Shown here: positions 1 to 64,000 of the stretch, in pieces | How positions within the stretch are numbered: position 1 is the first letter of the stretch | Layout of the letters: each line of letters begins with the position of its first letter | From: Thermodesulfobacteriota bacterium | GTDB taxonomy: Bacteria > Desulfobacterota_D > UBA1144 > Nemesobacterales > UBA2774 | Direction of reading: 5' to 3' | DNA length: 64,000 nt | Assembly: GCA_963422265.1 (NCBI GenBank) | Contig: OY729416.1 | Coordinates: 160,001 to 224,000 of the forward strand | Notes under the pieces: model-generated | Database searches by the model: none | Seen by the model: only the letters and a program-made list of their open reading frames with translations | What the model was told of the DNA's origin: nothing | Program-made: the position numbers and the translations under genes

Positions 1-385
1 CGTTTCGTATCTCCGACATAACTTCTACCACCGTGCCGTAGGGGACATTTGAATCGGCTCTTAGGAAAACCTCTTCTTCCGTTACATCTTGCGGGCTTGC
101 TGTAATAAGTCGTTGAATCGCTGACCTCAGCTCGGGCAGCGTATGCCTGTTTTTCTCTATGAATATTTCGCCTGCTCGATTTAGCGTAACTACCACCCTT
201 TTCGTGCGTTCTATCGAGGGCATAGGTTTTGACTCGGTCTTAGGCAGATTAACGTCCACTCCCTGATATAGAATAGGCGTTGTCACCATAAATATAACAA
301 GCAGGACAAGCATCACATCAACAAACGGCGTTACGTTTATTTCAGATAGCACCGTCCGTCCATTGTTATTGTTCCGCATTCCCAT
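1..385 (-). CDS. tolR: TolR/ExbD biopolymer transport protein (3' end outside window)
   Basis: Manual translation from ATG at 385: MGMRNNNNGRTVLSEINVTPFVDVMLVLLVIFMVTTPIL..GVDVNLP, the ExbD/TolR signature; directly downstream of tolQ. Confidence 0.85.
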   Translation of the reverse strand, partial: MGMRNNNNGRTVLSEINVTPFVDVMLVLLVIFMVTTPILYQGVDVNLPKTESKPMPSIERTKRVVVTLNRAGEIFIEKNRHTLPELRSAIQRLITASPQDVTEEEVFLRADSNVPYGTVVEVMSEIRN

Positions 386-391
386 AGGTAT

Positions 392-1150
392 CTAAACCTT
401 TTTGACGTACCACTCGACTATATTAAGAAATTCAGCTGAAAAATTTTCCATTTCCACGTCTATTCTTTTTACCCTATTGAGAAAATAGTTATAAGCGACG
501 ACTGCTGGAATAGCGGCAGCCAGTCCTATCGCCGTAGCGATCAAAGCCTCTGCGATACCGGGAGCTACAGCTTGAAGCGTAGGTATCCCGTCGCTTCCTG
601 CTAGTCCTATGAACGAAGTCATGATACCCCAGACAGTCCCAAAAAGACCTATAAAGGGAGCCGAGCTTCCCGTCGTAGCTAGAAAGGTCAGCGAGTTCTC
701 AAGCTTAGAAATCTCGGAAGACATTGTTTTTTTTAGCGCTCTTTCAACAAACTCAGTGACGCCTATGTCCTCAGTAATTGTCTCAGGTGCGGATTTGACT
801 TCAGGATTTTGCGAAGACCTTGATGACCTGCTTACTTTGAGCATTTCGGAATATCCCGCTCTGAATATCTCCGCGAACGGTCCCCCAATATGCTTTGTCG
901 AAGAGAAGAGTTTGCCTAAGTTGTCACTCGCATTGTAGAGATCAAGGAACTTTGCCGATTTCTTAGTTACGCTTTTAAGCGCAAAATACTTTGAGAATAT
1001 AATAGTCCACGAGACTAAGGACATCAGAAGCAGTATTAGAAGAACCGCTTTAACTACTGGTCCCGCCTGAGCAACTAGCCCAAGCACCTCTATGTTACCA
1101 CCTATGGCAACCCCTTGTGCTTCAAGCATGAAGTGTGTCAAATTTGCCAC
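392..1150 (-). CDS. tolQ: TolQ/ExbB proton channel protein
   Basis: APFIGLFGTVWGIM and GIAEALIATAIGLAAAIPA motifs of the MotA/TolQ/ExbB family. Confidence 0.9.
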   Translation of the reverse strand: MANLTHFMLEAQGVAIGGNIEVLGLVAQAGPVVKAVLLILLLMSLVSWTIIFSKYFALKSVTKKSAKFLDLYNASDNLGKLFSSTKHIGGPFAEIFRAGYSEMLKVSRSSRSSQNPEVKSAPETITEDIGVTEFVERALKKTMSSEISKLENSLTFLATTGSSAPFIGLFGTVWGIMTSFIGLAGSDGIPTLQAVAPGIAEALIATAIGLAAAIPAVVAYNYFLNRVKRIDVEMENFSAEFLNIVEWYVKKV

Positions 1151-1207
1151 TTTATTAACCTACTTATAAGCAAGATTTAGGATTAGAGTTTCCCACAATT
1201 AGCCACT

Positions 1208-1279
1208 AAAATCAAATGAGCCCTGGTGTAAAAATCAAATGAGCCCTGGCGTAAAAATCAAATGAGCCCTGGCGTAAAA
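1208..1279. repeat. Tandem repeat, 3 x 23 bp (AAAATCAAATGAGCCCTGGYGTA)
   Basis: Copies at 1208-1230, 1231-1253 and 1254-1276; one mismatch; no spacers. Confidence 0.95.
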
Positions 1280-1452
1280 CTGGTCAAGGATTTTCGTTTC
1301 TCTGTCTCTACTGGATACCGCTTCTCGCATGAAAGATACTTCTTAACGTAGCATCAGTTATAATAATCCGTTAGAATCTGGTTTTTCTATCAAAGTTTCC
1401 CTTTAATGTATAATTGTCTTTTTTCAAATCTAGTTAATGAAGGAGGAGTCAA

Positions 1453-1905
1453 ATGACGCGTCTTACAAAAACATCTCTTGCGCTAACGGCTATTGCTTTA
1501 GTTGGGTTAATTCCCATATCGGTATTTGCTCAAGAAAATAGATACCAAAGGGTGATAGAAGAGAGCTTTTACGTAGTAAAACCTGAGAATGTCGAGAAGT
1601 TCTTGCAAGTGTATAGAGACAAGCTATATCCTTTCTGGAGCGAAATGAGAAAAAGAGGTGTTATTGTTAGCGACTACAAGATGTATTCACAAAGACTCCA
1701 TACGCTCTCGCCTCTGTGGACCTATAAAACGGTGGTTGAATTCAAGAACTACGAGGCGGTCGATAAATGGCTCAAGATAAGGGATGAAGTATATGACGGA
1801 TTATTCCCTGGCAAGGGTGGATATAAAGCCCCGCGCAAGGAAATTGACGCAATAACGGAATCCCACTGGGACGAGTTTATAAGAGAGATTCCATTAGCTA
1901 AGTGA
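1453..1905 (+). CDS. Exported hypothetical protein, possibly NIPSNAP-like dimeric alpha-beta barrel
   Basis: AGGAGG SD; signal peptide ending VFA-Q; pattern YVVKPENVEKFLQVY...TVVEFKNYEAVD...HWDE. Confidence 0.65.
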   Translation: MTRLTKTSLALTAIALVGLIPISVFAQENRYQRVIEESFYVVKPENVEKFLQVYRDKLYPFWSEMRKRGVIVSDYKMYSQRLHTLSPLWTYKTVVEFKNYEAVDKWLKIRDEVYDGLFPGKGGYKAPRKEIDAITESHWDEFIREIPLAK

Positions 1906-1985
1906 AGAATATGAAGAATATAACGTAGTATTGTAAGGCGTTGTCAGTTTTTGAGTTATATGAGTAAGTAAAGGAGCGAGGGAGT

Positions 1986-2540
1986 ATGTCAATCAGACCT
2001 GATCACTGGATTAGAAAAATGGCGAGGGAGCACGGGATGATAAACCCCTTTGTGGATAAGCAGGTGAGGGACGGTGCAATTTCTTATGGGCTTTCCGCTT
2101 ATGGTTACGATATAAGGGTGAGTGACGAATTTAAAGTGTTTACCAACGTCTATAATTCCGTGGTGGACCCTAAGAGTTTTGATGATAAGTCTTTTGTTGA
2201 AATAAAGGCTGACGCCTGTATGATCCCCCCTAACTCTTTCGCATTAGCGAGGACGGTAGAGTATTTTAGAATACCGAGAAGCACAATCACTCTGTGCGTG
2301 GGTAAATCCACCTACGCACGCTGCGGGATTATAGTGAACGTGACTCCCTTCGAGCCTGAATGGGAGGGGTTTGTGACGCTTGAGATCTCAAATACCACGC
2401 CGCTTCCAGCCAAGATATACGCTAACGAGGGCATAGCCCAGGTTCTCTTTCTTGAGTCGGATGAACCGTGTGAAGTATCTTACGCTGATAAAAAAGGCAG
2501 ATACCAGAGACAAATTGGTATTACGCCGCCAAAAGTTTAG
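1986..2540 (+). CDS. dcd: dCTP deaminase
   Basis: [39 protein letters not shown] motifs. Confidence 0.97.
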
Positions 2541-2618
2541 AGAAAAAAGGAAGTTAGAGACATACGTTCCACTTAAATAGCCTTGATTTTATCGTGCTTT
2601 TCTTGGCTAATATGATAA

Positions 2619-5135
<2,517 letters not shown>

Positions 5136-5141
5136 CTGTGA

Positions 5142-5627
5142 TTATTTAGGACTAGACAGGAAATTTTCTGCCCTATGAACCTGTTGCACAATATCCGTTA
5201 GCAATTCTCCAATAATGACGTCTTCATGAGAATAACCATATACTCCGGAGTGTGATGGATCGCCATAAGTATGGTCAGGTTTCAATTCGGGTTTGTATAG
5301 AATCTGTATTTTCCTCCTATCATCAGTCTCCGCTTTTACATATTCAATTGCTCTTTGCACGTTTATTATTGGCAGCCGGTCATTCTTTTTAACTTTTAAT
5401 TTATCTTTGTAGATATTTATTATATTTTGTACACAAACTTCTAGGTCTGTATTACCATCGTATTCAAGCCAATTCACCGACATATAATCTTCTTTAGGTC
5501 GCGGTAGTAACGCCTTTCCGTCTATTTTACCTCCGTTGTGAACAAGAGATTTCTTGACTAGTTTGGTTATATGTGACGTTGGTGGAAGTGGGTCGTTATC
5601 TTTCTCATTACCGACAAATCCATTCAT
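5142..5627 (-). CDS. Hypothetical protein, putative ART/Tse2-like toxin fold (third gene of TIGR04255 cassette)
   Basis: ATG at 5627 overlaps the 3' end of the upstream gene (ORF track 5672); motifs PRPKEDYMSVNWLEY and DPSHSGVYG; fold assignment is inference. Confidence 0.6.
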   Translation of the reverse strand: MNGFVGNEKDNDPLPPTSHITKLVKKSLVHNGGKIDGKALLPRPKEDYMSVNWLEYDGNTDLEVCVQNIINIYKDKLKVKKNDRLPIINVQRAIEYVKAETDDRRKIQILYKPELKPDHTYGDPSHSGVYGYSHEDVIIGELLTDIVQQVHRAENFLSSPK

Positions 5628-6243
5628 CAGCTCCCATGGAAACCACAACTTGGTAAAGGCGCTCTTTATCAATTGTCCCGGTAGAACGCATAACTTTTCC
5701 TGTGTTGTTAGGATTAGGTGTGAAAATTACGTAAGTGTTAGTATCGTCAGGGTTAAACTCTACTGCTAAATGCTGTATTCTTGACTTACGCCACAACGCT
5801 CTAATATTACCTTCGTAAGTAACAATAAAAGAAGGTATGATTAAATTATCGTTCTTTGTCAAGAAATCAGTAAAATTATTAAAGGATTCGAAACTTATTA
5901 TTTTTTGCTCCGTATCTTGATCATCTTCAATATCTTCAATTAATTCATAAGTTCTAGGGGTAATGTAATCATCAAAGTCAGGTCTTTCTCGATAAAGACT
6001 AAGCACCAAAGTTTTAATTCTTTTATGGCTATCTAGGTTGTCTTCCTCGATGTCTTTGTAATAGCCTAAACTTCTAAAAAGAGTAGAGTTCTCTTCTTCG
6101 TATACCTTGTAATAATTTGTTTTTAAATTTGTTTGGGGAGAGGCAGGTAATGTATCCAAATGAGTTGATACTCCAATACTAGGGGGAATGTTATTGTAGG
6201 ATATAGATCGGTTCTCCTTAGGCTCCACATCAGTTAAATTCAT
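5608..6243 (-). CDS. Hypothetical protein, putative antitoxin (second gene of TIGR04255 cassette)
   Basis: ATG at 6243 forms an ATGA overlap with the upstream stop; polar low-complexity N-half, then C-terminal domain ISFESFNNF..PSFIVTYEGNIRALW..LAVEF. Confidence 0.65.
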   Translation of the reverse strand: MNLTDVEPKENRSISYNNIPPSIGVSTHLDTLPASPQTNLKTNYYKVYEEENSTLFRSLGYYKDIEEDNLDSHKRIKTLVLSLYRERPDFDDYITPRTYELIEDIEDDQDTEQKIISFESFNNFTDFLTKNDNLIIPSFIVTYEGNIRALWRKSRIQHLAVEFNPDDTNTYVIFTPNPNNTGKVMRSTGTIDKERLYQVVVSMGADEWICR

Positions 6244-7010
6244 GAGACTTCCTTTTTCTCCCAATTAGTTTTTGTTGTATCACTATCAGTGAGTTTTTCA
6301 AAATTCTGCGTAAGCTGTTCGTGTACGTAATCAAACCAGTCGTTCATATTGTGGTTTGAGGAGTCAAACCCGCTCGCTCCATTTTCAAATACTATTATTT
6401 TTTGTTTCGTGTTCTTAAGTGTAGTTGTAAAGAGATTTAATTTGAATATTCCTTTCTTAGCATCCGGCAAATCATAGATATAATTTAAGTTAAAGTCTTT
6501 AACTTCTTGACCGCTTAAAGTTTCAGGGAAGTCAAGGCGTTTAATTATATCTGAAAGTTCCTTGGCTTCTCTAAAGTCAAAGTTTTCTTTTAAGTGGTTT
6601 ACATAATTGAATTCATATTTGAGCGGAGCAGGTTCATTAAAGCCTTTTTCTTTGAGGAATTCCAAGAATGATGAATAATTGTTGTTAAAGAGCCTGTTCA
6701 TTTCACTATATTCAGGATATTGGTCTTCTCCTTCCACCTTGCGCCAATTGCATAGGAAGCAGTTGTTTTGTATCTGAACTAGTTTATTTAGTGATTCTGT
6801 GATGAACCAAAACCTGGGCGCGGGGTATATTTCGCTATTGCTTTGAATAGGCTTGCCATAGTTGGTGGCTTGTTCGGATTTTGGATATTTATCAATGATC
6901 TTTTCCCAAAACAAACCGATGTGTTCAGAGCGCAGACCATAAATTGGGAGAAACTCTACGCCCATTACAACTTCAATTACCGGTGGTTTACTATATTTAG
7001 CAGTGTTCAT
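6240..7010 (-). CDS. TIGR04255 family protein
   Basis: YSKPPVIEVVMGVEF, HIGLFW, PRFWF, VQIQ..F..NWRK, YPEY, YVNHL pattern typical of TIGR04255. Confidence 0.8.
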   Translation of the reverse strand: MNTAKYSKPPVIEVVMGVEFLPIYGLRSEHIGLFWEKIIDKYPKSEQATNYGKPIQSNSEIYPAPRFWFITESLNKLVQIQNNCFLCNWRKVEGEDQYPEYSEMNRLFNNNYSSFLEFLKEKGFNEPAPLKYEFNYVNHLKENFDFREAKELSDIIKRLDFPETLSGQEVKDFNLNYIYDLPDAKKGIFKLNLFTTTLKNTKQKIIVFENGASGFDSSNHNMNDWFDYVHEQLTQNFEKLTDSDTTKTNWEKKEVS

Positions 7011-7159
7011 TATATCATTAAATACAAAGTAACTACGACTGTAGAATTATATCTATTGCTTAGTACAAGGCAAGTTAGGGCTAGCAATATATGGCATTTG
7101 AACACATAATACTTGTCAGAGGAATGATGTAAAATCCATGATAACAAAGCTATCAGAGA

Positions 7160-8224
7160 TCAACTAAGATAACCATAGTTCTGTAATACTAGCATGGCAG
7201 CACTTATGATTATGACGTTCAGTATTGCAAGTGGAAAGAGCACCTTCCAGCCTAGATTCATAACCTGATCATAGCGAAATCTAGGCAGAGTAAACCTAAC
7301 CCAGATGAAGAAGAAGAGAAAAGTAAGCACCTTTCCTATGAAGACGAGCGGGGGTAGGTACCAGTGTTTGTCTATATCCACTCCAAACCATCCGCCGAAG
7401 GGGAGCGGGTACCATCCGCCGAAGAATAATGCTACCACAAGGCAGGAAACTACTATCATGTGCGTGTACTCTGCCATAAAAAACATTGCAAACTTCATGC
7501 TGCTGTATTCAGTGTGGTATCCAGCAACTATCTCGGTCTCAGCCTCTGGCATGTCAAAAGGAAGCCTATTTGTCTCTGCGAACGCCGCCGCAATAAACAC
7601 TATGGCGCCTAGTATCTGTGGAAAAACGAACCAGTAGTTAGATTGCGCCTCAATTATATCTTCAAGCCTCAAAGAGCCGCTCCAGGCTATGACTCCCAAA
7701 ATAGACATTCCCATAGCTAGCTCGTAGCTTATCATCTGGGCTGCCCCTCTCAGCCCGCCTAGAAAAGAGTACTTGCTGTTGGATGCCCATCCGCCTAGCA
7801 CGACCCCATAAACACTAAGGGAGCCTATAGCCAGCACATAAAGGACGCCAACGTTTATGTCCGCTATCTGAAATTGGATAAATACAGGTTCGGCAAACAG
7901 CCCGAACAATGTCGTCTCAAAGCCCTTTCCTACGGGTATGACTGCAAGGGCGATTAATGCAGTAATCAAAGCAAATGCGGGCGCAATTATAAAGAAAGGC
8001 TTATTAGCGTCCCTTGGTATAATGTCTTCTTTGAATATGAATTTTGCGCCGTCAGCCAGAGGTTGGAGAAATCCGAACGGTCCAACGCGGTTCGGTCCGA
8101 GCCTATCTTGAATAAAAGCGCTTACTCTCCTTTCCGCAAGCGTGAGGTAGGCGACGAGCGTAAGAACTGCGAATAAAACGAGCGCTATTTTTGCGAGGGA
8201 AATCCCTAATTCAACCCAAAGCAT
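7160..8224 (-). CDS. nuoH: NADH-quinone oxidoreductase subunit H
   Basis: ERRVSAFIQDRLGPNRVG, AETNRLPFD, GYHTEYS, PRFRYDQ. Confidence 0.97.
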   Translation of the reverse strand: MLWVELGISLAKIALVLFAVLTLVAYLTLAERRVSAFIQDRLGPNRVGPFGFLQPLADGAKFIFKEDIIPRDANKPFFIIAPAFALITALIALAVIPVGKGFETTLFGLFAEPVFIQFQIADINVGVLYVLAIGSLSVYGVVLGGWASNSKYSFLGGLRGAAQMISYELAMGMSILGVIAWSGSLRLEDIIEAQSNYWFVFPQILGAIVFIAAAFAETNRLPFDMPEAETEIVAGYHTEYSSMKFAMFFMAEYTHMIVVSCLVVALFFGGWYPLPFGGWFGVDIDKHWYLPPLVFIGKVLTFLFFFIWVRFTLPRFRYDQVMNLGWKVLFPLAILNVIIISAAMLVLQNYGYLS

Positions 8225-8259
8225 ATTCTATCTATTATCCATATTGTTCGTAAATCTAA

Positions 8260-9858
8260 TTAATTAGCGGTATTCGCTCCAAGCGCTTCAATTCTATCGT
8301 ATGTAAAACCTTCAAACGCGGGAAACCTCTCTGCTATTTCTAACAAGATGCTTGGGGGATTTTTAAAGCCGAAAGACTCCTTCTGAAACCTGCTTCCTAC
8401 AAGAGCTAGTATTTCCCAGTCAGGCTTAGCCGTTCCAGGCGCAGTTATTACTTTTCTTATTCTCTGCACCTTTCCCCTATCGTTTGTGAAGGTGCCTTCT
8501 TTCTCATAAGCGGTCGCTCCTGGAAGGATTACGTTCGCTGACCTAACAGTTTCGGTGAGCTTAAAATCTTGCACCACCAACAATGATAGTCGTAACAAGC
8601 ATTCTTTTAACTTTGGATGGTCGCTTTTAGGGATAAATTCGAATAGGTCTAGTCCAGCTACGTAGAGGGCACTTAGTTTGCCTTCGAGAATGGAGTCAAT
8701 AATTTCCAGAAGCTTATTAGTCCCATGGGGGAGTTCGAGTTCCTTGACGCCGTAGCTGTTGGGATAGGGGTCAGTGCTTATTAAGCCGAATTTCTTGGGT
8801 TCGCTTGTTACGCCTACGTTAGATACAATCTTACTTATATTAAGCGTTTCTCCGATTTTTTTAAGAAGATAAAGCTCTTCATTAGTAAGCACAGCAGAAC
8901 CTAAAAGCGCGATTGATTCAGGGGATTCTTCCTTTGCTAGGGCTAATTTTCTTGCCGAGAAATCTAAGGCTTCATCCCAGCCGATGATTTCAAACTCCTC
9001 TCCCTTCCTGATTATAGGGTGTTTCAATCTTATTGCATCTTCCTGAACCTGCTTGAAGTCATATCTTCCTCTATCGCATATCCAGTACTCATTAACGTCC
9101 ATATTTATCCTAGGTCTTACCCTTGAGATCTTACCCTTTCTCGGATCGACCCCAACGGTTATGTTGCAACCGTTGCTGCACAACGGGCAGACGGTATCCG
9201 TGAATTTCCAGTACCACACCCTTTCCTCGTGTAGGGTGTCTTTGTTAAGTAGTGCCCCTACTGGGCACAGATCGGTAACGTTTCCTGAGAGCTCCGAGTC
9301 CAAGCTCTTATAGGGGAACACGACGATTTTTTTTCTAAAACCTCTACCCTCATAACCGAGTTCCCCCGTTTGGGTAATCTCATCTGTAAACCTGACGCAC
9401 CTTGTACACATGATGCAGCGATTCGGGTCGTAAAGAATCTTATCGCTCAAGTAATACTTCTTTCTGACTTTTTTTTCTTCAGGACCTTCAAATCTGCTGT
9501 ATCCTGGACCATGTTTTACGGTTGTAAGTTGAAGGGGGCACTCACCCCCCTTATCACATATAGGGCAATCGAGCGGATGATTGATAAGCGTAAACTCAAC
9601 TGTCGCTTTTCTTGCCTTTATGGCTCTTTCAGAGTTTGTCTTAACAATTAAGCCCTCTCTCACGTAAGTATTACAAGCAGGCATTACCTTAGGAATACCC
9701 TCAATCTCCACTAGGCATTGCCTGCATTGAGCGACAACGCTTAAGGCAGGGTGGTAACAAAAGTGAGGTACTTCTATACCGACGCGATTAGCGGCTTGTA
9801 TAAGGTTTAGACCTTCCTCCGTTTCTAGTTCTTTACCGTCTATGGTGAGCTTTGGCAT
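8260..9858 (-). CDS. nuoG: NADH-quinone oxidoreductase subunit G (short form)
   Basis: FCYHP..CRQCLVE..AC; NHPLDCPICDKGGECPLQ; CIMCTRC; CPLCSNGC..CDRGR Fe-S motifs. Confidence 0.9.
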   Translation of the reverse strand: MPKLTIDGKELETEEGLNLIQAANRVGIEVPHFCYHPALSVVAQCRQCLVEIEGIPKVMPACNTYVREGLIVKTNSERAIKARKATVEFTLINHPLDCPICDKGGECPLQLTTVKHGPGYSRFEGPEEKKVRKKYYLSDKILYDPNRCIMCTRCVRFTDEITQTGELGYEGRGFRKKIVVFPYKSLDSELSGNVTDLCPVGALLNKDTLHEERVWYWKFTDTVCPLCSNGCNITVGVDPRKGKISRVRPRINMDVNEYWICDRGRYDFKQVQEDAIRLKHPIIRKGEEFEIIGWDEALDFSARKLALAKEESPESIALLGSAVLTNEELYLLKKIGETLNISKIVSNVGVTSEPKKFGLISTDPYPNSYGVKELELPHGTNKLLEIIDSILEGKLSALYVAGLDLFEFIPKSDHPKLKECLLRLSLLVVQDFKLTETVRSANVILPGATAYEKEGTFTNDRGKVQRIRKVITAPGTAKPDWEILALVGSRFQKESFGFKNPPSILLEIAERFPAFEGFTYDRIEALGANTAN

Positions 9859-10077
9859 GGAAAGACATTTAAGCCTACAGGAATGACGGAAATACTATCT
9901 GACCTTGATTGTCTTAGCAAGTTATGAATTTTAGTATTTCTGGTCTCGCAAGATTTAGCGTCTATGCTAGTAGCTTAGACGGCGTGATCCCTTCTTCTGG
10001 AGAAACAGTTAATGTCTGATTCACTATTAAAGTTCTGGTTATTCTGCGCGGTGGTGATTATGTTATAATCCAAAGCA

Positions 10078-13000
10078 ATGAGAATGCGTCCCAAAATATT
10101 CAAGCCTATTGCCGTCCTCCTCTTAGTTTTAGCGTTACTTGTAGCAACTTTTTATATAGTAATACAGACACATTTCTTTAATCAGATTACAAGAAACGTC
10201 CTAAACTCCTTCGTAACTGAGCTAACGGATCAGGGCTTTGCTATTGGTAGTATTGATGGGAATCTTCTTCATGGATTCACGCTCAGAGACGTCTCTTTCC
10301 GTATTGAAGGTCGGGAGTTTATAGAATGCAAGGGAATATCTATTGGTTACTCGCTACCTTTAATGCTAGACCGCTCAACGTTGTTTAGACGAGTTTTTTC
10401 CGTGGACGAAGTTTCATTAACTGGCGTGCGAGTTAACCTAATTCGTTACTCTGACGGTGCGTGGAATTTCGAGAAAATCAAATCGTTTGGACGGAAAGAG
10501 CAAGCCCCACTAGGTTGGAGTATCTTTCTCAATAGCACCAATATAAATGATTTAATAATAACGGTTAGCGATCCGCTAAAAGAAAAGTCCAATAAATATG
10601 AGTTCCGCAACGTAGATGCGTCGGTAAAGATCCATAGAGCGATTGAGAGGGTTGACCTTAAATTGAAGGATGGAGAGGTAGTTTTTACATCTCAAATTTC
10701 CGGCTCCGACACTAATGAATTACGCCTTGATGGCGTCTCCGCAAACGCTTCTTATAGTGCATTGGAGTATGTGGATACTCTCGACGTGAAGTCGTTGAAC
10801 TTCAATTTTCGCGGTTTTCAAATTTCTGCAGAGAGTAAAATTAAGGATCTGAAAAGTCCGAAGTTCGAGTTTAGAGCTACTGCAGGGGGGATTAGGTTGG
10901 GCAATATAGTTAATGCAAATATAGAGTTAAGCGGCGTTGGCGAGCACTCAAAGCATAACCCCCTTAGAGTTCAGAGCAAGGCGAGGCTTTTGGACTCCTT
11001 ACTGATAGGTCAAGAGGTTCTAGGGGACATTAATTCCATTGATATAGACGGAGGGGAAATTGAATTTAGAGGTGGCAAGATCAATACGGATTTTGGTAGC
11101 GCTTCGTTTAATGGCACGCTGTTTCTAACGGAGCTTATGGGTGTCAAACAGAGCAATAATTTTGCATTTGACGTTTCTATTGATTCTCTTGAAATGAAAG
11201 AGATACTTGATTTCATCAAGGAAACCAAAGGTGTAAACTCCAACTCTCCAATCGGAGCTGTAAACACTGATATCTACAAAGGTTCTGACGCTGAACTGAA
11301 TGCTTATCTAAACGTGCTGGGTAACTGGGGCGAGTCAGATTCCCTTGAGGCGAGCGTTGTGGTATCGAATCTTGATCTGAGAAGCGGTGACAGTGGGGAA
11401 GTTAATCTAAAAGGACCAATTACGATAACAAATTCCGGGGTCCAATATGAATTGGATGCAGGTTTCCTAAACGTAAATCTAGCTACTGTATTTAAGAATG
11501 AAGGCTATATAAGCAATATCAATTCTAAATTTCGCCTAAGGGGGTTTTTACCGTATGGCAAGGATTTATTAAGCAGGCTTGAGGGTAGTGTAAAAGGAGA
11601 GGTTTTTCAATCCGAAATCCTTGGAATAGGCTTAAAGCGTGGGATTATTGACGCTTTCTACGGGGCAAACTTCCTTAATGTAGAATCCTTACTAATTGAA
11701 TCTGACAAATTAAATCTAGAAGCCAACGGTGCTATAGGGGATTCTCAGAACGTCGGCATTAGCTACGATCTGGACGTTGCTGATTTAAGGTTGCTGTCCA
11801 TATTTTTAGATAATACTGATTACGAAGGAAGACTTCAGGTTAGTGGCGACCTTAAAGGAGCCATGAGAAGCCTAGAAACTTCCCTTTTTGCTAAAATCTC
11901 CGATTTTAAGTCTGAGAAATATAGATTTGTGGCGAAGAAAATTGAAATAACTGGAAGCAGCAATTTTGATTTAGCTGATTTGAGACTAAATGCGAGCGGC
12001 AAGCTAGGGGAAATAAGTATTAGAGGTAGAGATTTCTCAACCATTGATATTGATGCAAAGGGTAAGTCAAGCGTTTTAGGGGGAGAAATAAGGGTCTCGG
12101 AAACCGTGAACAGGAATTATTCTGCTAGCTTTACGTTAAGAGACCTTCAAGATGAAGAAGTTAGTTTAGAGCTAAGTAAAGTTGTCCTAAACGTTCAGGA
12201 TGTCCTCTTGAAGAATCGTAAACCTATAATTTTGACCTTTATCAAAAACAAACTAAGCGTAAGCTCTCTTAATCTATATCAAGGGGATAATTTTATAATC
12301 GGAGATATTGAGTTAGGTGATAAGGTTGTAGCAAATATGCGCTCGAGAAAAATGAGACTCTCAAGTCTGTTAGATGTTCTTAACGCCCCTTTTTCTCTCA
12401 AAGGTTTAGTATCAGGCAAGATAGCGTTCGGGGGTTCCTTAGAGGGAATTGACGTAAGTGCTGATCTTGTTGCGGAAAACCTTGAATACATGGCTTTTAA
12501 GAGCGATGCCCTCCGGCTCAGCCTTCTTTTTGTTGATGATGATCTTAACGTGAGCCTAAGCATGAATAATGATTCTGAGCGTGTTCTCTCCGCAACTGCT
12601 AAGGCGCACGTTGATCCCAAATGGAAGAATTTTGAGGAGATAATTGAAAACGCGCCTTTTGACGCCCGCGTTCAATCTAAAGGGATTGATATTAGCCTAC
12701 TCTCTTTACTCCATCCTAAACTAACGTCCATCAAAGGAAGGCTCTTTGCTGACGTGAGTGCCAGGGGTGATGGGCAAAATCCTGATATTGCCGGCAGCTT
12801 TGAGTTGAAGGATGTTTCATTAAAAACTGTGTATATGAGGAATAAGATCAATATAGAGAGCGTGGTGTTAGACGTCCGAGGGATGCGCGGCGTTTTACGC
12901 CCGTTTCATATTGATACGGGTGGTGGCAAGGGGTTGTTTGAGGGGGAAATAGACTTTCGAGATATGTCTTACGTCGCGAAAGGGCGAATGTTCGAGCTAT

Positions 13001-13974
13001 TCTTCAAGCCCAATCCTTATGACGTTACAGCAAGGTTAGACGGCGAACTAGATATTAAGGGAAAGCGGTTAAAAACTCATATCAATGGTGACCTTAAGGC
13101 TAAGGGTTTGAGAGTGGTTATATCCGGGAAACCACAAAGGTATATTGAGGATGTCAAATTTGTCCAAGAGGACGACGGTGATCAGGAAGGTTTTATATTC
13201 GCCGGTGAGAAGTCTGATAGTCGCTACAGAAGATTAGTCTCTGTGGATTTAAGGTTGGATATTGCTGAGGATTCTTGGATCAAGAGCAGCAGGGCGGATA
13301 TTGAGATAGAGGGGCAGCTTAACGTAAGCAAACGTTACGGGGGGGGCAACGTAGTGACTGGTAACGTTGAGGCGGTCAAGGGTAGCTATCTGTTTATGGG
13401 CAAGCTCTTCAGTATTATTCAAGGAGGCATCATGAATTTTAGCGGAAAAGAGGTAATTGATCCACTTCTTGGCGTGAGAGCGATTTATGACGTGTCGAAT
13501 GTTGAAGTCTATGTAAACGTTACTGGCACCATGCGAGACCCAGAGATTAGCTTGTCTAGCGATCCTTCTATGGAAAAGAATGAAATAATGTCATATTTAA
13601 TCTTTGGCACTTCGTCCGACGAGCTTTCTACCAATGAGCGTATATCTTTTCAGCAACGGGCGGGGGAGTTCTTGAGCTCAATGGCGGTTGATGAGATAAG
13701 GGACGTATTTGGTGATCAGTTTGCACTTGACGTCATAACAATCAAGGGCTGGCAGCCCGGTTTCAGAGACACTTATTTTGAGTTAGGAAAGTATATTACA
13801 AAGGATTTATACGTTGGATACGAGCGTTATTTTTTTAGTCCCGGAGCTTCCCTTCCCGACGTGGCTGCGAACAGGGCTATTGTTGAATATAGGATGCTTG
13901 ATTACCTGACTCTTGAGACTGAGATAGGGGGTGCTGAGTCGGGCGCGGACTTATTTTTTAATTTTGATTACTGA
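10078..13974 (+). CDS. tamB: Translocation/assembly module TamB (AsmA-like, DUF490)
   Basis: N-terminal TM anchor, long beta-rich repeats, C-terminal SSDPSM..EIMSYLIFG, ELGKYI, GADLFFNFDY. Confidence 0.85.
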   Translation: MRMRPKIFKPIAVLLLVLALLVATFYIVIQTHFFNQITRNVLNSFVTELTDQGFAIGSIDGNLLHGFTLRDVSFRIEGREFIECKGISIGYSLPLMLDRSTLFRRVFSVDEVSLTGVRVNLIRYSDGAWNFEKIKSFGRKEQAPLGWSIFLNSTNINDLIITVSDPLKEKSNKYEFRNVDASVKIHRAIERVDLKLKDGEVVFTSQISGSDTNELRLDGVSANASYSALEYVDTLDVKSLNFNFRGFQISAESKIKDLKSPKFEFRATAGGIRLGNIVNANIELSGVGEHSKHNPLRVQSKARLLDSLLIGQEVLGDINSIDIDGGEIEFRGGKINTDFGSASFNGTLFLTELMGVKQSNNFAFDVSIDSLEMKEILDFIKETKGVNSNSPIGAVNTDIYKGSDAELNAYLNVLGNWGESDSLEASVVVSNLDLRSGDSGEVNLKGPITITNSGVQYELDAGFLNVNLATVFKNEGYISNINSKFRLRGFLPYGKDLLSRLEGSVKGEVFQSEILGIGLKRGIIDAFYGANFLNVESLLIESDKLNLEANGAIGDSQNVGISYDLDVADLRLLSIFLDNTDYEGRLQVSGDLKGAMRSLETSLFAKISDFKSEKYRFVAKKIEITGSSNFDLADLRLNASGKLGEISIRGRDFSTIDIDAKGKSSVLGGEIRVSETVNRNYSASFTLRDLQDEEVSLELSKVVLNVQDVLLKNRKPIILTFIKNKLSVSSLNLYQGDNFIIGDIELGDKVVANMRSRKMRLSSLLDVLNAPFSLKGLVSGKIAFGGSLEGIDVSADLVAENLEYMAFKSDALRLSLLFVDDDLNVSLSMNNDSERVLSATAKAHVDPKWKNFEEIIENAPFDARVQSKGIDISLLSLLHPKLTSIKGRLFADVSARGDGQNPDIAGSFELKDVSLKTVYMRNKINIESVVLDVRGMRGVLRPFHIDTGGGKGLFEGEIDFRDMSYVAKGRMFELFFKPNPYDVTARLDGELDIKGKRLKTHINGDLKAKGLRVVISGKPQRYIEDVKFVQEDDGDQEGFIFAGEKSDSRYRRLVSVDLRLDIAEDSWIKSSRADIEIEGQLNVSKRYGGGNVVTGNVEAVKGSYLFMGKLFSIIQGGIMNFSGKEVIDPLLGVRAIYDVSNVEVYVNVTGTMRDPEISLSSDPSMEKNEIMSYLIFGTSSDELSTNERISFQQRAGEFLSSMAVDEIRDVFGDQFALDVITIKGWQPGFRDTYFELGKYITKDLYVGYERYFFSPGASLPDVAANRAIVEYRMLDYLTLETEIGGAESGADLFFNFDY

Positions 13975-13993
13975 GATGCCATTGACTTGAAAT

Positions 13994-15181
13994 TCAGCTG
14001 GTTTTCAGCAATCTCCTTATCCCTCGAACGGCTTGTGTAATTCTTTGCTCGTTTTCAACTAAAGCGAGTCTGATAAATCCTTCCCCGTAATTTCCAAAGC
14101 CAACGCCGGGTGAAACGGCTACTTTGGCTTTCTCTATTAACAATTTTGAGAACTCTAGCGAGCCCATTTTTCTGAAGTTCTCTGGTATTTCTGCCCAAAC
14201 AAACATAGTTCCTCTCGGTCTTGGAATATGCCAGCCTGCTTTTCTAAGTCCGTCTATAAGCCTGTTTCTCCTCTGCCTGTAGGTTTCTCTAATATGGTCT
14301 ATACAGTCTTGTGGTCCATTTAAGGAGGCTATTCCCGCTACTTGAATGGGAGTAAATATACCGTAATCCATGTAGCTCTTTATACGCTTGAGCGCAGATA
14401 CTATCCCCGCGTTTCCTAACATGAAACCCACGCGCCAGCCAGGCATGCTATAACTTTTTGAGAGCGAGTAAAATTCGACTCCTACTTCTTTAGCCCCTGG
14501 AATTTGAAGAAAGCTAGGGGCTTTGTAACCGTCATAGCAAAGCTCAGCGTATGCGAAATCGTGGACTACGATGAGCCCTGCTTCCCTTGCGAGCTCATAA
14601 ATATCTTTGAAGAAATCTAAGTCCACTACACCGGTCGTCGGATTGTTAGGAAATGACAATGTAAGTGCTTTAGGCTTGGGCCAAGTCTCGTTAACAACCT
14701 TTTCGATTGATTTGATCAGTTCAGTTCCTTGTCCGAGCGGGATGCTATGCACGTCGCCTCTGGCTATAATGACCGAATACGTATGAATTGGATAAGCCGG
14801 GTTTGGAACAATGACGATGTCTCCTGGGGAAAGGATGGACATCATCAGATGAGTTATGCCCTCCTTAGAGCCTATTGTTACGACCGATTCGGTTTCTGGA
14901 TCAAGTTCCACGTCATAATTTCTTTTGTACCAGTCGCATATAGCGAGTCTTAGTTTTGGAATCCCCGCCGACGCTGAGTATCTATGAGCTCTAGGGTCTT
15001 GCGAAGTTTCTATAAGTTTATTCACTATGTGCCCTGGTGTTTGAAGGTCAGGGTTGCCCATTCCGAGATCTATTATGTCTTTTCCCCTTGACCTAGCTTT
15101 ATGCTTAAGCTCATTTACTATATTGAATACGTAAGGTGGAAGCCTTCTAATAAGTGAGAACTCTTCTGGAGAAAAATTCAT
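13994..15181 (-). CDS. alaC: Class I/II PLP aminotransferase (AlaC / LL-DAP aminotransferase-like)
   Basis: RLPPYVF, DLGMGNPD, DFAY, SLSKSYSMPGWRVG, RLALVENEQR. Confidence 0.7.
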   Translation of the reverse strand: MNFSPEEFSLIRRLPPYVFNIVNELKHKARSRGKDIIDLGMGNPDLQTPGHIVNKLIETSQDPRAHRYSASAGIPKLRLAICDWYKRNYDVELDPETESVVTIGSKEGITHLMMSILSPGDIVIVPNPAYPIHTYSVIIARGDVHSIPLGQGTELIKSIEKVVNETWPKPKALTLSFPNNPTTGVVDLDFFKDIYELAREAGLIVVHDFAYAELCYDGYKAPSFLQIPGAKEVGVEFYSLSKSYSMPGWRVGFMLGNAGIVSALKRIKSYMDYGIFTPIQVAGIASLNGPQDCIDHIRETYRQRRNRLIDGLRKAGWHIPRPRGTMFVWAEIPENFRKMGSLEFSKLLIEKAKVAVSPGVGFGNYGEGFIRLALVENEQRITQAVRGIRRLLKTS

Positions 15182-15309
15182 TTGCGTTCCTAGTGTGTTT
15201 AGGGGATATTGTATTCTAACTACTTTATAATCTCAACTATGGTTTTTGTTATTAAAAGTGGACTATCTAAAGAAGTTTATGTAGAGAAGTCAATGTTTCC
15301 ACAGGTTTA

Positions 15310-15331
15310 CCTGTATTGCTCCTGTATTGCT
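15310..15331. repeat. Tandem duplication, 2 x 11 bp (CCTGTATTGCT)
   Basis: Perfect adjacent copies in the divergent alaC/rlpA intergenic region. Confidence 0.85.
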
Positions 15332-15376
15332 AAGGTCTATACGCTTTCCACAATCTTTATGCTAAAGTTCTAAGAG

Positions 15377-16051
15377 ATGGGTATCAGGTTAACTTTATTT
15401 GCGCTGGCTCTTCCGATTCTTTTCTCTTGTGGGGTGAGGAAGCCTGTTTATCCTATGCCCGATACTTATAAAAAACCCCCTGTGGAAGGCTATGTAAAGG
15501 GACTTACCCAGATAGGTATAGCCTCTTGGTATGGAATAGAAGAGCATAATAGAAAGGCGGCGAGCGGCGAGCGTTTTAGCAAACACGCCTATACCGCTGC
15601 TCATAAAACTCTTCCTATGGATACCGTAGTGAGGGTCACAAACCTAGAGAATGGAAGGGACGTGATTGTAAAGATAAATGATAGGGGACCCTTTATTCCT
15701 AGACGTATTATTGATCTATCCTACGCGGCTGCTAAGTCTATTGATATGATTCAAGCGGGGACAGTAAAGGTAAAAGTTGAAATTATATCAACCCCGTCTG
15801 GCAGGAGCGGTAGCTACTTTGATCCCCAATATACGGTTCAGGCGGGTTCTTATAGAGATAGTCAAAACGCTCGCGCCATAAAGGAAAAGCTGGATCGCAA
15901 TTATGAGAAGGTGAGGGTTGAGTCAACGGATATTAAAGGAGATAAGTATTATCGCGTTAGGGTAGGCTGGTTTTCTAATAAGCGAGACGCGGATAGAGTC
16001 GCTTCACAGTTAAGGAGAGGGGGTTATCGCGCGAGGGTAATACTGGAATAA
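15377..16051 (+). CDS. rlpA: Septal ring lytic transglycosylase RlpA with SPOR domain (lipoprotein)
   Basis: Lipobox LFSC; GIASWYG, TAAHKTLP, INDRGPF, IIDLS; SPOR YTVQAGSY..YRVRVG. Confidence 0.93.
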   Translation: MGIRLTLFALALPILFSCGVRKPVYPMPDTYKKPPVEGYVKGLTQIGIASWYGIEEHNRKAASGERFSKHAYTAAHKTLPMDTVVRVTNLENGRDVIVKINDRGPFIPRRIIDLSYAAAKSIDMIQAGTVKVKVEIISTPSGRSGSYFDPQYTVQAGSYRDSQNARAIKEKLDRNYEKVRVESTDIKGDKYYRVRVGWFSNKRDADRVASQLRRGGYRARVILE

Positions 16052-16071
16052 CGCGTGGATGGTTTTTCACT

Positions 16072-16935
16072 GTGGATAGTTTTGTAAAATCGCACGGGCT
16101 TGGCAATGACTACCTAGTATTAGATCAAGCGGATATATCGTTTGATCTGACGCTAGAGGTGATAAAACTGCTATGTCATAGAAATTATGGGATAGGCTCG
16201 GATGGAATACTGCTTCTCGTCTCTTCAGACTCAGCCGATTTTGGACTTAGGATACTTAATCCTGACGGCAGCGAGGCGGAAAAGAGTGGGAATGGGCTTA
16301 GGATTTTCGCTAAATACTTATACGAACACGGTCATACTGCAGAGGAGACGTTTCAGATAGAAACCCTGGGCGGTATTGTTACTGCGGATTTAGAAATAAT
16401 GAACGGAGGCGCTCCCTTCATTACCGTCGAGATGGGTGAAGCCACGTTCGATAGCTTCTCTATACCCGTTCAGGGTAAAGAAAGGGAGGTCGTAAACGAA
16501 GAGATATGCGTAAATGGGCAGATATTGAAATTCACTGCAGTTTCTGTTGGCAATCCACATTGCGTCATTTTTGTAGATAATCTTGATGAGAATTATATGA
16601 AGAAGGTTGGACCCCTAATTGAAAACCATCAGGCGTTTCCAAACCGGATAAACGTTCAATTTGCAAAACTGCTCTCAAGGAATAGGGTTGAGATACTGAT
16701 ATGGGAGCGAGGCGCCGGGTACACCCTGGCGTCAGGTAGCAGCTCCTGCGCCGTAGCCTCCGCTTGCGTTAAGAACGGTTTTACTGATAATAGCGTGAGC
16801 GTTTCGATGCCGGGCGGAGGGCTTGATATTGAGATAAGGAAAGACTGGTCTATAAAGATGCGCGGTCCCGCGGAAGAGATCGCTCACGGCGTGCTGAGCC
16901 AGAATATACTTGATAAGATAAGGGCTTTGCCCTAA
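16072..16935 (+). CDS. dapF: Diaminopimelate epimerase
   Basis: KSHGLGNDY, GIGSDG, NPDGSEAEKSGNG, GNPH, WERGAG; Ser occupies the usual catalytic Cys positions (KSGNG, ASGSS). Confidence 0.9.
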   Translation: MDSFVKSHGLGNDYLVLDQADISFDLTLEVIKLLCHRNYGIGSDGILLLVSSDSADFGLRILNPDGSEAEKSGNGLRIFAKYLYEHGHTAEETFQIETLGGIVTADLEIMNGGAPFITVEMGEATFDSFSIPVQGKEREVVNEEICVNGQILKFTAVSVGNPHCVIFVDNLDENYMKKVGPLIENHQAFPNRINVQFAKLLSRNRVEILIWERGAGYTLASGSSSCAVASACVKNGFTDNSVSVSMPGGGLDIEIRKDWSIKMRGPAEEIAHGVLSQNILDKIRALP

Positions 16936-16967
16936 TTATTTTTATATGCTTTTCAAACAGCGTATCC

Positions 16968-18248
16968 ATGAAAAAGATATTATTGGTAGCTGATACGATA
17001 CTTCCTATTTCATCGCCTCCCCTAAAGAATTCAGCAGTTCTCGTAGTCAACGGAAAGATAAGGGGTATTGGGGTGACTACGAAAATGAAGAAGGAAAATA
17101 AAGGCGTTCAGTTATTGGAGCTTGGGCGCGGAATACTTATGCCGGGTTTTATAAATGCCCATACTCACCTTGAACTAGGGTGGGTTCAGAGGAAGATTAA
17201 GAGCTTTAGTGGATTTACGTCTTGGCTACGCCAAATAATAAGCGCAAAAAGAGGAGGCATTTCAAATGAGGAGATACAAGATTCGGTAAGAGATGGAATT
17301 AGAGCGCTTATTAGAAGTGGAGTTACTACGGTTGGAGAGGTTTCATCCTACGGCGGTATAGACGCCCCTATATTAAAAGAATACGGTATTAGAACAGTTC
17401 TTTTCAAAGAGGTTCTTGATAGTAGGCAAGCCGCTGCCGATTTTGATAATTTTGAGAGAACGGAGATTTTTGAAGAGAGGCTCTTTCCTCATGCTCCCTA
17501 TTCATGCACGCCCGAGCTTTTAGAGAAGAGCTTAATCTCTCATAAGAAAAGCCTGACGCCCCTTGGGATTCATCTGGCTGAGAGCCCAGATGAGATTGAA
17601 TTCGTAAGGAGAAAATCGAACGGTTTTGAGAGAGAAATTTTTCCACTAATAGACAAAAAATCTGTTATGCGCGTTGAGGCTGATACGCCTTTTTTGTATT
17701 TGAAGGGACTAGGATTTTTTGATTCGACTAAGATCACCACTGTTCACATGGTTCACGTGAATTCTGATGAAGTTAAGGAAATAAAAGAAAATGACGTGGG
17801 GGTTGTTCTATGTCCCAGGAGTAACATGTTTCTTCAAGTGGGAATTCCTCCTGTAGGTGAGTACTCAGAACTGCAAAGGGTAGGTTTGGGGACGGATAGT
17901 TTGTCAAGCAATTACAACCTAGACTTTTTTGAAGAAGTGAGAGCTCTTCATATGCTTACATCTAACGCCATAGGACGCGAATCTGCTTTCAAGACGGTTT
18001 ATACCGCAACTTTGGGTGGTGCCAAGGCTTTGTTTCTTGAGAATAAAATCGGCAGTATTGAGGAAGGGAAGGATGCTGATCTCATTTTTCTTAATTCCCA
18101 AACTGGCTCAGGCATTGATCCCTATCTCTCGGTAATCTGCTCAACCTGTGATAATCTTGAGTTTCTTATGGTTAGGGGAAAAACTATATTCGAGAATAAA
18201 TCCGCGAAGGTATTAAGCGGAGGGTATGCGGAGATGCGTCTGAGTTAA
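16968..18248 (+). CDS. Metal-dependent amidohydrolase, probable aminodeoxyfutalosine deaminase
   Basis: PGFINAHTHLE, PHAPYS, HLAES, CPRSN, GTDSLSSN; mqnA and mqnD nearby. Confidence 0.75.
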   Translation: MKKILLVADTILPISSPPLKNSAVLVVNGKIRGIGVTTKMKKENKGVQLLELGRGILMPGFINAHTHLELGWVQRKIKSFSGFTSWLRQIISAKRGGISNEEIQDSVRDGIRALIRSGVTTVGEVSSYGGIDAPILKEYGIRTVLFKEVLDSRQAAADFDNFERTEIFEERLFPHAPYSCTPELLEKSLISHKKSLTPLGIHLAESPDEIEFVRRKSNGFEREIFPLIDKKSVMRVEADTPFLYLKGLGFFDSTKITTVHMVHVNSDEVKEIKENDVGVVLCPRSNMFLQVGIPPVGEYSELQRVGLGTDSLSSNYNLDFFEEVRALHMLTSNAIGRESAFKTVYTATLGGAKALFLENKIGSIEEGKDADLIFLNSQTGSGIDPYLSVICSTCDNLEFLMVRGKTIFENKSAKVLSGGYAEMRLS

Positions 18249-18281
18249 TCTGCGTCCAAACATGGAAAACAAGAATCCAAA

Positions 18282-18980
18282 ATGAAAGTCGTAATGGTCC
18301 CGGTAAAGGATTTATCCAAAGCCAAAGAGAGGCTTTCTTCTCTCTTGTCGCAGGAGCAAAGAACTAAGCTTGCTTATGCAATGCTAGAGGACGTGCTTAA
18401 CGCACTTAAGGGATCAAAGCAGGCTGACCGCCTATTTGTCGTAACAATGGACGGGCGAGCCATAAATATGGCGGAAGATATGGGCATAGAGACAATACTG
18501 GAAACTGAGCAGAAGGGAGAAAGCGAGTCGGTGGATTACGCCTCTAGCTTGTGTAACGATATGGGTGCTGAGTCGGTTTTGGTGGTGCCGGGAGACGCTC
18601 CACTTATCACTTCTGAGGATATAGACTCAATTTTTGAGAAGGAGGAGGATTCTCCGTCGGTAATCTTAATACCGGCGAGAGACGAGATGGGCACGAACGC
18701 CATATTGCGGAAACCGCCCGATGCAATCCCGTCGCGTTTTGGAAGTGATAGCTTCAGAAAACATAAGAGAGAGGCAGAGAGAAAAAATATACCGTGCAAA
18801 ACATATGAAAATGCCAGAATAGCGCTTGATATTGACAACCCCGAAGATCTAAAAGAGTTTATATCTCGCGAAAGCGATACAAGGGCTTATAAAGAGTTTT
18901 GCGGAATGGCTAGGTTATTCGCTATACATCCGGACGTGCAGTCTTGCCTGAGCGCATTAAGTGAGCAGAATGATTCGTAG
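18282..18980 (+). CDS. cofC: CofC/FbiD guanylyltransferase (F420 biosynthesis)
   Basis: VPVKDLSKAKERLS, AMLEDVL, PGDAPL, GTNA, FG.DSF..H, LDIDNPEDL. Confidence 0.88.
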   Translation: MKVVMVPVKDLSKAKERLSSLLSQEQRTKLAYAMLEDVLNALKGSKQADRLFVVTMDGRAINMAEDMGIETILETEQKGESESVDYASSLCNDMGAESVLVVPGDAPLITSEDIDSIFEKEEDSPSVILIPARDEMGTNAILRKPPDAIPSRFGSDSFRKHKREAERKNIPCKTYENARIALDIDNPEDLKEFISRESDTRAYKEFCGMARLFAIHPDVQSCLSALSEQNDS

Positions 18981-19051
18981 ATGAAGCTCTTGTCATTTCT
19001 CTTTACGCTTTTTCAGCTTATAAGCATTCGTCTAATTTCTTATAAACGAAA

Positions 19052-20485
19052 TCAATAATTCAGGTTGGTGACCATAAGTTTTAATTCGGTCATTTCCTCA
19101 ATAGCGTGTTTTATACCTTCTTTTCCAATTCCTGAGTCTTTTACTCCGCCGTAGGGCATATTCTCAACCCTGAAGCTCGGATAATCGTTCACTACTACCC
19201 CGCCTACTTCTAGGGTTTCATAAGCCTTAAAAGCCTTCTTGAAGTCTTTTGTGAATACGCCTGCCTGAAGCCCATAGCGAGAGTTGTTGACATAATTTAG
19301 CGCGTCGTCAAAATTTTTATATTTCTCTACGTGCACAACGGGTCCAAAAATTTCGTTGCAGCTAAGGTTGGCGTTCGGGCAAACATCCGTTAATACGGTG
19401 GGATCAATTAACCTGCCATCCCTTTCGCCGCCTGCTAGCAACGTTGCTCCATCGTTTAGGGCTTGTTCAATCCAATTGGTTATCCTGTTTGCCGATTCGT
19501 CGTCTATTACGGGGCCGACGTCCGTGTCTTCAAACATAGGGTCGCCTAGCTTGAGCTTCTTAGTCTCACCTATGAATCTATCTATAAACTTATCGAAGAT
19601 TCTTTCCTGAACGTAAATTCTCTGCACCGATATGCAGCTCTGGCCAGCTTGATAAAAGGCTCCCCAAGCGTTTCTACTTGCAGCGAAGTCTAGGTCAGGC
19701 GGGTCATCTATAATGCTCGCGGCGTTGCCACCAAGTTCAAGCGTAACCCTTTTCTTTGGATACTTGGCTTTAAGCGTCCAGCCGATCTCATCACTTCCAG
19801 TAAAGGAAACCTTCCTTATTCTGTAATCATCCATTATGGGTTCTATCTGGGCTCCCGGAAGGGTCAGTATATTGAGCAGTCCCTCTGGCAAGCCTGCTTC
19901 AATTGCTATCTCTCCCAGCATTAAGGCGGAGATCGGGGTTTGAGACGCAGGTTTAAGGATCATTGCATTTCCTGATGCAATGGAAGGTGCTACTTTATGA
20001 GCTACTAGATTAAGGGGAAAATTAAAAGGGGATATACCAACTACTACGCCGAGTGGGAATCTTCTTGTAATACCGAACATGCCCTCGTTACCAGGGACAA
20101 TGTCAATGGGAATAAGCTCCCCCTCGCAGAAGCGGTTAGCTTCTTCGGCTGCCATGGAGAAAGTAGTCATAGCCCTTTCAACTTCAACCCTGGCGGTTTT
20201 TATAGGCTTTCCCGCCTCCATAACCAAGACTTTCTCAAATTCTTCTTTCTTATCCGCTATGCCATCTACGATACGTTTAAGTATTTTATTTTTTGCGTAA
20301 GAGGGGCTTTTTTTGAATTTATCAAACGCCCTCTCGGCGTGACTTATTGAGTCCTTAGCCTTCTCCAAATCAGGAATGCTTACTACGCCCGCCGCCTCGC
20401 CGTTGTAAGGGCTTCTTATCTCTCTTTTTTTATCGCCTTCTATCCACTCACCGTTAATTAAATAACCATACTCTTTATGAGACAT
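19052..20485 (-). CDS. NAD(P)-dependent aldehyde dehydrogenase (ALDH21/lactaldehyde-DH-like clade)
   Basis: ISPFNFPLNLVAHKVAP, FTGS, LELGGN, GQSCIS, EIFGP, PYGGVKDSG. Confidence 0.92.
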   Translation of the reverse strand: MSHKEYGYLINGEWIEGDKKREIRSPYNGEAAGVVSIPDLEKAKDSISHAERAFDKFKKSPSYAKNKILKRIVDGIADKKEEFEKVLVMEAGKPIKTARVEVERAMTTFSMAAEEANRFCEGELIPIDIVPGNEGMFGITRRFPLGVVVGISPFNFPLNLVAHKVAPSIASGNAMILKPASQTPISALMLGEIAIEAGLPEGLLNILTLPGAQIEPIMDDYRIRKVSFTGSDEIGWTLKAKYPKKRVTLELGGNAASIIDDPPDLDFAASRNAWGAFYQAGQSCISVQRIYVQERIFDKFIDRFIGETKKLKLGDPMFEDTDVGPVIDDESANRITNWIEQALNDGATLLAGGERDGRLIDPTVLTDVCPNANLSCNEIFGPVVHVEKYKNFDDALNYVNNSRYGLQAGVFTKDFKKAFKAYETLEVGGVVVNDYPSFRVENMPYGGVKDSGIGKEGIKHAIEEMTELKLMVTNLNY

Positions 20486-20505
20486 CCCTATTTCCCTTGC
20501 GCCGG

Positions 20506-21339
20506 CTAAGCGTTTAGCACGTCAAGCTTAGCCTTTTCTTTGATTATTTCTTTCTCATACGCCCTCTGAAATAGATATTCCAGAGCACCTTTACCTTTTT
20601 CCCCCAAATCTCTGGTGTATTCGTTTACGTACATCAGCACAAATTGCTCTCCTACTTCTTCCTGCATTCCCCTTCCGTAAAACATAGCATATTCGAGGGC
20701 TTCTTTTACGTGAGAAAGGGCGTATTCTATGCTTTCTTTATGCACCCGTAGGATTTGTTTCTGCAAATCCTTGTCAATGTCTCTCCTTACTACGTTTAAT
20801 CCCAAAGGAATGGGTAGAGACGTTTCTTTTGCCCAGAGCTTCCCTAAATCGCAAATCAAATTCAACCCAAAATCCTTATACGTGAGTTGTCCTTCATGTA
20901 TAAGCAGCCCAGTTTCGATTTCTCCCTTGCTTACGGCAGGCATTACCTCGTCAAAGGGCATTTCAACGGGAATAAATCCCTCTGCGTAAATGCTCAACAA
21001 GAGGAAAGCGGAGGTGAGCTTGCCCGGAACGCCTATTTCTCTACCTTCTAGATTGTCGATGGGAGTTTTAGATACGACTATGGGTCCATATCCCTCTCCC
21101 ATACTCGCCCCACAGGCTAGAATTCTGTAGCTATCTTGCACTTTTAGGTATCCATGGGCAGATATCGCCGTCACTTCAAGCTCTTTGTTTAAGGCACGTT
21201 GGTTAAGGGATTGTATATCTTCTATAACGTGAATAAAGTTTATTTTATCGCATCGCACTTTCTCTTTCGCAATTGCATAAAACATAAAGGCGTCATCTGC
21301 GTCGGGGCTATGCCCGAGTCGCATAGTGATTTTGCTCAA
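20506..21339 (-). CDS. mqnD: 1,4-dihydroxy-6-naphthoate synthase (futalosine pathway)
   Basis: GHSPDADDAFMF, GASMGEGYGP, LIHEGQLTY, MYVNEYT. Confidence 0.88.
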   Translation of the reverse strand: MSKITMRLGHSPDADDAFMFYAIAKEKVRCDKINFIHVIEDIQSLNQRALNKELEVTAISAHGYLKVQDSYRILACGASMGEGYGPIVVSKTPIDNLEGREIGVPGKLTSAFLLLSIYAEGFIPVEMPFDEVMPAVSKGEIETGLLIHEGQLTYKDFGLNLICDLGKLWAKETSLPIPLGLNVVRRDIDKDLQKQILRVHKESIEYALSHVKEALEYAMFYGRGMQEEVGEQFVLMYVNEYTRDLGEKGKGALEYLFQRAYEKEIIKEKAKLDVLNA

Positions 21340-21357
21340 AGTTTATATCTCCTTTAT

Positions 21358-22155
21358 TTATGGATAGGTTTTCACTTGGTCTATGCTCTCGCAAGTCCCT
21401 AGTTGCTCAAGATACTTACTATACGTAATCATACCTTGCTTTTCCTTTTCCCCAAGATCGTATCTTATTCTATCGTTTAAGTAATTAAAACAAGTCTCTT
21501 CGTCCATACCGATTTTCACTGACTCGAGCTTCGCAATCTCTCTTATCCTATCAATTCCATACTCTTTGGCTTCTTGGAGTGCCTTTAGATTTTTTCCCAG
21601 CTCCACTCCTTCATTTACGGCGAATGCCGCATATACGAATGGGAGTCCTGTGTTGCTTGTCCATGCTTGTCCAAGGTCTATTACTTTGTATCCACATGGA
21701 CTATCGTATCTTTTCTTAAGCCCTTCGTTCCCAATTATCATCCCGCCGTCAACGCCGTCTAAAAACCCTTTAGTAACGTCTCTTGCAAGATATTTTGGGG
21801 AAGAAAGCTCATAGAATAACTCAAGCACTATTCTAAGCAGAGCTGTTGAACTTTGAGACCTTCTATCCACCGCCACGGTTTTTATATCTCTCATATCCTT
21901 ATTCAAAAGAAGGATAACGCTGTCAACCTCTCCATAAGAAGAGATGGATATGTTTGGCACTAAGGAGTAATTCTTCCTTTGTAGCAGTTCTGCTACTGGA
22001 ATAAGACCGAGGTCAATCTCTTTTCTAAGAGCCATTTCCGACAGTAAAGACGGAGGCGTAGCTACAATTTCAAAATCGTTTTCTATCAGATTGTTCTCGA
22101 GCGCAAATGTAAGCGGCTTTGCATTTAAGAAGGATACCGAGCCTAGCTTTATCAA
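21358..22155 (-). CDS. mqnA: Chorismate dehydratase (futalosine pathway)
   Basis: GSVSFLNAKPL, S.GEVDSV, SQSSTALL, IGNEGL, DLGQAW..TGLPFVYA. Confidence 0.9.
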   Translation of the reverse strand: MIKLGSVSFLNAKPLTFALENNLIENDFEIVATPPSLLSEMALRKEIDLGLIPVAELLQRKNYSLVPNISISSYGEVDSVILLLNKDMRDIKTVAVDRRSQSSTALLRIVLELFYELSSPKYLARDVTKGFLDGVDGGMIIGNEGLKKRYDSPCGYKVIDLGQAWTSNTGLPFVYAAFAVNEGVELGKNLKALQEAKEYGIDRIREIAKLESVKIGMDEETCFNYLNDRIRYDLGEKEKQGMITYSKYLEQLGTCESIDQVKTYP

Positions 22156-22261
22156 AGTATCTCCTGATTCAGCGCTTTATTGGGTGACAATTAGACGTAG
22201 CGCCTTAATGCTTCGTGAAAGTATTGCAATTAAAGCCATAAGTTGCCAGAGTCTTATATTC

Positions 22262-23302
22262 TTAAAACGTGCTTATGTCTCCCTCACATCTTTTTGGACG
22301 GAATATGGCGTCATGGGTTGCAAGCGCGTAGGAGTCTGTCATAGAGGCTATAAAGTCACAGGCCGAGCGCTCTACAGACTCTCCTTCTAAGGACTCTCTA
22401 TCGTATAGCTTCCATAACTCGTTCTGATTCTTGCAAAAATACTCGTATAGTTCCCTTATTACCTTCTTTGCTTTATCAAAATTCTTCTTTATCTTTTCAT
22501 TCATATAAACTGTGCAAAAGAGGTAACGCCTTAATTCTAGCATAGCTTCCTCTATCTCCGCGCTAACTACTATCTTCTTTTCCTCGAGTTTTTTCGTCTC
22601 AAATATTATGTCCGTAACCATCCTGCCAATTCTTTGTGAGTTAGTAATGCCTAGTCTCTCGGTGCAGTTCTTAGGCACGTCCCCTGTAGTGATGATTCCC
22701 GCTCTTATAGCGTCATCTAGGTCATGGTTAGCATAGGCTACCAAATCTGCAATTCTGACGACTTGCCCTTCCATGGTTTCGGGTCGGTATTTAGGGTTAT
22801 CGATGCTTCCCATTCCCTTGGAGTGCTTGGCTATACCGTCTCTTACTTCGTGCGTAAGGTTCAGTCCTTTTTCTAACGTCTCAACTACTCTAAGGCTTTG
22901 TTCCACGTGCTTAAACCCTCCTGGAACTATGTCATTAAGCGTGGCTTCTCCGGCGTGTCCAAAGGGCGTATGTCCAAGGTCGTGCCCTAGTGCTATAGCT
23001 TCCGTAAGGTCTTCGTTTAATCTTAGGGCTTTGGAAATCGTTCTCGCTATTTGCGCAACTTCAATTACGTGCGTGAGTCTGGTTCTGTAGTGATCATTAG
23101 TGGGTGAAAGAAACACTTGGGTTTTATGCTTCATTCTTCTAAAGGCTTTAGAGTGTATGATTCTGTCCCTATCTCTCTGAAAATCTGTGCGGATGTTACA
23201 AGGCTCTTCGGGCTTTAATCTACCTTTGCTCTCAGCGCTCAAAGCCGCAAAAGCCGAGAGGGTATTTCTTTCAACTTCTTCAAGTTGCTTCCTTATGTTC
23301 AA
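22262..23302 (-). CDS. dgt: dGTP triphosphohydrolase-like HD protein
   Basis: [46 protein letters not shown]. Confidence 0.92.
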
Positions 23303-23321
23303 TTTATTGCTCCCTTATATG

Positions 23322-24080
23322 CTATAACCTTATTGTTACTCCGTTTTCCGCTAAGACCTTTTTTGCCTGCATTATCGTATATTCCCCGTAGTGAAAAATG
23401 GAAGCGGCTAGCACTGCGTCAGCCTCTCCTTCCTTAACCCCTTCGCAGAGGTGCTGGAGGTTTCCCACTCCCCCCGAGGCGATAACTGGTATGGAGACTG
23501 AGCGTGAGACGCTTTTTGTAAGTTCAAGGTCGTATCCTAATTTAGTCCCGTCCCTGTCCATGCTGGTAAGCAGTATTTCCCCAGCGCCGTTTTTCTCCAT
23601 CCTCTGCGCCCATTCTACGGCGTCAATGCCAGTTAGGTTCCTGCCCCCGTGTGTATATACCTCCCATTTGTCATTAGAGGAGCATCTTGCGTCAATTGCG
23701 ACTACTATGCACTGGCTACCGAATTTGTCTCCTGCCTCTTTGATAAATTCAGGTTCTTTAACCGCAGCCGTGTTGATAGATACCTTATCCGCTCCTGCTA
23801 AGAGAAGCTTCCTAACGTCGTTTATACTTCTGATCCCTCCGCCTACGGTAAGGGGAACAAACACCTCGCTAGCAGTCTTTTCCACGACCCCGATCATTGT
23901 TTTCCTCTCTTCGTGAGAAGCTGTAATGTCAAGAAAGCAGACTTCATCAGCCCCCTGCTGGCTATATTGTTTGGCGATCTCGACCGGATCCCCGGCGTCT
24001 CTAAGGTTCACGAAGTTGACCCCCTTAACTACCCTCCCGTCTTTAACGTCTAGGCATGGAATTATTCTTTTTGATAGCAT
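23322..24080 (-). CDS. hisF: Imidazole glycerol phosphate synthase cyclase subunit
   Basis: [33 protein letters not shown]. Confidence 0.98.
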
Positions 24081-24803
24081 TTATCCATACCATTTTACCG
24101 CTTTTTTGAGGTCAATTGATCCAGTGTATATCGATTTGCCTAGAATCACCCCGTATAGGCTGAGGGTTTCAATGGTCGATAGTTTATCAAGGTCGTCCAT
24201 CGTAGCTATACCGCCAGATGCTATTACTGGAATTGGGGATAGTCTTATAAAATTTTTTACTGATTCAAGATTTACCCCTTCCATTGTACCGTCTCTATCT
24301 ACGTTAGTATGTAGGATGACTGAAACCCCGGCGTTTTTTAGGTCTTTGAGCACTTCAGACTTATCTACGTCTAATGTTTCTCTCCATCCCTTTACCGCTA
24401 TTTTTCCGTTCTTAGTATCTATGCCTACAGCGACCTTGCTGGGAAATTCGTCACAAGCCCGCTTTAGAAAATCTTGATCGCTGAATGCGGCGGTGCCTAT
24501 AATAACTCTTCCCACTCCCTTATTTATATACGTTCTTACGGTTTCAACGTTTCTTATTCCTCCCCCGACCTGAACCGAGCAAGAAACGGAGTTTATAATT
24601 TCTGTTACTAAGTCTAAGTTCTTAGGTTCTCCTGTGAATGCGCCATCAAGGTCAACTACGTGTATCCAACTAGCACCGCAAGATTCCCATTTTTTGGCAG
24701 TTTCTATCAGGTCTTCTGAAAATACGATTTCGGTTCCCTCTTCGCCTCTTAACAACCTTACGCATTTCCCATTTTTTATATCTATTGCCGGGATTATTAG
24801 CAT
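24081..24803 (-). CDS. hisA: ProFAR isomerase
   Basis: [38 protein letters not shown]. Confidence 0.97.
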
Positions 24804-24858
24804 CTAGTTTTCCAATAAAGAATTCGTTAAACCACTTCGGATGACTGAAACGGTCAAC

Positions 24859-24886
24859 AGAACCTTTACTTAAGAACCTTTACTTA
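24859..24886. repeat. Tandem duplication, 2 x 14 bp (AGAACCTTTACTTA)
   Basis: Perfect adjacent copies upstream of hisA. Confidence 0.9.
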
Positions 24887-25081
24887 TGATTAAAATTATG
24901 TGTTTCTAACAAATTAGGAAAGTTAGTTTTGTATAGCTGGTTTTTGATTGTAAAAGATATTCTAACACGTAATTGTTTACGAGTCTATCTATTTATGTAG
25001 CTTAGCTAGACACTTTCCTATCTATAACCGCTCACTTCACGATTTGAATTTTCAATTGTTTTAATTCAACATAGTGAGTAT

Positions 25082-25489
25082 ATGAACTTTTGGCTCGTTA
25101 AATCAGAACCATTTAAGTACTCATGGGACGACCTAGTTAAAGATGGTTGGACGTATTGGGACGGGGTCAGAAACTATCAGGCGAGAAATAATCTTAAAGC
25201 TATGAAAAAAGGAGACTTTGTTCTCTATTATCACAGCAATAAAGGCTTAGAGATTGTCGGCGTTGCTAAGGTAGCAAGAGAGTCTTACCAAGATCCCACG
25301 ACTGAGGATGACAGATGGGTAGTAGTTGATTTAGAGCCAGTTCATGCCCTTGATCATCCTGTATCGTTATCACAAATAAAAAGCAATAGGCATCTTAAAG
25401 ACGTTGCTCTTATAAAGCAAAGCCGCCTCTCTGTGATGCCCATCACTAAGAAGGAATATGACGTCATAATGAAAGAAGGAATGAAATGA
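25082..25489 (+). CDS. EVE domain protein
   Basis: WLVKSEP, WDGVRNYQARN, YHS, SRLSV. Confidence 0.93.
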   Translation: MNFWLVKSEPFKYSWDDLVKDGWTYWDGVRNYQARNNLKAMKKGDFVLYYHSNKGLEIVGVAKVARESYQDPTTEDDRWVVVDLEPVHALDHPVSLSQIKSNRHLKDVALIKQSRLSVMPITKKEYDVIMKEGMK

Positions 25490-25538
25490 AACTAGGTCAC
25501 TTTGCAAAGCAAAGCCTTCAAACCGTCGTGCTTTAGAT

Positions 25539-26495
25539 ATGTCGCTATCATCCGAGGAAAACAGTCTGATAGATAGAATGCTTAGGGGGGACCGTGCGGC
25601 GCTTGCGCGTCTTATAACGTTTGCGGAGACCCGCCGTGATTCTCTTCCCCATATTTTGAAGCTCTTAAAGGTTAAGCGGGGTGCTCGTGCCTATGTAGTT
25701 GGTCTAACTGGTCCCCCAGGAGCTGGTAAGAGCACCTTGACTAATAGGATGATAGAGTGCTACAGGAAGTCAGGCAAGAGGATCGGCGTTATAGCGATTG
25801 ATCCCTCAAGCCCATTCAGCGGCGGGGCGATTTTAGGCGATAGGGTCCGTATGCAGGATCATTCAATGGATGATAGGGTGTTTATAAGAAGCATAAGCAG
25901 CGGTGGAGCGCACGGGGGGATTTCAAGGGCTACAAAGGAGATAATAAAGCTTTACGACGCGTTTGGCATGGATTACGTCATTATTGAAACCGTAGGCGTA
26001 GGGCAGACTGAGCTTGACGTCGTAGAGCTAGCTGATACGGTAGTAGTAGTGCTAGTTCCAGAGGCTGGGGATTCTATTCAAACAATGAAGGCGGGGCTTA
26101 TGGAGATAGCCGATATCTTCGTCGTAAATAAAGCGGATAGGGATGGGGCTAAGGTTCTGTTGGCTGAGTTGATTGATACGATTTCAACAAGAGCGATCGA
26201 TTCTGATTGGAAAACTCCAGTTATGCTTACGAGCGCGGCGCAGGATCAAGGCGTTGAGGTTTTAATGCGTAGCGTTGAAGCGCATCTCGAATACCAGGAA
26301 GAACGTGGCTCTCTTGAGCGAAAAAGAGAGAAAAGAAGAGAAGAAGAATTTTCACAGATAGTCCATGAGTTGCTGGAGCGAGAAATTTCTGAGAAGCTGA
26401 AGAGTGAAGAGTTCAAGAAGATTTATAATTCGGTTAAGATGGGTGAGCGTGATCCTTATGAAGCAGCCCGCAAGTTAGTCTCAAAGATTATTTAG
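25539..26495 (+). CDS. meaB: Methylmalonyl-CoA mutase-associated GTPase MeaB/ArgK
   Basis: GPPGAGKST, DPSSPFSGGAILGDRVRM, ETVGVGQ, NKAD. Confidence 0.93.
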   Translation: MSLSSEENSLIDRMLRGDRAALARLITFAETRRDSLPHILKLLKVKRGARAYVVGLTGPPGAGKSTLTNRMIECYRKSGKRIGVIAIDPSSPFSGGAILGDRVRMQDHSMDDRVFIRSISSGGAHGGISRATKEIIKLYDAFGMDYVIIETVGVGQTELDVVELADTVVVVLVPEAGDSIQTMKAGLMEIADIFVVNKADRDGAKVLLAELIDTISTRAIDSDWKTPVMLTSAAQDQGVEVLMRSVEAHLEYQEERGSLERKREKRREEEFSQIVHELLEREISEKLKSEEFKKIYNSVKMGERDPYEAARKLVSKII

Positions 26496-26531
26496 GTAAC
26501 AATAAGTAGGTATGTTAGTCGGTTATTTTCT

Positions 26532-27203
26532 ATGAAGGCTCTTATCGATTCTGATTCTAAGGCGGATGATAGCGAAAGATATGAGGCAATGCGCCGGAAA
26601 ATGGTAGAAGATCAGATAATACGTCGGGGAATACGGAACAATAGGGTTATTCAGGCAATGTTACAGGTTCCTAGGCACGCCTTCGCTCCACTGGAATTAA
26701 AGGAATCTTCATATAACGATAACCCTATACCTATAGATTCTGGGCAAACGATTTCACAGCCCTACATAGTAGCGCTTATGACGGAGTTGCTAAATCCGGA
26801 GCCGAGGGCGAAGATTCTCGAAATAGGAACAGGTTCTGGATACCAGACGGCGGTTCTTAGAGAAACTGGGTGTGAATTGTGGACAATCGAGATTCTTAAG
26901 GAGTTGGCGCTCAAGGCGCAAAGTTTACTGCAGAAACTGGGTTGTGATCATATTGAGTATAAAATCGGGGACGGGTATATGGGGTGGGGTGAATATGCTC
27001 CCTACGATGGAATAATAGTAACAGCGGCTCCTAAACGTATTCCTCACAAACTTGTGGAACAACTGAAAGAGGGCTGCAAAATGGTTATTCCTGTGGGCTA
27101 CGTTAATCAGGAGCTTGTTCTGTTAGAAAAGTTGAGGGATGAGGTAATAACCAAAAGGGTTACTTCGGTTAAGTTTGTTCCTATGACTGATGATAGAGCA
27201 TAG
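26532..27203 (+). CDS. pcm: Protein-L-isoaspartate O-methyltransferase
   Basis: GQTISQPYIVA, LEIGTGSGYQ, APYDGIIVTAA. Confidence 0.95.
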   Translation: MKALIDSDSKADDSERYEAMRRKMVEDQIIRRGIRNNRVIQAMLQVPRHAFAPLELKESSYNDNPIPIDSGQTISQPYIVALMTELLNPEPRAKILEIGTGSGYQTAVLRETGCELWTIEILKELALKAQSLLQKLGCDHIEYKIGDGYMGWGEYAPYDGIIVTAAPKRIPHKLVEQLKEGCKMVIPVGYVNQELVLLEKLRDEVITKRVTSVKFVPMTDDRA

Positions 27204-27280
27204 TCCACCTATAAATCCGTCAGGCTTTTATAAGGGCGACTTATAGTCTATATTAAACTGCAACGTCAATTCACGCTTAA

Positions 27281-28798
27281 ATGAGTTTTATGCCTAACCT
27301 AATACTGATAAACGTAACTTATAATGAGACCAGAGTCGCCGTGATGGAGAATGGGTCAGTCGCAGAGCTTTATATTGAGAGAAAATCTACGCCAAGGATG
27401 GTCGGGAACGTTTATCAAGGGGTAGTAACTAAGGTTATGCCGGGAATGCAGGCTGCTTTCGTTGATATAGGACGTGGAAAATCCGGGTTTATATCTGTGG
27501 AAGACGTGCGGGAAGAATCTATTTATGAGTTCTTCTTTGATGAAGAAGGGACGACGTTGCCGAGTCCCATCGGGGAACGGAATGGTGGAAAGGATCACAG
27601 CCTAATTCAGGACGTGTTAAAGGAGGGGCGTCGCGTCATTGTTCAGGCGCTAAAAGAACCCGTTGGAGGGAAGGGGTCAAAGCTCTCATCCTATATAGCC
27701 ATTCCGGGCAAATATCTAGTGTTGCTTGGAAACGTGGATATGGTGGGCGTATCGAGGAAGATCGAGGAAGTTGAAGAAAGAGAACGTCTCAAAACGTCTA
27801 TAAAAGGGGTCAAGCCTAAAGGCATGGGGCTCATCGCTAGAACGGTTAGCGTGGGAGTATCTGAAGAAGAGCTTAACAAGGATATGAGCATGCTTATTCA
27901 AATCTGGAATGATATCAAAAAGAAGAGTAATGGACAAAGGGGGACGGCGTTACTTTACAAAGAGCCTAAGCTTTATATAAAGGCGGTGAGGGACTTTGTC
28001 TCAAAGGATACAAGCGCCGTTCTGGTGGACTCAGAGGTCGTCTATGGGGAGATTACGGATTATTTGAGTCATGCTTCTCCCAATTCCAGTGGCGTAAATG
28101 TCGAACTGTATAAGAAAACCAAACCTATTTTTTCTGAGTTCGGCGTTGAGGACGAGATAAAAAGGGTTTTTCAAAAGAAAGTATGGTTAAAATCGGGCGG
28201 TTATATAATTATAGAAGAGGCGGAGGGGTTAACGGTAGTGGACGTTAATACGGGCAGGTATGATAGCGGCAAGAATCAGGAGGAGACTATTTATCATATT
28301 AACGTTGAGGCTGCTTCAGAGATTGTCAGGCAAATAAGGCTTAGGAACCTTGTAGGCATTGTGGTGATAGATTTTATTGACGTAAGGAGCAAGGAGCTCA
28401 GGGATAGTATTTACGAGGCGTTTGTCGAAGCCTTGAAAAAGGACAGGGCTAAGTCAGTAGTGCTTGAGATGTCGCCTTATGGAGTCATTCAGTTGACGCG
28501 TCAGCGGTTGAGAGAAAGCCTTTTATCGGAACTCGCTGAACCTTGCTATCTTTGCAAAGGGGCTGGGTATCTGAAATCTAGGCACACGGTAGCTTATGAG
28601 ATTATTAGAGACGTTAAAGCGCATTTGGCGGATTCTTCCGTCCAAAAGCTAACTATACACGCAACCCCAACCGTGCTTAAAGCTATAAGAGAGCCTGAGC
28701 AAGATAACGTGGAGAGGCTTGAGCAGGAGCACAAAATTCAGATTGCCTATAAAGAAATGGATTCAAGGATTGAAAAATATCAGATAGTTACGGAGTAG
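27281..28798 (+). CDS. rng: Ribonuclease G (Rne/Rng family)
   Basis: GNVYQG.V.KVMPGMQAAFVDIG, VDVNTG, LRNL.GIVVIDFID, CYLCKG.G. Confidence 0.93.
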   Translation: MSFMPNLILINVTYNETRVAVMENGSVAELYIERKSTPRMVGNVYQGVVTKVMPGMQAAFVDIGRGKSGFISVEDVREESIYEFFFDEEGTTLPSPIGERNGGKDHSLIQDVLKEGRRVIVQALKEPVGGKGSKLSSYIAIPGKYLVLLGNVDMVGVSRKIEEVEERERLKTSIKGVKPKGMGLIARTVSVGVSEEELNKDMSMLIQIWNDIKKKSNGQRGTALLYKEPKLYIKAVRDFVSKDTSAVLVDSEVVYGEITDYLSHASPNSSGVNVELYKKTKPIFSEFGVEDEIKRVFQKKVWLKSGGYIIIEEAEGLTVVDVNTGRYDSGKNQEETIYHINVEAASEIVRQIRLRNLVGIVVIDFIDVRSKELRDSIYEAFVEALKKDRAKSVVLEMSPYGVIQLTRQRLRESLLSELAEPCYLCKGAGYLKSRHTVAYEIIRDVKAHLADSSVQKLTIHATPTVLKAIREPEQDNVERLEQEHKIQIAYKEMDSRIEKYQIVTE

Positions 28799-28854
28799 CT
28801 TACGCAAGGGAGGGCTATATCCCCCCCCTAATTCGTCAAGCGAGATAATTCATA

Positions 28855-29295
28855 ATGAGTCGGGAGTCCCTAGAAGTTTTATATCACGTCGCAATTGCGG
28901 TTAACAACATAGAAGAAGTTGAAAAAACCTATGAGGCTGCGCTTGGATTAGAGGTTCAACATCGAGAAACTATAGAGGATCAGGGCGTTAAAACGTCTAT
29001 GCTATTGCCCAAGAAAGGCGGGACCGCAATTGAGCTTCTTGAACCTCTAAATGAGAATTCGCCTATATCAAAATTTTTGCGTAAGCGGGGTGAAGGCATA
29101 CACCATATTTGTTTTCTTGTAACCGACGTCAAAGCTGCGCTTGAAAGACTCAAGAATAAAGGGGTTAGGTTAATAGATGAGGAGCCTCGTAAGGGAGCTT
29201 ATAGTTCCAAGGTCGCCTTTATTCATCCGAAAGATACAAACGGCGTTCTGATAGAACTTGCCGAGCGGAACTCTGAAGCGCTCCCTGGCAGCTAA
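28855..29295 (+). CDS. mce: Methylmalonyl-CoA epimerase
   Basis: HVAIAV, IELLEP, RGEGIHHI, FIHPK.TNGVLIEL. Confidence 0.92.
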   Translation: MSRESLEVLYHVAIAVNNIEEVEKTYEAALGLEVQHRETIEDQGVKTSMLLPKKGGTAIELLEPLNENSPISKFLRKRGEGIHHICFLVTDVKAALERLKNKGVRLIDEEPRKGAYSSKVAFIHPKDTNGVLIELAERNSEALPGS

Positions 29296-29299
29296 ACGC

Positions 29300-29782
29300 T
29301 TAGGGGGGCAACCCTTTTCTGCTTAAATTTGTCCCCGCCTTCGATCGAAATGACGGTGGAAATAGTCATTTACTCCTCATTCTCGACTTGATTAGAGGCC
29401 TAGCCTTGTAGGCGCGTGGGGAGTGAATTCCATTCTCCGTCATTCCTGTCCTCGAGTGAGAATCCGAAAGGTGAAACAGGGAACGAGGATATTCCTTACA
29501 TGTATTTCCCCTTTAGGAAAGGGGGGTATGGGGGGATTTGTTCTTTAATCCTTTATATTCACAGCCCATCATTTCATCCCAAAAATCTATGTTCCTGCCT
29601 CCTAGCAGGGAACAGTTCAGGCTTTCTTTTCCCCTCTCCTAGAGGGAGAGGGATGCAGGGTGAGGGTGCTTTTGTCATTCCCGCCCCCGAGTGGGAATCC
29701 AGAAAGGGGATCGGGGGACGAGTATCCCTTCCTTATTTCCCATCCCATTCCTTACTAGATTCCTGCTTCAGTAGGAATGACG
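29300..29782. repeat. Mosaic of REP-like palindromic elements
   Basis: GTCATTCC..GAATC palindromes at 29439-29465, 29674-29702 and 29755-29782 (minus); CCCCTTTAG..AAAGGGGG..GGGGGATTT at 29507-29547; CCCTCTCC..GGGAGAGGG..GGGTGAGGG at 29631-29666. Confidence 0.8.
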
Positions 29783-30173
29783 AAAGGGAAACGCGGAGTT
29801 TTTCTAAAACCCAAATCTTTCTCTTTGTCCATCTTCCCCAAGATGGATTGAGCAAAATATAGTTCCCGTTGAATTTATTACCCTCAGCTCTGAGCAGAAT
29901 CTTTATCTTATTTTTAGTTTCTAACTGAAACTGCCCTTCATCCCAGATTGTATAGTCGCCTTCATTGTTGATGCTATTACTTATAATATCTGTTTCTTTA
30001 TCCCGGCAGGCATTACTTTGTTGAACGGCAAGCCTTCTTTGACCCGTTAGCTCTGGAATCCCATTGTATATATTCCATGACCTTGTTTGATTCTCAGGGT
30101 AGTGGAGCATTAGGCTATAGTAAAAACAGGGTGTGTTATGCTTTCGCACCTCAAACCTAAAGGTTTCTCTCAT
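29733..30173 (-). CDS. Stand-alone LigD 3'-phosphoesterase (LigD_N)-like protein, apparently catalytically degenerate
   Basis: FEVRKH...SW....GIP...RRLAVQ...IWDEG...GNKFNGNYIL skeleton of the LigD PE domain; overlaps the coaX stop. Confidence 0.65.
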   Translation of the reverse strand: MRETFRFEVRKHNTPCFYYSLMLHYPENQTRSWNIYNGIPELTGQRRLAVQQSNACRDKETDIISNSINNEGDYTIWDEGQFQLETKNKIKILLRAEGNKFNGNYILLNPSWGRWTKRKIWVLEKLRVSLSSFLLKQESSKEWDGK

Positions 30174-30930
30174 GTATAAGCCTTAATCCTCTTAGGGTCA
30201 AAAACTCGTCCGCGCATTCAATCGTCTTACTTTCGGATGCAATGAATTTTGCAATACCCCCAGTGGAGATGACGCCAGCGACTGAACCCATTTCAGTTTT
30301 GATTTTCTCTACTATGCTATCGACCAAGCCTGCGTATCCGTGCACTAATCCAGATTGAATGCTTTCAACTGTGCTCTTTCCTATTACGTTTGGCGGTTTG
30401 CGAATTTCCACTCTTGGCAAATTAGACGCTTCCTGATATAAGGCTTCTGCTGAAATTATGAGCCCGGGTGTGATTACGCCCCCTAGGTATTCCCCTTTCT
30501 CTGATATACAGTCAAACGTTGTGGCGGTGCCAAAATCTACTACTATTACTCCCCCCCCTTTTCCTCTTTGTCTCTCAAATGCAGCGACGCCGTTTACGAT
30601 CCTGTCAGCTCCTACTTCCTTGGGATTGTGGTATAGAACGGGCATGCCCGTTTTAACGCCGGGAGCAATGATTAGGGGACGGGCATAGAAATAATTTTCT
30701 ATTGCCTCTGAAATAGTGGCGAGCATTGTAGGAACCACGCATGAAACGGCTGCTCCTTCTACGGATTTAACGTCAATCTCTTTGTTATTGAGTAAGTGCC
30801 TAAACAAAATGCCAAATTCATCAGAAGTCTTGGATTTATCCGTCCCTATTCTCCAGTGAGACTTAATATCTTCGCCTTCAAACAAGCCGAAAACAATGTT
30901 AGTATTTCCGATATCTACGGCTAACAGCAT
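30157..30930 (-). CDS. coaX: Type III pantothenate kinase
   Basis: LAVDIGNTN, VGADRI, VDFGTATTFD, GGVITPG, TGG; ATG at 30930 after GGAGG (ORF track 30984). Confidence 0.95.
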   Translation of the reverse strand: MLLAVDIGNTNIVFGLFEGEDIKSHWRIGTDKSKTSDEFGILFRHLLNNKEIDVKSVEGAAVSCVVPTMLATISEAIENYFYARPLIIAPGVKTGMPVLYHNPKEVGADRIVNGVAAFERQRGKGGGVIVVDFGTATTFDCISEKGEYLGGVITPGLIISAEALYQEASNLPRVEIRKPPNVIGKSTVESIQSGLVHGYAGLVDSIVEKIKTEMGSVAGVISTGGIAKFIASESKTIECADEFLTLRGLRLIHERNL

Positions 30931-31111
30931 GCTCCCTCCCCTTTTTGTATTATGCGCTTTAATTAGATAAGATGAGTTCCACAAGCCCTTCAGCCTTAAT
31001 GCTTAGTGACCTTGATAAACTGACGCGAAGTTAGCTGATCTTACCTAAATATCTCTCCCTTCTCAATGTTCGTTCACTTGGCTGTGAGTATGAGAAAAGG
31101 ATGGAATAATA

Positions 31112-34100
31112 ATGGGAAACTTCATAACGAACAACGCAACCAAGAGCCTCAAAAGGCGTTTGGTTGAGCTTATTGAAAAAAGTGAAGAGTTAAAGTTTCT
31201 AGTAGGTTTTTTCTACTTTTCAGGTATTGAGGAACTTCACAATGGAATAAAATCAAAACCTGAAGCCGTAATGAAGGTTCTTGTCGGCTTAAACGTTGAC
31301 CATTCAAACTTTGGGTTGATTGAGTTTGCAGAGGATGGAAAAACATCGGATCAAGAGAAGATTGATAAGTTTTGTGAATCCGTTAAAAAATCCCTGGATA
31401 CGGACGATTTTGACGTTAGGGAATTTTACGAGCAGGTCAGATTTTTTATTGATCTGATTCGTGAAGACAGGTTAATAATTCGTAAAACCTTTAAGCCCAA
31501 CCATGCCAAACTATACATATTCAAGCTTGATCAAAGTCAGGTCGGCAGGCGTAGCCTCTTTGTAACCGGTAGCAGTAATCTGACAAGATCCGGACTTTCT
31601 ATGCAGGATGAATTCAACGTAGAAATTGGCGACTACGGCTTTGAAGACGCCGAGAGCTATTTCGATGATCTATGGGACAGGGCTGTCAAAATAACGGAAT
31701 ACGAAGATACTAAAAAGAAACTGATTAAAATTGTTGAACAAGAGACACTGGTTAAGGAGGTTACCCCATTTGAGGCGTTTTGTCTTGTGTTAAAGACCTA
31801 TTTAGATTCATTCAAACAAAAAGATATTGGCGGATTACTCATAGAGATATTAGAGAAAAATGGATATAAGGAGTATAGATATCAGCTTGACGCCGTAGAG
31901 CAAGCGCTAGCTATAATTGAAAGCAATAACGGCGTAATAGTAGCCGACGTCGTTGGTCTTGGTAAAAGCGTTGTTGCCTGCGCAATTGCTAAGCATCTGA
32001 AGAAACGCGGCGTAATTATATGTCCTCCCGGACTTATTGGGGATGCAAGCAGAGATAGTGGTTGGAAGAAATACGTTGAAGACTTTCGTCTTTACGAGTG
32101 GGAAGTTCGCTCGCTTGGCGATCTGGAAAACACTTTAGAATTTGTTAAAAAAGCCAAAGATATTGAAGTTGTCATCGTTGATGAGGCGCACCGTTTTAGA
32201 AATCAGGATACGAAGGGATATGAGCTTCTCAAAAATATCTGTCGTGAGAAGCAGGTTATATTACTAACGGCTACTCCATTTAACAATAGGCCAGGAGACA
32301 TTCTTTCACTTCTAAAACTTTTTATAAATCCTAAAAAATCTTCTATTACTTTAGACGGCAATCTGGTTAATCAATTTAGAGTATTTAAGGAGATTTTTGA
32401 TAGGATTGCCTACATAAAAAAACACTGCAATTCCCCTGACTCTTCTAAAAGAAAGAAAGCGGAAAACTACTATAAGTCTTTATTTGAAGAAGAAGCGGTG
32501 AATCTAAATAAAGTAGCGCGGCGCGCTCGTTATTTGTCAAAGCAAATTAGGGATGTAATTGAGCCTGTTACCATAAGGCGCAACCGCTTAGATTTGCGGA
32601 ATAACCCTCTTTATAAAAATGAAGTAGAAAAATTCTCGAAGGTGGCTGACCCTATAGAATGGTTTTTTGAACTGAGTAGTGAGCAGTCGGAGTTTTACTC
32701 AAGAATAATTGAACATTATTTTGGGGATCCGGAGGGTGGCAGGCGATTCAAAGGGGCGATTTATCGACCATTTGAATATGAGATAGACGTTGAAAAAGAT
32801 ATAGGCGAAGGTAATAACCGGCAATTACAGCAACAGCGCAACTTATTTGATTTTATGCGACGGTTGCTTGTAAAGCGTTTTGAGAGTTCCTTTGGTTCGT
32901 TTAAGCAGAGTATCAAAAACTTTAAGAAAATTACAGAGAGCTGTAAGAAATTCATTGATAAAACAGGTGAGTATATTCTTGACCGCGCCCTTTTGGAAAA
33001 AATCTATGAATTAGACCTTGAGGAGATTGAAGAACGCCTGCTTGATTATGAAGAAAAAATAAACAGGGACGAATATCCGAAAAATCATAAACGCTATAAG
33101 TTAAAGAATTTTAAGCGTAGGGATGAGTTTATATCTGATTTAGAGTCCGATCTTGACTTATTTGATGAAATTCTAAAAATGCTCTCAACGCTGGATTTAG
33201 TCCAAAGCGACCCCAAGATGTCTTGCCTAATACAGAATATAAAAAGAGAGCTAAAGAAAAAGCCGAAGGCAGGAGAACCAAAGCGGAAAATTATCATTTT
33301 CTCTGAATACGTTGATACGGTGCGTTATTTGAGTAAGGCGATTAAGGAGGAATTTGGAAGCAGGACGCTAGTAGTAGATGGACCCTTGTTTAATTCAGGG
33401 ATCAAGCAAATAAATGAAAACTTCGACGCGTCTTATCCTAAGCAAAAGGAAGATTATGATATCCTACTTAGCTCCGATAAAATTTCTGAGGGCTTTAATC
33501 TCAACCGTGCTGGTATGGTGATTAACTACGATATTCCATGGAATCCCGTCCGGGTCATCCAGAGATTGGGAAGAATTAATCGTATCAGCAAAAGAGTGTT
33601 TGATGAGCTTTTCATCATCAACTTTTTCCCAACCGAAAGAGGGGCTAAGCACGTGCGATCTCGTGAAATAGCTACCGATAAGATGCTTCTAATTCATGCC
33701 GCGCTTGGAGAAGATTCCAAGATTTTTGATATTGACGAGGAGCCTTCCCCATCTGGCTTGTTTAACAGAATTCAGCAAAATCCAGATAGTAGGGAAGAGG
33801 AAAGTTTCTATACTAAAGCTCTCAGAAGGTTTTTGAAGATTAAGGACAATCATCCAGAATTGATTAAAAATCTAGATGGCTATCCGCCACGAATTAAGGT
33901 AGCCAAAAAACATAGTGAAAATGAGCTTTTGGTTTTCTTTAAGAAGGTCCGCTTATACGTAACGGCTGCTAGTACCGACGTAGAAAACCTTAAACCGTAT
34001 TATATGGATTTTGAAGATGCGTTTGACAAGATTGTCTGCACGAACGATGAAGAAGGGATAGACTGGAATACGGATCAATTCTGGAGGGCTTATCAAAGGA

Positions 34101-34432
34101 TCAAGGAGTTTAAGGATTACTCTTCGAGATCAAATAGCGAGCAGAGTTTGGAGCAAAAAGCTCTAAACAATCTCGACTTTCTTGCCAGAAGTGATAAAGA
34201 AGAACTGATGCCTCTTAAAGACTTCCTACGCACTCTAAGGGATGATATTGCTTATTACGGCACGCTTTCAGATTATACTATGCGCCGAATAGCCAATTTC
34301 AAAGAGAATTCTAGTGAAGACGTTAAGAAGCTGATGGATGAGTTAGGCAAAGATTATTTGCTCAGAGAAAAAAGCCGTGAAAAAGCCCAGAAAAGAGAAG
34401 TCATTATAGCTATTGAGAATAAAAAAGCATGA
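31112..34432 (+). CDS. PLD-family nuclease domain fused to SNF2-like SF2 helicase
   Basis: VGFFYFSG, NHAKLYIF, GSSNLT, EFN (PLD); ADVVGLGKS, DEAH, TATP, SEGFNL, YDIPWNP, QRLGRINRI (helicase). Confidence 0.9.
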   Translation: MGNFITNNATKSLKRRLVELIEKSEELKFLVGFFYFSGIEELHNGIKSKPEAVMKVLVGLNVDHSNFGLIEFAEDGKTSDQEKIDKFCESVKKSLDTDDFDVREFYEQVRFFIDLIREDRLIIRKTFKPNHAKLYIFKLDQSQVGRRSLFVTGSSNLTRSGLSMQDEFNVEIGDYGFEDAESYFDDLWDRAVKITEYEDTKKKLIKIVEQETLVKEVTPFEAFCLVLKTYLDSFKQKDIGGLLIEILEKNGYKEYRYQLDAVEQALAIIESNNGVIVADVVGLGKSVVACAIAKHLKKRGVIICPPGLIGDASRDSGWKKYVEDFRLYEWEVRSLGDLENTLEFVKKAKDIEVVIVDEAHRFRNQDTKGYELLKNICREKQVILLTATPFNNRPGDILSLLKLFINPKKSSITLDGNLVNQFRVFKEIFDRIAYIKKHCNSPDSSKRKKAENYYKSLFEEEAVNLNKVARRARYLSKQIRDVIEPVTIRRNRLDLRNNPLYKNEVEKFSKVADPIEWFFELSSEQSEFYSRIIEHYFGDPEGGRRFKGAIYRPFEYEIDVEKDIGEGNNRQLQQQRNLFDFMRRLLVKRFESSFGSFKQSIKNFKKITESCKKFIDKTGEYILDRALLEKIYELDLEEIEERLLDYEEKINRDEYPKNHKRYKLKNFKRRDEFISDLESDLDLFDEILKMLSTLDLVQSDPKMSCLIQNIKRELKKKPKAGEPKRKIIIFSEYVDTVRYLSKAIKEEFGSRTLVVDGPLFNSGIKQINENFDASYPKQKEDYDILLSSDKISEGFNLNRAGMVINYDIPWNPVRVIQRLGRINRISKRVFDELFIINFFPTERGAKHVRSREIATDKMLLIHAALGEDSKIFDIDEEPSPSGLFNRIQQNPDSREEESFYTKALRRFLKIKDNHPELIKNLDGYPPRIKVAKKHSENELLVFFKKVRLYVTAASTDVENLKPYYMDFEDAFDKIVCTNDEEGIDWNTDQFWRAYQRIKEFKDYSSRSNSEQSLEQKALNNLDFLARSDKEELMPLKDFLRTLRDDIAYYGTLSDYTMRRIANFKENSSEDVKKLMDELGKDYLLREKSREKAQKREVIIAIENKKA

Positions 34433-37400
34433 GCGAAGCCTTACGACGTTTAGAGTCAATAATTCATGGTGATAGCTTCTCGGTCGAGGACTTCAATCTC
34501 TTTTTTCGGGAGAAAAGCAGGGACTACATACAACTAGATCAGCGTTGCTCTAACTATGAAGATGAGGAGTTCAAAGACATTGTTAAACTCGGCAAGATTA
34601 AATTTCCTGATGGAGATAGCCGCCTTATCTGCTTCTCTATAAAAGTCCTAAACAATCTCACCGAGCGCGCGGGCAAGAAGAAACAATATGAGAAAGCCAA
34701 AAGGATATTGAAATCAGATGAAGGTGGAATGAACTCAACTGGTATATTCATTTTTTACGATTCAGGCGGTAGCTTCCGATTTTCCCTTATTTATTCAGAA
34801 TCGTTTGGAACAAGAAATAAGTGGAGCAATTTTCGCCGATTTACGTATTTCGTTGACAAAAGCCTAACTAACAAAACCTTTAAGCATCAAATCGGTGAAG
34901 GCGATTTCTCAACTCTAGAGGCAATCAAAGACGCCTTCTCAGTTGAGAAGGTTACCAAGGAATTCTATCAAGCAATTGCTAACTGGTATTTCTGGGTGGT
35001 TGGACTATCTCAATTTCCCAAGGATGCGGAGGCGGAAGAGGGCGGGCGCAATATCTCTATTATTAGGCTTATAACGCGGATAATTTTCATCTGGTTTATG
35101 CGCGAGCGGGGATTGGTGTCCAAAGACTTATTTGATAAGACATCTATAAAACAGATTCTAAAACACTTTGATCCACTTGATTCAGAAGACTCTAATTACT
35201 ATAAAGCTATTCTACAGAATCTGTTTTTCGCTACGCTTAGTGCTAAAAAAGAAGAACGCAAGTTCAGAACAGAGCAACGAGGGTATAAAGGCTATAATCG
35301 TCACTTTGGCTATAAATACGTCTTCCGTTATCACGCGCTCTTCAAAAATCCTGATAAGATAAAAGACATATTTGATGATACTCCTTTCCTAAACGGCGGG
35401 CTTTTTGAGTGCTTGGATGATAGAAAGAAAGACGTTTTCATTGATGGTTTTACAGACGTTAAAAAACATCAGCCTACCGTGCCAAACCTGCTTTTCTTTA
35501 GTGATGAGAAGGCGGTAGATCTAAATAAGTTTTATGGCACGAAAAACAAAACTCACAAAGTGCGAGGGCTTCTTAATACCCTTTCCTCGTTTAATTTTAC
35601 TATAGATGAGAACACGCCGGATGATCAAGACGTTGCACTTGATCCAGAGCTACTAGGACGAGTCTTTGAAAATCTACTCGCCAGTTTTAACCCGCAGACC
35701 TCCACGACTGCCCGCAAAGCTACGGGAAGCTATTATACGCCTAGAAAAATTGTGGATTACATGGTTACCGAATCACTCAAGGCTTACTTAAAAACTAGTC
35801 TCGAGAATGAGGGTATAGAAGACGTAGATGGCAAACTTAAGAGTTTATTCATTGTGGACAACGAGGAAAATCCTTTTGACGAACGGCAATCAAGGAAGCT
35901 AGTTGATTTGATTGAAAGCGTCAGAATCGTTGATCCTGCCGTTGGTTCAGGCGCGTTTCCAATGGGAGTGCTTAATAAGCTGGTGTTTATTCTCAATAAG
36001 GTTGATCCGGATAACAAGTTATGGAAGTCGGCTCAACTCAAGGTGGTGGATGCTATATCTGATCCTAGCGCGAGGCGGAAAGCTAGGGAGAGCATAGAGA
36101 AGTTTTTTGAAGGGAAGAACGCCGATTATGGTAGAAAGTTGTATTTGATCCAACGGTGTATTTACGGTGTTGATATTCAGCAAATTGCGGTTGAGATTGC
36201 CAAACTCCGATTTTTTATATCTCTTCTGGTTGATGAAAGGATTGATAAGGATTCTTATAACCATGGCATAGAACCCTTGCCAAACCTAGATTTCAAGATT
36301 ATGCAGGGGAATAGCCTGATTGAACTTATTTCCTATACCATTACAAAAGACAGGGAAAGAGATGAAATAGTTAGAGAACTGAAAAAGCTGAAAGATGAAT
36401 TGTTTAGCATTGCCTTACCAGAAGCGAAGCGTAACAAGCGAGATGAAATAGAAAGATTGACTGAAAAACTCTTTGAACGGGATAGGAGTAAAAAGATAGA
36501 AGAATATGAACTAGAAATAAAGGCAATAGAGGCACAGGATGGGCTATTTGAGGATAGTGGAGCTAGAAGGAGACAGAAAGAGAATGAGAAAAAGATAAAT
36601 GAATACAAATTGAAAATTGAAAGGATTAGAAATCTACAAGTTCTGGGACCTGCAGATCACTTTGAATGGCATATCTACTTTTCTGAGGTCTTTCAAGAAA
36701 ACGAGGGGTTTGACATAGTAATAGGCAACCCGCCTTATGGCGTCAAAATCAGCCAGGCTAATCTGAAAGCTATCAAAGCAAATATTCGCGATACGAAAAA
36801 TACCAACAGCGCGGCACTGTTTGCTGACTATGCAAAAAACCGTTTCATTAACAAAGATGGAGTGGTGTCCCTGATTGTTCCCAAGTCTTTGTTGTTTTCA
36901 GAAAGATGGCTGGATTTGGCGTTTGGATTACTGCCTAAAACAGTAGTGCTGGTGGATGTTGAAAAGGCATTTGAGAGGGTCAAGCTGGAGCAGGTGGTAC
37001 TCATTTGGTCAGCCAAGTGTAATGACAACTTTTATATCGGGCGTAAGTTTCTCAACAATACTTTTATGCAAACGACCCAAATCAATAGAAAATATCCGAA
37101 AAAGTTTCAGGCGTGGATATGTTCTGTGTCAGAAGTGGAAATTGCTCTGGGCAGTAAGATCTCCAGCATTGGGACATTCCTCCGCAAGGTTTCAAAGACC
37201 AGCAGAGGTTTGGCAATACAGAAAGACCTTGCGCCGACCGGTGATATACCCGTGCTTGGAGGCAAAGAGATTAGGCGCTACGCCATCCGTGGCATAAAAG
37301 GCTATATCAGCCGTGAACATCTAGACATGAACAGCCGCAAGGTTCAGTTCTTGCTTCAGCCGAAAGTGATTTCTCAGAGACTTGTGGCTCATATTCAGAA

Positions 37401-37806
37401 TCCTCAGCTTCATGTCAAAATAATTTCTACGGTTGATAAAGTTGGCGATATATTGAGTGTTGATACGGTGGAAAACACGGTTATTACAGATGAAATTTTT
37501 AGTCCGGTTTTTATCTCGTCTCTTTTTAATTCAGTGCTCATAAACTGGTACGCTTACAGATTTATTTTTTGTTCCGCAATTAGAACTATGGATTTCGATA
37601 ATTACTATGTAGGCAAGATTCCTGTTCCCATTGTTATGACTGAACAGCAAGCACCGATCATCGCCCTGGCAACGGATATTCTCGCTGCCAAAGCCGCCGA
37701 CCCGAATGCGGACACTACCGCTTTGGAAGGGGAAGTTGATCGGCTGATCTATGGGTTATACGGACTGACGGAGGAGGAAATAGCGGTGGTAGAGAAACGC
37801 GAATGA
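34429..37806 (+). CDS. Eco57I/type IIG-like N6-adenine DNA methyltransferase with C-terminal TRD
   Basis: PFLNGGLF, ELLGRVFENLL, GSYYTP, DPAVGSGAF, GVDIQ, GNSL, GNPPY, TaqI_C-like tail ending YGLTEEEI; ATGA overlap with the helicase. Confidence 0.9.
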   Translation: MSEALRRLESIIHGDSFSVEDFNLFFREKSRDYIQLDQRCSNYEDEEFKDIVKLGKIKFPDGDSRLICFSIKVLNNLTERAGKKKQYEKAKRILKSDEGGMNSTGIFIFYDSGGSFRFSLIYSESFGTRNKWSNFRRFTYFVDKSLTNKTFKHQIGEGDFSTLEAIKDAFSVEKVTKEFYQAIANWYFWVVGLSQFPKDAEAEEGGRNISIIRLITRIIFIWFMRERGLVSKDLFDKTSIKQILKHFDPLDSEDSNYYKAILQNLFFATLSAKKEERKFRTEQRGYKGYNRHFGYKYVFRYHALFKNPDKIKDIFDDTPFLNGGLFECLDDRKKDVFIDGFTDVKKHQPTVPNLLFFSDEKAVDLNKFYGTKNKTHKVRGLLNTLSSFNFTIDENTPDDQDVALDPELLGRVFENLLASFNPQTSTTARKATGSYYTPRKIVDYMVTESLKAYLKTSLENEGIEDVDGKLKSLFIVDNEENPFDERQSRKLVDLIESVRIVDPAVGSGAFPMGVLNKLVFILNKVDPDNKLWKSAQLKVVDAISDPSARRKARESIEKFFEGKNADYGRKLYLIQRCIYGVDIQQIAVEIAKLRFFISLLVDERIDKDSYNHGIEPLPNLDFKIMQGNSLIELISYTITKDRERDEIVRELKKLKDELFSIALPEAKRNKRDEIERLTEKLFERDRSKKIEEYELEIKAIEAQDGLFEDSGARRRQKENEKKINEYKLKIERIRNLQVLGPADHFEWHIYFSEVFQENEGFDIVIGNPPYGVKISQANLKAIKANIRDTKNTNSAALFADYAKNRFINKDGVVSLIVPKSLLFSERWLDLAFGLLPKTVVLVDVEKAFERVKLEQVVLIWSAKCNDNFYIGRKFLNNTFMQTTQINRKYPKKFQAWICSVSEVEIALGSKISSIGTFLRKVSKTSRGLAIQKDLAPTGDIPVLGGKEIRRYAIRGIKGYISREHLDMNSRKVQFLLQPKVISQRLVAHIQNPQLHVKIISTVDKVGDILSVDTVENTVITDEIFSPVFISSLFNSVLINWYAYRFIFCSAIRTMDFDNYYVGKIPVPIVMTEQQAPIIALATDILAAKAADPNADTTALEGEVDRLIYGLYGLTEEEIAVVEKRE

Positions 37807-38786
37807 AATCCCCTTGTAAAGAACTACTTGACCGGGCGATAGCCACAACCGTTGCTGCCATCGATATTTACAATAAGCCGGACTTTCTTTATCGGGCGGA
37901 AACCTTTTCCATTCTGGCAATCAATGGTTGGGAACTGCTTCTGAAAGCGAAGTGGCTCAGTGAGCATGACGACAAAATTCGCTCTATTTATATGACGGAA
38001 CCCGCGAAGAAAGACGGGACAAAAAGCGAGCACAATCAATCGGAAATCAAACGCACTCGTTCGGGGAATCCGATTACGCACAGCTTATACTACCTCGCGA
38101 AAAAGCTTGTTGAACAGAAGCATTTGAGCCAAACGGCAATGGGTAATATAGAAGCATTGCTTGAATTGCGTAATTCTTCCGTTCATTTTTACAATCAATC
38201 CGACACAGCATTAGCGTCCCGACTTCAAGGAATAGGTGCCGCTAGTCTCAAAAACTTCGTTTTAGCCGTGAGAGGGTGGTTTGATCGTGACTTGAGCGAA
38301 TTTAATTTTTACCTGATGCCCCTGTCGTTCGTGTGTCTGCCTCAACAGATGGACGCCATTGTCTTCAAAGAAGAAGAGCAGAATTTCCTGAGATATCTGA
38401 AACAGCTTGAGGAGATGACAGATGAGGAAGATTCTGGATACGCTGTCACGCTCAACATTGACGTGAGGTTTACGCGTTCCAAGTCAAAGGACGTTCCCGA
38501 GGTTCGTCCTACGAAAAATCCTGATGCGCCCGAGGTTCGCCTGACGGAAGAACAGATTCGGGAACAATACCCTTGGGACTACGACAAACTGATAAAAGAG
38601 TGTGTTGAGCGATATGCAAATTTCAAGTGCAACCCCGAATTCCACGACATCAAAAGGAGGCTACTTGAAGAGGATAGGTTTTGCCATGTCCGCTACCTTA
38701 ACCCCTACAATAAAAAGAGTTCAAATAAGAAGTTCTATAAAGCCAACATCCTGCAGGAGTTAGATAAGCATTACTCGCGGAAATAA
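37803..38786 (+). CDS. DUF3644 domain protein (HEPN-like RNase)
   Basis: AAIDIYNKP.F.YR.ETFSILAINGWELLLKA; R-x4-H motif LRNSSVHF; ATGA overlap with the MTase. Confidence 0.8.
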   Translation: MKSPCKELLDRAIATTVAAIDIYNKPDFLYRAETFSILAINGWELLLKAKWLSEHDDKIRSIYMTEPAKKDGTKSEHNQSEIKRTRSGNPITHSLYYLAKKLVEQKHLSQTAMGNIEALLELRNSSVHFYNQSDTALASRLQGIGAASLKNFVLAVRGWFDRDLSEFNFYLMPLSFVCLPQQMDAIVFKEEEQNFLRYLKQLEEMTDEEDSGYAVTLNIDVRFTRSKSKDVPEVRPTKNPDAPEVRLTEEQIREQYPWDYDKLIKECVERYANFKCNPEFHDIKRRLLEEDRFCHVRYLNPYNKKSSNKKFYKANILQELDKHYSRK

Positions 38787-38928
38787 CTTGTCTGTGGGCG
38801 TCATATACTGAATGACAGCCAGCAGGTGCTGGCAAGCAAAAATCTCAGCGATTGAAAGAGCACATTGACGGATGATGAGATTCTGCAATGGACTTATCAC
38901 TTCCATTCAATTTAACAAGTTGCTCTCT

Positions 38929-38950
38929 CCTTCGACAAACTCAGGACAGC
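38929..38950. repeat. REP-like element (CCTTCGACAAACTCAGGACAGC)
   Basis: 16/20 identical to 43908-43927 inside phoH. Confidence 0.6.
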
Positions 38951-39102
38951 ACAACACAACTAGCTCACTGACCAATCAGGACACCGCTTCCTTGTTTTTC
39001 ATAAGGACATGCTTTTGAGTGGAAGAGGCAATATGTTGAACAAGTGTACATTCTCAAATTTCCATAGCGGAGCAAATACCTTTTATCCCTAAACCGTGTA
39101 TA

Positions 39103-39963
39103 ATGGAAAACCAATCAGAGATGAGCGCTAATAGAAAGAATTACTTTAAGATAATTTTGCTGGTTTTTTCCGCCTTAGGCGTTGTATTATCAATTTACTT
39201 AACCTATCTCCATTACGCTCAGCTTGCAGCTTTATTTTGTGAGGAAGGTTCTGGCTGTGACGTCGTTAGGCAGAGTGGCTATTCAATCCTTCTGGGCGTT
39301 CCCATTGCGGTTTTAGGAATAGTTGGCTACCTCTCCATTTTCATATTTACGATTATTTCCTTTCCTAAGGGTAAATCGTGGCTTTCGCTATACCTGGCAT
39401 CGCTTGCGGGATTTGTTTTTTCTGCGTATCTAACTTACCTTGAGGTTTTCGTCATAGATGCGATTTGCCTTTACTGTATAATCTCGGCGCTTATAATGAC
39501 GGTGATTTTCATTGCGGCACTTTTAGCGAAAGCCGAGCTTTATCCAAAATTGTCAATGCTCAAAACATCCGTTCTAAGTATAGTTGTCACTGTTGTCATA
39601 ATTACAGGCTCAATGGCTTTCCAGTCGGATCATACGATAAGAATTGACCCTGCAAGTATTAGCGCTAACAGCTTTCAACTGGGGCTGGCTAGGCATCTCG
39701 GCAAACAGCGAGCCGTGATGTATGGGTCGTTTAGGTGTGCTCATTGTATTCAACAAAAGGATCTTTTTGGGGATGCTTTTGTTTACGTCAAATACGTGGA
39801 ATGTCATCCAGATGGTCAAGATTCCAACCCATCTCTGTGTTTAGAAAAGGGAATAAGGAGTTACCCCACTTGGGAGATTAAAGGTAGATACTACAAGGGA
39901 ATTCAATCTTTAGAGAAGTTATCCGCTATATCTAGGTATATGGGGGAAGGGTATAGTGGCTAA
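39103..39963 (+). CDS. VKOR fused to a thioredoxin-like domain
   Basis: CEEGSGCD.V..S.YS loop cysteines, TM helices, CLYC; C-terminal MYGSFRCAHC, YVEC, YPTW. Confidence 0.9.
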   Translation: MENQSEMSANRKNYFKIILLVFSALGVVLSIYLTYLHYAQLAALFCEEGSGCDVVRQSGYSILLGVPIAVLGIVGYLSIFIFTIISFPKGKSWLSLYLASLAGFVFSAYLTYLEVFVIDAICLYCIISALIMTVIFIAALLAKAELYPKLSMLKTSVLSIVVTVVIITGSMAFQSDHTIRIDPASISANSFQLGLARHLGKQRAVMYGSFRCAHCIQQKDLFGDAFVYVKYVECHPDGQDSNPSLCLEKGIRSYPTWEIKGRYYKGIQSLEKLSAISRYMGEGYSG

Positions 39964-39994
39964 TTAACGAAGCCTTTCATTTTGCCTATGCTTG

Positions 39995-40684
39995 TTACTG
40001 TCTTCTACCGCATTCCTTGACAAATTCAGAGAATATTAGCCTAGATACCTCTGTATCTTCAAGTTCAGGGTGCCACTGAACTCCTAATACGAATGCTTTG
40101 CCTTCGGACTCAATTCCTTCAACTATACCGTCCTTTGTCTCCGCGCATAGTTTGAGTCCTTTTCCGATTTGCTTGACGGACTGGTGATGATAGCTTTTGG
40201 CTGAGAACCCATCAGCGCCTACGATTGTTGAAAGGAGGGTGTTTTTTAAGACGTTTATACGATGGGTCGCTCCGTTTTCATGGGGCAGCGCCTCTGGGAT
40301 ATAAGCCTTTATGTCTTGAAATAGGGATCCACCGAAGAAAACGTTGATTAGTTGCATACCACCGCAGATACCCATTACTGGAATGCTACTTTTTACCGCT
40401 AAGTTGAGTGCTGAAAACTCAAACTCCGTCCGCTCTAAGCTCATGGGTTTTAATCTAGGGTGAGGCTCCTCGTTGTAGAACTTAGGGTCCATATCCCTGG
40501 AGCCGGGAAGTAATAATCCGTCAATACTGCCTATGGTATCTGTAAGAAAATAAGAGTTTCCCGCCATTGATGGAATAAGGAATGGTATTCCTCCAGATTC
40601 CACTAAAGAGCGCGCGTAATTTTCCTCGATTGAGAAGCACCCGTCTTTTACATCTGTAGTAATTCCTATTATGGGTTTCTTCAC
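39995..40684 (-). CDS. Peptidase C26 / gamma-glutamyl-GABA hydrolase family glutamine amidotransferase
   Basis: KPIIGIT, GICGGMQ, SYHHQ, GVQWHPE. Confidence 0.9.
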   Translation of the reverse strand: MKKPIIGITTDVKDGCFSIEENYARSLVESGGIPFLIPSMAGNSYFLTDTIGSIDGLLLPGSRDMDPKFYNEEPHPRLKPMSLERTEFEFSALNLAVKSSIPVMGICGGMQLINVFFGGSLFQDIKAYIPEALPHENGATHRINVLKNTLLSTIVGADGFSAKSYHHQSVKQIGKGLKLCAETKDGIVEGIESEGKAFVLGVQWHPELEDTEVSRLIFSEFVKECGRRQ

Positions 40685-41532
40685 ATAACCATTTCTTCTA
40701 ATCTTCTGATCCTTTCCTCCATTGGTGGATGGGTGCTGAATAGTGAAGCGAGACCTTTTCCAGTAAGGGGGCTAGCTATAAGCATGTGAGACGTGCTATC
40801 TGCCACTTGCTCGCTTACCCTTAGGGGGACGCGTCCTGAATAAGCACCCAGCTTTCTAAGCGCATTGGCTAGATAAAAGGGGTGTCCGCATATCTCAGCC
40901 CCAACTTTATCAGCTCCGTATTCTCTCGTTCTGGAAATAGCCAGCCTAATCACCGTAGCTGCGATTGGCGCTACTATAGCCATTGCAATTAGCGCAAGTG
41001 GGCTTCCGCCCCTGTCTCTTCCTCCACCCCCTCCGAATATAGCGGCGAACTGAGCCATATAGGCAAGGTAAGTAATAGCCGTAGCGAGCGTTGCCGCAAT
41101 AGAACCAATTAGGATGTCTCTGTTTTTAATATGAGCTAGCTCGTGAGCGAGCACGCCCTTTAGCTCTTCACGGCTTAGGAGACTCAATATGCCCTGCGTG
41201 ACGGCGACCGCCGCGTGTTGGGGATCCCTTCCCGTAGCAAAGGCGTTTGGTTGCTCCTGTGGCGTTATATAAACCTTAGGCATTGGGAGTCCCGCCTTTT
41301 GCACAAGCTCCTGAACGTCTGAGTATAGCTCGGGAGAATCTTTATAAGTGACCTCTTTTCCCTTATATAGTGAGAGCACGATTTTATCGCTCCACCAGTA
41401 GCTTGTGAAGTTCATTACGAGTGCTATTACGAGCGCAATAGTGGCGCCACCCTGCCCGCCGAAGTACGCCCCAATAGCGAGCAATATCCCTGACATGCTC
41501 GCAAGCAAGATAAGGCTTTTAATGGTGTTCAT
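40681..41532 (-). CDS. htpX: Zinc metalloprotease HtpX
   Basis: PNAFATGR, HELAH, ISRTREY.AD, FSTHPP. Confidence 0.95.
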   Translation of the reverse strand: MNTIKSLILLASMSGILLAIGAYFGGQGGATIALVIALVMNFTSYWWSDKIVLSLYKGKEVTYKDSPELYSDVQELVQKAGLPMPKVYITPQEQPNAFATGRDPQHAAVAVTQGILSLLSREELKGVLAHELAHIKNRDILIGSIAATLATAITYLAYMAQFAAIFGGGGGRDRGGSPLALIAMAIVAPIAATVIRLAISRTREYGADKVGAEICGHPFYLANALRKLGAYSGRVPLRVSEQVADSTSHMLIASPLTGKGLASLFSTHPPMEERIRRLEEMVM

Positions 41533-41677
41533 CTTTTATTTCTCCTCTTAATACAAGTATATATGGAAATCAAATACATAATTGGTAAGCTAGTGTTGTT
41601 CACTGAATTATCTGGTGAGAATATAACGCTTTCGAGCCCAAAATTCAAGAGCCGTTCAGCGGCGCTTAGTGAATTGC

Positions 41678-41721
41678 GAGGGAATTTGAGGGAATTATTG
41701 AGGGAATTTGAGGGAATTATG
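41678..41721. repeat. Tandem duplication, 2 x 22 bp built of GAGGGAATT units
   Basis: GAGGGAATTTGAGGGAATTAT(T/G) twice, ending just before ATG 41724. Confidence 0.9.
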
Positions 41722-41723
41722 GT

Positions 41724-42020
41724 ATGAATAGCCTAATAATATGGACGCTAGCAGGAGCTTTTATAAACGTTACGGTGCTTACTAGAGTAGCGCAGTATCT
41801 ACTAAGAAAGACCAGCCTTCGGGATAAGAAAAGGGCTATAGTTGTCTTTATTATAGTCGGAATTATTGATTTGTTGGGACTAACCTTGTTTTTTAAGAGC
41901 GTTAGTGTTGGTATTCAATTTATGATTTTCTATTACCTACCTTTTTTGTTGATGTGGTTGTTAAAGGATTTTATGGAGGCATCAAGAAAAAAAGCGCCGC
42001 GGGACGCACGCCCTCAGTAA
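41724..42020 (+). CDS. Small membrane hypothetical protein (about 3 TM)
   Basis: Hydrophobic segments; leads the purC gene run. Confidence 0.6.
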
Positions 42021-42048
42021 AAAGGGCTTTGGTAAAGCGAGGCATATT

Positions 42049-42939
42049 GTGCAAGACGTCGTGTTGATGAAGACGGATTTTCAAGAAGCTGAGCTTCTGA
42101 AAAGGGGCAAGGTGAGAGATATATACGTTGAGAGGGATAAACTCCTTATCGTTGCCACTGACCGCATATCGGCTTTTGACGTTATCTTGCCCGAGGGTAT
42201 TCCGGGAAAGGGCAGGGCGCTTAATAGAATCTCAGAATACTGGTTTGCTCAGACCGAAGATATAATACAGAACCATTTAATTTCCACGGACGTGGATGCT
42301 TATCCTGAGGTTTTTCACAAGTATCGTCCCTTGTTAGAGGGAAGGAGTATGCTAGTTAGAAAGACTGCCCCCCTTGCCGTTGAGTGCGTTGTTAGGGGAT
42401 ACGTTGCGGGTTCAGGGTGGAGGGAGTATCAGGAATCCTGCTCTATATGCAGCATTCCGTTGCCCAAAGGGCTTGTCGAATCGGCTAAGCTAGATACCCC
42501 TATATTTACCCCGTCAACCAAAGCTCGAGATGGTGAGCATGACGAGAACATCAGTTTTGATGAGGTTGTGGAATTAATAGGTCAAGGGCTTGCCTGTAAG
42601 GTTAGGGAAGCCAGTATTGCACTTTATCTTAAGGCAAAGGATATAGCGGGACGAAAAGGTATAATTATAGCTGATACGAAATTTGAGTTTGGCATTGACG
42701 TGGAAACCGGAGGGCTTATTCTCATTGACGAAGCTTTAACGCCCGATTCCTCTAGGTTCTGGCCTGCCGATGAATATAGCCCCGGAGGTTCGCAGCCAAG
42801 TTTTGATAAGCAGTTTGTAAGGGATTATCTGATCACCGTTGGTTGGGATAAAAATCCGCCCGCTCCGTCTCTGCCTAAAGGGGTAGTAGAGAAATCTTCG
42901 GAAAAATACGAGGAGATGCTAAAGCACCTATTGGGATAG
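42049..42939 (+). CDS. purC: SAICAR synthase
   Basis: [44 protein letters not shown]. Confidence 0.97.
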
Positions 42940-42950
42940 TCCTAAGTTAA

Positions 42951-43775
42951 ATGGATACGATAAGCATATTAGGATGTGGTTGGCTAGGGCTCCCCTTAGC
43001 TAAGCGCCTGATTGATAGTGGTTACAAGGTTAAGGGTTCTACCCGTCGTCGTGCCTTGAGTGAGTTTGACTCTTTAGAGGCAGGTGGTATAGAACCTTAT
43101 TGCCTATCCCTAGATCCGGACGTATCAGGTGAAAAGGTGGAGGATTTTTTAGATAGCGATATTCTAATCATTAACTTTCCACCTGAGAGAAGAGAGGATA
43201 TTATAGATTTTCATGTAGCCCAGATAAATTCATTGGTATCAAAACTAAAACTCTCTCCCATTAGTAAAATTATTTTTGTCAGTTCTACCTCCGTTTATCC
43301 AGACGTGAATAGGGAGGTATATGAGCACGAGCGATTGCCTCCCTCTAAAATCTCTGGGCAAGCGCTATTGGAGGTGGAGAATATACTTCAGACCTGCGCT
43401 CGTTTTAAGACTACCGTGATCCGTTTTGGGGGGCTGATAGGATATGATCGTCAGCCGGGGAGGTTCTTATCAGGCAAAAAGGAAATAACAAACGGGGAGG
43501 CATACGTAAATCTTATTCATAGGGACGATGGTATTTCAATTATTCATGCTATAATTGAGCAAAACGTCTGGGGAGAAATTTTTAACGCCTGCGCGGACGG
43601 GCATCCCAGGAGAAGGGATTATTACATTGCTAAAGCTAAAGAGTTGGGACTGCCCCCTCCTTTGTTTAAGGATGACAAAGACGTAAGTTATAAACTCGTT
43701 AATAGTGATAAATTGAAAAGGATTGCGGGATATAAATTCAAGTATCCTAACCCTGCTTGCATTATGGAGAGATGA
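42951..43775 (+). CDS. Atypical SDR / NAD-dependent epimerase (YeeZ-like)
   Basis: ILGCGWLG, SSTSVY, RFGGLIG, VNLIHRDD. Confidence 0.85.
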   Translation: MDTISILGCGWLGLPLAKRLIDSGYKVKGSTRRRALSEFDSLEAGGIEPYCLSLDPDVSGEKVEDFLDSDILIINFPPERREDIIDFHVAQINSLVSKLKLSPISKIIFVSSTSVYPDVNREVYEHERLPPSKISGQALLEVENILQTCARFKTTVIRFGGLIGYDRQPGRFLSGKKEITNGEAYVNLIHRDDGISIIHAIIEQNVWGEIFNACADGHPRRRDYYIAKAKELGLPPPLFKDDKDVSYKLVNSDKLKRIAGYKFKYPNPACIMER

Positions 43776-43826
43776 GTTTATAACGTAGTTTCATACTATT
43801 GATAAGAGGAGGATAACTTATAGGAT

Positions 43827-44891
43827 ATGCAAGAGACGGTAACGAATGATAAGGTCCCTTCAACCCTTCAACGTGGCTCGGTAAACTCACCAACTGTTCA
43901 GGACAAACCTTCAACAAGCTCAGAATACCACGCAGCTTCAGGTCGCCACGTTATAAAAGAGCTTCAGTTTGGGGATGCAGCTTACGTTAGGGAGCTTTAC
44001 GGGCAGCACAATCAAAACTTAAAGGAGGTAGAATCCCTATTTGGAGTAAATATCCATTCGAGGGGAAATAAGCTCTGTTGTGAAGGGGAGGCAAGAGGGG
44101 TTGAATCGACTTGCGTATTCCTAAAGGGAATATATGCGCTTCTTGAAAAAGGCTATTCGCTTAATCCTGGCGATCTCGAGCTTGCGTCCAGAATCTTTGA
44201 CAATGAAGACCTTGGTCTTGAAGATATTTTCCTTGATACGATATGCGTATCTACTAGAAAGAAGATAATCGCTCCCAAGAGTCTGACCCAAAAGCTATAT
44301 ATAGAATCTATACGTAAACACGACGTTGTTTTCGGTGTTGGCCCTGCTGGCACTGGAAAAACCTATTTAGCTATGGCTATGGCTGTATCAGCGTTTTTGA
44401 ATAAGCAAGCCAATAGAATAATACTGACGAGGCCCGCCGTTGAAGCGGGTGAAAAGTTGGGTTTTCTTCCAGGAGACCTCTCGCAGAAGGTTGATCCTTA
44501 TTTGCGTCCTCTTCTTGACGCTTTATATGACATGATGGATTACGACAGGGTGTCCAGATTGGTGGATAAGGGAGCGATTGAAATTGCCCCCTTGGCTTTT
44601 ATGAGGGGTAGGACGCTAAATGATGCCTTTGTAATACTAGACGAAGCTCAAAACACTACTTCGTTACAAATGAAAATGTTTCTAACGAGGCTCGGATTTG
44701 GCTCCAAAGCTGTAATTACCGGGGATACTACTCAGATTGATCTCACTTCCGAGCAAAAATCAGGTCTCCTTGAGGTTGAGTCAATCGTTAATCATATTCG
44801 CGGCATATCATTTGTATATTTCTCAAAGAATGACGTAGTCAGGCATCCTTTGGTAAGAAAAATAATAGAGGCTTACGAGAATGTATCATAG
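43827..44891 (+). CDS. phoH: PhoH family ATPase (YbeZ-like) with N-terminal insertion
   Basis: GPAGTGKT, RPAVEAGEKLGFLPGD, MRGRTL, DEAQN, DVVRHPLV. Confidence 0.93.
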   Translation: MQETVTNDKVPSTLQRGSVNSPTVQDKPSTSSEYHAASGRHVIKELQFGDAAYVRELYGQHNQNLKEVESLFGVNIHSRGNKLCCEGEARGVESTCVFLKGIYALLEKGYSLNPGDLELASRIFDNEDLGLEDIFLDTICVSTRKKIIAPKSLTQKLYIESIRKHDVVFGVGPAGTGKTYLAMAMAVSAFLNKQANRIILTRPAVEAGEKLGFLPGDLSQKVDPYLRPLLDALYDMMDYDRVSRLVDKGAIEIAPLAFMRGRTLNDAFVILDEAQNTTSLQMKMFLTRLGFGSKAVITGDTTQIDLTSEQKSGLLEVESIVNHIRGISFVYFSKNDVVRHPLVRKIIEAYENVS

Positions 44892-44992
44892 CTTCGCGTC
44901 ATAATCGTATTTGGATTTAGGGGTTAATGTAAGACTGTTGGCTTGGGTGTTTTGTATAGGAAAGTTCTTGTGGTCGACCTTTCTCATATTGT

Positions 44993-47597
<2,605 letters not shown>

Positions 47598-47598
<1 letters not shown>

Positions 47599-49184
47599 TA
47601 AAATTTGACCTGTGTGACGGATACTATGTCTGGAAGGTTGGATATCTGCTTCATTACGTCATCGGGCACAGGGGAATCTACGTTTGTAAGAACTATGGCG
47701 CGACCTCCTATAGCCTCCCTGCCAAGGTGCATAAGACCGATATTGACTCCGTTGTCTCCAAGCACGGAGCACATGGCACCTATGAAACCGGGCTTATCAT
47801 AGTTCTCACTCACTAGCAGACAGCCTTTAGGCACAACGTCCACGTAAACGCCGTTCACCTTCATGAATCTTGGTTCTTCTTTTCCATATATAGTTCCCGA
47901 AACCTGATTTTCACCTTCTTCCGTTTTCACGTTGACCGATATTAGGCTGGTAAAGCTTTTAGATTTAGAGGATTTTGATTCTACTACCTTTATCCCTCTT
48001 TCCTCTGCAATGACCGGGGCGTTTACATGGCTTACCACGACGTCCATGATCGGAGCGAGAAAGCCCATAAGGGCAGCGACGGTTATAGGGGAGGTGTCAA
48101 GATTCGAGACTTCGCCGTCATATTCTATGTGTATTTCTTCTACGGCTCCTTTCAGCAGTTGTCCCTGCAAGCTCCCGATCTTCTCGGCGAGGTTAAGATA
48201 GGGTTTCATTACCGTAAGTGAGTCAAGGCTGACCGAGGGCATATTTACTGCGTTTTTTACAACGCCGTTCAAAAGAAAGTCCACTATCTGCTCGGCTATC
48301 GCCAAGCCTACTTTCGTCTGAGCCTCTCCTGTTGACGCGCCTAGATGGGGCGTGAAAACCACGTTATCGCTAAGGGCAAAAAGAGGATTATCCGCTTGGG
48401 GAGGCTCGCTTGTGTAAACGTCAAAGGCGGCTCCAGCGACTTTTCCTGACTTAACCGCGTCCGCTGTATCCTTTTCGTTGACAATTCCGCCTCTCGCGCA
48501 GTTGATTAAAATCAGATTTTTTTTAGTTCTTTCAAAGACGTCCTTATTGATAAGGTCTTTAGTTTCAGGCGTAAAGGGCGTATGTATTGTTATTATATCG
48601 GCTCGCGCCAAGAGATCATCAAACGTTACAAGTTCTACGCCCGATTTCTCTGCGGCCTCCTGGGTCAAAAACGGGTCATAAGCAATTACTTTCATCTTGA
48701 GCCCAATCGCTCTCTCGGCGACCAGCTTTCCTATATTGCCCAACCCAATGCAGCCTAGTATTTTACCGTAAATCTCGATCCCTTTGAATTTGCTTCTTTC
48801 CCATTTGCCCGACATAAAAGACGCGTGAGCTTGAGGAATTCTTCTGGCTAAAGACATCATAAGGCTTATTGCGTGCTCAGCCGTCGTGATAGCGTTTGCT
48901 TCAGGGGTATTCATTACGACGATGCCTTTCTTTGTGGCTGCTTCTACGTCAACGTTGTCAACTCCTATACCAGCTCTTCCGATAACCTTAAGGTTCTTAC
49001 CAGCTTCTATTAATTCCGACGTCATAGTAGTAGCACTTCTTATTATTACCGCGTCATAATCACCGATTATTTCCAGTAGCTCTTCCTTAGAAATTCCCTT
49101 CCTGACGTTGACGTCCAGCCCCGCCGCAGACTCAAAAACACTCAGACCTTCCTTAGCCATACCATCAGTTATTAATACTTTCAT
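47598..49184 (-). CDS. serA: D-3-phosphoglycerate dehydrogenase (with ASB/ACT domains)
   Basis: GRAGIGVDN, GLGNIG, NCARGG, TPHLGAST, DKPGFIG. Confidence 0.96.
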
Positions 49185-49264
49185 TTTGCCTCCAGGAAAG
49201 GTTAAGGGATCATATCTAACAGGCTAACAATATATGTGAGTGATAAACCATTGTCAATATGATG

Positions 49265-49440
49265 TGTGGGGGTACCCTTTCCCTAGGGCGAAGCGCGACC
49301 AAGGAATCTCGCTTTTTCTCCCCATCCCTCGGTTGGTGAGCCTGTAGAACCAGGGAGAGTGCAGGGATAAGGATATTTTCGTCATTCCCGCCCCCGTGCG
49401 ATTTTCTATCCTCTATGATAAAAGCGTTTGGGGACGACAA
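49265..49440. repeat. Degenerate REP-like element cluster
   Basis: GTCATTCCCGCCCCCG at 49381 is identical to 29674-29689; TGTGGGGG.ACCCTT at 49265 resembles 52652. Confidence 0.6.
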
Positions 49441-49506
49441 GCATAGCTGCCTAATCTCTTCCTACTTCCTTGCGAATTGCTTTACTGCCCGAAATTCAAC
49501 CGTATG

Positions 49507-49523
49507 TGCTTAATAACTAAGCA
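49507..49523. promoter_or_regulatory. NtrC-type enhancer palindrome TGCTTA-N5-TAAGCA
   Basis: 17-bp TGC-N11-GCA palindrome with perfect 6-bp arms, about 115 bp upstream of a sigma54 promoter. Confidence 0.65.
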
Positions 49524-49637
49524 TCTTATCTTGTTCACATTAGAGACACGGCTTCCACGTTAATTCTTAGAATAATGCAACAATTTTAAGGCGTAGGAGG
49601 CATGCTCCGCTTCGTAACTCGGTTGGTAATAAGTATC

Positions 49638-49653
49638 TGGCATATCTCTTGCA
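49638..49653 (+). promoter_or_regulatory. Sigma54 (-24/-12) promoter of amtB
   Basis: TGGCAT-ATCTC-TTGCA matches TGGCAC-N5-TTGC(A/T) with exact spacing. Confidence 0.85.
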
Positions 49654-49755
49654 AATAACTTAACAAACAAATCTGTGGGGCAGTCAATAAATTGATATTG
49701 AAAAGGTTTTTGAAGTTCTATCTAAAGAAGGTTTTATCCAAAGGAGGACTAAGTA

Positions 49756-51132
49756 ATGAGAAAGTTTTTGCATAGGTTTAGAGGGAAGGCTACAAACGTC
49801 ACGTTGTTCACCGTTATTAGCTTGTTGGTTCTAGGGTCTTTCTCGGCGTTCGCCCAAGAGGAGACAATTGGACCAACGGCGGCGGATGCGATTTTTACTG
49901 CAAATAACGTCTGGATGCTTGTCGCTACGTTCCTCGTTTTTATTATGCACTTAGGATTTGCGACGCTTGAATCGGGGCTTACAAGGGCGAAAAACACGAC
50001 TAATATTTTGTTTAAGAACGTCTCTATTATATCAATAGGGCTTCTTACCTACGCTTTGGTAGGTTTCAATCTGATGTATCCGGGGGACTTCAACGGATTT
50101 CTTGGCTTCGCCGGGTTTGGCATTTCAGCTCCTGAGGGTGCTGCCGGGTTAATTGCCTATGCAGACGGGGGTTATACTTACTGGACTGATTTTATATTTC
50201 AGGCGATGTTCGCCGCCACCGCTGCTACCATTGTTTCAGGAGCCGTAGCTGAAAGGATAAAATTGAGCAGCTTCTTGGTATTTTCCGCAATCTTTGTTGC
50301 TATTGTATATACCATTGCAGGATCGTGGAAGTGGGGTGGTGGTTGGCTAGATCAAATGGGATTTTACGATTTCGCCGGATCCACTTTGGTGCACAGCGTG
50401 GGTGGCTGGGGCGCTTTGGTAGGTGCGATTATATTGGGTCCACGACTCGGTAAATATACAAAGTCGGGCATGAAGCCTATACCAGGCCATAGTCTTCCAC
50501 TGGCGACCGTCGGCGTATTTATGCTCTGGTTCGGATGGTACGGATTCAATGGAGGCTCCGTTCTCTCCGCTGATCCTGAACTTATTTCGTTAGTGTTCGT
50601 TACTACATCTATGGCGGCGGCCGCGGGGGTCATAGGGGCTATGTTCCTGTCCTGGTTCATATTCAAAAAGCCTGACCTGTCAATGATTCTGAACGGCTCG
50701 CTTGCGGGGCTTGTCGGCATTACTGCGGGGGCGGACGTTATGACCCCGTTCAGCGCGGTAATTATCGGTTTGGTCGCTGGATTTATAGTAGTAGCATCCG
50801 TCTTATTTTTTGATAAGACGCTTAAAATTGACGATCCGGTCGGGGCGATTTCAGTTCATCTAATATGTGGCATATGGGGGACGCTCGCCGTAGGTATTTT
50901 CGCAGCCGATTTTAGTTTCTTAACCCAGTTGATAGGCGTGTTAGCTTACGGTGCGTTTACGGTGATATGCTGCCTCGTTCTTTTCCTCTTAGTCAAGGTC
51001 GCAATGGGGCTAAGGGTTTCTGAAGAGGAAGAATTAGCCGGGCTTGATATAGGGGAGCATGGAATGGAGGCTTATCCAGACTTCCAGCGGGTCGCCGAAG
51101 GTGGTGGATCAAGCGGGTTAGTTACAAAATAA
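49756..51132 (+). CDS. amtB: Ammonium transporter
   Basis: FQAMFA, SGAVAER, DFAGSTLVH, WFGWYGFNGGS, DDPVGAISVH, GLDIGEHG. Confidence 0.96.
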   Translation: MRKFLHRFRGKATNVTLFTVISLLVLGSFSAFAQEETIGPTAADAIFTANNVWMLVATFLVFIMHLGFATLESGLTRAKNTTNILFKNVSIISIGLLTYALVGFNLMYPGDFNGFLGFAGFGISAPEGAAGLIAYADGGYTYWTDFIFQAMFAATAATIVSGAVAERIKLSSFLVFSAIFVAIVYTIAGSWKWGGGWLDQMGFYDFAGSTLVHSVGGWGALVGAIILGPRLGKYTKSGMKPIPGHSLPLATVGVFMLWFGWYGFNGGSVLSADPELISLVFVTTSMAAAAGVIGAMFLSWFIFKKPDLSMILNGSLAGLVGITAGADVMTPFSAVIIGLVAGFIVVASVLFFDKTLKIDDPVGAISVHLICGIWGTLAVGIFAADFSFLTQLIGVLAYGAFTVICCLVLFLLVKVAMGLRVSEEEELAGLDIGEHGMEAYPDFQRVAEGGGSSGLVTK

Positions 51133-51229
51133 ATTAATCTTGGACTCAATTGGGTCGCTCCTTGAGATAAAGGAGCTTGGGGAGCGGCTCAAAATTTCAT
51201 ATAAAACAGTCAAAGGAGGATTAGCCAGA

Positions 51230-52408
51230 ATGAGAAGATTAACAGTTTTAGCAGTAATGACTTTAAGTTTAGTATTAGCGCCGCTTTTAACTCTTTCATC
51301 CGCAAAAGCGGAGCCCTCGGAATTGCTCGACGCCATAGATCTCGGTTTTTACGTGGATACTACGTATCAGTATTCTTCAGCGGATACTGACGAGTTGGGT
51401 TTCAGAACTCTGTATCCAGATAACAAGGAATTTAATATAAATGCGTTTACGCTCTCGTTGTCAAAAACTCCGACGATGGAAGGCGGTGCGATGGATTTAT
51501 TGGGTTTCAGGGCTGACGTGCTTTTCGGAGAGCAAGCTCCGCTGCTTTCTTCTGCTGGGCTTGAGAGTGACGTTGTGGATCCCTATCAGGCGTATCTTCA
51601 ATTCATGGTGCCAACTGGAGATGGTCTCAATATTTACGCAGGTAAGTTTGTAACCCTAGCTGGCTTTGAAGTGATAGAGGCTAAGAACAATCCAAACATT
51701 AGCAGATCAATACTGTTCGGTTATGCGATACCGTTTACGCATACGGGTATCAGGGCGGATTTTACAACGGGACCCCTTACTTTTACCGCAGGTGTTAACA
51801 ACGGTTGGGATCAGGTTAAGGATGACAACGATAACGTTACATTCGAAGGTCAGGTAGCGTTTAGCCATTCCGGTGGTTCTATAAGTGATCTATGGGTTGG
51901 AGTTACTGGGTATCTTGGGAAAGAGCCAGGGATAACTCTCGCTGAAAAGGCAACCAACGGGTCCAGAAAGCTTATAACGGCTGTGGGCTCCCTAACGTTG
52001 ATGGACCGGATAACTTTCATTGTGGATGCTGATTTTGGATGGCAGGAAGAGGGTGTTCTTAAGAGCAATAAACCAGTTGAAGCCTCATGGTGGGGCGTTG
52101 CCGGTTACGCCGTATTAGACGTTACACCCTCACTCACCCTGGCTATGAGGGGTGAATATTTTGAAGACAAAGACGGTTTCAGAACTAATGAAGGTAATGG
52201 CACTCAGGAGCTAAAGGAATTCGCAACCACTTTATCCGTTAAGCCGTTTGCCAGCATAGGTGGAGACGAGGCTCTTGACAACCTTGAGCTAAGAACCGAG
52301 CTTAGGTGGGACAGCTCTAATATAAAATCCTTCGTAGATGAAGATGGTAAGGCTACAAAGGATCAATTTGGCATCATGGGGCAGTTGCTCTATTGGATTG
52401 AGATATAA
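51230..52408 (+). CDS. Outer-membrane beta-barrel porin (DUF1597/BBP2-like)
   Basis: AGGAGG SD before ATG 51230 (ORF track 51140); signal peptide; GKFVTLAGFEVIE..NPN.SRS.LF.YAIPFTHTG; terminal aromatic strand. Confidence 0.8.
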   Translation: MRRLTVLAVMTLSLVLAPLLTLSSAKAEPSELLDAIDLGFYVDTTYQYSSADTDELGFRTLYPDNKEFNINAFTLSLSKTPTMEGGAMDLLGFRADVLFGEQAPLLSSAGLESDVVDPYQAYLQFMVPTGDGLNIYAGKFVTLAGFEVIEAKNNPNISRSILFGYAIPFTHTGIRADFTTGPLTFTAGVNNGWDQVKDDNDNVTFEGQVAFSHSGGSISDLWVGVTGYLGKEPGITLAEKATNGSRKLITAVGSLTLMDRITFIVDADFGWQEEGVLKSNKPVEASWWGVAGYAVLDVTPSLTLAMRGEYFEDKDGFRTNEGNGTQELKEFATTLSVKPFASIGGDEALDNLELRTELRWDSSNIKSFVDEDGKATKDQFGIMGQLLYWIEI

Positions 52409-52490
52409 AAAACGGTGTTTGTTAAAGATTAGAAGATAGAATTAGCAGCTAGAATTCTCCATCTCTCTATTATCTCCTTTGTGTGAACGG

Positions 52491-52534
52491 AGGGAGATCG
52501 GCAATTAACAACGTGTCGATCTCCCTTTGCTTTT
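52491..52534 (+). terminator. Rho-independent terminator after amtB-porin
   Basis: Stem AGGGAGATCGGCA / TGTCGATCTCCCT followed by a T-rich tail. Confidence 0.75.
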
Positions 52535-52598
52535 ATTAAGTAATCAGATGACAGTGCTAGTTGTGCTTTGCCATTAGGTGATCCCAGGAGTTAGAAAA

Positions 52599-52900
52599 GG
52601 ATATTCCCCTCCTTTTGTAAAGGAGGGTTAGGATGGATTTTCTTGTTTATCTGTGGGGGCGACCCTTGTGGTCGCCCTAAGGTAAATGCAAGGGTAACCC
52701 CTACAATATAATAAGGGGAATGTGCGGCGGTCGTCATTCCTGCGCAAGCAGGAATCTAGTAAGGGGATGGGAGGGAAAGCCTGAACTATTCTCTGCTTAA
52801 TACTACTTGCTTATAAATTTTCAGTTAGGTAAAGTTACCCCTGAATATCATTACCGTGCAAGCATGTCCCGTGGAGCTTGTGCTCAACTTGATTGGGAAG
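52599..52900. repeat. Mosaic of REP-like palindromic elements
   Basis: CCCTCCTTT..AAAGGAGGG (52606), GGGCGACC..GGTCGCCC (52657-52677), CGTCATTCCTGCGCAAGCAGGAATCTAGTAAGG (52732), the last matching 29750-29782 on the opposite strand. Confidence 0.8.
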
Positions 52901-52959
52901 GGAACTGGATGGTAATCGAGTTCTTAGAGTAGAGATAACCCTTGTGATTGCCCTTTTAT

Positions 52960-53032
<73 letters not shown>

Positions 53033-53138
53033 TTTCTACAGTTAAAAAAACTTGCTACTACTAACCTTAATAATATAAACTAACAAGTATAAGTGAATTG
53101 ATATAGTGGCAAGATTTACATAGTTTGCGGAGGTAAGG

Positions 53139-53555
53139 ATGAAATTTGGAGATTATCTGAAAAGCAAGAGGAAACAGAAGAATATAACCCAGGAGGAACT
53201 GGCTCATTCTCTTGAAGTTTCCAGCGTGTTCATACATCAGCTCGAGACCGGCAAAGTTGACGCTCCGTCTCTTGGGCGGTGTGGGCAAATTTCAATGATA
53301 TTAGGCGTTGATATTAGCGAGCTATGGAGCGTTGCCAGAAGAGAGCGTCTTGAAAGGTTTATGCAAAGAGAGGAAATTCCGCAGGATGTCTTTGAGATTT
53401 TGACGGACGGCGAAAAAGCACTTGTAAATCTTTATAGAAGCCTGGATAGTCCGATGAGGAAGGATTTTGAGGGAATGATCTTTATGTTGCTAAGACACGT
53501 GAATAGTAAAGGGGTTCGGGAGATACTAGAAGAGTTTATGAGAAAATGCGCTTGA
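53139..53555 (+). CDS. XRE-family HTH transcriptional regulator
   Basis: FGDYLKSKR..ITQEELA..L.VS..FI.QLE.G; GGAGGT SD. Confidence 0.88.
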   Translation: MKFGDYLKSKRKQKNITQEELAHSLEVSSVFIHQLETGKVDAPSLGRCGQISMILGVDISELWSVARRERLERFMQREEIPQDVFEILTDGEKALVNLYRSLDSPMRKDFEGMIFMLLRHVNSKGVREILEEFMRKCA

Positions 53556-54325
53556 CAAACAGGTTGTCGACAATTCTTAAGACAATAGGCATAGAGATTT
53601 GTATTCTTGCTCTTATAGGGCTTGTGTTCCTATTTCAGTTTGATAAGGCTAAGAACGAGTTCGTATCTAAGACAAGGGCGATCTCCGAGACAATAGGGGA
53701 TTTGGCGAGTGATTTTTACTCCGAAGAGGGGCATGTGCCAGCTAGCGGTGGGTTCTACCATTTTCTGGATAAGAGGCTTGGGAGAAAAAAACTGTTTAAC
53801 ACGTTTGAGATAGCGCCTAAATTCTTTAGCGTTGTTTTCAGAGATGACTTTATGGGAAAGTCGGAGTCTAATAACAATTTATTCTTAAGTGAATTTTACC
53901 CTGAGGGTGGTTTTTCTGTGAGAGATACAGATGGGGTAATTTCAGTATCCGTGCCTTTCTCAACGCGAATGGAGACGGAACCATTTGGAATTGTGAAGAT
54001 TGATTCTGATACCAAGTCTATCTTGAAAAGGGTTTTTGCGGACAATTATTTGTTATACTTAGCAATGCTTATTGTGCTTAACAATCAGGCGTTCATTCTT
54101 TATCTCCTGATGAAAAGGAAGAAGGAGGTTGTGTTTGATAAGGGGTATTTAAGAGAGCACTCTATAGGGGCTCTTAAAATCATGCACAAGGTGCTTGGCG
54201 ATATAATTCAGGATCATAAAACTGACGTTGAGTATGTTGAACATAAAGAAAATGCAGGAAAAATTCACGGATCTAGTAAAAACGTGATTTCCATATCTGA
54301 TTTGGCGGAGAATAGGAAGAAATGA
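53546..54325 (+). CDS. Hypothetical two-TM membrane protein with periplasmic sensor-like domain
   Basis: TM1 about aa 12-31, TM2 about aa 168-189, short cytoplasmic tail; overlaps the XRE gene. Confidence 0.7.
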   Translation: MRLTNRLSTILKTIGIEICILALIGLVFLFQFDKAKNEFVSKTRAISETIGDLASDFYSEEGHVPASGGFYHFLDKRLGRKKLFNTFEIAPKFFSVVFRDDFMGKSESNNNLFLSEFYPEGGFSVRDTDGVISVSVPFSTRMETEPFGIVKIDSDTKSILKRVFADNYLLYLAMLIVLNNQAFILYLLMKRKKEVVFDKGYLREHSIGALKIMHKVLGDIIQDHKTDVEYVEHKENAGKIHGSSKNVISISDLAENRKK

Positions 54326-54717
54326 AGAGATACGCAGTCCTGTTAAGCGTAATTGTTTCTTTGCTGTTTATCTGGGGTTGTGATAGCGTTGATGGGGACG
54401 GTGTTGTAAAGTTGGATGGACCCATACTTGAGAAAACCGTATATGGAAAGGGAGTTTCAGAGTTTAGCGGCTATGTTGTAAACACAGGTAATACGGCTGT
54501 AAATTCAGTTTACGTAGTTGTTGTTCTAAAGGATGATAAGGGAAATATCATTAGGGAAGCCTCGACGTCTATTTTTAGAGAAGGTTCAAATACGCCGCTC
54601 AATCCTTCAGAAAGGCAGCCTTTTGCGCTGTTAGTTGAGTCGGAGCCCGGCGAGGTGTTTACGAAAGAAGCAGAAGTGTATTATGAGGATATAGCGAACA
54701 ACTCCCCTGTTCGGTAA
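54322..54717 (+). CDS. Lipoprotein, FxLYD/DUF3426-like Ig fold
   Basis: Lipobox IWGC; G.VVNTG...V.V.V.LKDDKG...LNPSE..PF; ATGA overlap. Confidence 0.75.
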   Translation: MKRYAVLLSVIVSLLFIWGCDSVDGDGVVKLDGPILEKTVYGKGVSEFSGYVVNTGNTAVNSVYVVVVLKDDKGNIIREASTSIFREGSNTPLNPSERQPFALLVESEPGEVFTKEAEVYYEDIANNSPVR

Positions 54718-54737
54718 GCACTCTTTTAAGCTATCTG

Positions 54738-54808
54738 ATTCACGTCTTGCAGAGGGGTTTGGAAAAGTGCAGTATGCGTTTTGTCAATTGCCTCCCCTCT
54801 GACTGAAT
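54738..54808. terminator. Long imperfect hairpin between convergent genes
   Basis: CAGAGGGG (54750) / CCCCTCTG (54794) plus imperfect inner and outer pairing. Confidence 0.4.
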
Positions 54809-54999
54809 TATTCCTTTCTACTGCCCGGGGGCACAGTATTTACGACTGCGGATATAGTAAACGCTATTACCGCAATTAGCGCAAGATACTTAAAATACGC
54901 CTGCCAGTTTATTGAAATTCCTAGATAAAGCCCTATTCCAATAAACAAGAATAGTATTAAGCATACAAGCATTGCGCCGGGAATGTTTTTGCTTAGCAC
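54808..54999 (-). CDS. Small two-TM membrane protein
   Basis: GGAGG SD upstream of GTG; two hydrophobic helices. Confidence 0.55.
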   Translation of the reverse strand: MLSKNIPGAMLVCLILFLFIGIGLYLGISINWQAYFKYLALIAVIAFTISAVVNTVPPGSRKE

Positions 55000-55221
55000 T
55001 TAACTCATCCCTCCGTAACTGAACTTAATCGTATTTAGATGAACACTATATACGAATCTAGGGGAATATCAATTGTTCTCATTACCAGAGCCGTTATTTA
55101 ACATAGCCAATTAAGCGTGTAAACTTAGCACTATAAAGTATTCTAAAACAGTTTTAGCTAAGTTAGTTTCTCTTCGTTGCTTTCCAGTAATGATGAACGG
55201 ACGCTTCGCGGTGGTTTTTAT

Positions 55222-57132
55222 ATGAGAGTTCCTAAGCCCAATGATCTATTAAGATTGCTAAGAAATTCAGGCAATCGACCTATGAGATTCAAAGAGATTT
55301 CGGCGCGTCTAGGCATTTCTGAAGAAGCTAAGCATGTAATCAAAAAGATTCTCAAAGAAATGGTAAGCAACGGCAAACTCAGGAAGGTGCAGGGGGGTAA
55401 ATATGTGACTTCCGAGTATAAAAACAAGAAGAAAAGTGATGTCGCGTTTCCCTCAAAACCGATAGTGGGATTGATGAAAGGGGATAGGATTCTTGGCAAG
55501 TACATCAAAACGGGCAAGACGGGAAAGCTTGTGCCGAAAGACGAGAAGTTGCCGAGTTTAGAGCTTCTGCCGGATGAGATTAAGAATTTAAGGAACAATA
55601 GCATAATTGTGGCTGAGTTGGGCAAAAAGCTTTCAAAGACGCGCCAATTGCAGGGGAGCGTCGTGGACATTCTAGGAAAAGTGGGAGATATGGAAGCGGA
55701 AAAGAGGGCTTTACTGGTTGAATATGACCTCCCTTCCGCATTCTCCCCAAAGTCAATGAGAGAATTGGAGGAAGTGTTAGGAGAAATTTCCCAAAGCGAG
55801 ATAGAGAGAAGGGTTGATCTGAGAAAAGAAACAATATTCACTATTGATAATGAAAATGCGAAGGATTTTGATGACGCGGTAGGTATCAAGAAGACTAAAA
55901 ACGGCTATAAACTCTATGTGTCTATCGCTGACGTTTCTTATTACGTCATTCTAGGGAGTAAGTTGGACAACGAGGCGTTTAATAGGGCTACTAGCGTTTA
56001 CCTTGCGGATAGCGTGGTGCCAATGCTTCCCGAGAGGCTTTCAAATGATTTATGCAGTTTAGTTCCTTATAAAGATAGACTCACAAAGACGGTTGAGATT
56101 AACTTTAATTTCAAAGGGGAGATGCTACGCTCCAAAATATACGATAGCGTGATTAGAAGCTCTGCAAGGACTACTTATAAATACGTTGCGGATACTCTTG
56201 AAAAGAGGGGTAGGGTATCAGATGCGGAAAAGCAGATAATCACAAAGCTAAAACTTATGCGGGAGCTTTTCAAAAAAGTAAGGTCGCGAAGGGTTGAGGC
56301 TGGAGAGTTGTTTTTTGACATACCAGAGCCTGAGCTTGTAAGGAATGAGCGGGGAAAGATCGTTGACGTCGTAAAGGCGGAGAGGAATCTGGCTCATGAG
56401 ATGATTGAGGAATTTATGATAGCCGCTAATACCGCCGTTGCGAATTTCGTATTTAGCTCAAACGCCTCCTCCCTTTACAGAATACACGAGCCGCCCGATA
56501 GGGAAGTGTTGGTTGAGTTGTCCGAAGCTTTAAGGAAGTTGGGTTATACAATGTCTGTAAACGGCTCTGCGAGCGCCTTTGAAATCCAGGAAGTTGTTGA
56601 AAAAAGCAAGAACAAGTTAAACAAGGTCGCCGTTAATATGCTGATACTCCGCTCGCTCAATAAAGCCGTTTACTCGACTTTAAGGCATGGCCATTTTGGG
56701 CTAGGTCTCGAGCATTACACCCACTTCACCTCTCCTATAAGACGCTATCCAGATTTAATCGTGCATAGAATAGTAAATTCTTTATTAGAGAGAAAATCCC
56801 TTCCTTACAAAAAAGATTCGCTCGATTGGATAGCCGAGCATTCTTCTAAGAAAGAAAGGATTGCAACTACCATTGAAAGGGAATCTATCAACCTTGAAAC
56901 GGCTTATCTAATGAAATCTCACGTCAATAAGGAATTTGAAGGAACCGTAATAAGCGTCTTGCCATTCGGTATATTCGTAGAGATTGAAGATATATACGTT
57001 GAAGGCTTGATTCCCAGAGAGAGCGTTAAGGATTGGAGAAAACGCTGGTTTAACGTAGGGCAGAGGGTAAGGGTAAAAGTCGTGAACTCGGATATAGAGA
57101 AGAGAAGAATCACGCTTAATTTAGCGAGATAG
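55222..57132 (+). CDS. rnr: Ribonuclease R (RNB family)
   Basis: TIDNENAKDFDDA, IADVS, EEFMIAAN, HFGL..YTHFTSPIRRYPDL, S1 domain; ATG 55222 (ORF track 55177). Confidence 0.93.
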   Translation: MRVPKPNDLLRLLRNSGNRPMRFKEISARLGISEEAKHVIKKILKEMVSNGKLRKVQGGKYVTSEYKNKKKSDVAFPSKPIVGLMKGDRILGKYIKTGKTGKLVPKDEKLPSLELLPDEIKNLRNNSIIVAELGKKLSKTRQLQGSVVDILGKVGDMEAEKRALLVEYDLPSAFSPKSMRELEEVLGEISQSEIERRVDLRKETIFTIDNENAKDFDDAVGIKKTKNGYKLYVSIADVSYYVILGSKLDNEAFNRATSVYLADSVVPMLPERLSNDLCSLVPYKDRLTKTVEINFNFKGEMLRSKIYDSVIRSSARTTYKYVADTLEKRGRVSDAEKQIITKLKLMRELFKKVRSRRVEAGELFFDIPEPELVRNERGKIVDVVKAERNLAHEMIEEFMIAANTAVANFVFSSNASSLYRIHEPPDREVLVELSEALRKLGYTMSVNGSASAFEIQEVVEKSKNKLNKVAVNMLILRSLNKAVYSTLRHGHFGLGLEHYTHFTSPIRRYPDLIVHRIVNSLLERKSLPYKKDSLDWIAEHSSKKERIATTIERESINLETAYLMKSHVNKEFEGTVISVLPFGIFVEIEDIYVEGLIPRESVKDWRKRWFNVGQRVRVKVVNSDIEKRRITLNLAR

Positions 57133-57280
57133 GTATAATTAGGAGAGGTGGTTTGGCACAGAGTTAAGGTATCTCGTTGTGTTAACGTGGCGAAATTTAA
57201 GTAGTCAGCTTGAAATTTAACAGGTATTTATCCGTCTCTTAAAAGGCTTTTTAGGCGAGGTTAAAGCATGCTAAATATAA

Positions 57281-57323
57281 ATCCCCCTTTAGAAAAGGGG
57301 GATACAGGGGGATTTGATCTTTA
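57281..57323. repeat. REP-like element (CCCCCTTTAGAAAAGGGGG..GGGGGATTT)
   Basis: Near-copy of 29507-29547. Confidence 0.8.
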
Positions 57324-57622
57324 TCTTTTTAATCATAGCCTACTATCATGTAATCCCAGAAATCACAGTTCAGACTTTCCCCTCTTCCCAAACCATCTTT
57401 CAACCCGTAAATACTAACGGGTTTAAACTGTATTGTAATTTTTATTTAGATTCAAAAACTAAACCAAAGGATTTAGATGAATGGCGGTGTTCTTTGGACG
57501 AAGTTTGAACTTTCTTTGAACAAAACCCCCAATAAGGAAGCCCGCCCCATCCCCCTTCCTTTTTGCCCGCCTACTTGGGCTTCGCCCCCAAAACTTTTCG
57601 GTGGGACGGTGGGACTATGAAA

Positions 57623-59932
57623 CTAAAAATTCTTCTCCAAAATTTCAAAATGCTTCGGGTCTGATTTTTTTACAATATTCAATAAAATCTTGATCGCGTC
57701 TTTGCTTTCGCCTTTATCTTTATGCTCGATTGTGCTTGTTGGATTGGAATTGTGAGAAAAGTCATTGACCAACTTGTATGCTTTGCCCGCGTCAACATTG
57801 CTAATTTTCTCATCTGGATCATTGATATTTTTGATAAATACTCCCATTTTAGACTTTTGATCACCCGTTGTCGGTATCTTGAAATCTGCAAAAATATCAA
57901 AAAATCTTCTCGCCATATTTCCAACCGTATAAAAATCTTCATATTGAGTGTCTTGTTTTTCTGAAAATTCCTTGAGCTTGGCAAATAAAAAGTGATATTC
58001 GGATTTATAATTTTGCAGAGTTTTATCAAGCTTAACAATTTTTGCTTTTCTCACATCTGATTCAGTAAAATTTTCTACCATGAAAAACTCGCAAGGAATT
58101 GGTTTTTTCGTTGAATTGTTTTTATTGATAAACCATTCTTTAACCAAGTTGAAAAGCTGAAAATTGTGCGTAGAGATAAAAAGTTGCCCCACTTCTTTGA
58201 AATGTGTGTTTATCATTGAAAAACAGTGATAAATGAAGTTTGAGTCAAAGCTGGAGATTGGATCGTCAATAAAAATAATTCCTTTTGATTTATCAAAATC
58301 GCCTTCGCCAACTTTTACGACAAAATACGAAAAAGCAATTGCGGTTTTTTCTCCTTCGCTCAAATTTTTTGCTGGTTTCCCATCTCTTTTTATTGTGTAA
58401 CCCTTGTTATCTCTATCCAATGCAAGTTCAATCTCTTTTCTGCCGAAAAATTCTTTCAGATGTTTGTTGATAGATGCAATCGCCTTACCAATGTCTGAAA
58501 CTTGTTTTTCAAGTTTTTCAATATCTGAATTATTTTTATTGACCGCGTTTTGAGCTTCTGTTTCGTTTCTCAATGCTTTTTCTAAATCAGTTCCCATTTT
58601 TTTATAGTCCTGACCCGCTAAAGCAGTCGCGATTGAATTCAATTCAAGTTTTTCGCGGGCAATTGAAACCTCGTTTTCGTGATTACTTGCTTTCTCATTA
58701 TGCTCTTCAATAATTTTGTTCAGTTCCAAAATTTCGCCATTGTACGATGATAAAAAATCTTCTGGCTGTGCGGGGCTTGAAATATTGGCAAGTGGGTTGT
58801 CGTATTTTTCCTGAAGTGATTCTGTCGCTTTGTCAATCCAAGTATTTATTTTTTTGATAACTTCGTTAAGATCCTTTGCCTTGCTGATGTATCTCTCTTT
58901 TAGATCGGGGTAAAGTTTATTATTTTCCGTTGGGATCTCTAGTCGTTTTATTTCTAAAATTTCACTTTTTAGACTTGTGATTTCGCTTTGTAGGGCTTCA
59001 TAGTCTTTGCTGAAATGTTTTGAAAGTGTAGCTAAAAAGTCATTTTCGAGTGGTTTTTGGCAAAATAAACATTTTTCTTTTTCTTCTTTTGTTTTGTGTA
59101 AATCAAAACCTTGTTTCACCCAACTATTCAAAACTTGATCGTCTTTTAATCTATCTAGCGTTTCCGAAACAACTTTTTTGCCAAGCAAAGCTACAATTTT
59201 TTCAAAAGTCTTTTGAAAATTATCGACGGTTTCGTCATCAAAAGAAAAAGAAAAGTTATATTCTGAAAATGCGGTTTGCGTTTCGCCCGCTTCGCTTTTA
59301 CTTATTACCTCATATTTTTTCTTATCTTTGTCATATAGGCTTTTGTCGGAAAAATTATCAACACCGATAGAATTGATTTTATTTTCTGCTTTTGTCTTGT
59401 TATACGACTTGTCAAAAAGAATATTCGCGATTTCTCGCCCGAGACTAGTTAGAAAAGTATTTTTTGTTTCTTCTTTTGCCGATTTGTCTTTTTTCTTCTG
59501 TTCGTATGATTTGCAAAGAGTAATTTTACCTAGTTTCAACTGTTCAAGCCGTTTTTTACTCTCAATATCTTCTTCGCTCACATAAATAATCGGATTGCAT
59601 GAATCAGAAGGATCAAAGGAAATGTTGTCATCTATAAAATCTTGATTGAAAATTTTTATCGGCAAAACATTTGTGGCGACATCAGTATTTTTTACAGTAG
59701 TTCCGTCATTGGTTTTTATTTCAAACTCTCCATTTTCGGGGTATTGCTTGAATTTATCTTTGTCGTAAGTGCATTTTTTCTCACAGCTCGCAAGAACGCG
59801 AGAAATTGTAGTTTTTCCACTTCTATTCCAGCCATATATCAGATTGAATTTTTTGAAATCAGAAAGCTCTTTTTTCCAAGTAAAATCATGAAATATGCCG
59901 AAGTTTTTGAGTTTTGATATTTTGCTGATCAT
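57623..59932 (-). CDS. rloC: RloC-like AAA_13 ABC-ATPase with zinc hook and C-terminal HEPN-type anticodon nuclease
   Basis: GWNRSGKTT, coiled coil with CLFC hook, LSEGE, IDDPISSFD, STHN; GNMARRFF and VNDFSH; directly downstream of type I R-M genes. Confidence 0.75.
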   Translation of the reverse strand: MISKISKLKNFGIFHDFTWKKELSDFKKFNLIYGWNRSGKTTISRVLASCEKKCTYDKDKFKQYPENGEFEIKTNDGTTVKNTDVATNVLPIKIFNQDFIDDNISFDPSDSCNPIIYVSEEDIESKKRLEQLKLGKITLCKSYEQKKKDKSAKEETKNTFLTSLGREIANILFDKSYNKTKAENKINSIGVDNFSDKSLYDKDKKKYEVISKSEAGETQTAFSEYNFSFSFDDETVDNFQKTFEKIVALLGKKVVSETLDRLKDDQVLNSWVKQGFDLHKTKEEKEKCLFCQKPLENDFLATLSKHFSKDYEALQSEITSLKSEILEIKRLEIPTENNKLYPDLKERYISKAKDLNEVIKKINTWIDKATESLQEKYDNPLANISSPAQPEDFLSSYNGEILELNKIIEEHNEKASNHENEVSIAREKLELNSIATALAGQDYKKMGTDLEKALRNETEAQNAVNKNNSDIEKLEKQVSDIGKAIASINKHLKEFFGRKEIELALDRDNKGYTIKRDGKPAKNLSEGEKTAIAFSYFVVKVGEGDFDKSKGIIFIDDPISSFDSNFIYHCFSMINTHFKEVGQLFISTHNFQLFNLVKEWFINKNNSTKKPIPCEFFMVENFTESDVRKAKIVKLDKTLQNYKSEYHFLFAKLKEFSEKQDTQYEDFYTVGNMARRFFDIFADFKIPTTGDQKSKMGVFIKNINDPDEKISNVDAGKAYKLVNDFSHNSNPTSTIEHKDKGESKDAIKILLNIVKKSDPKHFEILEKNF

Positions 59933-59934
59933 AT

Positions 59935-62379
59935 TTATATCTCGCTTAAAACATCGGAAATTTTTTGTTCCATTATTTCAATCAATTGTTTGTTTGCGTT
60001 GATTATTTGTTGTTCTTTTTCCGCTTCGGCAACAAGTTTTTTCTGAATTTCCAAGGTCGGAAGCGGAATTTTTAGTTTTTGCATTTTACTTTTTGACACT
60101 TCCCCAAAAGTTCCACCTGTTGCCAATGCTTTCATCTCATCAATTTTTGAAGTCATGCACATAGCGACAAAATAAGGCAATGCTTTTGACGTATCATTAA
60201 CAATGATGTTTTTAAATCCTTGATTTGTTGCTGTTTGTTCTTTTGCAATAGCAACTCGTCCGATTGTTGCACGAGAAGAAACTAAAATTGATTCTTTTGG
60301 CAATAATTTTGCTGAAGATTTTGAAAGTCCTAATTCCGTTATTTTACGCTTTGTTTCTTTAAGTTCTGTAATATAATCGTCTTGAGGTAAATCAACAAGT
60401 GTTGCCCAATTTATTTCACCATTCCAATAATCTTTATTGTTTGTATCTGGTGTGCCTCCCGATTCAATTTTAAAAATATTTTCATTCCCCAATTCCACCC
60501 ACTCAACACCTTCTAATTTTCTAAGTGCCTGACCAAAATATCGTCTCTCTCTCCCTAGATTTTGGATAATGGCTTTGGCGTGATCTATGGCGTTTTGCTT
60601 GACTTCAATCTGTTCAACGATTTCTTTTTGGACTTCAATCGGCGGAAGTGGGATTTTGATTTTTGAATATTCTGAAATCCAGTATCGCTTATGTGTATCG
60701 TGATTAAACTTTATGTCCTGCATGGCATAAAATAAAAATTCTGTATCGGCTTTCTCTCTTTTTGTATGCAAGATCTTCATCGCAGATGATTTAACCTTAA
60801 AAGGAAAGTCAACAAACTTTGTTGCGGTTGTAAAATCATCAAAAATAATGACTGGTAGATTTTTTGCTGGGAATATGCCTTCGGTTTCGTCTGTATACCC
60901 CAAAATAAATGTTTGGCCAGCAGTCAAAACAGGAGTTTTGTATTCGTCGCTATAATTAACGGACTCCACAATATATTTTGTTGGTTGTTCGTATTCTAAA
61001 ACTTCACCTAACTCTACCATTTCCCATTTTTGATTAGCAAAATTTGTTATCTCTTTATATCTATCCCCCGAAAGATTGTAATCACCTGTCGCAATTATTT
61101 TTTCTTTGGCAACAATATGAGCGATTTGCTTTTCGTCTTCACTAAATTTTTTATCATCAAACGATGATTTATATTTCTTGATAACTTCCAATGCCAAAGG
61201 CAAATCGTTTTTGCCATTTTCCCGCCTTTGCGCGCCTAAATCAAAACCGTCATTTTGAATTTTCACAAATAAAAAGTTTTTTGTTTTCTTTGAAATCTCA
61301 TTATCAAAAAGTAAAACACTGGTTTTTACTCCTGCATAAGGATTAAAAACGCCCGCAGGAAGCGAAACAACTGCAAAAAGTCCGTCTTCGACTAATTGTT
61401 TACGCAATTGTTTATAAGCATTGCTTGATTGAAAAATTATTCCTTCGGGAACAATAATTCCAGCCCGCCCTTTAATTGTTAAATGCTCAACAATATAATC
61501 TACAAAAAGCACTTCGGCTCGATTGGCTTGGATACTAAATCGCTTGTGTGGACGAATCCCGCCTGTCGGAGTCATAAATGGCGGATTGGCGAGAACAACA
61601 TCAAAAGTTTCTTCCCAACGCTTTTCGCTTGTCAGTGAATCATACTCGTGGATTTTTGGCTCTTGGAATCCGTGCAGATACATATTCACAAGTGCCAATT
61701 TCACCATATCTGGCGAAATATCGTAGCCCGCAAGATTATTCATCAATTTCAATTTTTCGTCTGGTGTGAGCGGTTTTTCTTTATTGGTTTTCAAAATATG
61801 TTTATAGGCGGAAATCAAAAATCCAGCCGTTCCGCAAGAGGGATCAAGGATTGTTTCATTTTTCTTTGGATCAACCACCTCAACAATAAAATCAATAATG
61901 TGGCGAGGTGTGCGGAATTGCCCGGCGTCGCCTTGGCTCCCGAGAATGGAAAGCAAATATTCAAAAGCATTTCCTAAGTTTTCGCTGTGTTCGTAATTAA
62001 ATTCGTTTATCTCTTTGAGGAAGAGTGAAAGCGTGTGAGGGTCGTTGTATGGCAAAAACGCACCTTTGAAAATATCACGGAACAATTGCGGAATATGCGG
62101 ATTTTTTGACATATTCGTAATTGCCTGAATATACAGATCAAGGCGTTCTTTTCCTGAAAGTTTGTTGTCCAAAATTTTCGTCCATGAAAACTTTTTCCAA
62201 TCATCAATGAAAAATTGAGTTTTTAATCCAACCTCTTCGTTTTCCTTATCCATGTCATCCATAAACTTATAGATAAGAGCAGTTGTGATTTGCTCAACCT
62301 GTGCTTTTGGATCAGGAACTTTACCAACAAGGATTTGCCGAGCGGAGTCAATTTTTCGTTTTGTAGTTTGATCAAGCAT
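59935..62379 (-). CDS. hsdM: Type I R-M fused HsdM-HsdS (MTase plus two TRDs)
   Basis: GQFRTPRH, DPSCGTAGF, NPPF; then two S half-repeats (WEMVELGE...IPLPPIEVQKEIV; WVELG..GGTP...IPLPTLEIQKKLV). Confidence 0.9.
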   Translation of the reverse strand: MLDQTTKRKIDSARQILVGKVPDPKAQVEQITTALIYKFMDDMDKENEEVGLKTQFFIDDWKKFSWTKILDNKLSGKERLDLYIQAITNMSKNPHIPQLFRDIFKGAFLPYNDPHTLSLFLKEINEFNYEHSENLGNAFEYLLSILGSQGDAGQFRTPRHIIDFIVEVVDPKKNETILDPSCGTAGFLISAYKHILKTNKEKPLTPDEKLKLMNNLAGYDISPDMVKLALVNMYLHGFQEPKIHEYDSLTSEKRWEETFDVVLANPPFMTPTGGIRPHKRFSIQANRAEVLFVDYIVEHLTIKGRAGIIVPEGIIFQSSNAYKQLRKQLVEDGLFAVVSLPAGVFNPYAGVKTSVLLFDNEISKKTKNFLFVKIQNDGFDLGAQRRENGKNDLPLALEVIKKYKSSFDDKKFSEDEKQIAHIVAKEKIIATGDYNLSGDRYKEITNFANQKWEMVELGEVLEYEQPTKYIVESVNYSDEYKTPVLTAGQTFILGYTDETEGIFPAKNLPVIIFDDFTTATKFVDFPFKVKSSAMKILHTKREKADTEFLFYAMQDIKFNHDTHKRYWISEYSKIKIPLPPIEVQKEIVEQIEVKQNAIDHAKAIIQNLGRERRYFGQALRKLEGVEWVELGNENIFKIESGGTPDTNNKDYWNGEINWATLVDLPQDDYITELKETKRKITELGLSKSSAKLLPKESILVSSRATIGRVAIAKEQTATNQGFKNIIVNDTSKALPYFVAMCMTSKIDEMKALATGGTFGEVSKSKMQKLKIPLPTLEIQKKLVAEAEKEQQIINANKQLIEIMEQKISDVLSEI

Positions 62380-62390
62380 AATATTTTTGG

Positions 62391-64000
62391 TTACCTCATA
62401 TAAACATTAACCGGCACATAATCTTTAACATAAGTAGGTACAGTTTCCCGCCAGCCGTTCAATTGCTTAAACTCTGCCATTGTAAATCCAGCAAATTCTC
62501 TCGGAAATCGTTGATTATTTATTTCATTTCTGAAATATTCGCTCGTAACATACGCTTTCAGATAATTTTTGATATGCGGAACATATTTGCTTTCGGGCTT
62601 GTAGATTGAGATAAACTTTTCGCATTCTTCTTCCAATTTTTCGTCTTTGGATTTGAAAACATCAATCAAGCCAAAAGCTCGTTCCAAAAATTCACGCCAA
62701 GAAATACGGCGATCAAGATTTTCGCTCTTGCGGATTTTTTCAAGATTGAGGAATAATTGCGGTTTGTCTTCGTATTTGTCGCGCATAATTTGCACGGCTT
62801 TGTCCCATTGCTCGTTTTCAACGGCTGATTTTACTTCCGTATCTTTTTGCAATTCTTCGCGGGCTTTTTCAAAAAGTTTACGATCAACTTTCATTCCCTC
62901 GATTCCGACAGGTGTTTCAGTAAGCGTTTTTACTTTGTCGGGATTAAATATTTCTATTTCATCAATATCAACGCCGACAGACCCTTCTCCACCTGTTCCT
63001 TTTTGTTTGATTGGCAATTGCAAAACCTCGTCATAATCAAATTTTTCTTCAAAGTATTCGCAGTTTGCGAAGAAATCGAAAAATTTGAAATGCTCTTTGG
63101 TTGCTTTGTGTTTCTCGCCGTCTTCGTCGGTATATTCAAAAGTGAATTTTCTTGTTCCTCGTCCTTTAATCTGAATAAAATCAGTCGGCGAAAAGACGGG
63201 ACGCATAAGCGCAAGATTCAAAATATCTTGGCAGTCATAACCAGTCGTCATCATTCCGACAGTTACGCAAACCCTCGTTTTACTGGATTTGTAATTTTCC
63301 AAAAACTTGGTGTGTCCGTTCAGGTTGTTGTTGGCAAAGTTTATCGTCATTTGCTGGGAGTTCTGAATGTTTGAGGTGATTTGCACGGCAAAATCTGAAT
63401 TGTATTTGTCGGGACAAAGCTTGCTCACCATTTTATTAAGCGTTTGGGTAATTTTTGAAGCGTGCTTTTGGCTAACGCAAAATATAATGCTTTTGCCAAT
63501 TTCACCACTTATTGGGTCTTTGACGGCGTTTTCAATAAATGTCTGGCAAAAGACACGATTTGTTTTTTCGGAAAAGAATTTCTTTTCAAAATCCTTTTGG
63601 AAAAATGTTCCTTCGCTTTCTCTGCCTTCTTCATCTTCAACCATAACCGCATAACCTTTTTCGGATAGCAATTTGGTGGTGATGTCGGTTCGCGCGTCTG
63701 AAACAATAAGATTTATCAAAAACCCTTCTCGCACACCGTCAAGCAAGCTAAAACGGAAAGTCGGCTCGACGTTTTTACAACCAAAAGTCGTGTAAGTGTC
63801 CAAGAGTTGTCGTCTTTCCCAAGCTCGCGGGTCTTTCTGTGAAAGTTTTTGCGGATCAACATTTTTCAAATAATCTTTCGGCGTTGCGGTTAAGCCCAAT
63901 TTATAGCCGATAAAGTATTCAAAAACCGCGCGCGAGTTTCCACCGATTGCTCGGTGGCTCTCGTCAGCAATAACTAAATCAAAATCAGTCGGCGAGAAAA
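62391..64000 (-). CDS. hsdR: Type I restriction subunit HsdR (EcoEI/EcoAI-like), 5' part outside window
   Basis: Frame open to the window edge: FDLVIADESHR..GLTATP; KSIIFC, MMTTGYD, QIKGRGTR. Confidence 0.9.
   Translation of the reverse strand, partial: FSPTDFDLVIADESHRAIGGNSRAVFEYFIGYKLGLTATPKDYLKNVDPQKLSQKDPRAWERRQLLDTYTTFGCKNVEPTFRFSLLDGVREGFLINLIVSDARTDITTKLLSEKGYAVMVEDEEGRESEGTFFQKDFEKKFFSEKTNRVFCQTFIENAVKDPISGEIGKSIIFCVSQKHASKITQTLNKMVSKLCPDKYNSDFAVQITSNIQNSQQMTINFANNNLNGHTKFLENYKSSKTRVCVTVGMMTTGYDCQDILNLALMRPVFSPTDFIQIKGRGTRKFTFEYTDEDGEKHKATKEHFKFFDFFANCEYFEEKFDYDEVLQLPIKQKGTGGEGSVGVDIDEIEIFNPDKVKTLTETPVGIEGMKVDRKLFEKAREELQKDTEVKSAVENEQWDKAVQIMRDKYEDKPQLFLNLEKIRKSENLDRRISWREFLERAFGLIDVFKSKDEKLEEECEKFISIYKPESKYVPHIKNYLKAYVTSEYFRNEINNQRFPREFAGFTMAEFKQLNGWRETVPTYVKDYVPVNVYMR

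What the first reader, a model, noticed from the sequence alone, without database searches (positions are those of the whole stretch)
5142..7010. AT-rich, translationally coupled TIGR04255 / antitoxin-like / ART-like triad: candidate undescribed tripartite toxin-antitoxin or anti-phage system
Seen: three co-oriented genes with overlapping stops and starts (ATGA at 6240-6243; a 20-bp overlap at 5608-5627). They look clearly AT-richer than gyrB and nuoH and sit between those two core genes, ending 6 bp from the gyrB stop, with no mobility gene. Known: TIGR04255 is a sporadically distributed family of unknown function. Toxin-antitoxin-chaperone systems such as CmdTAC combine an ADP-ribosyltransferase toxin, an antitoxin with an unstructured chaperone-addiction segment, and a chaperone that senses phage protein. 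Inference: gene 3 (..PR..EDYMSVNWLE..DPSHSGVYG) looks like a small ART/Tse2-like fold. Gene 2 has a long polar, probably disordered N-terminal region plus a compact C-terminal domain, as an addicted antitoxin would. TIGR04255 could be a non-SecB chaperone or sensor, making this a TAC-analogous system with reversed gene order.
Basis: partly seen in the sequence, partly recalled or inferred. Interest (0 to 1): 0.75.

Follow-up and report, generated by a model that had tools for sequence, protein, structure and literature searches.

The report
Three-gene toxin-antitoxin module, new ART-fold toxin
A small AT-rich insert between gyrB and nuoH carries three coupled genes that look like a previously undescribed toxin-antitoxin or defence module, whose likely toxin belongs to a new family with the fold of ADP-ribosyltransferases.

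Summary
Three minus-strand genes (g1 6240-7010, g2 5608-6243, g3 5142-5627) overlap by 4 and 20 nt. They are 35.9% GC against 44-47% for the flanking genes. They fill a ~2 kb insert that is absent from all 9 same-family relatives whose loci I examined.

- **g1:** passes the TIGR04255 model. g2 and g3 match no curated family.
- **g3:** founds a large unnamed family (874 clusters at 50% identity). With 138 sequences it folds at pLDDT 95. Its structural neighbours are almost all ADP-ribosyltransferase (ART)-fold proteins: Tpt1/KptA NAD lobe Z 7.3-7.8, CC0527, Tse2 and DarT.
- **g2-g3 pair:** adjacent in 76 of 78 loci from many phyla. A complex model passes (0.85 against a best control of 0.02).
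- **Gene 1:** variable. It is TIGR04255 in 22 loci, an unrelated ~225-aa family in 31, and not recognised in 23. Every g2 with a gene-1 partner carries an N-terminal extension; 18 of 30 partnerless copies are core-only.
- **TIGR04255 elsewhere:** it precedes PIN, HNH and HTH-type gene pairs.

Best reading (~0.6): a tripartite toxin-antitoxin or defence module, with an ART-fold toxin, a direct-binding antitoxin and a swappable accessory. Toxicity, target and phage defence are untested.

The parts
7046..7073 (-). promoter-like site (TTGCCT, 16 nt, TATAAT) 36 nt upstream of the g1 start
   Evidence: Consensus scan, 10 of 12 matches. The scan found 12 such sites in the region against 7.8 expected, so this is a candidate only.
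6240..7010 (-). g1: TIGR04255 family protein, 256 aa; the optional first gene of the module
   Evidence: TIGR04255 46.6 bits against a cut-off of 30. No Pfam, PADLOC or PDB-sequence match. It is the only TIGR04255 match in the genome. Homologues sit immediately upstream of g2 in 22 of 76 loci.
5992..6243 (-). g2 residues 1-84: variable, polar N-terminal extension
   Evidence: Not conserved across the family. 65% polar residues. An extension is present in 53 of 53 g2 copies with a gene-1 partner and absent in 18 of 30 without one.
5608..5991 (-). g2 residues 85-211 plus stop: conserved core domain, the predicted antitoxin that binds g3
   Evidence: Core conserved in 84 sequences, with R97 and S120 invariant. 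Complex model with g3: ipSAE 0.85, 0.85 and 0.83 against a best control of 0.02; partner pLDDT 88; R97 lies in the interface. Weak partial hits to the C-terminal part of PADLOC PDC-M32A.
5142..5627 (-). g3: 161-aa ART-fold protein, the predicted toxin/effector; founding member of an unnamed family
   Evidence: 874 representative clusters at E<=1e-3. AF2 pLDDT 95.0, pTM 0.89. VIA-align: Tpt1/KptA C-lobe Z 7.3-7.8, CC0527 6.3-6.6, Tse2 5.9, DarT 5.2-5.3. S50 invariant; H19, R/K22, R43, E46, N52, W53, E55, P113, D123, S125, H126 and G128 conserved.
5136..7159 (.). the inserted block between the convergent gyrB and nuoH ends
   Evidence: About 2,030 bp here against about 70-500 bp in 9 of 9 same-family relatives examined. 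GC 35.9%.

Best explanation
The block is a horizontally acquired, translationally coupled toxin-antitoxin-type conflict module, possibly an abortive-infection defence.

- **g3 (effector):** a small enzyme with the ADP-ribosyltransferase fold from a new family. It most likely uses NAD+ to ADP-ribosylate a macromolecule or to break down NAD+. Nucleic acid is my first guess for the target, because the nearest folds are Tpt1/KptA, CC0527 and DarT. Either action would stop growth.
- **g2 (antitoxin):** its conserved C-terminal domain binds g3 directly and keeps it inactive.
- **g1 (accessory):** the variable N-terminal extension of g2 is the handle through which the first gene acts. That gene is TIGR04255 here and an unrelated ~225-aa family in other lineages. 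It would stabilise or sense through g2, so that loss or titration of g1 frees g3.

Shown: the gene anatomy, the insertion, the fold, the pair's co-occurrence, and the link between extension and partner. Predicted only: g2-g3 binding. Inferred: toxicity, NAD chemistry, the target, the role of g1, and any link to phage.
For: **Anatomy and origin**
- 4-nt and 20-nt overlaps with Shine-Dalgarno sequences.
- Low GC.
- An insert absent from 9 of 9 relatives examined; g3 found in 0 of 24 same-family genomes.

**g3 fold**
- pLDDT 95 with 138 sequences.
- In the search of 48,161 PDB representatives that does not rely on Foldseek, the top rows are KptA (Z 7.5), mouse Tpt1 (6.7), Tse2 (5.9), DarT (5.2, 5.2), VPA0770 toxin (5.1) and CC0527 (5.1).
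- Nearly all 50 rows are ART-type proteins by title or by my recall. These include pertussis toxin, LT, ParT, MbcT, RES, Scabin, Tne2, diphtheria toxin and the PARPs. The clear outlier is eIF4E at rank 43.
- In the second look, 15 Tpt1, CC0527 and DarT entries score Z 5.3-7.8, then the list drops to 3.4.

**g2-g3 pair**
- Adjacent and co-oriented in 76 of 78 loci from Proteobacteria, Desulfobacterota, Acidobacteriota, Chloroflexota, Nitrospinota, Binatia, Latescibacterota and Nitrosopumilaceae. The 2 exceptions are cut by a contig end.
- The order is antitoxin first, toxin second, as in most type II systems (from my own knowledge).
- Complex model 0.85 against a best control of 0.02. That mark was reached by 116 of 157 solved complexes and 2 of 215 mismatched pairs. 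The runs agree in at least 95% of contacts and the partner pLDDT is at least 87.
- Diverged tandem arrays of the pair: up to 4 copies in L064 with g3 50-59% identical; 3 copies in L034 at 44-48%.

**Gene 1**
- TIGR04255 in 22 loci, the c0 family in 31, mostly with 4-nt overlaps.
- g2 is at least 189 aa in 53 of 53 partnered copies and 145-163 aa in 18 of 30 unpartnered copies.
- In genomes with the triad, the triad copy is the only TIGR04255 (2 of 2). In 3 genomes with other forms there is none.

**TIGR04255 elsewhere (28 published gammaproteobacterial loci)**
- 19 have a co-oriented gene within 30 nt downstream.
- Third genes include PIN (L108, L111), HNH (L116, L110), g3 (L114) and an unnamed 250-270-aa family (12 loci). 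An HTH-bearing second-gene family occurs in 10 loci.

**Conflict-type surroundings in some loci**
- Anti-phage-associated DUF1156 protein (L011 scanned; L025 and L027 by blastp clustering with it), MzaE-like AIPR protein (L064), MntA (L052), integrase (L042 scanned; L055 and L065 by blastp clustering with it).
- A RefSeq-annotated TIGR04255 triad sits between the lysis genes and the terminase of a Pantoea prophage.
Against: - No structural match reaches Z 8, the level the tool calls safe, and Foldseek gives no E<=1e-3. The fold assignment rests on the consistency of the list, not on one strong hit.
- There is no sequence-level link to any ART family: no Pfam, NCBIfam or PADLOC hit; hhalign against 3 KptA sequences gives probability 0.2; no PDB sequence hit.
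- The catalytic motif does not match a canonical H-Y-E, R-S-E or H-H-h triad that I could verify. I had no residue-level superposition.
- The H-H-h clade nearest by fold is described as mainly RNA repair, small-molecule modification and production of soluble ADPr derivatives (PMC9503650, passages). Such enzymes need not be toxic.
- The window protein has K22 and Y111 where most of the family has R and H.
- Only R43 is both conserved and in the predicted interface, so occlusion of the active site is not shown.
- g3 relatives were not found on 72,556 plasmids or 50,697 phage records with one query.
- The window's own surroundings are housekeeping genes, not a defence island.
- In one public run (X4) a contig carries a frameshifted g1 and a g2 frame that runs into g3. 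If real, g1 is dispensable in that strain.
- The 78 loci were picked through two g3 motifs and are the best 80 of 112 hits, so they are a biased sample. My gene calls use the first start codon and my own HMMs.
Confidence: 0.6

Rival explanations
1. g3 is a non-toxic NAD-dependent enzyme of the Tpt1/CC0527 kind (RNA-end repair, small-molecule modification or production of an ADPr-derived signal). g2 is its regulatory or substrate-presenting subunit, so the module is a niche metabolic or repair function rather than a conflict system.
For: - The closest folds are the Tpt1/KptA NAD lobe and CC0527.
- The H-H-h clade is described as mainly RNA repair, small-molecule modification and soluble ADPr derivatives (PMC9503650, passages).
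- Four related gammaproteobacterial loci have a PEP-synthase / rifamycin-phosphotransferase-like gene 91 nt upstream.
- No relatives on plasmids or phages with one query.
Against: - g3 lacks the N-terminal RNA lobe of Tpt1; only residues 84-181 of the chains align.
- No 2H, macro, ligase or Nudix partner was seen next to it.
- The patchy distribution, foreign GC, diverged tandem arrays and interchangeable first genes shared with PIN and HNH cassettes are typical of conflict systems.
- The four PEP-synthase loci share wider synteny, so they count as one event.
Confidence: 0.15
2. The functional unit is only the two-gene g2-g3 toxin-antitoxin pair. g1 (TIGR04255) is an independent gene, for example a regulator or a separate effector, that happens to travel in front of such cassettes and does not act through g2.
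For: - g2-g3 occurs without any recognised first gene in 23 of 76 loci, and as bare tandem arrays.
- 12 loci have a long g2 but no recognised partner.
- A contig of run X4 has a frameshifted g1.
- No test of g1-g2 contact was possible.
Against: - 4-nt start/stop overlaps between gene 1 and g2 here and in many loci.
- The N-terminal extension is present in 53 of 53 partnered g2 copies and absent in 18 of 30 unpartnered copies.
- Two unrelated families occupy the same position.
- TIGR04255 is followed by a tightly coupled gene in 19 of 28 published loci.
Confidence: 0.12
3. g3-g2 is an interbacterial effector-immunity pair of the Tse2-Tsi2 kind, with g3 exported to kill neighbours and g2 protecting the producer.
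For: - Tse2 is the third-best structural neighbour (Z 5.9, 104 residues aligned, rmsd 3.2).
- Other secreted ART toxins with immunity proteins are in the list: TreX, Tne2, Rhs toxins.
- Diverged tandem arrays resemble immunity or effector arrays.
Against: - No secretion-system, PAAR, VgrG or Rhs gene was seen beside the pair in the neighbours I scanned.
- g3 is essentially always a stand-alone ~140-150 aa protein: only 1 longer form was found, and the tool rates that search as weak evidence.
- The protective gene lies upstream and overlaps the effector.
- The pair occurs in Nitrosopumilaceae archaea and Dehalococcoidia.
Confidence: 0.06

Closest known systems
Tpt1/KptA RNA 2'-phosphotransferase (NAD-binding C-terminal lobe)
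   Same: Best structural match. Nine entries score Z 7.3-7.8 with 91-101 residues aligned at rmsd 2.6-4.1, covering g3 residues ~8-155 and the whole C-lobe 84-181. By eye, KptA 'LYHGT ... R-x-x-V-H-L-S' (sequences) resembles g3 'D-H-V-x-R ... R-x2-E-x-Y-L-S-V'; this is inference.
   Different: No Pfam PF01885 hit and no profile-profile signal. g3 lacks the N-terminal RNA lobe that, from my recall, carries most of the catalytic tetrad. g3 has its own invariant residues (S50, W53, E55, H126) and an obligate partner, g2.
DarTG (DarT ADP-ribosylates ssDNA; DarG macrodomain antitoxin)
   Same: A two-gene toxin-antitoxin with a small ART-fold toxin. DarT structures score Z 5.2-5.3. DarT's activity on thymidine in ssDNA is stated in the abstract of PMC8501950 (search listing).
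   Different: No DUF4433 or macro-domain hit in g3 or g2. The gene order is antitoxin first. g2 is predicted to act by binding, not shown to reverse a modification.
CmdTAC and other toxin-antitoxin-chaperone (TAC) systems
   Same: A three-gene module with an ART effector, an antitoxin carrying an extra segment, and a third protein that controls the antitoxin. In CmdTAC the chaperone CmdC senses capsid protein and its loss leads to degradation of CmdA and release of the mRNA ADP-ribosyltransferase CmdT (PMC11618068, abstract). TAC antitoxins carry a chaperone-addiction element recognised by a SecB-like chaperone (10.1101/2024.02.24.581848, start of abstract in the search listing).
   Different: g1 is TIGR04255, with no SecB-like Pfam hit. 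The extension is N-terminal and the accessory gene comes first. The accessory is replaced by an unrelated family in 31 loci. I could not compare g3 with CmdT directly. A chaperone or sensor role for g1 is untested.
Tse2-Tsi2 (Pseudomonas aeruginosa T6SS effector and immunity protein)
   Same: Tse2 is the third-best neighbour in the wide structural search (5ako_D, Z 5.9). It is a small ART-like fold neutralised by a directly binding partner.
   Different: No sequence similarity and no secretion context. The g3 family keeps a strongly conserved polar constellation.
CC0527 (Caulobacter crescentus structural-genomics protein)
   Same: A small stand-alone protein of similar size scoring Z 6.3-6.6 over 97-98 residues.
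   Different: No sequence match, and the function of CC0527 is itself unknown. That it belongs to the ART superfamily is from my recall, not from a call.
PADLOC candidate PDC-M32 (two genes, A and B)
   Same: The g2 core gives weak hits to the C-terminal part (positions ~250-350 of 375) of two PDC-M32A models. Five of the 128 proteins in a mixed scan set (45 of them g2) matched, best E 6.1e-6; the window's own g2 scored E 0.0077.
   Different: The hits are partial and weak, and g3 hits nothing in PADLOC. PDC-M32 has no known function; it appears in 1 paper, passages read.

Membership tests
TIGR04255 (NCBIfam) | Whole-protein score above the curated cut-off of 30 bits | tested here: met
   g1 scores 46.6 bits, E 3.8e-12, covering model positions 1-245 of 252.
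ADP-ribosyltransferase (ART) superfamily | ART-type split beta-sheet fold | tested here: met
   Model at pLDDT 95. The top matches and nearly all 50 rows of the wide search are ART-type proteins, best Z 7.5. Fifteen ART entries score Z 5.3-7.8, then the list drops to 3.4. All Z values are below 8, so this is a fold-level call based on consistency.
ADP-ribosyltransferase (ART) superfamily | One of the canonical active-site triads (H-Y-[EDQ], R-S-E or H-H-h) on strands 1, 2 and 5 | tested here: inconclusive
   Conserved H19 and R/K22 on or after strand 1, Y48 and invariant S50 on strand 2, and H126 on strand 5. This fits none of the three triads exactly, and I had no residue-level superposition. 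The clade names come from PMC9503650 (passages).
ADP-ribosyltransferase (ART) superfamily | Binds NAD+ and transfers or releases ADP-ribose | not testable with these tools
   Needs biochemistry.
Tpt1/KptA (Pfam PF01885) | Match to the family model; two-lobe architecture with an N-terminal RNA-binding lobe | tested here: not met
   No Pfam hit; hhalign probability 0.2 against 3 KptA sequences. g3 is 161 aa and aligns only to chain residues 84-181.
DarTG | DarT (DUF4433) toxin with a macrodomain antitoxin | tested here: not met
   No Pfam hit for g3 or g2. 84 g2 relatives scanned and none hit a macro family. Fold similarity to DarT is only Z 5.2-5.3.
TAC / CmdTAC | SecB-like chaperone as the third component | tested here: not met
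   No SecB-like Pfam family in g1 or in 22 relatives at E<=0.1.
TAC / CmdTAC | Antitoxin carries an extra segment that makes it depend on the third protein | tested here: inconclusive
   The N-terminal extension co-occurs with a gene-1 partner: 53 of 53 partnered copies against 12 of 30 unpartnered. No binding or stability test was possible.
Type II toxin-antitoxin systems (general) | Small adjacent co-transcribed genes whose products form a complex | tested here: inconclusive
   Adjacency and overlap are met. The complex is only predicted: 0.85 against a best control of 0.02, a mark reached by 116 of 157 solved complexes and 2 of 215 mismatched pairs.
Type II toxin-antitoxin systems (general) | Toxin arrests growth; antitoxin neutralises it | not testable with these tools
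   Needs expression experiments.
Tse2-like T6SS effectors | Delivered by a T6SS; encoded with T6SS or VgrG/PAAR genes | tested here: inconclusive
   No such neighbour among the flanking genes I scanned, but not all neighbours were scanned.

The most novel reading that the evidence does not exclude
TIGR04255 and the unrelated ~225-aa 'c0' family are interchangeable first genes of a broad, undescribed class of accessory-dependent toxin-antitoxin or defence systems that do not use SecB. The accessory would act through a disordered N-terminal extension of the antitoxin, as stabiliser or infection sensor. The effector slot is swappable: a new ART-fold family of ~870 clusters (50% identity), PIN, HNH, and an unnamed 250-270-aa family.
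Probability: 0.35. Interest if true: 0.85.

Novelty: new variant of a known kind. Interest (0 to 1): 0.72.

Why it matters
- It would give a first functional context to TIGR04255. That model is used to name genes, yet my full-text search found it in no paper (0 papers).
- It would define a new, widespread ART-fold family of 874 clusters (50% identity). The members I looked up are named only 'hypothetical protein'. ART toxins have repeatedly revealed new chemistry on DNA and RNA, as with DarT and CmdT.
- The link between the antitoxin's N-terminal extension and two unrelated first genes suggests that 'addiction' of antitoxins to an accessory protein has evolved more than once, outside the SecB-based TAC systems.
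- The idea is directly testable with a three-gene, 1.9-kb construct.

Tried and rejected
**Searches and models that gave nothing usable**
- A first AF2 run of g3 with 8 sequences was useless (pLDDT 37.5).
- Foldseek against the PDB gave no E<=1e-3.
- BFVD gave no E<=1e-3. The best was an unnamed 149-aa viral protein at E 2.6e-3, probability 0.99, but rmsd 12.
- Profiles of g3, g2 and g1 against PDB sequences returned only chance-level rows.
- The ESM Atlas returned only unnamed clusters for g3. For the g2 core the best clusters are unnamed and partly viral. tblastn of a g2 core against 50,697 phage records found nothing.
- hhalign of the c0 family against TIGR04255 gave probability 0.2-0.3, so no detectable relation.
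- hhalign of g3 against 3 KptA sequences gave no signal. KptA itself is rare in the genomes sampled: 1 of 120 and 2 of 151.
- tblastn of a Pseudomonas g3 found no match in plasmids or phages.
- A TIGR04255 query found one plasmid record and no phage record.
- A search for fused or longer forms of g3 found one 290-aa protein; the tool calls this weak evidence.
- I found no flanking direct or inverted repeats for the insert and no terminator-like site after g3.

**Sequencing runs**
- No RNA holder is listed for the stretch. One run guessed to be RNA holds short contigs over parts of all three genes, which shows nothing about expression.

**Earlier findings of this scan**
- Nothing by place, sequence or word.

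**Literature**
- 'TIGR04255' appears in 0 papers and 'PDC-M32' in 1 paper.
- Two combined-term searches found no description of this system.
- I opened no supplementary files.

**Ideas rejected**
- A link to rifamycin ADP-ribosyltransferase Arr, suggested by the rifamycin-phosphotransferase-like neighbour. Arr is not among the listed structural matches, and the four loci are one syntenic lineage.
- g3 as a HEPN-type RNase, from an R-x5-H spacing in the family consensus. The fold is alpha/beta, and the His is Tyr in the window protein.
Full report
**Observation**

- g1 runs 6240-7010 (256 aa).
- g2 runs 5608-6243 from its ATG (211 aa).
- g3 runs 5142-5627 from its ATG (161 aa).

The g1 stop and g2 start share ATGA at 6243-6240. 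The g3 ATG lies 20 nt inside g2. GGAG-type ribosome-binding sites precede both internal starts.

gyrB ends 6 nt from the g3 stop, and nuoH lies on the other side. The block is 35.9% GC, against 44.3% for gyrB and 46.9% for nuoH, and is the 32nd lowest of 622 equal-sized windows. A promoter-like site sits 36 nt upstream of g1.

In 9 of 9 same-family relatives whose loci I examined, the convergent gyrB and nuoH ends are about 70-500 bp apart, against about 2,030 bp here. g3 was found in none of 24 same-family genomes and in 4 of 16 same-order genomes. The block is therefore a sporadic insert. I found no repeats at its borders.

**What the proteins are**

g1 passes the TIGR04255 model at 46.6 bits against a cut-off of 30. 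Nothing else in Pfam, PADLOC or PDB sequences matches it. g2 and g3 match no Pfam or NCBIfam family.

g3 has few close relatives: 7 besides itself. A profile search, however, finds 874 representative clusters (50% identity) at E<=1e-3, nearly all 140-150 aa. The names I could retrieve are all 'hypothetical protein'.

The family has one invariant residue, S50. A conserved polar set surrounds it: H19, R22 (K in the window protein), R43, E46, Y48, N52, W53, E55, H111 (Y here), P113, D123, S125, H126, S127 and G128.

**Fold of g3**

With 8 sequences AF2 failed (pLDDT 37.5). With 138 sequences it gave pLDDT 95.0 and pTM 0.89. Foldseek found nothing at E<=1e-3, but its best rows were Tpt1/KptA.

The aligner that does not depend on Foldseek compared the model with 48,161 PDB representatives. 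Its top rows were:
- KptA, Z 7.5 (93 residues aligned, rmsd 2.8)
- mouse Tpt1, Z 6.7
- Tse2, Z 5.9
- two DarT entries, Z 5.2
- VPA0770 toxin, Z 5.1
- CC0527, Z 5.1

Below these the list is made almost entirely of ART-type proteins. They include CopC/OspC3, PltA, TreX, Tne2, Scabin, pertussis toxin, NarE, MbcT, RES, pierisin, CARDS, diphtheria toxin, LT, ParT, SdeA and the PARPs. The one clear outlier I recognise is eIF4E at rank 43.

A second look at Foldseek's top 1,000 gave nine Tpt1/KptA entries at Z 7.3-7.8 over the whole NAD lobe (chain residues 84-181), CC0527 at 6.3-6.6 and DarT at 5.3. The next row drops to 3.4.

No single Z reaches 8. I rest the fold call on this consistency and on the coverage of the whole domain. 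That several of these entries are ART-fold is partly my recall of the literature, not a tool result.

At sequence level there is no link: hhalign against three KptA sequences gives probability 0.2. By eye, the KptA motifs 'LYHGT' and 'R-x-x-V-H-L-S' resemble g3 'D-H-V-x-R' and 'R-x2-E-x-Y-L-S-V'. This is an inference. The conserved H126 on the fifth strand fits none of the three canonical triads named in PMC9503650 (passages).

**The conserved unit**

A motif scan of one genome per species found 112 relatives, and the best 78 distinct loci were kept. With iterated local HMMs, g2 lies immediately upstream of g3 on the same strand in 76 of 78 loci. The two exceptions start at a contig end.

The hosts span Gamma- and Alphaproteobacteria, Desulfobacterales, Acidobacteriota, Dehalococcoidia, Binatia, Latescibacterota, Nitrospinota, Rhodothermales and Nitrosopumilaceae.

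Some Dehalococcoidia carry two to four tandem g2-g3 pairs that have diverged. In L064 g3 is 50-59% identical between copies, and in L034 44-48%.

A complex model of g3 with g2 residues 85-211, using my own alignments, scored 0.85, 0.85 and 0.83 against a best control of 0.02.
- That mark was reached by 116 of 157 solved complexes and 2 of 215 mismatched pairs.
- The runs agree in at least 95% of contacts, and the partner pLDDT is at least 87.
- The interface includes the invariant g2 residue R97 and g3 residues 25-38, 43, 78-82, 100-102 and 137-145.

This supports binding but does not show it.

**The first gene is modular**

TIGR04255 homologues sit directly upstream of g2 in 22 of the 76 loci. 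My HMM found 20, and NCBIfam added L016 and L017.

In 31 other loci the same position is filled by a ~225-aa family ('c0'). It usually overlaps g2 by 4 nt, matches no library and shows no detectable relation to TIGR04255.

In the remaining 23 loci neither family was found. Four of these (L003, L028, L044, L074) have yet another 205-236-aa co-oriented ORF abutting g2.

g2 length tracks this. All 53 g2 copies with a TIGR04255 or c0 partner are at least 189 aa. Of the 30 copies without one, 18 are 145-163 aa, which is the conserved core alone. The N-terminal part of g2 is not conserved in sequence.

TIGR04255 is not supplied from elsewhere in the genome. In two genomes with the triad, the triad copy is the only match. 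In three genomes with other forms there is no match at all.

**TIGR04255 in other contexts**

In a sample of 401 gammaproteobacterial genomes, 49 have a TIGR04255 match. Four of the 49 are unpublished genomes; without them the figure is 45 of 397.

I examined the best 30 loci and leave out two from unpublished genomes.
- In 19 of 28, a co-oriented gene starts within 30 nt downstream.
- The commonest arrangement is an HTH-bearing second-gene family of ~190-250 aa. It forms a 10-locus cluster, and 5 of its members have Pfam HTH hits at E<=1e-3.
- That gene is followed by an unnamed 250-270-aa family, found in 12 loci.
- Other third genes are PIN (L108, L111), HNH (L116, and L110 after a gap), g3 itself (L114) and a ~200-aa family (3 loci).

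A RefSeq-annotated example lies in a Pantoea plasmid-borne prophage, between the holin, lysozyme and spanin-like genes and the terminase. Its order is TIGR04255, a 189-aa protein with weak g2-core similarity (E 3.3e-6), then a 149-aa protein that my g3 model does not recognise.

TIGR04255 therefore looks like a general first gene for diverse toxin-antitoxin-like cassettes.

**Surroundings**

Some g2-g3 loci lie next to defence-type or mobile genes:
- an anti-phage-associated DUF1156 protein (L011 by family scan; L025 and L027 by blastp clustering with it)
- an MzaE-like AIPR protein (L064)
- MntA (L052)
- tyrosine recombinases (L042 by family scan; L055 and L065 by blastp clustering with it)

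I did not test enrichment statistically. The window's own neighbours are housekeeping genes. One g3 query found no relatives on plasmids or phages.

**Mechanism proposed**

I read the block as a toxin-antitoxin-type conflict module.
- g3 is an ART-fold effector that uses NAD+ against a cellular or viral macromolecule, or depletes NAD+.
- g2 neutralises it by direct binding through its core domain.
- g1 acts through the g2 N-terminal extension.

The parallel is CmdTAC. There a chaperone senses capsid protein, and its loss destabilises the antitoxin and frees an mRNA ADP-ribosyltransferase (PMC11618068, abstract). The parallel extends to TAC systems with a chaperone-addiction element (10.1101/2024.02.24.581848, start of abstract).

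Here the accessory is not SecB-like, it comes first in the operon, the extension is N-terminal, and the accessory family is swappable. The steps stand as follows:
- Shown: anatomy, insertion, fold, co-occurrence, and the link between extension and partner.
- Predicted: g2-g3 binding.
- Inferred: toxicity, chemistry, target, the role of g1, and any link to phage.

**Against this reading**

- All structural Z values are middling.
- The active-site pattern is non-canonical.
- The nearest clade is better known for RNA repair and small-molecule work than for toxins (PMC9503650, passages).
- The predicted interface overlaps the conserved set only at R43.
- The loci are a motif-selected sample.
- My gene calls are crude.

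One public run (X4, contigs at depth ~20) carries a one-base insertion that truncates g1 at residue 39. It also carries a two-base insertion that puts g2 (from residue 179) into the g3 frame, giving one 367-aa open frame. If real, g1 is dispensable in that strain. It could equally be a decaying copy or an assembly error.

Another strain (X6) keeps all three genes, with ~1% divergence and a two-base deletion that leaves an open 159-aa g3 frame.

**Novelty**

ART toxins in toxin-antitoxin and defence systems are known (DarTG, ParST, CmdTAC), and so are three-part systems. New here are all three protein families in this role, the interchangeable first gene, and a functional context for TIGR04255.

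I found no paper holding 'TIGR04255' and no description of the system in two combined-term searches. I opened no supplementary files. Catalogues of predicted toxin-antitoxin pairs may list the g2-g3 pair under another label.

Noticed in passing
window 56750-62400: A second AT-rich stretch (32.5-36.4% GC in 1.5-kb windows) holds two large adjacent minus-strand ORFs. The 814-aa ORF (59935-62379) matches type I restriction-modification M subunits over residues ~60-450 and S subunits over ~450-810, so it looks like an M-S fusion. The 769-aa ORF (57623-59932) has no PDB sequence match.
   Followed up: partly
L001:4555-5217, L018:4578-5261, L038:4602-5273 and 28 more loci: An unnamed ~225-aa family ('c0') takes the place of TIGR04255 directly upstream of g2 in 31 loci. 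It has no Pfam, NCBIfam or PADLOC match and no detectable relation to TIGR04255. In L066 and L067 it is split into two ORFs.
   Followed up: partly
L064:2887-6414; L034:5573-10004; L041; L043: Dehalococcoidia carry two to four tandem copies of the short g2-g3 pair. In L064 four pairs follow a 621-aa protein with a weak MzaE/AIPR match.
   Followed up: partly
window 5709 and 6896 (run X4); 5603 (run X6): Contigs of a related strain (X4) carry a 1-base insertion that truncates g1 at residue 39, and a 2-base insertion that joins the g2 frame to the g3 frame (367-aa open frame). Another strain (X6) has a 2-base deletion near the g3 start that still leaves a 159-aa open frame. These come from single assembled contigs and were not checked on raw reads.
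   Followed up: partly
L101, L106, L107, L109, L113, L117, L118, L124, L126, L127: The commonest TIGR04255 context in sampled Gammaproteobacteria is a different triad: TIGR04255, an HTH-bearing ~190-250-aa protein, then an unnamed 250-270-aa protein (the last family is also in L103 and L105). By eye, the N-terminal regions of these second genes share a short G-[ST]-G motif.
   Followed up: partly
L131:3983-5831 (NZ_CP118267.1, Pantoea sp. Lij88 plasmid): An annotated TIGR04255 gene with two coupled hypothetical genes (189 and 149 aa) sits between the lysis cassette and the small terminase of a prophage, a position where accessory genes are often found.
   Followed up: partly
L049:2240-4957, L058:2195-4987, L073:2378-5074, L059:2-1000: In four syntenic gammaproteobacterial MAG loci, a ~900-aa PEP-synthase / rifamycin-phosphotransferase-like gene ends 91-103 nt upstream of a long g2.
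   Followed up: no
BFVD entry A0A9E7QQI2: The best viral structural match to g3 is an unnamed 149-aa protein (Foldseek E 2.6e-3, probability 0.99, TM 0.43-0.46, but rmsd 12). It might be a phage-borne relative.
   Followed up: no
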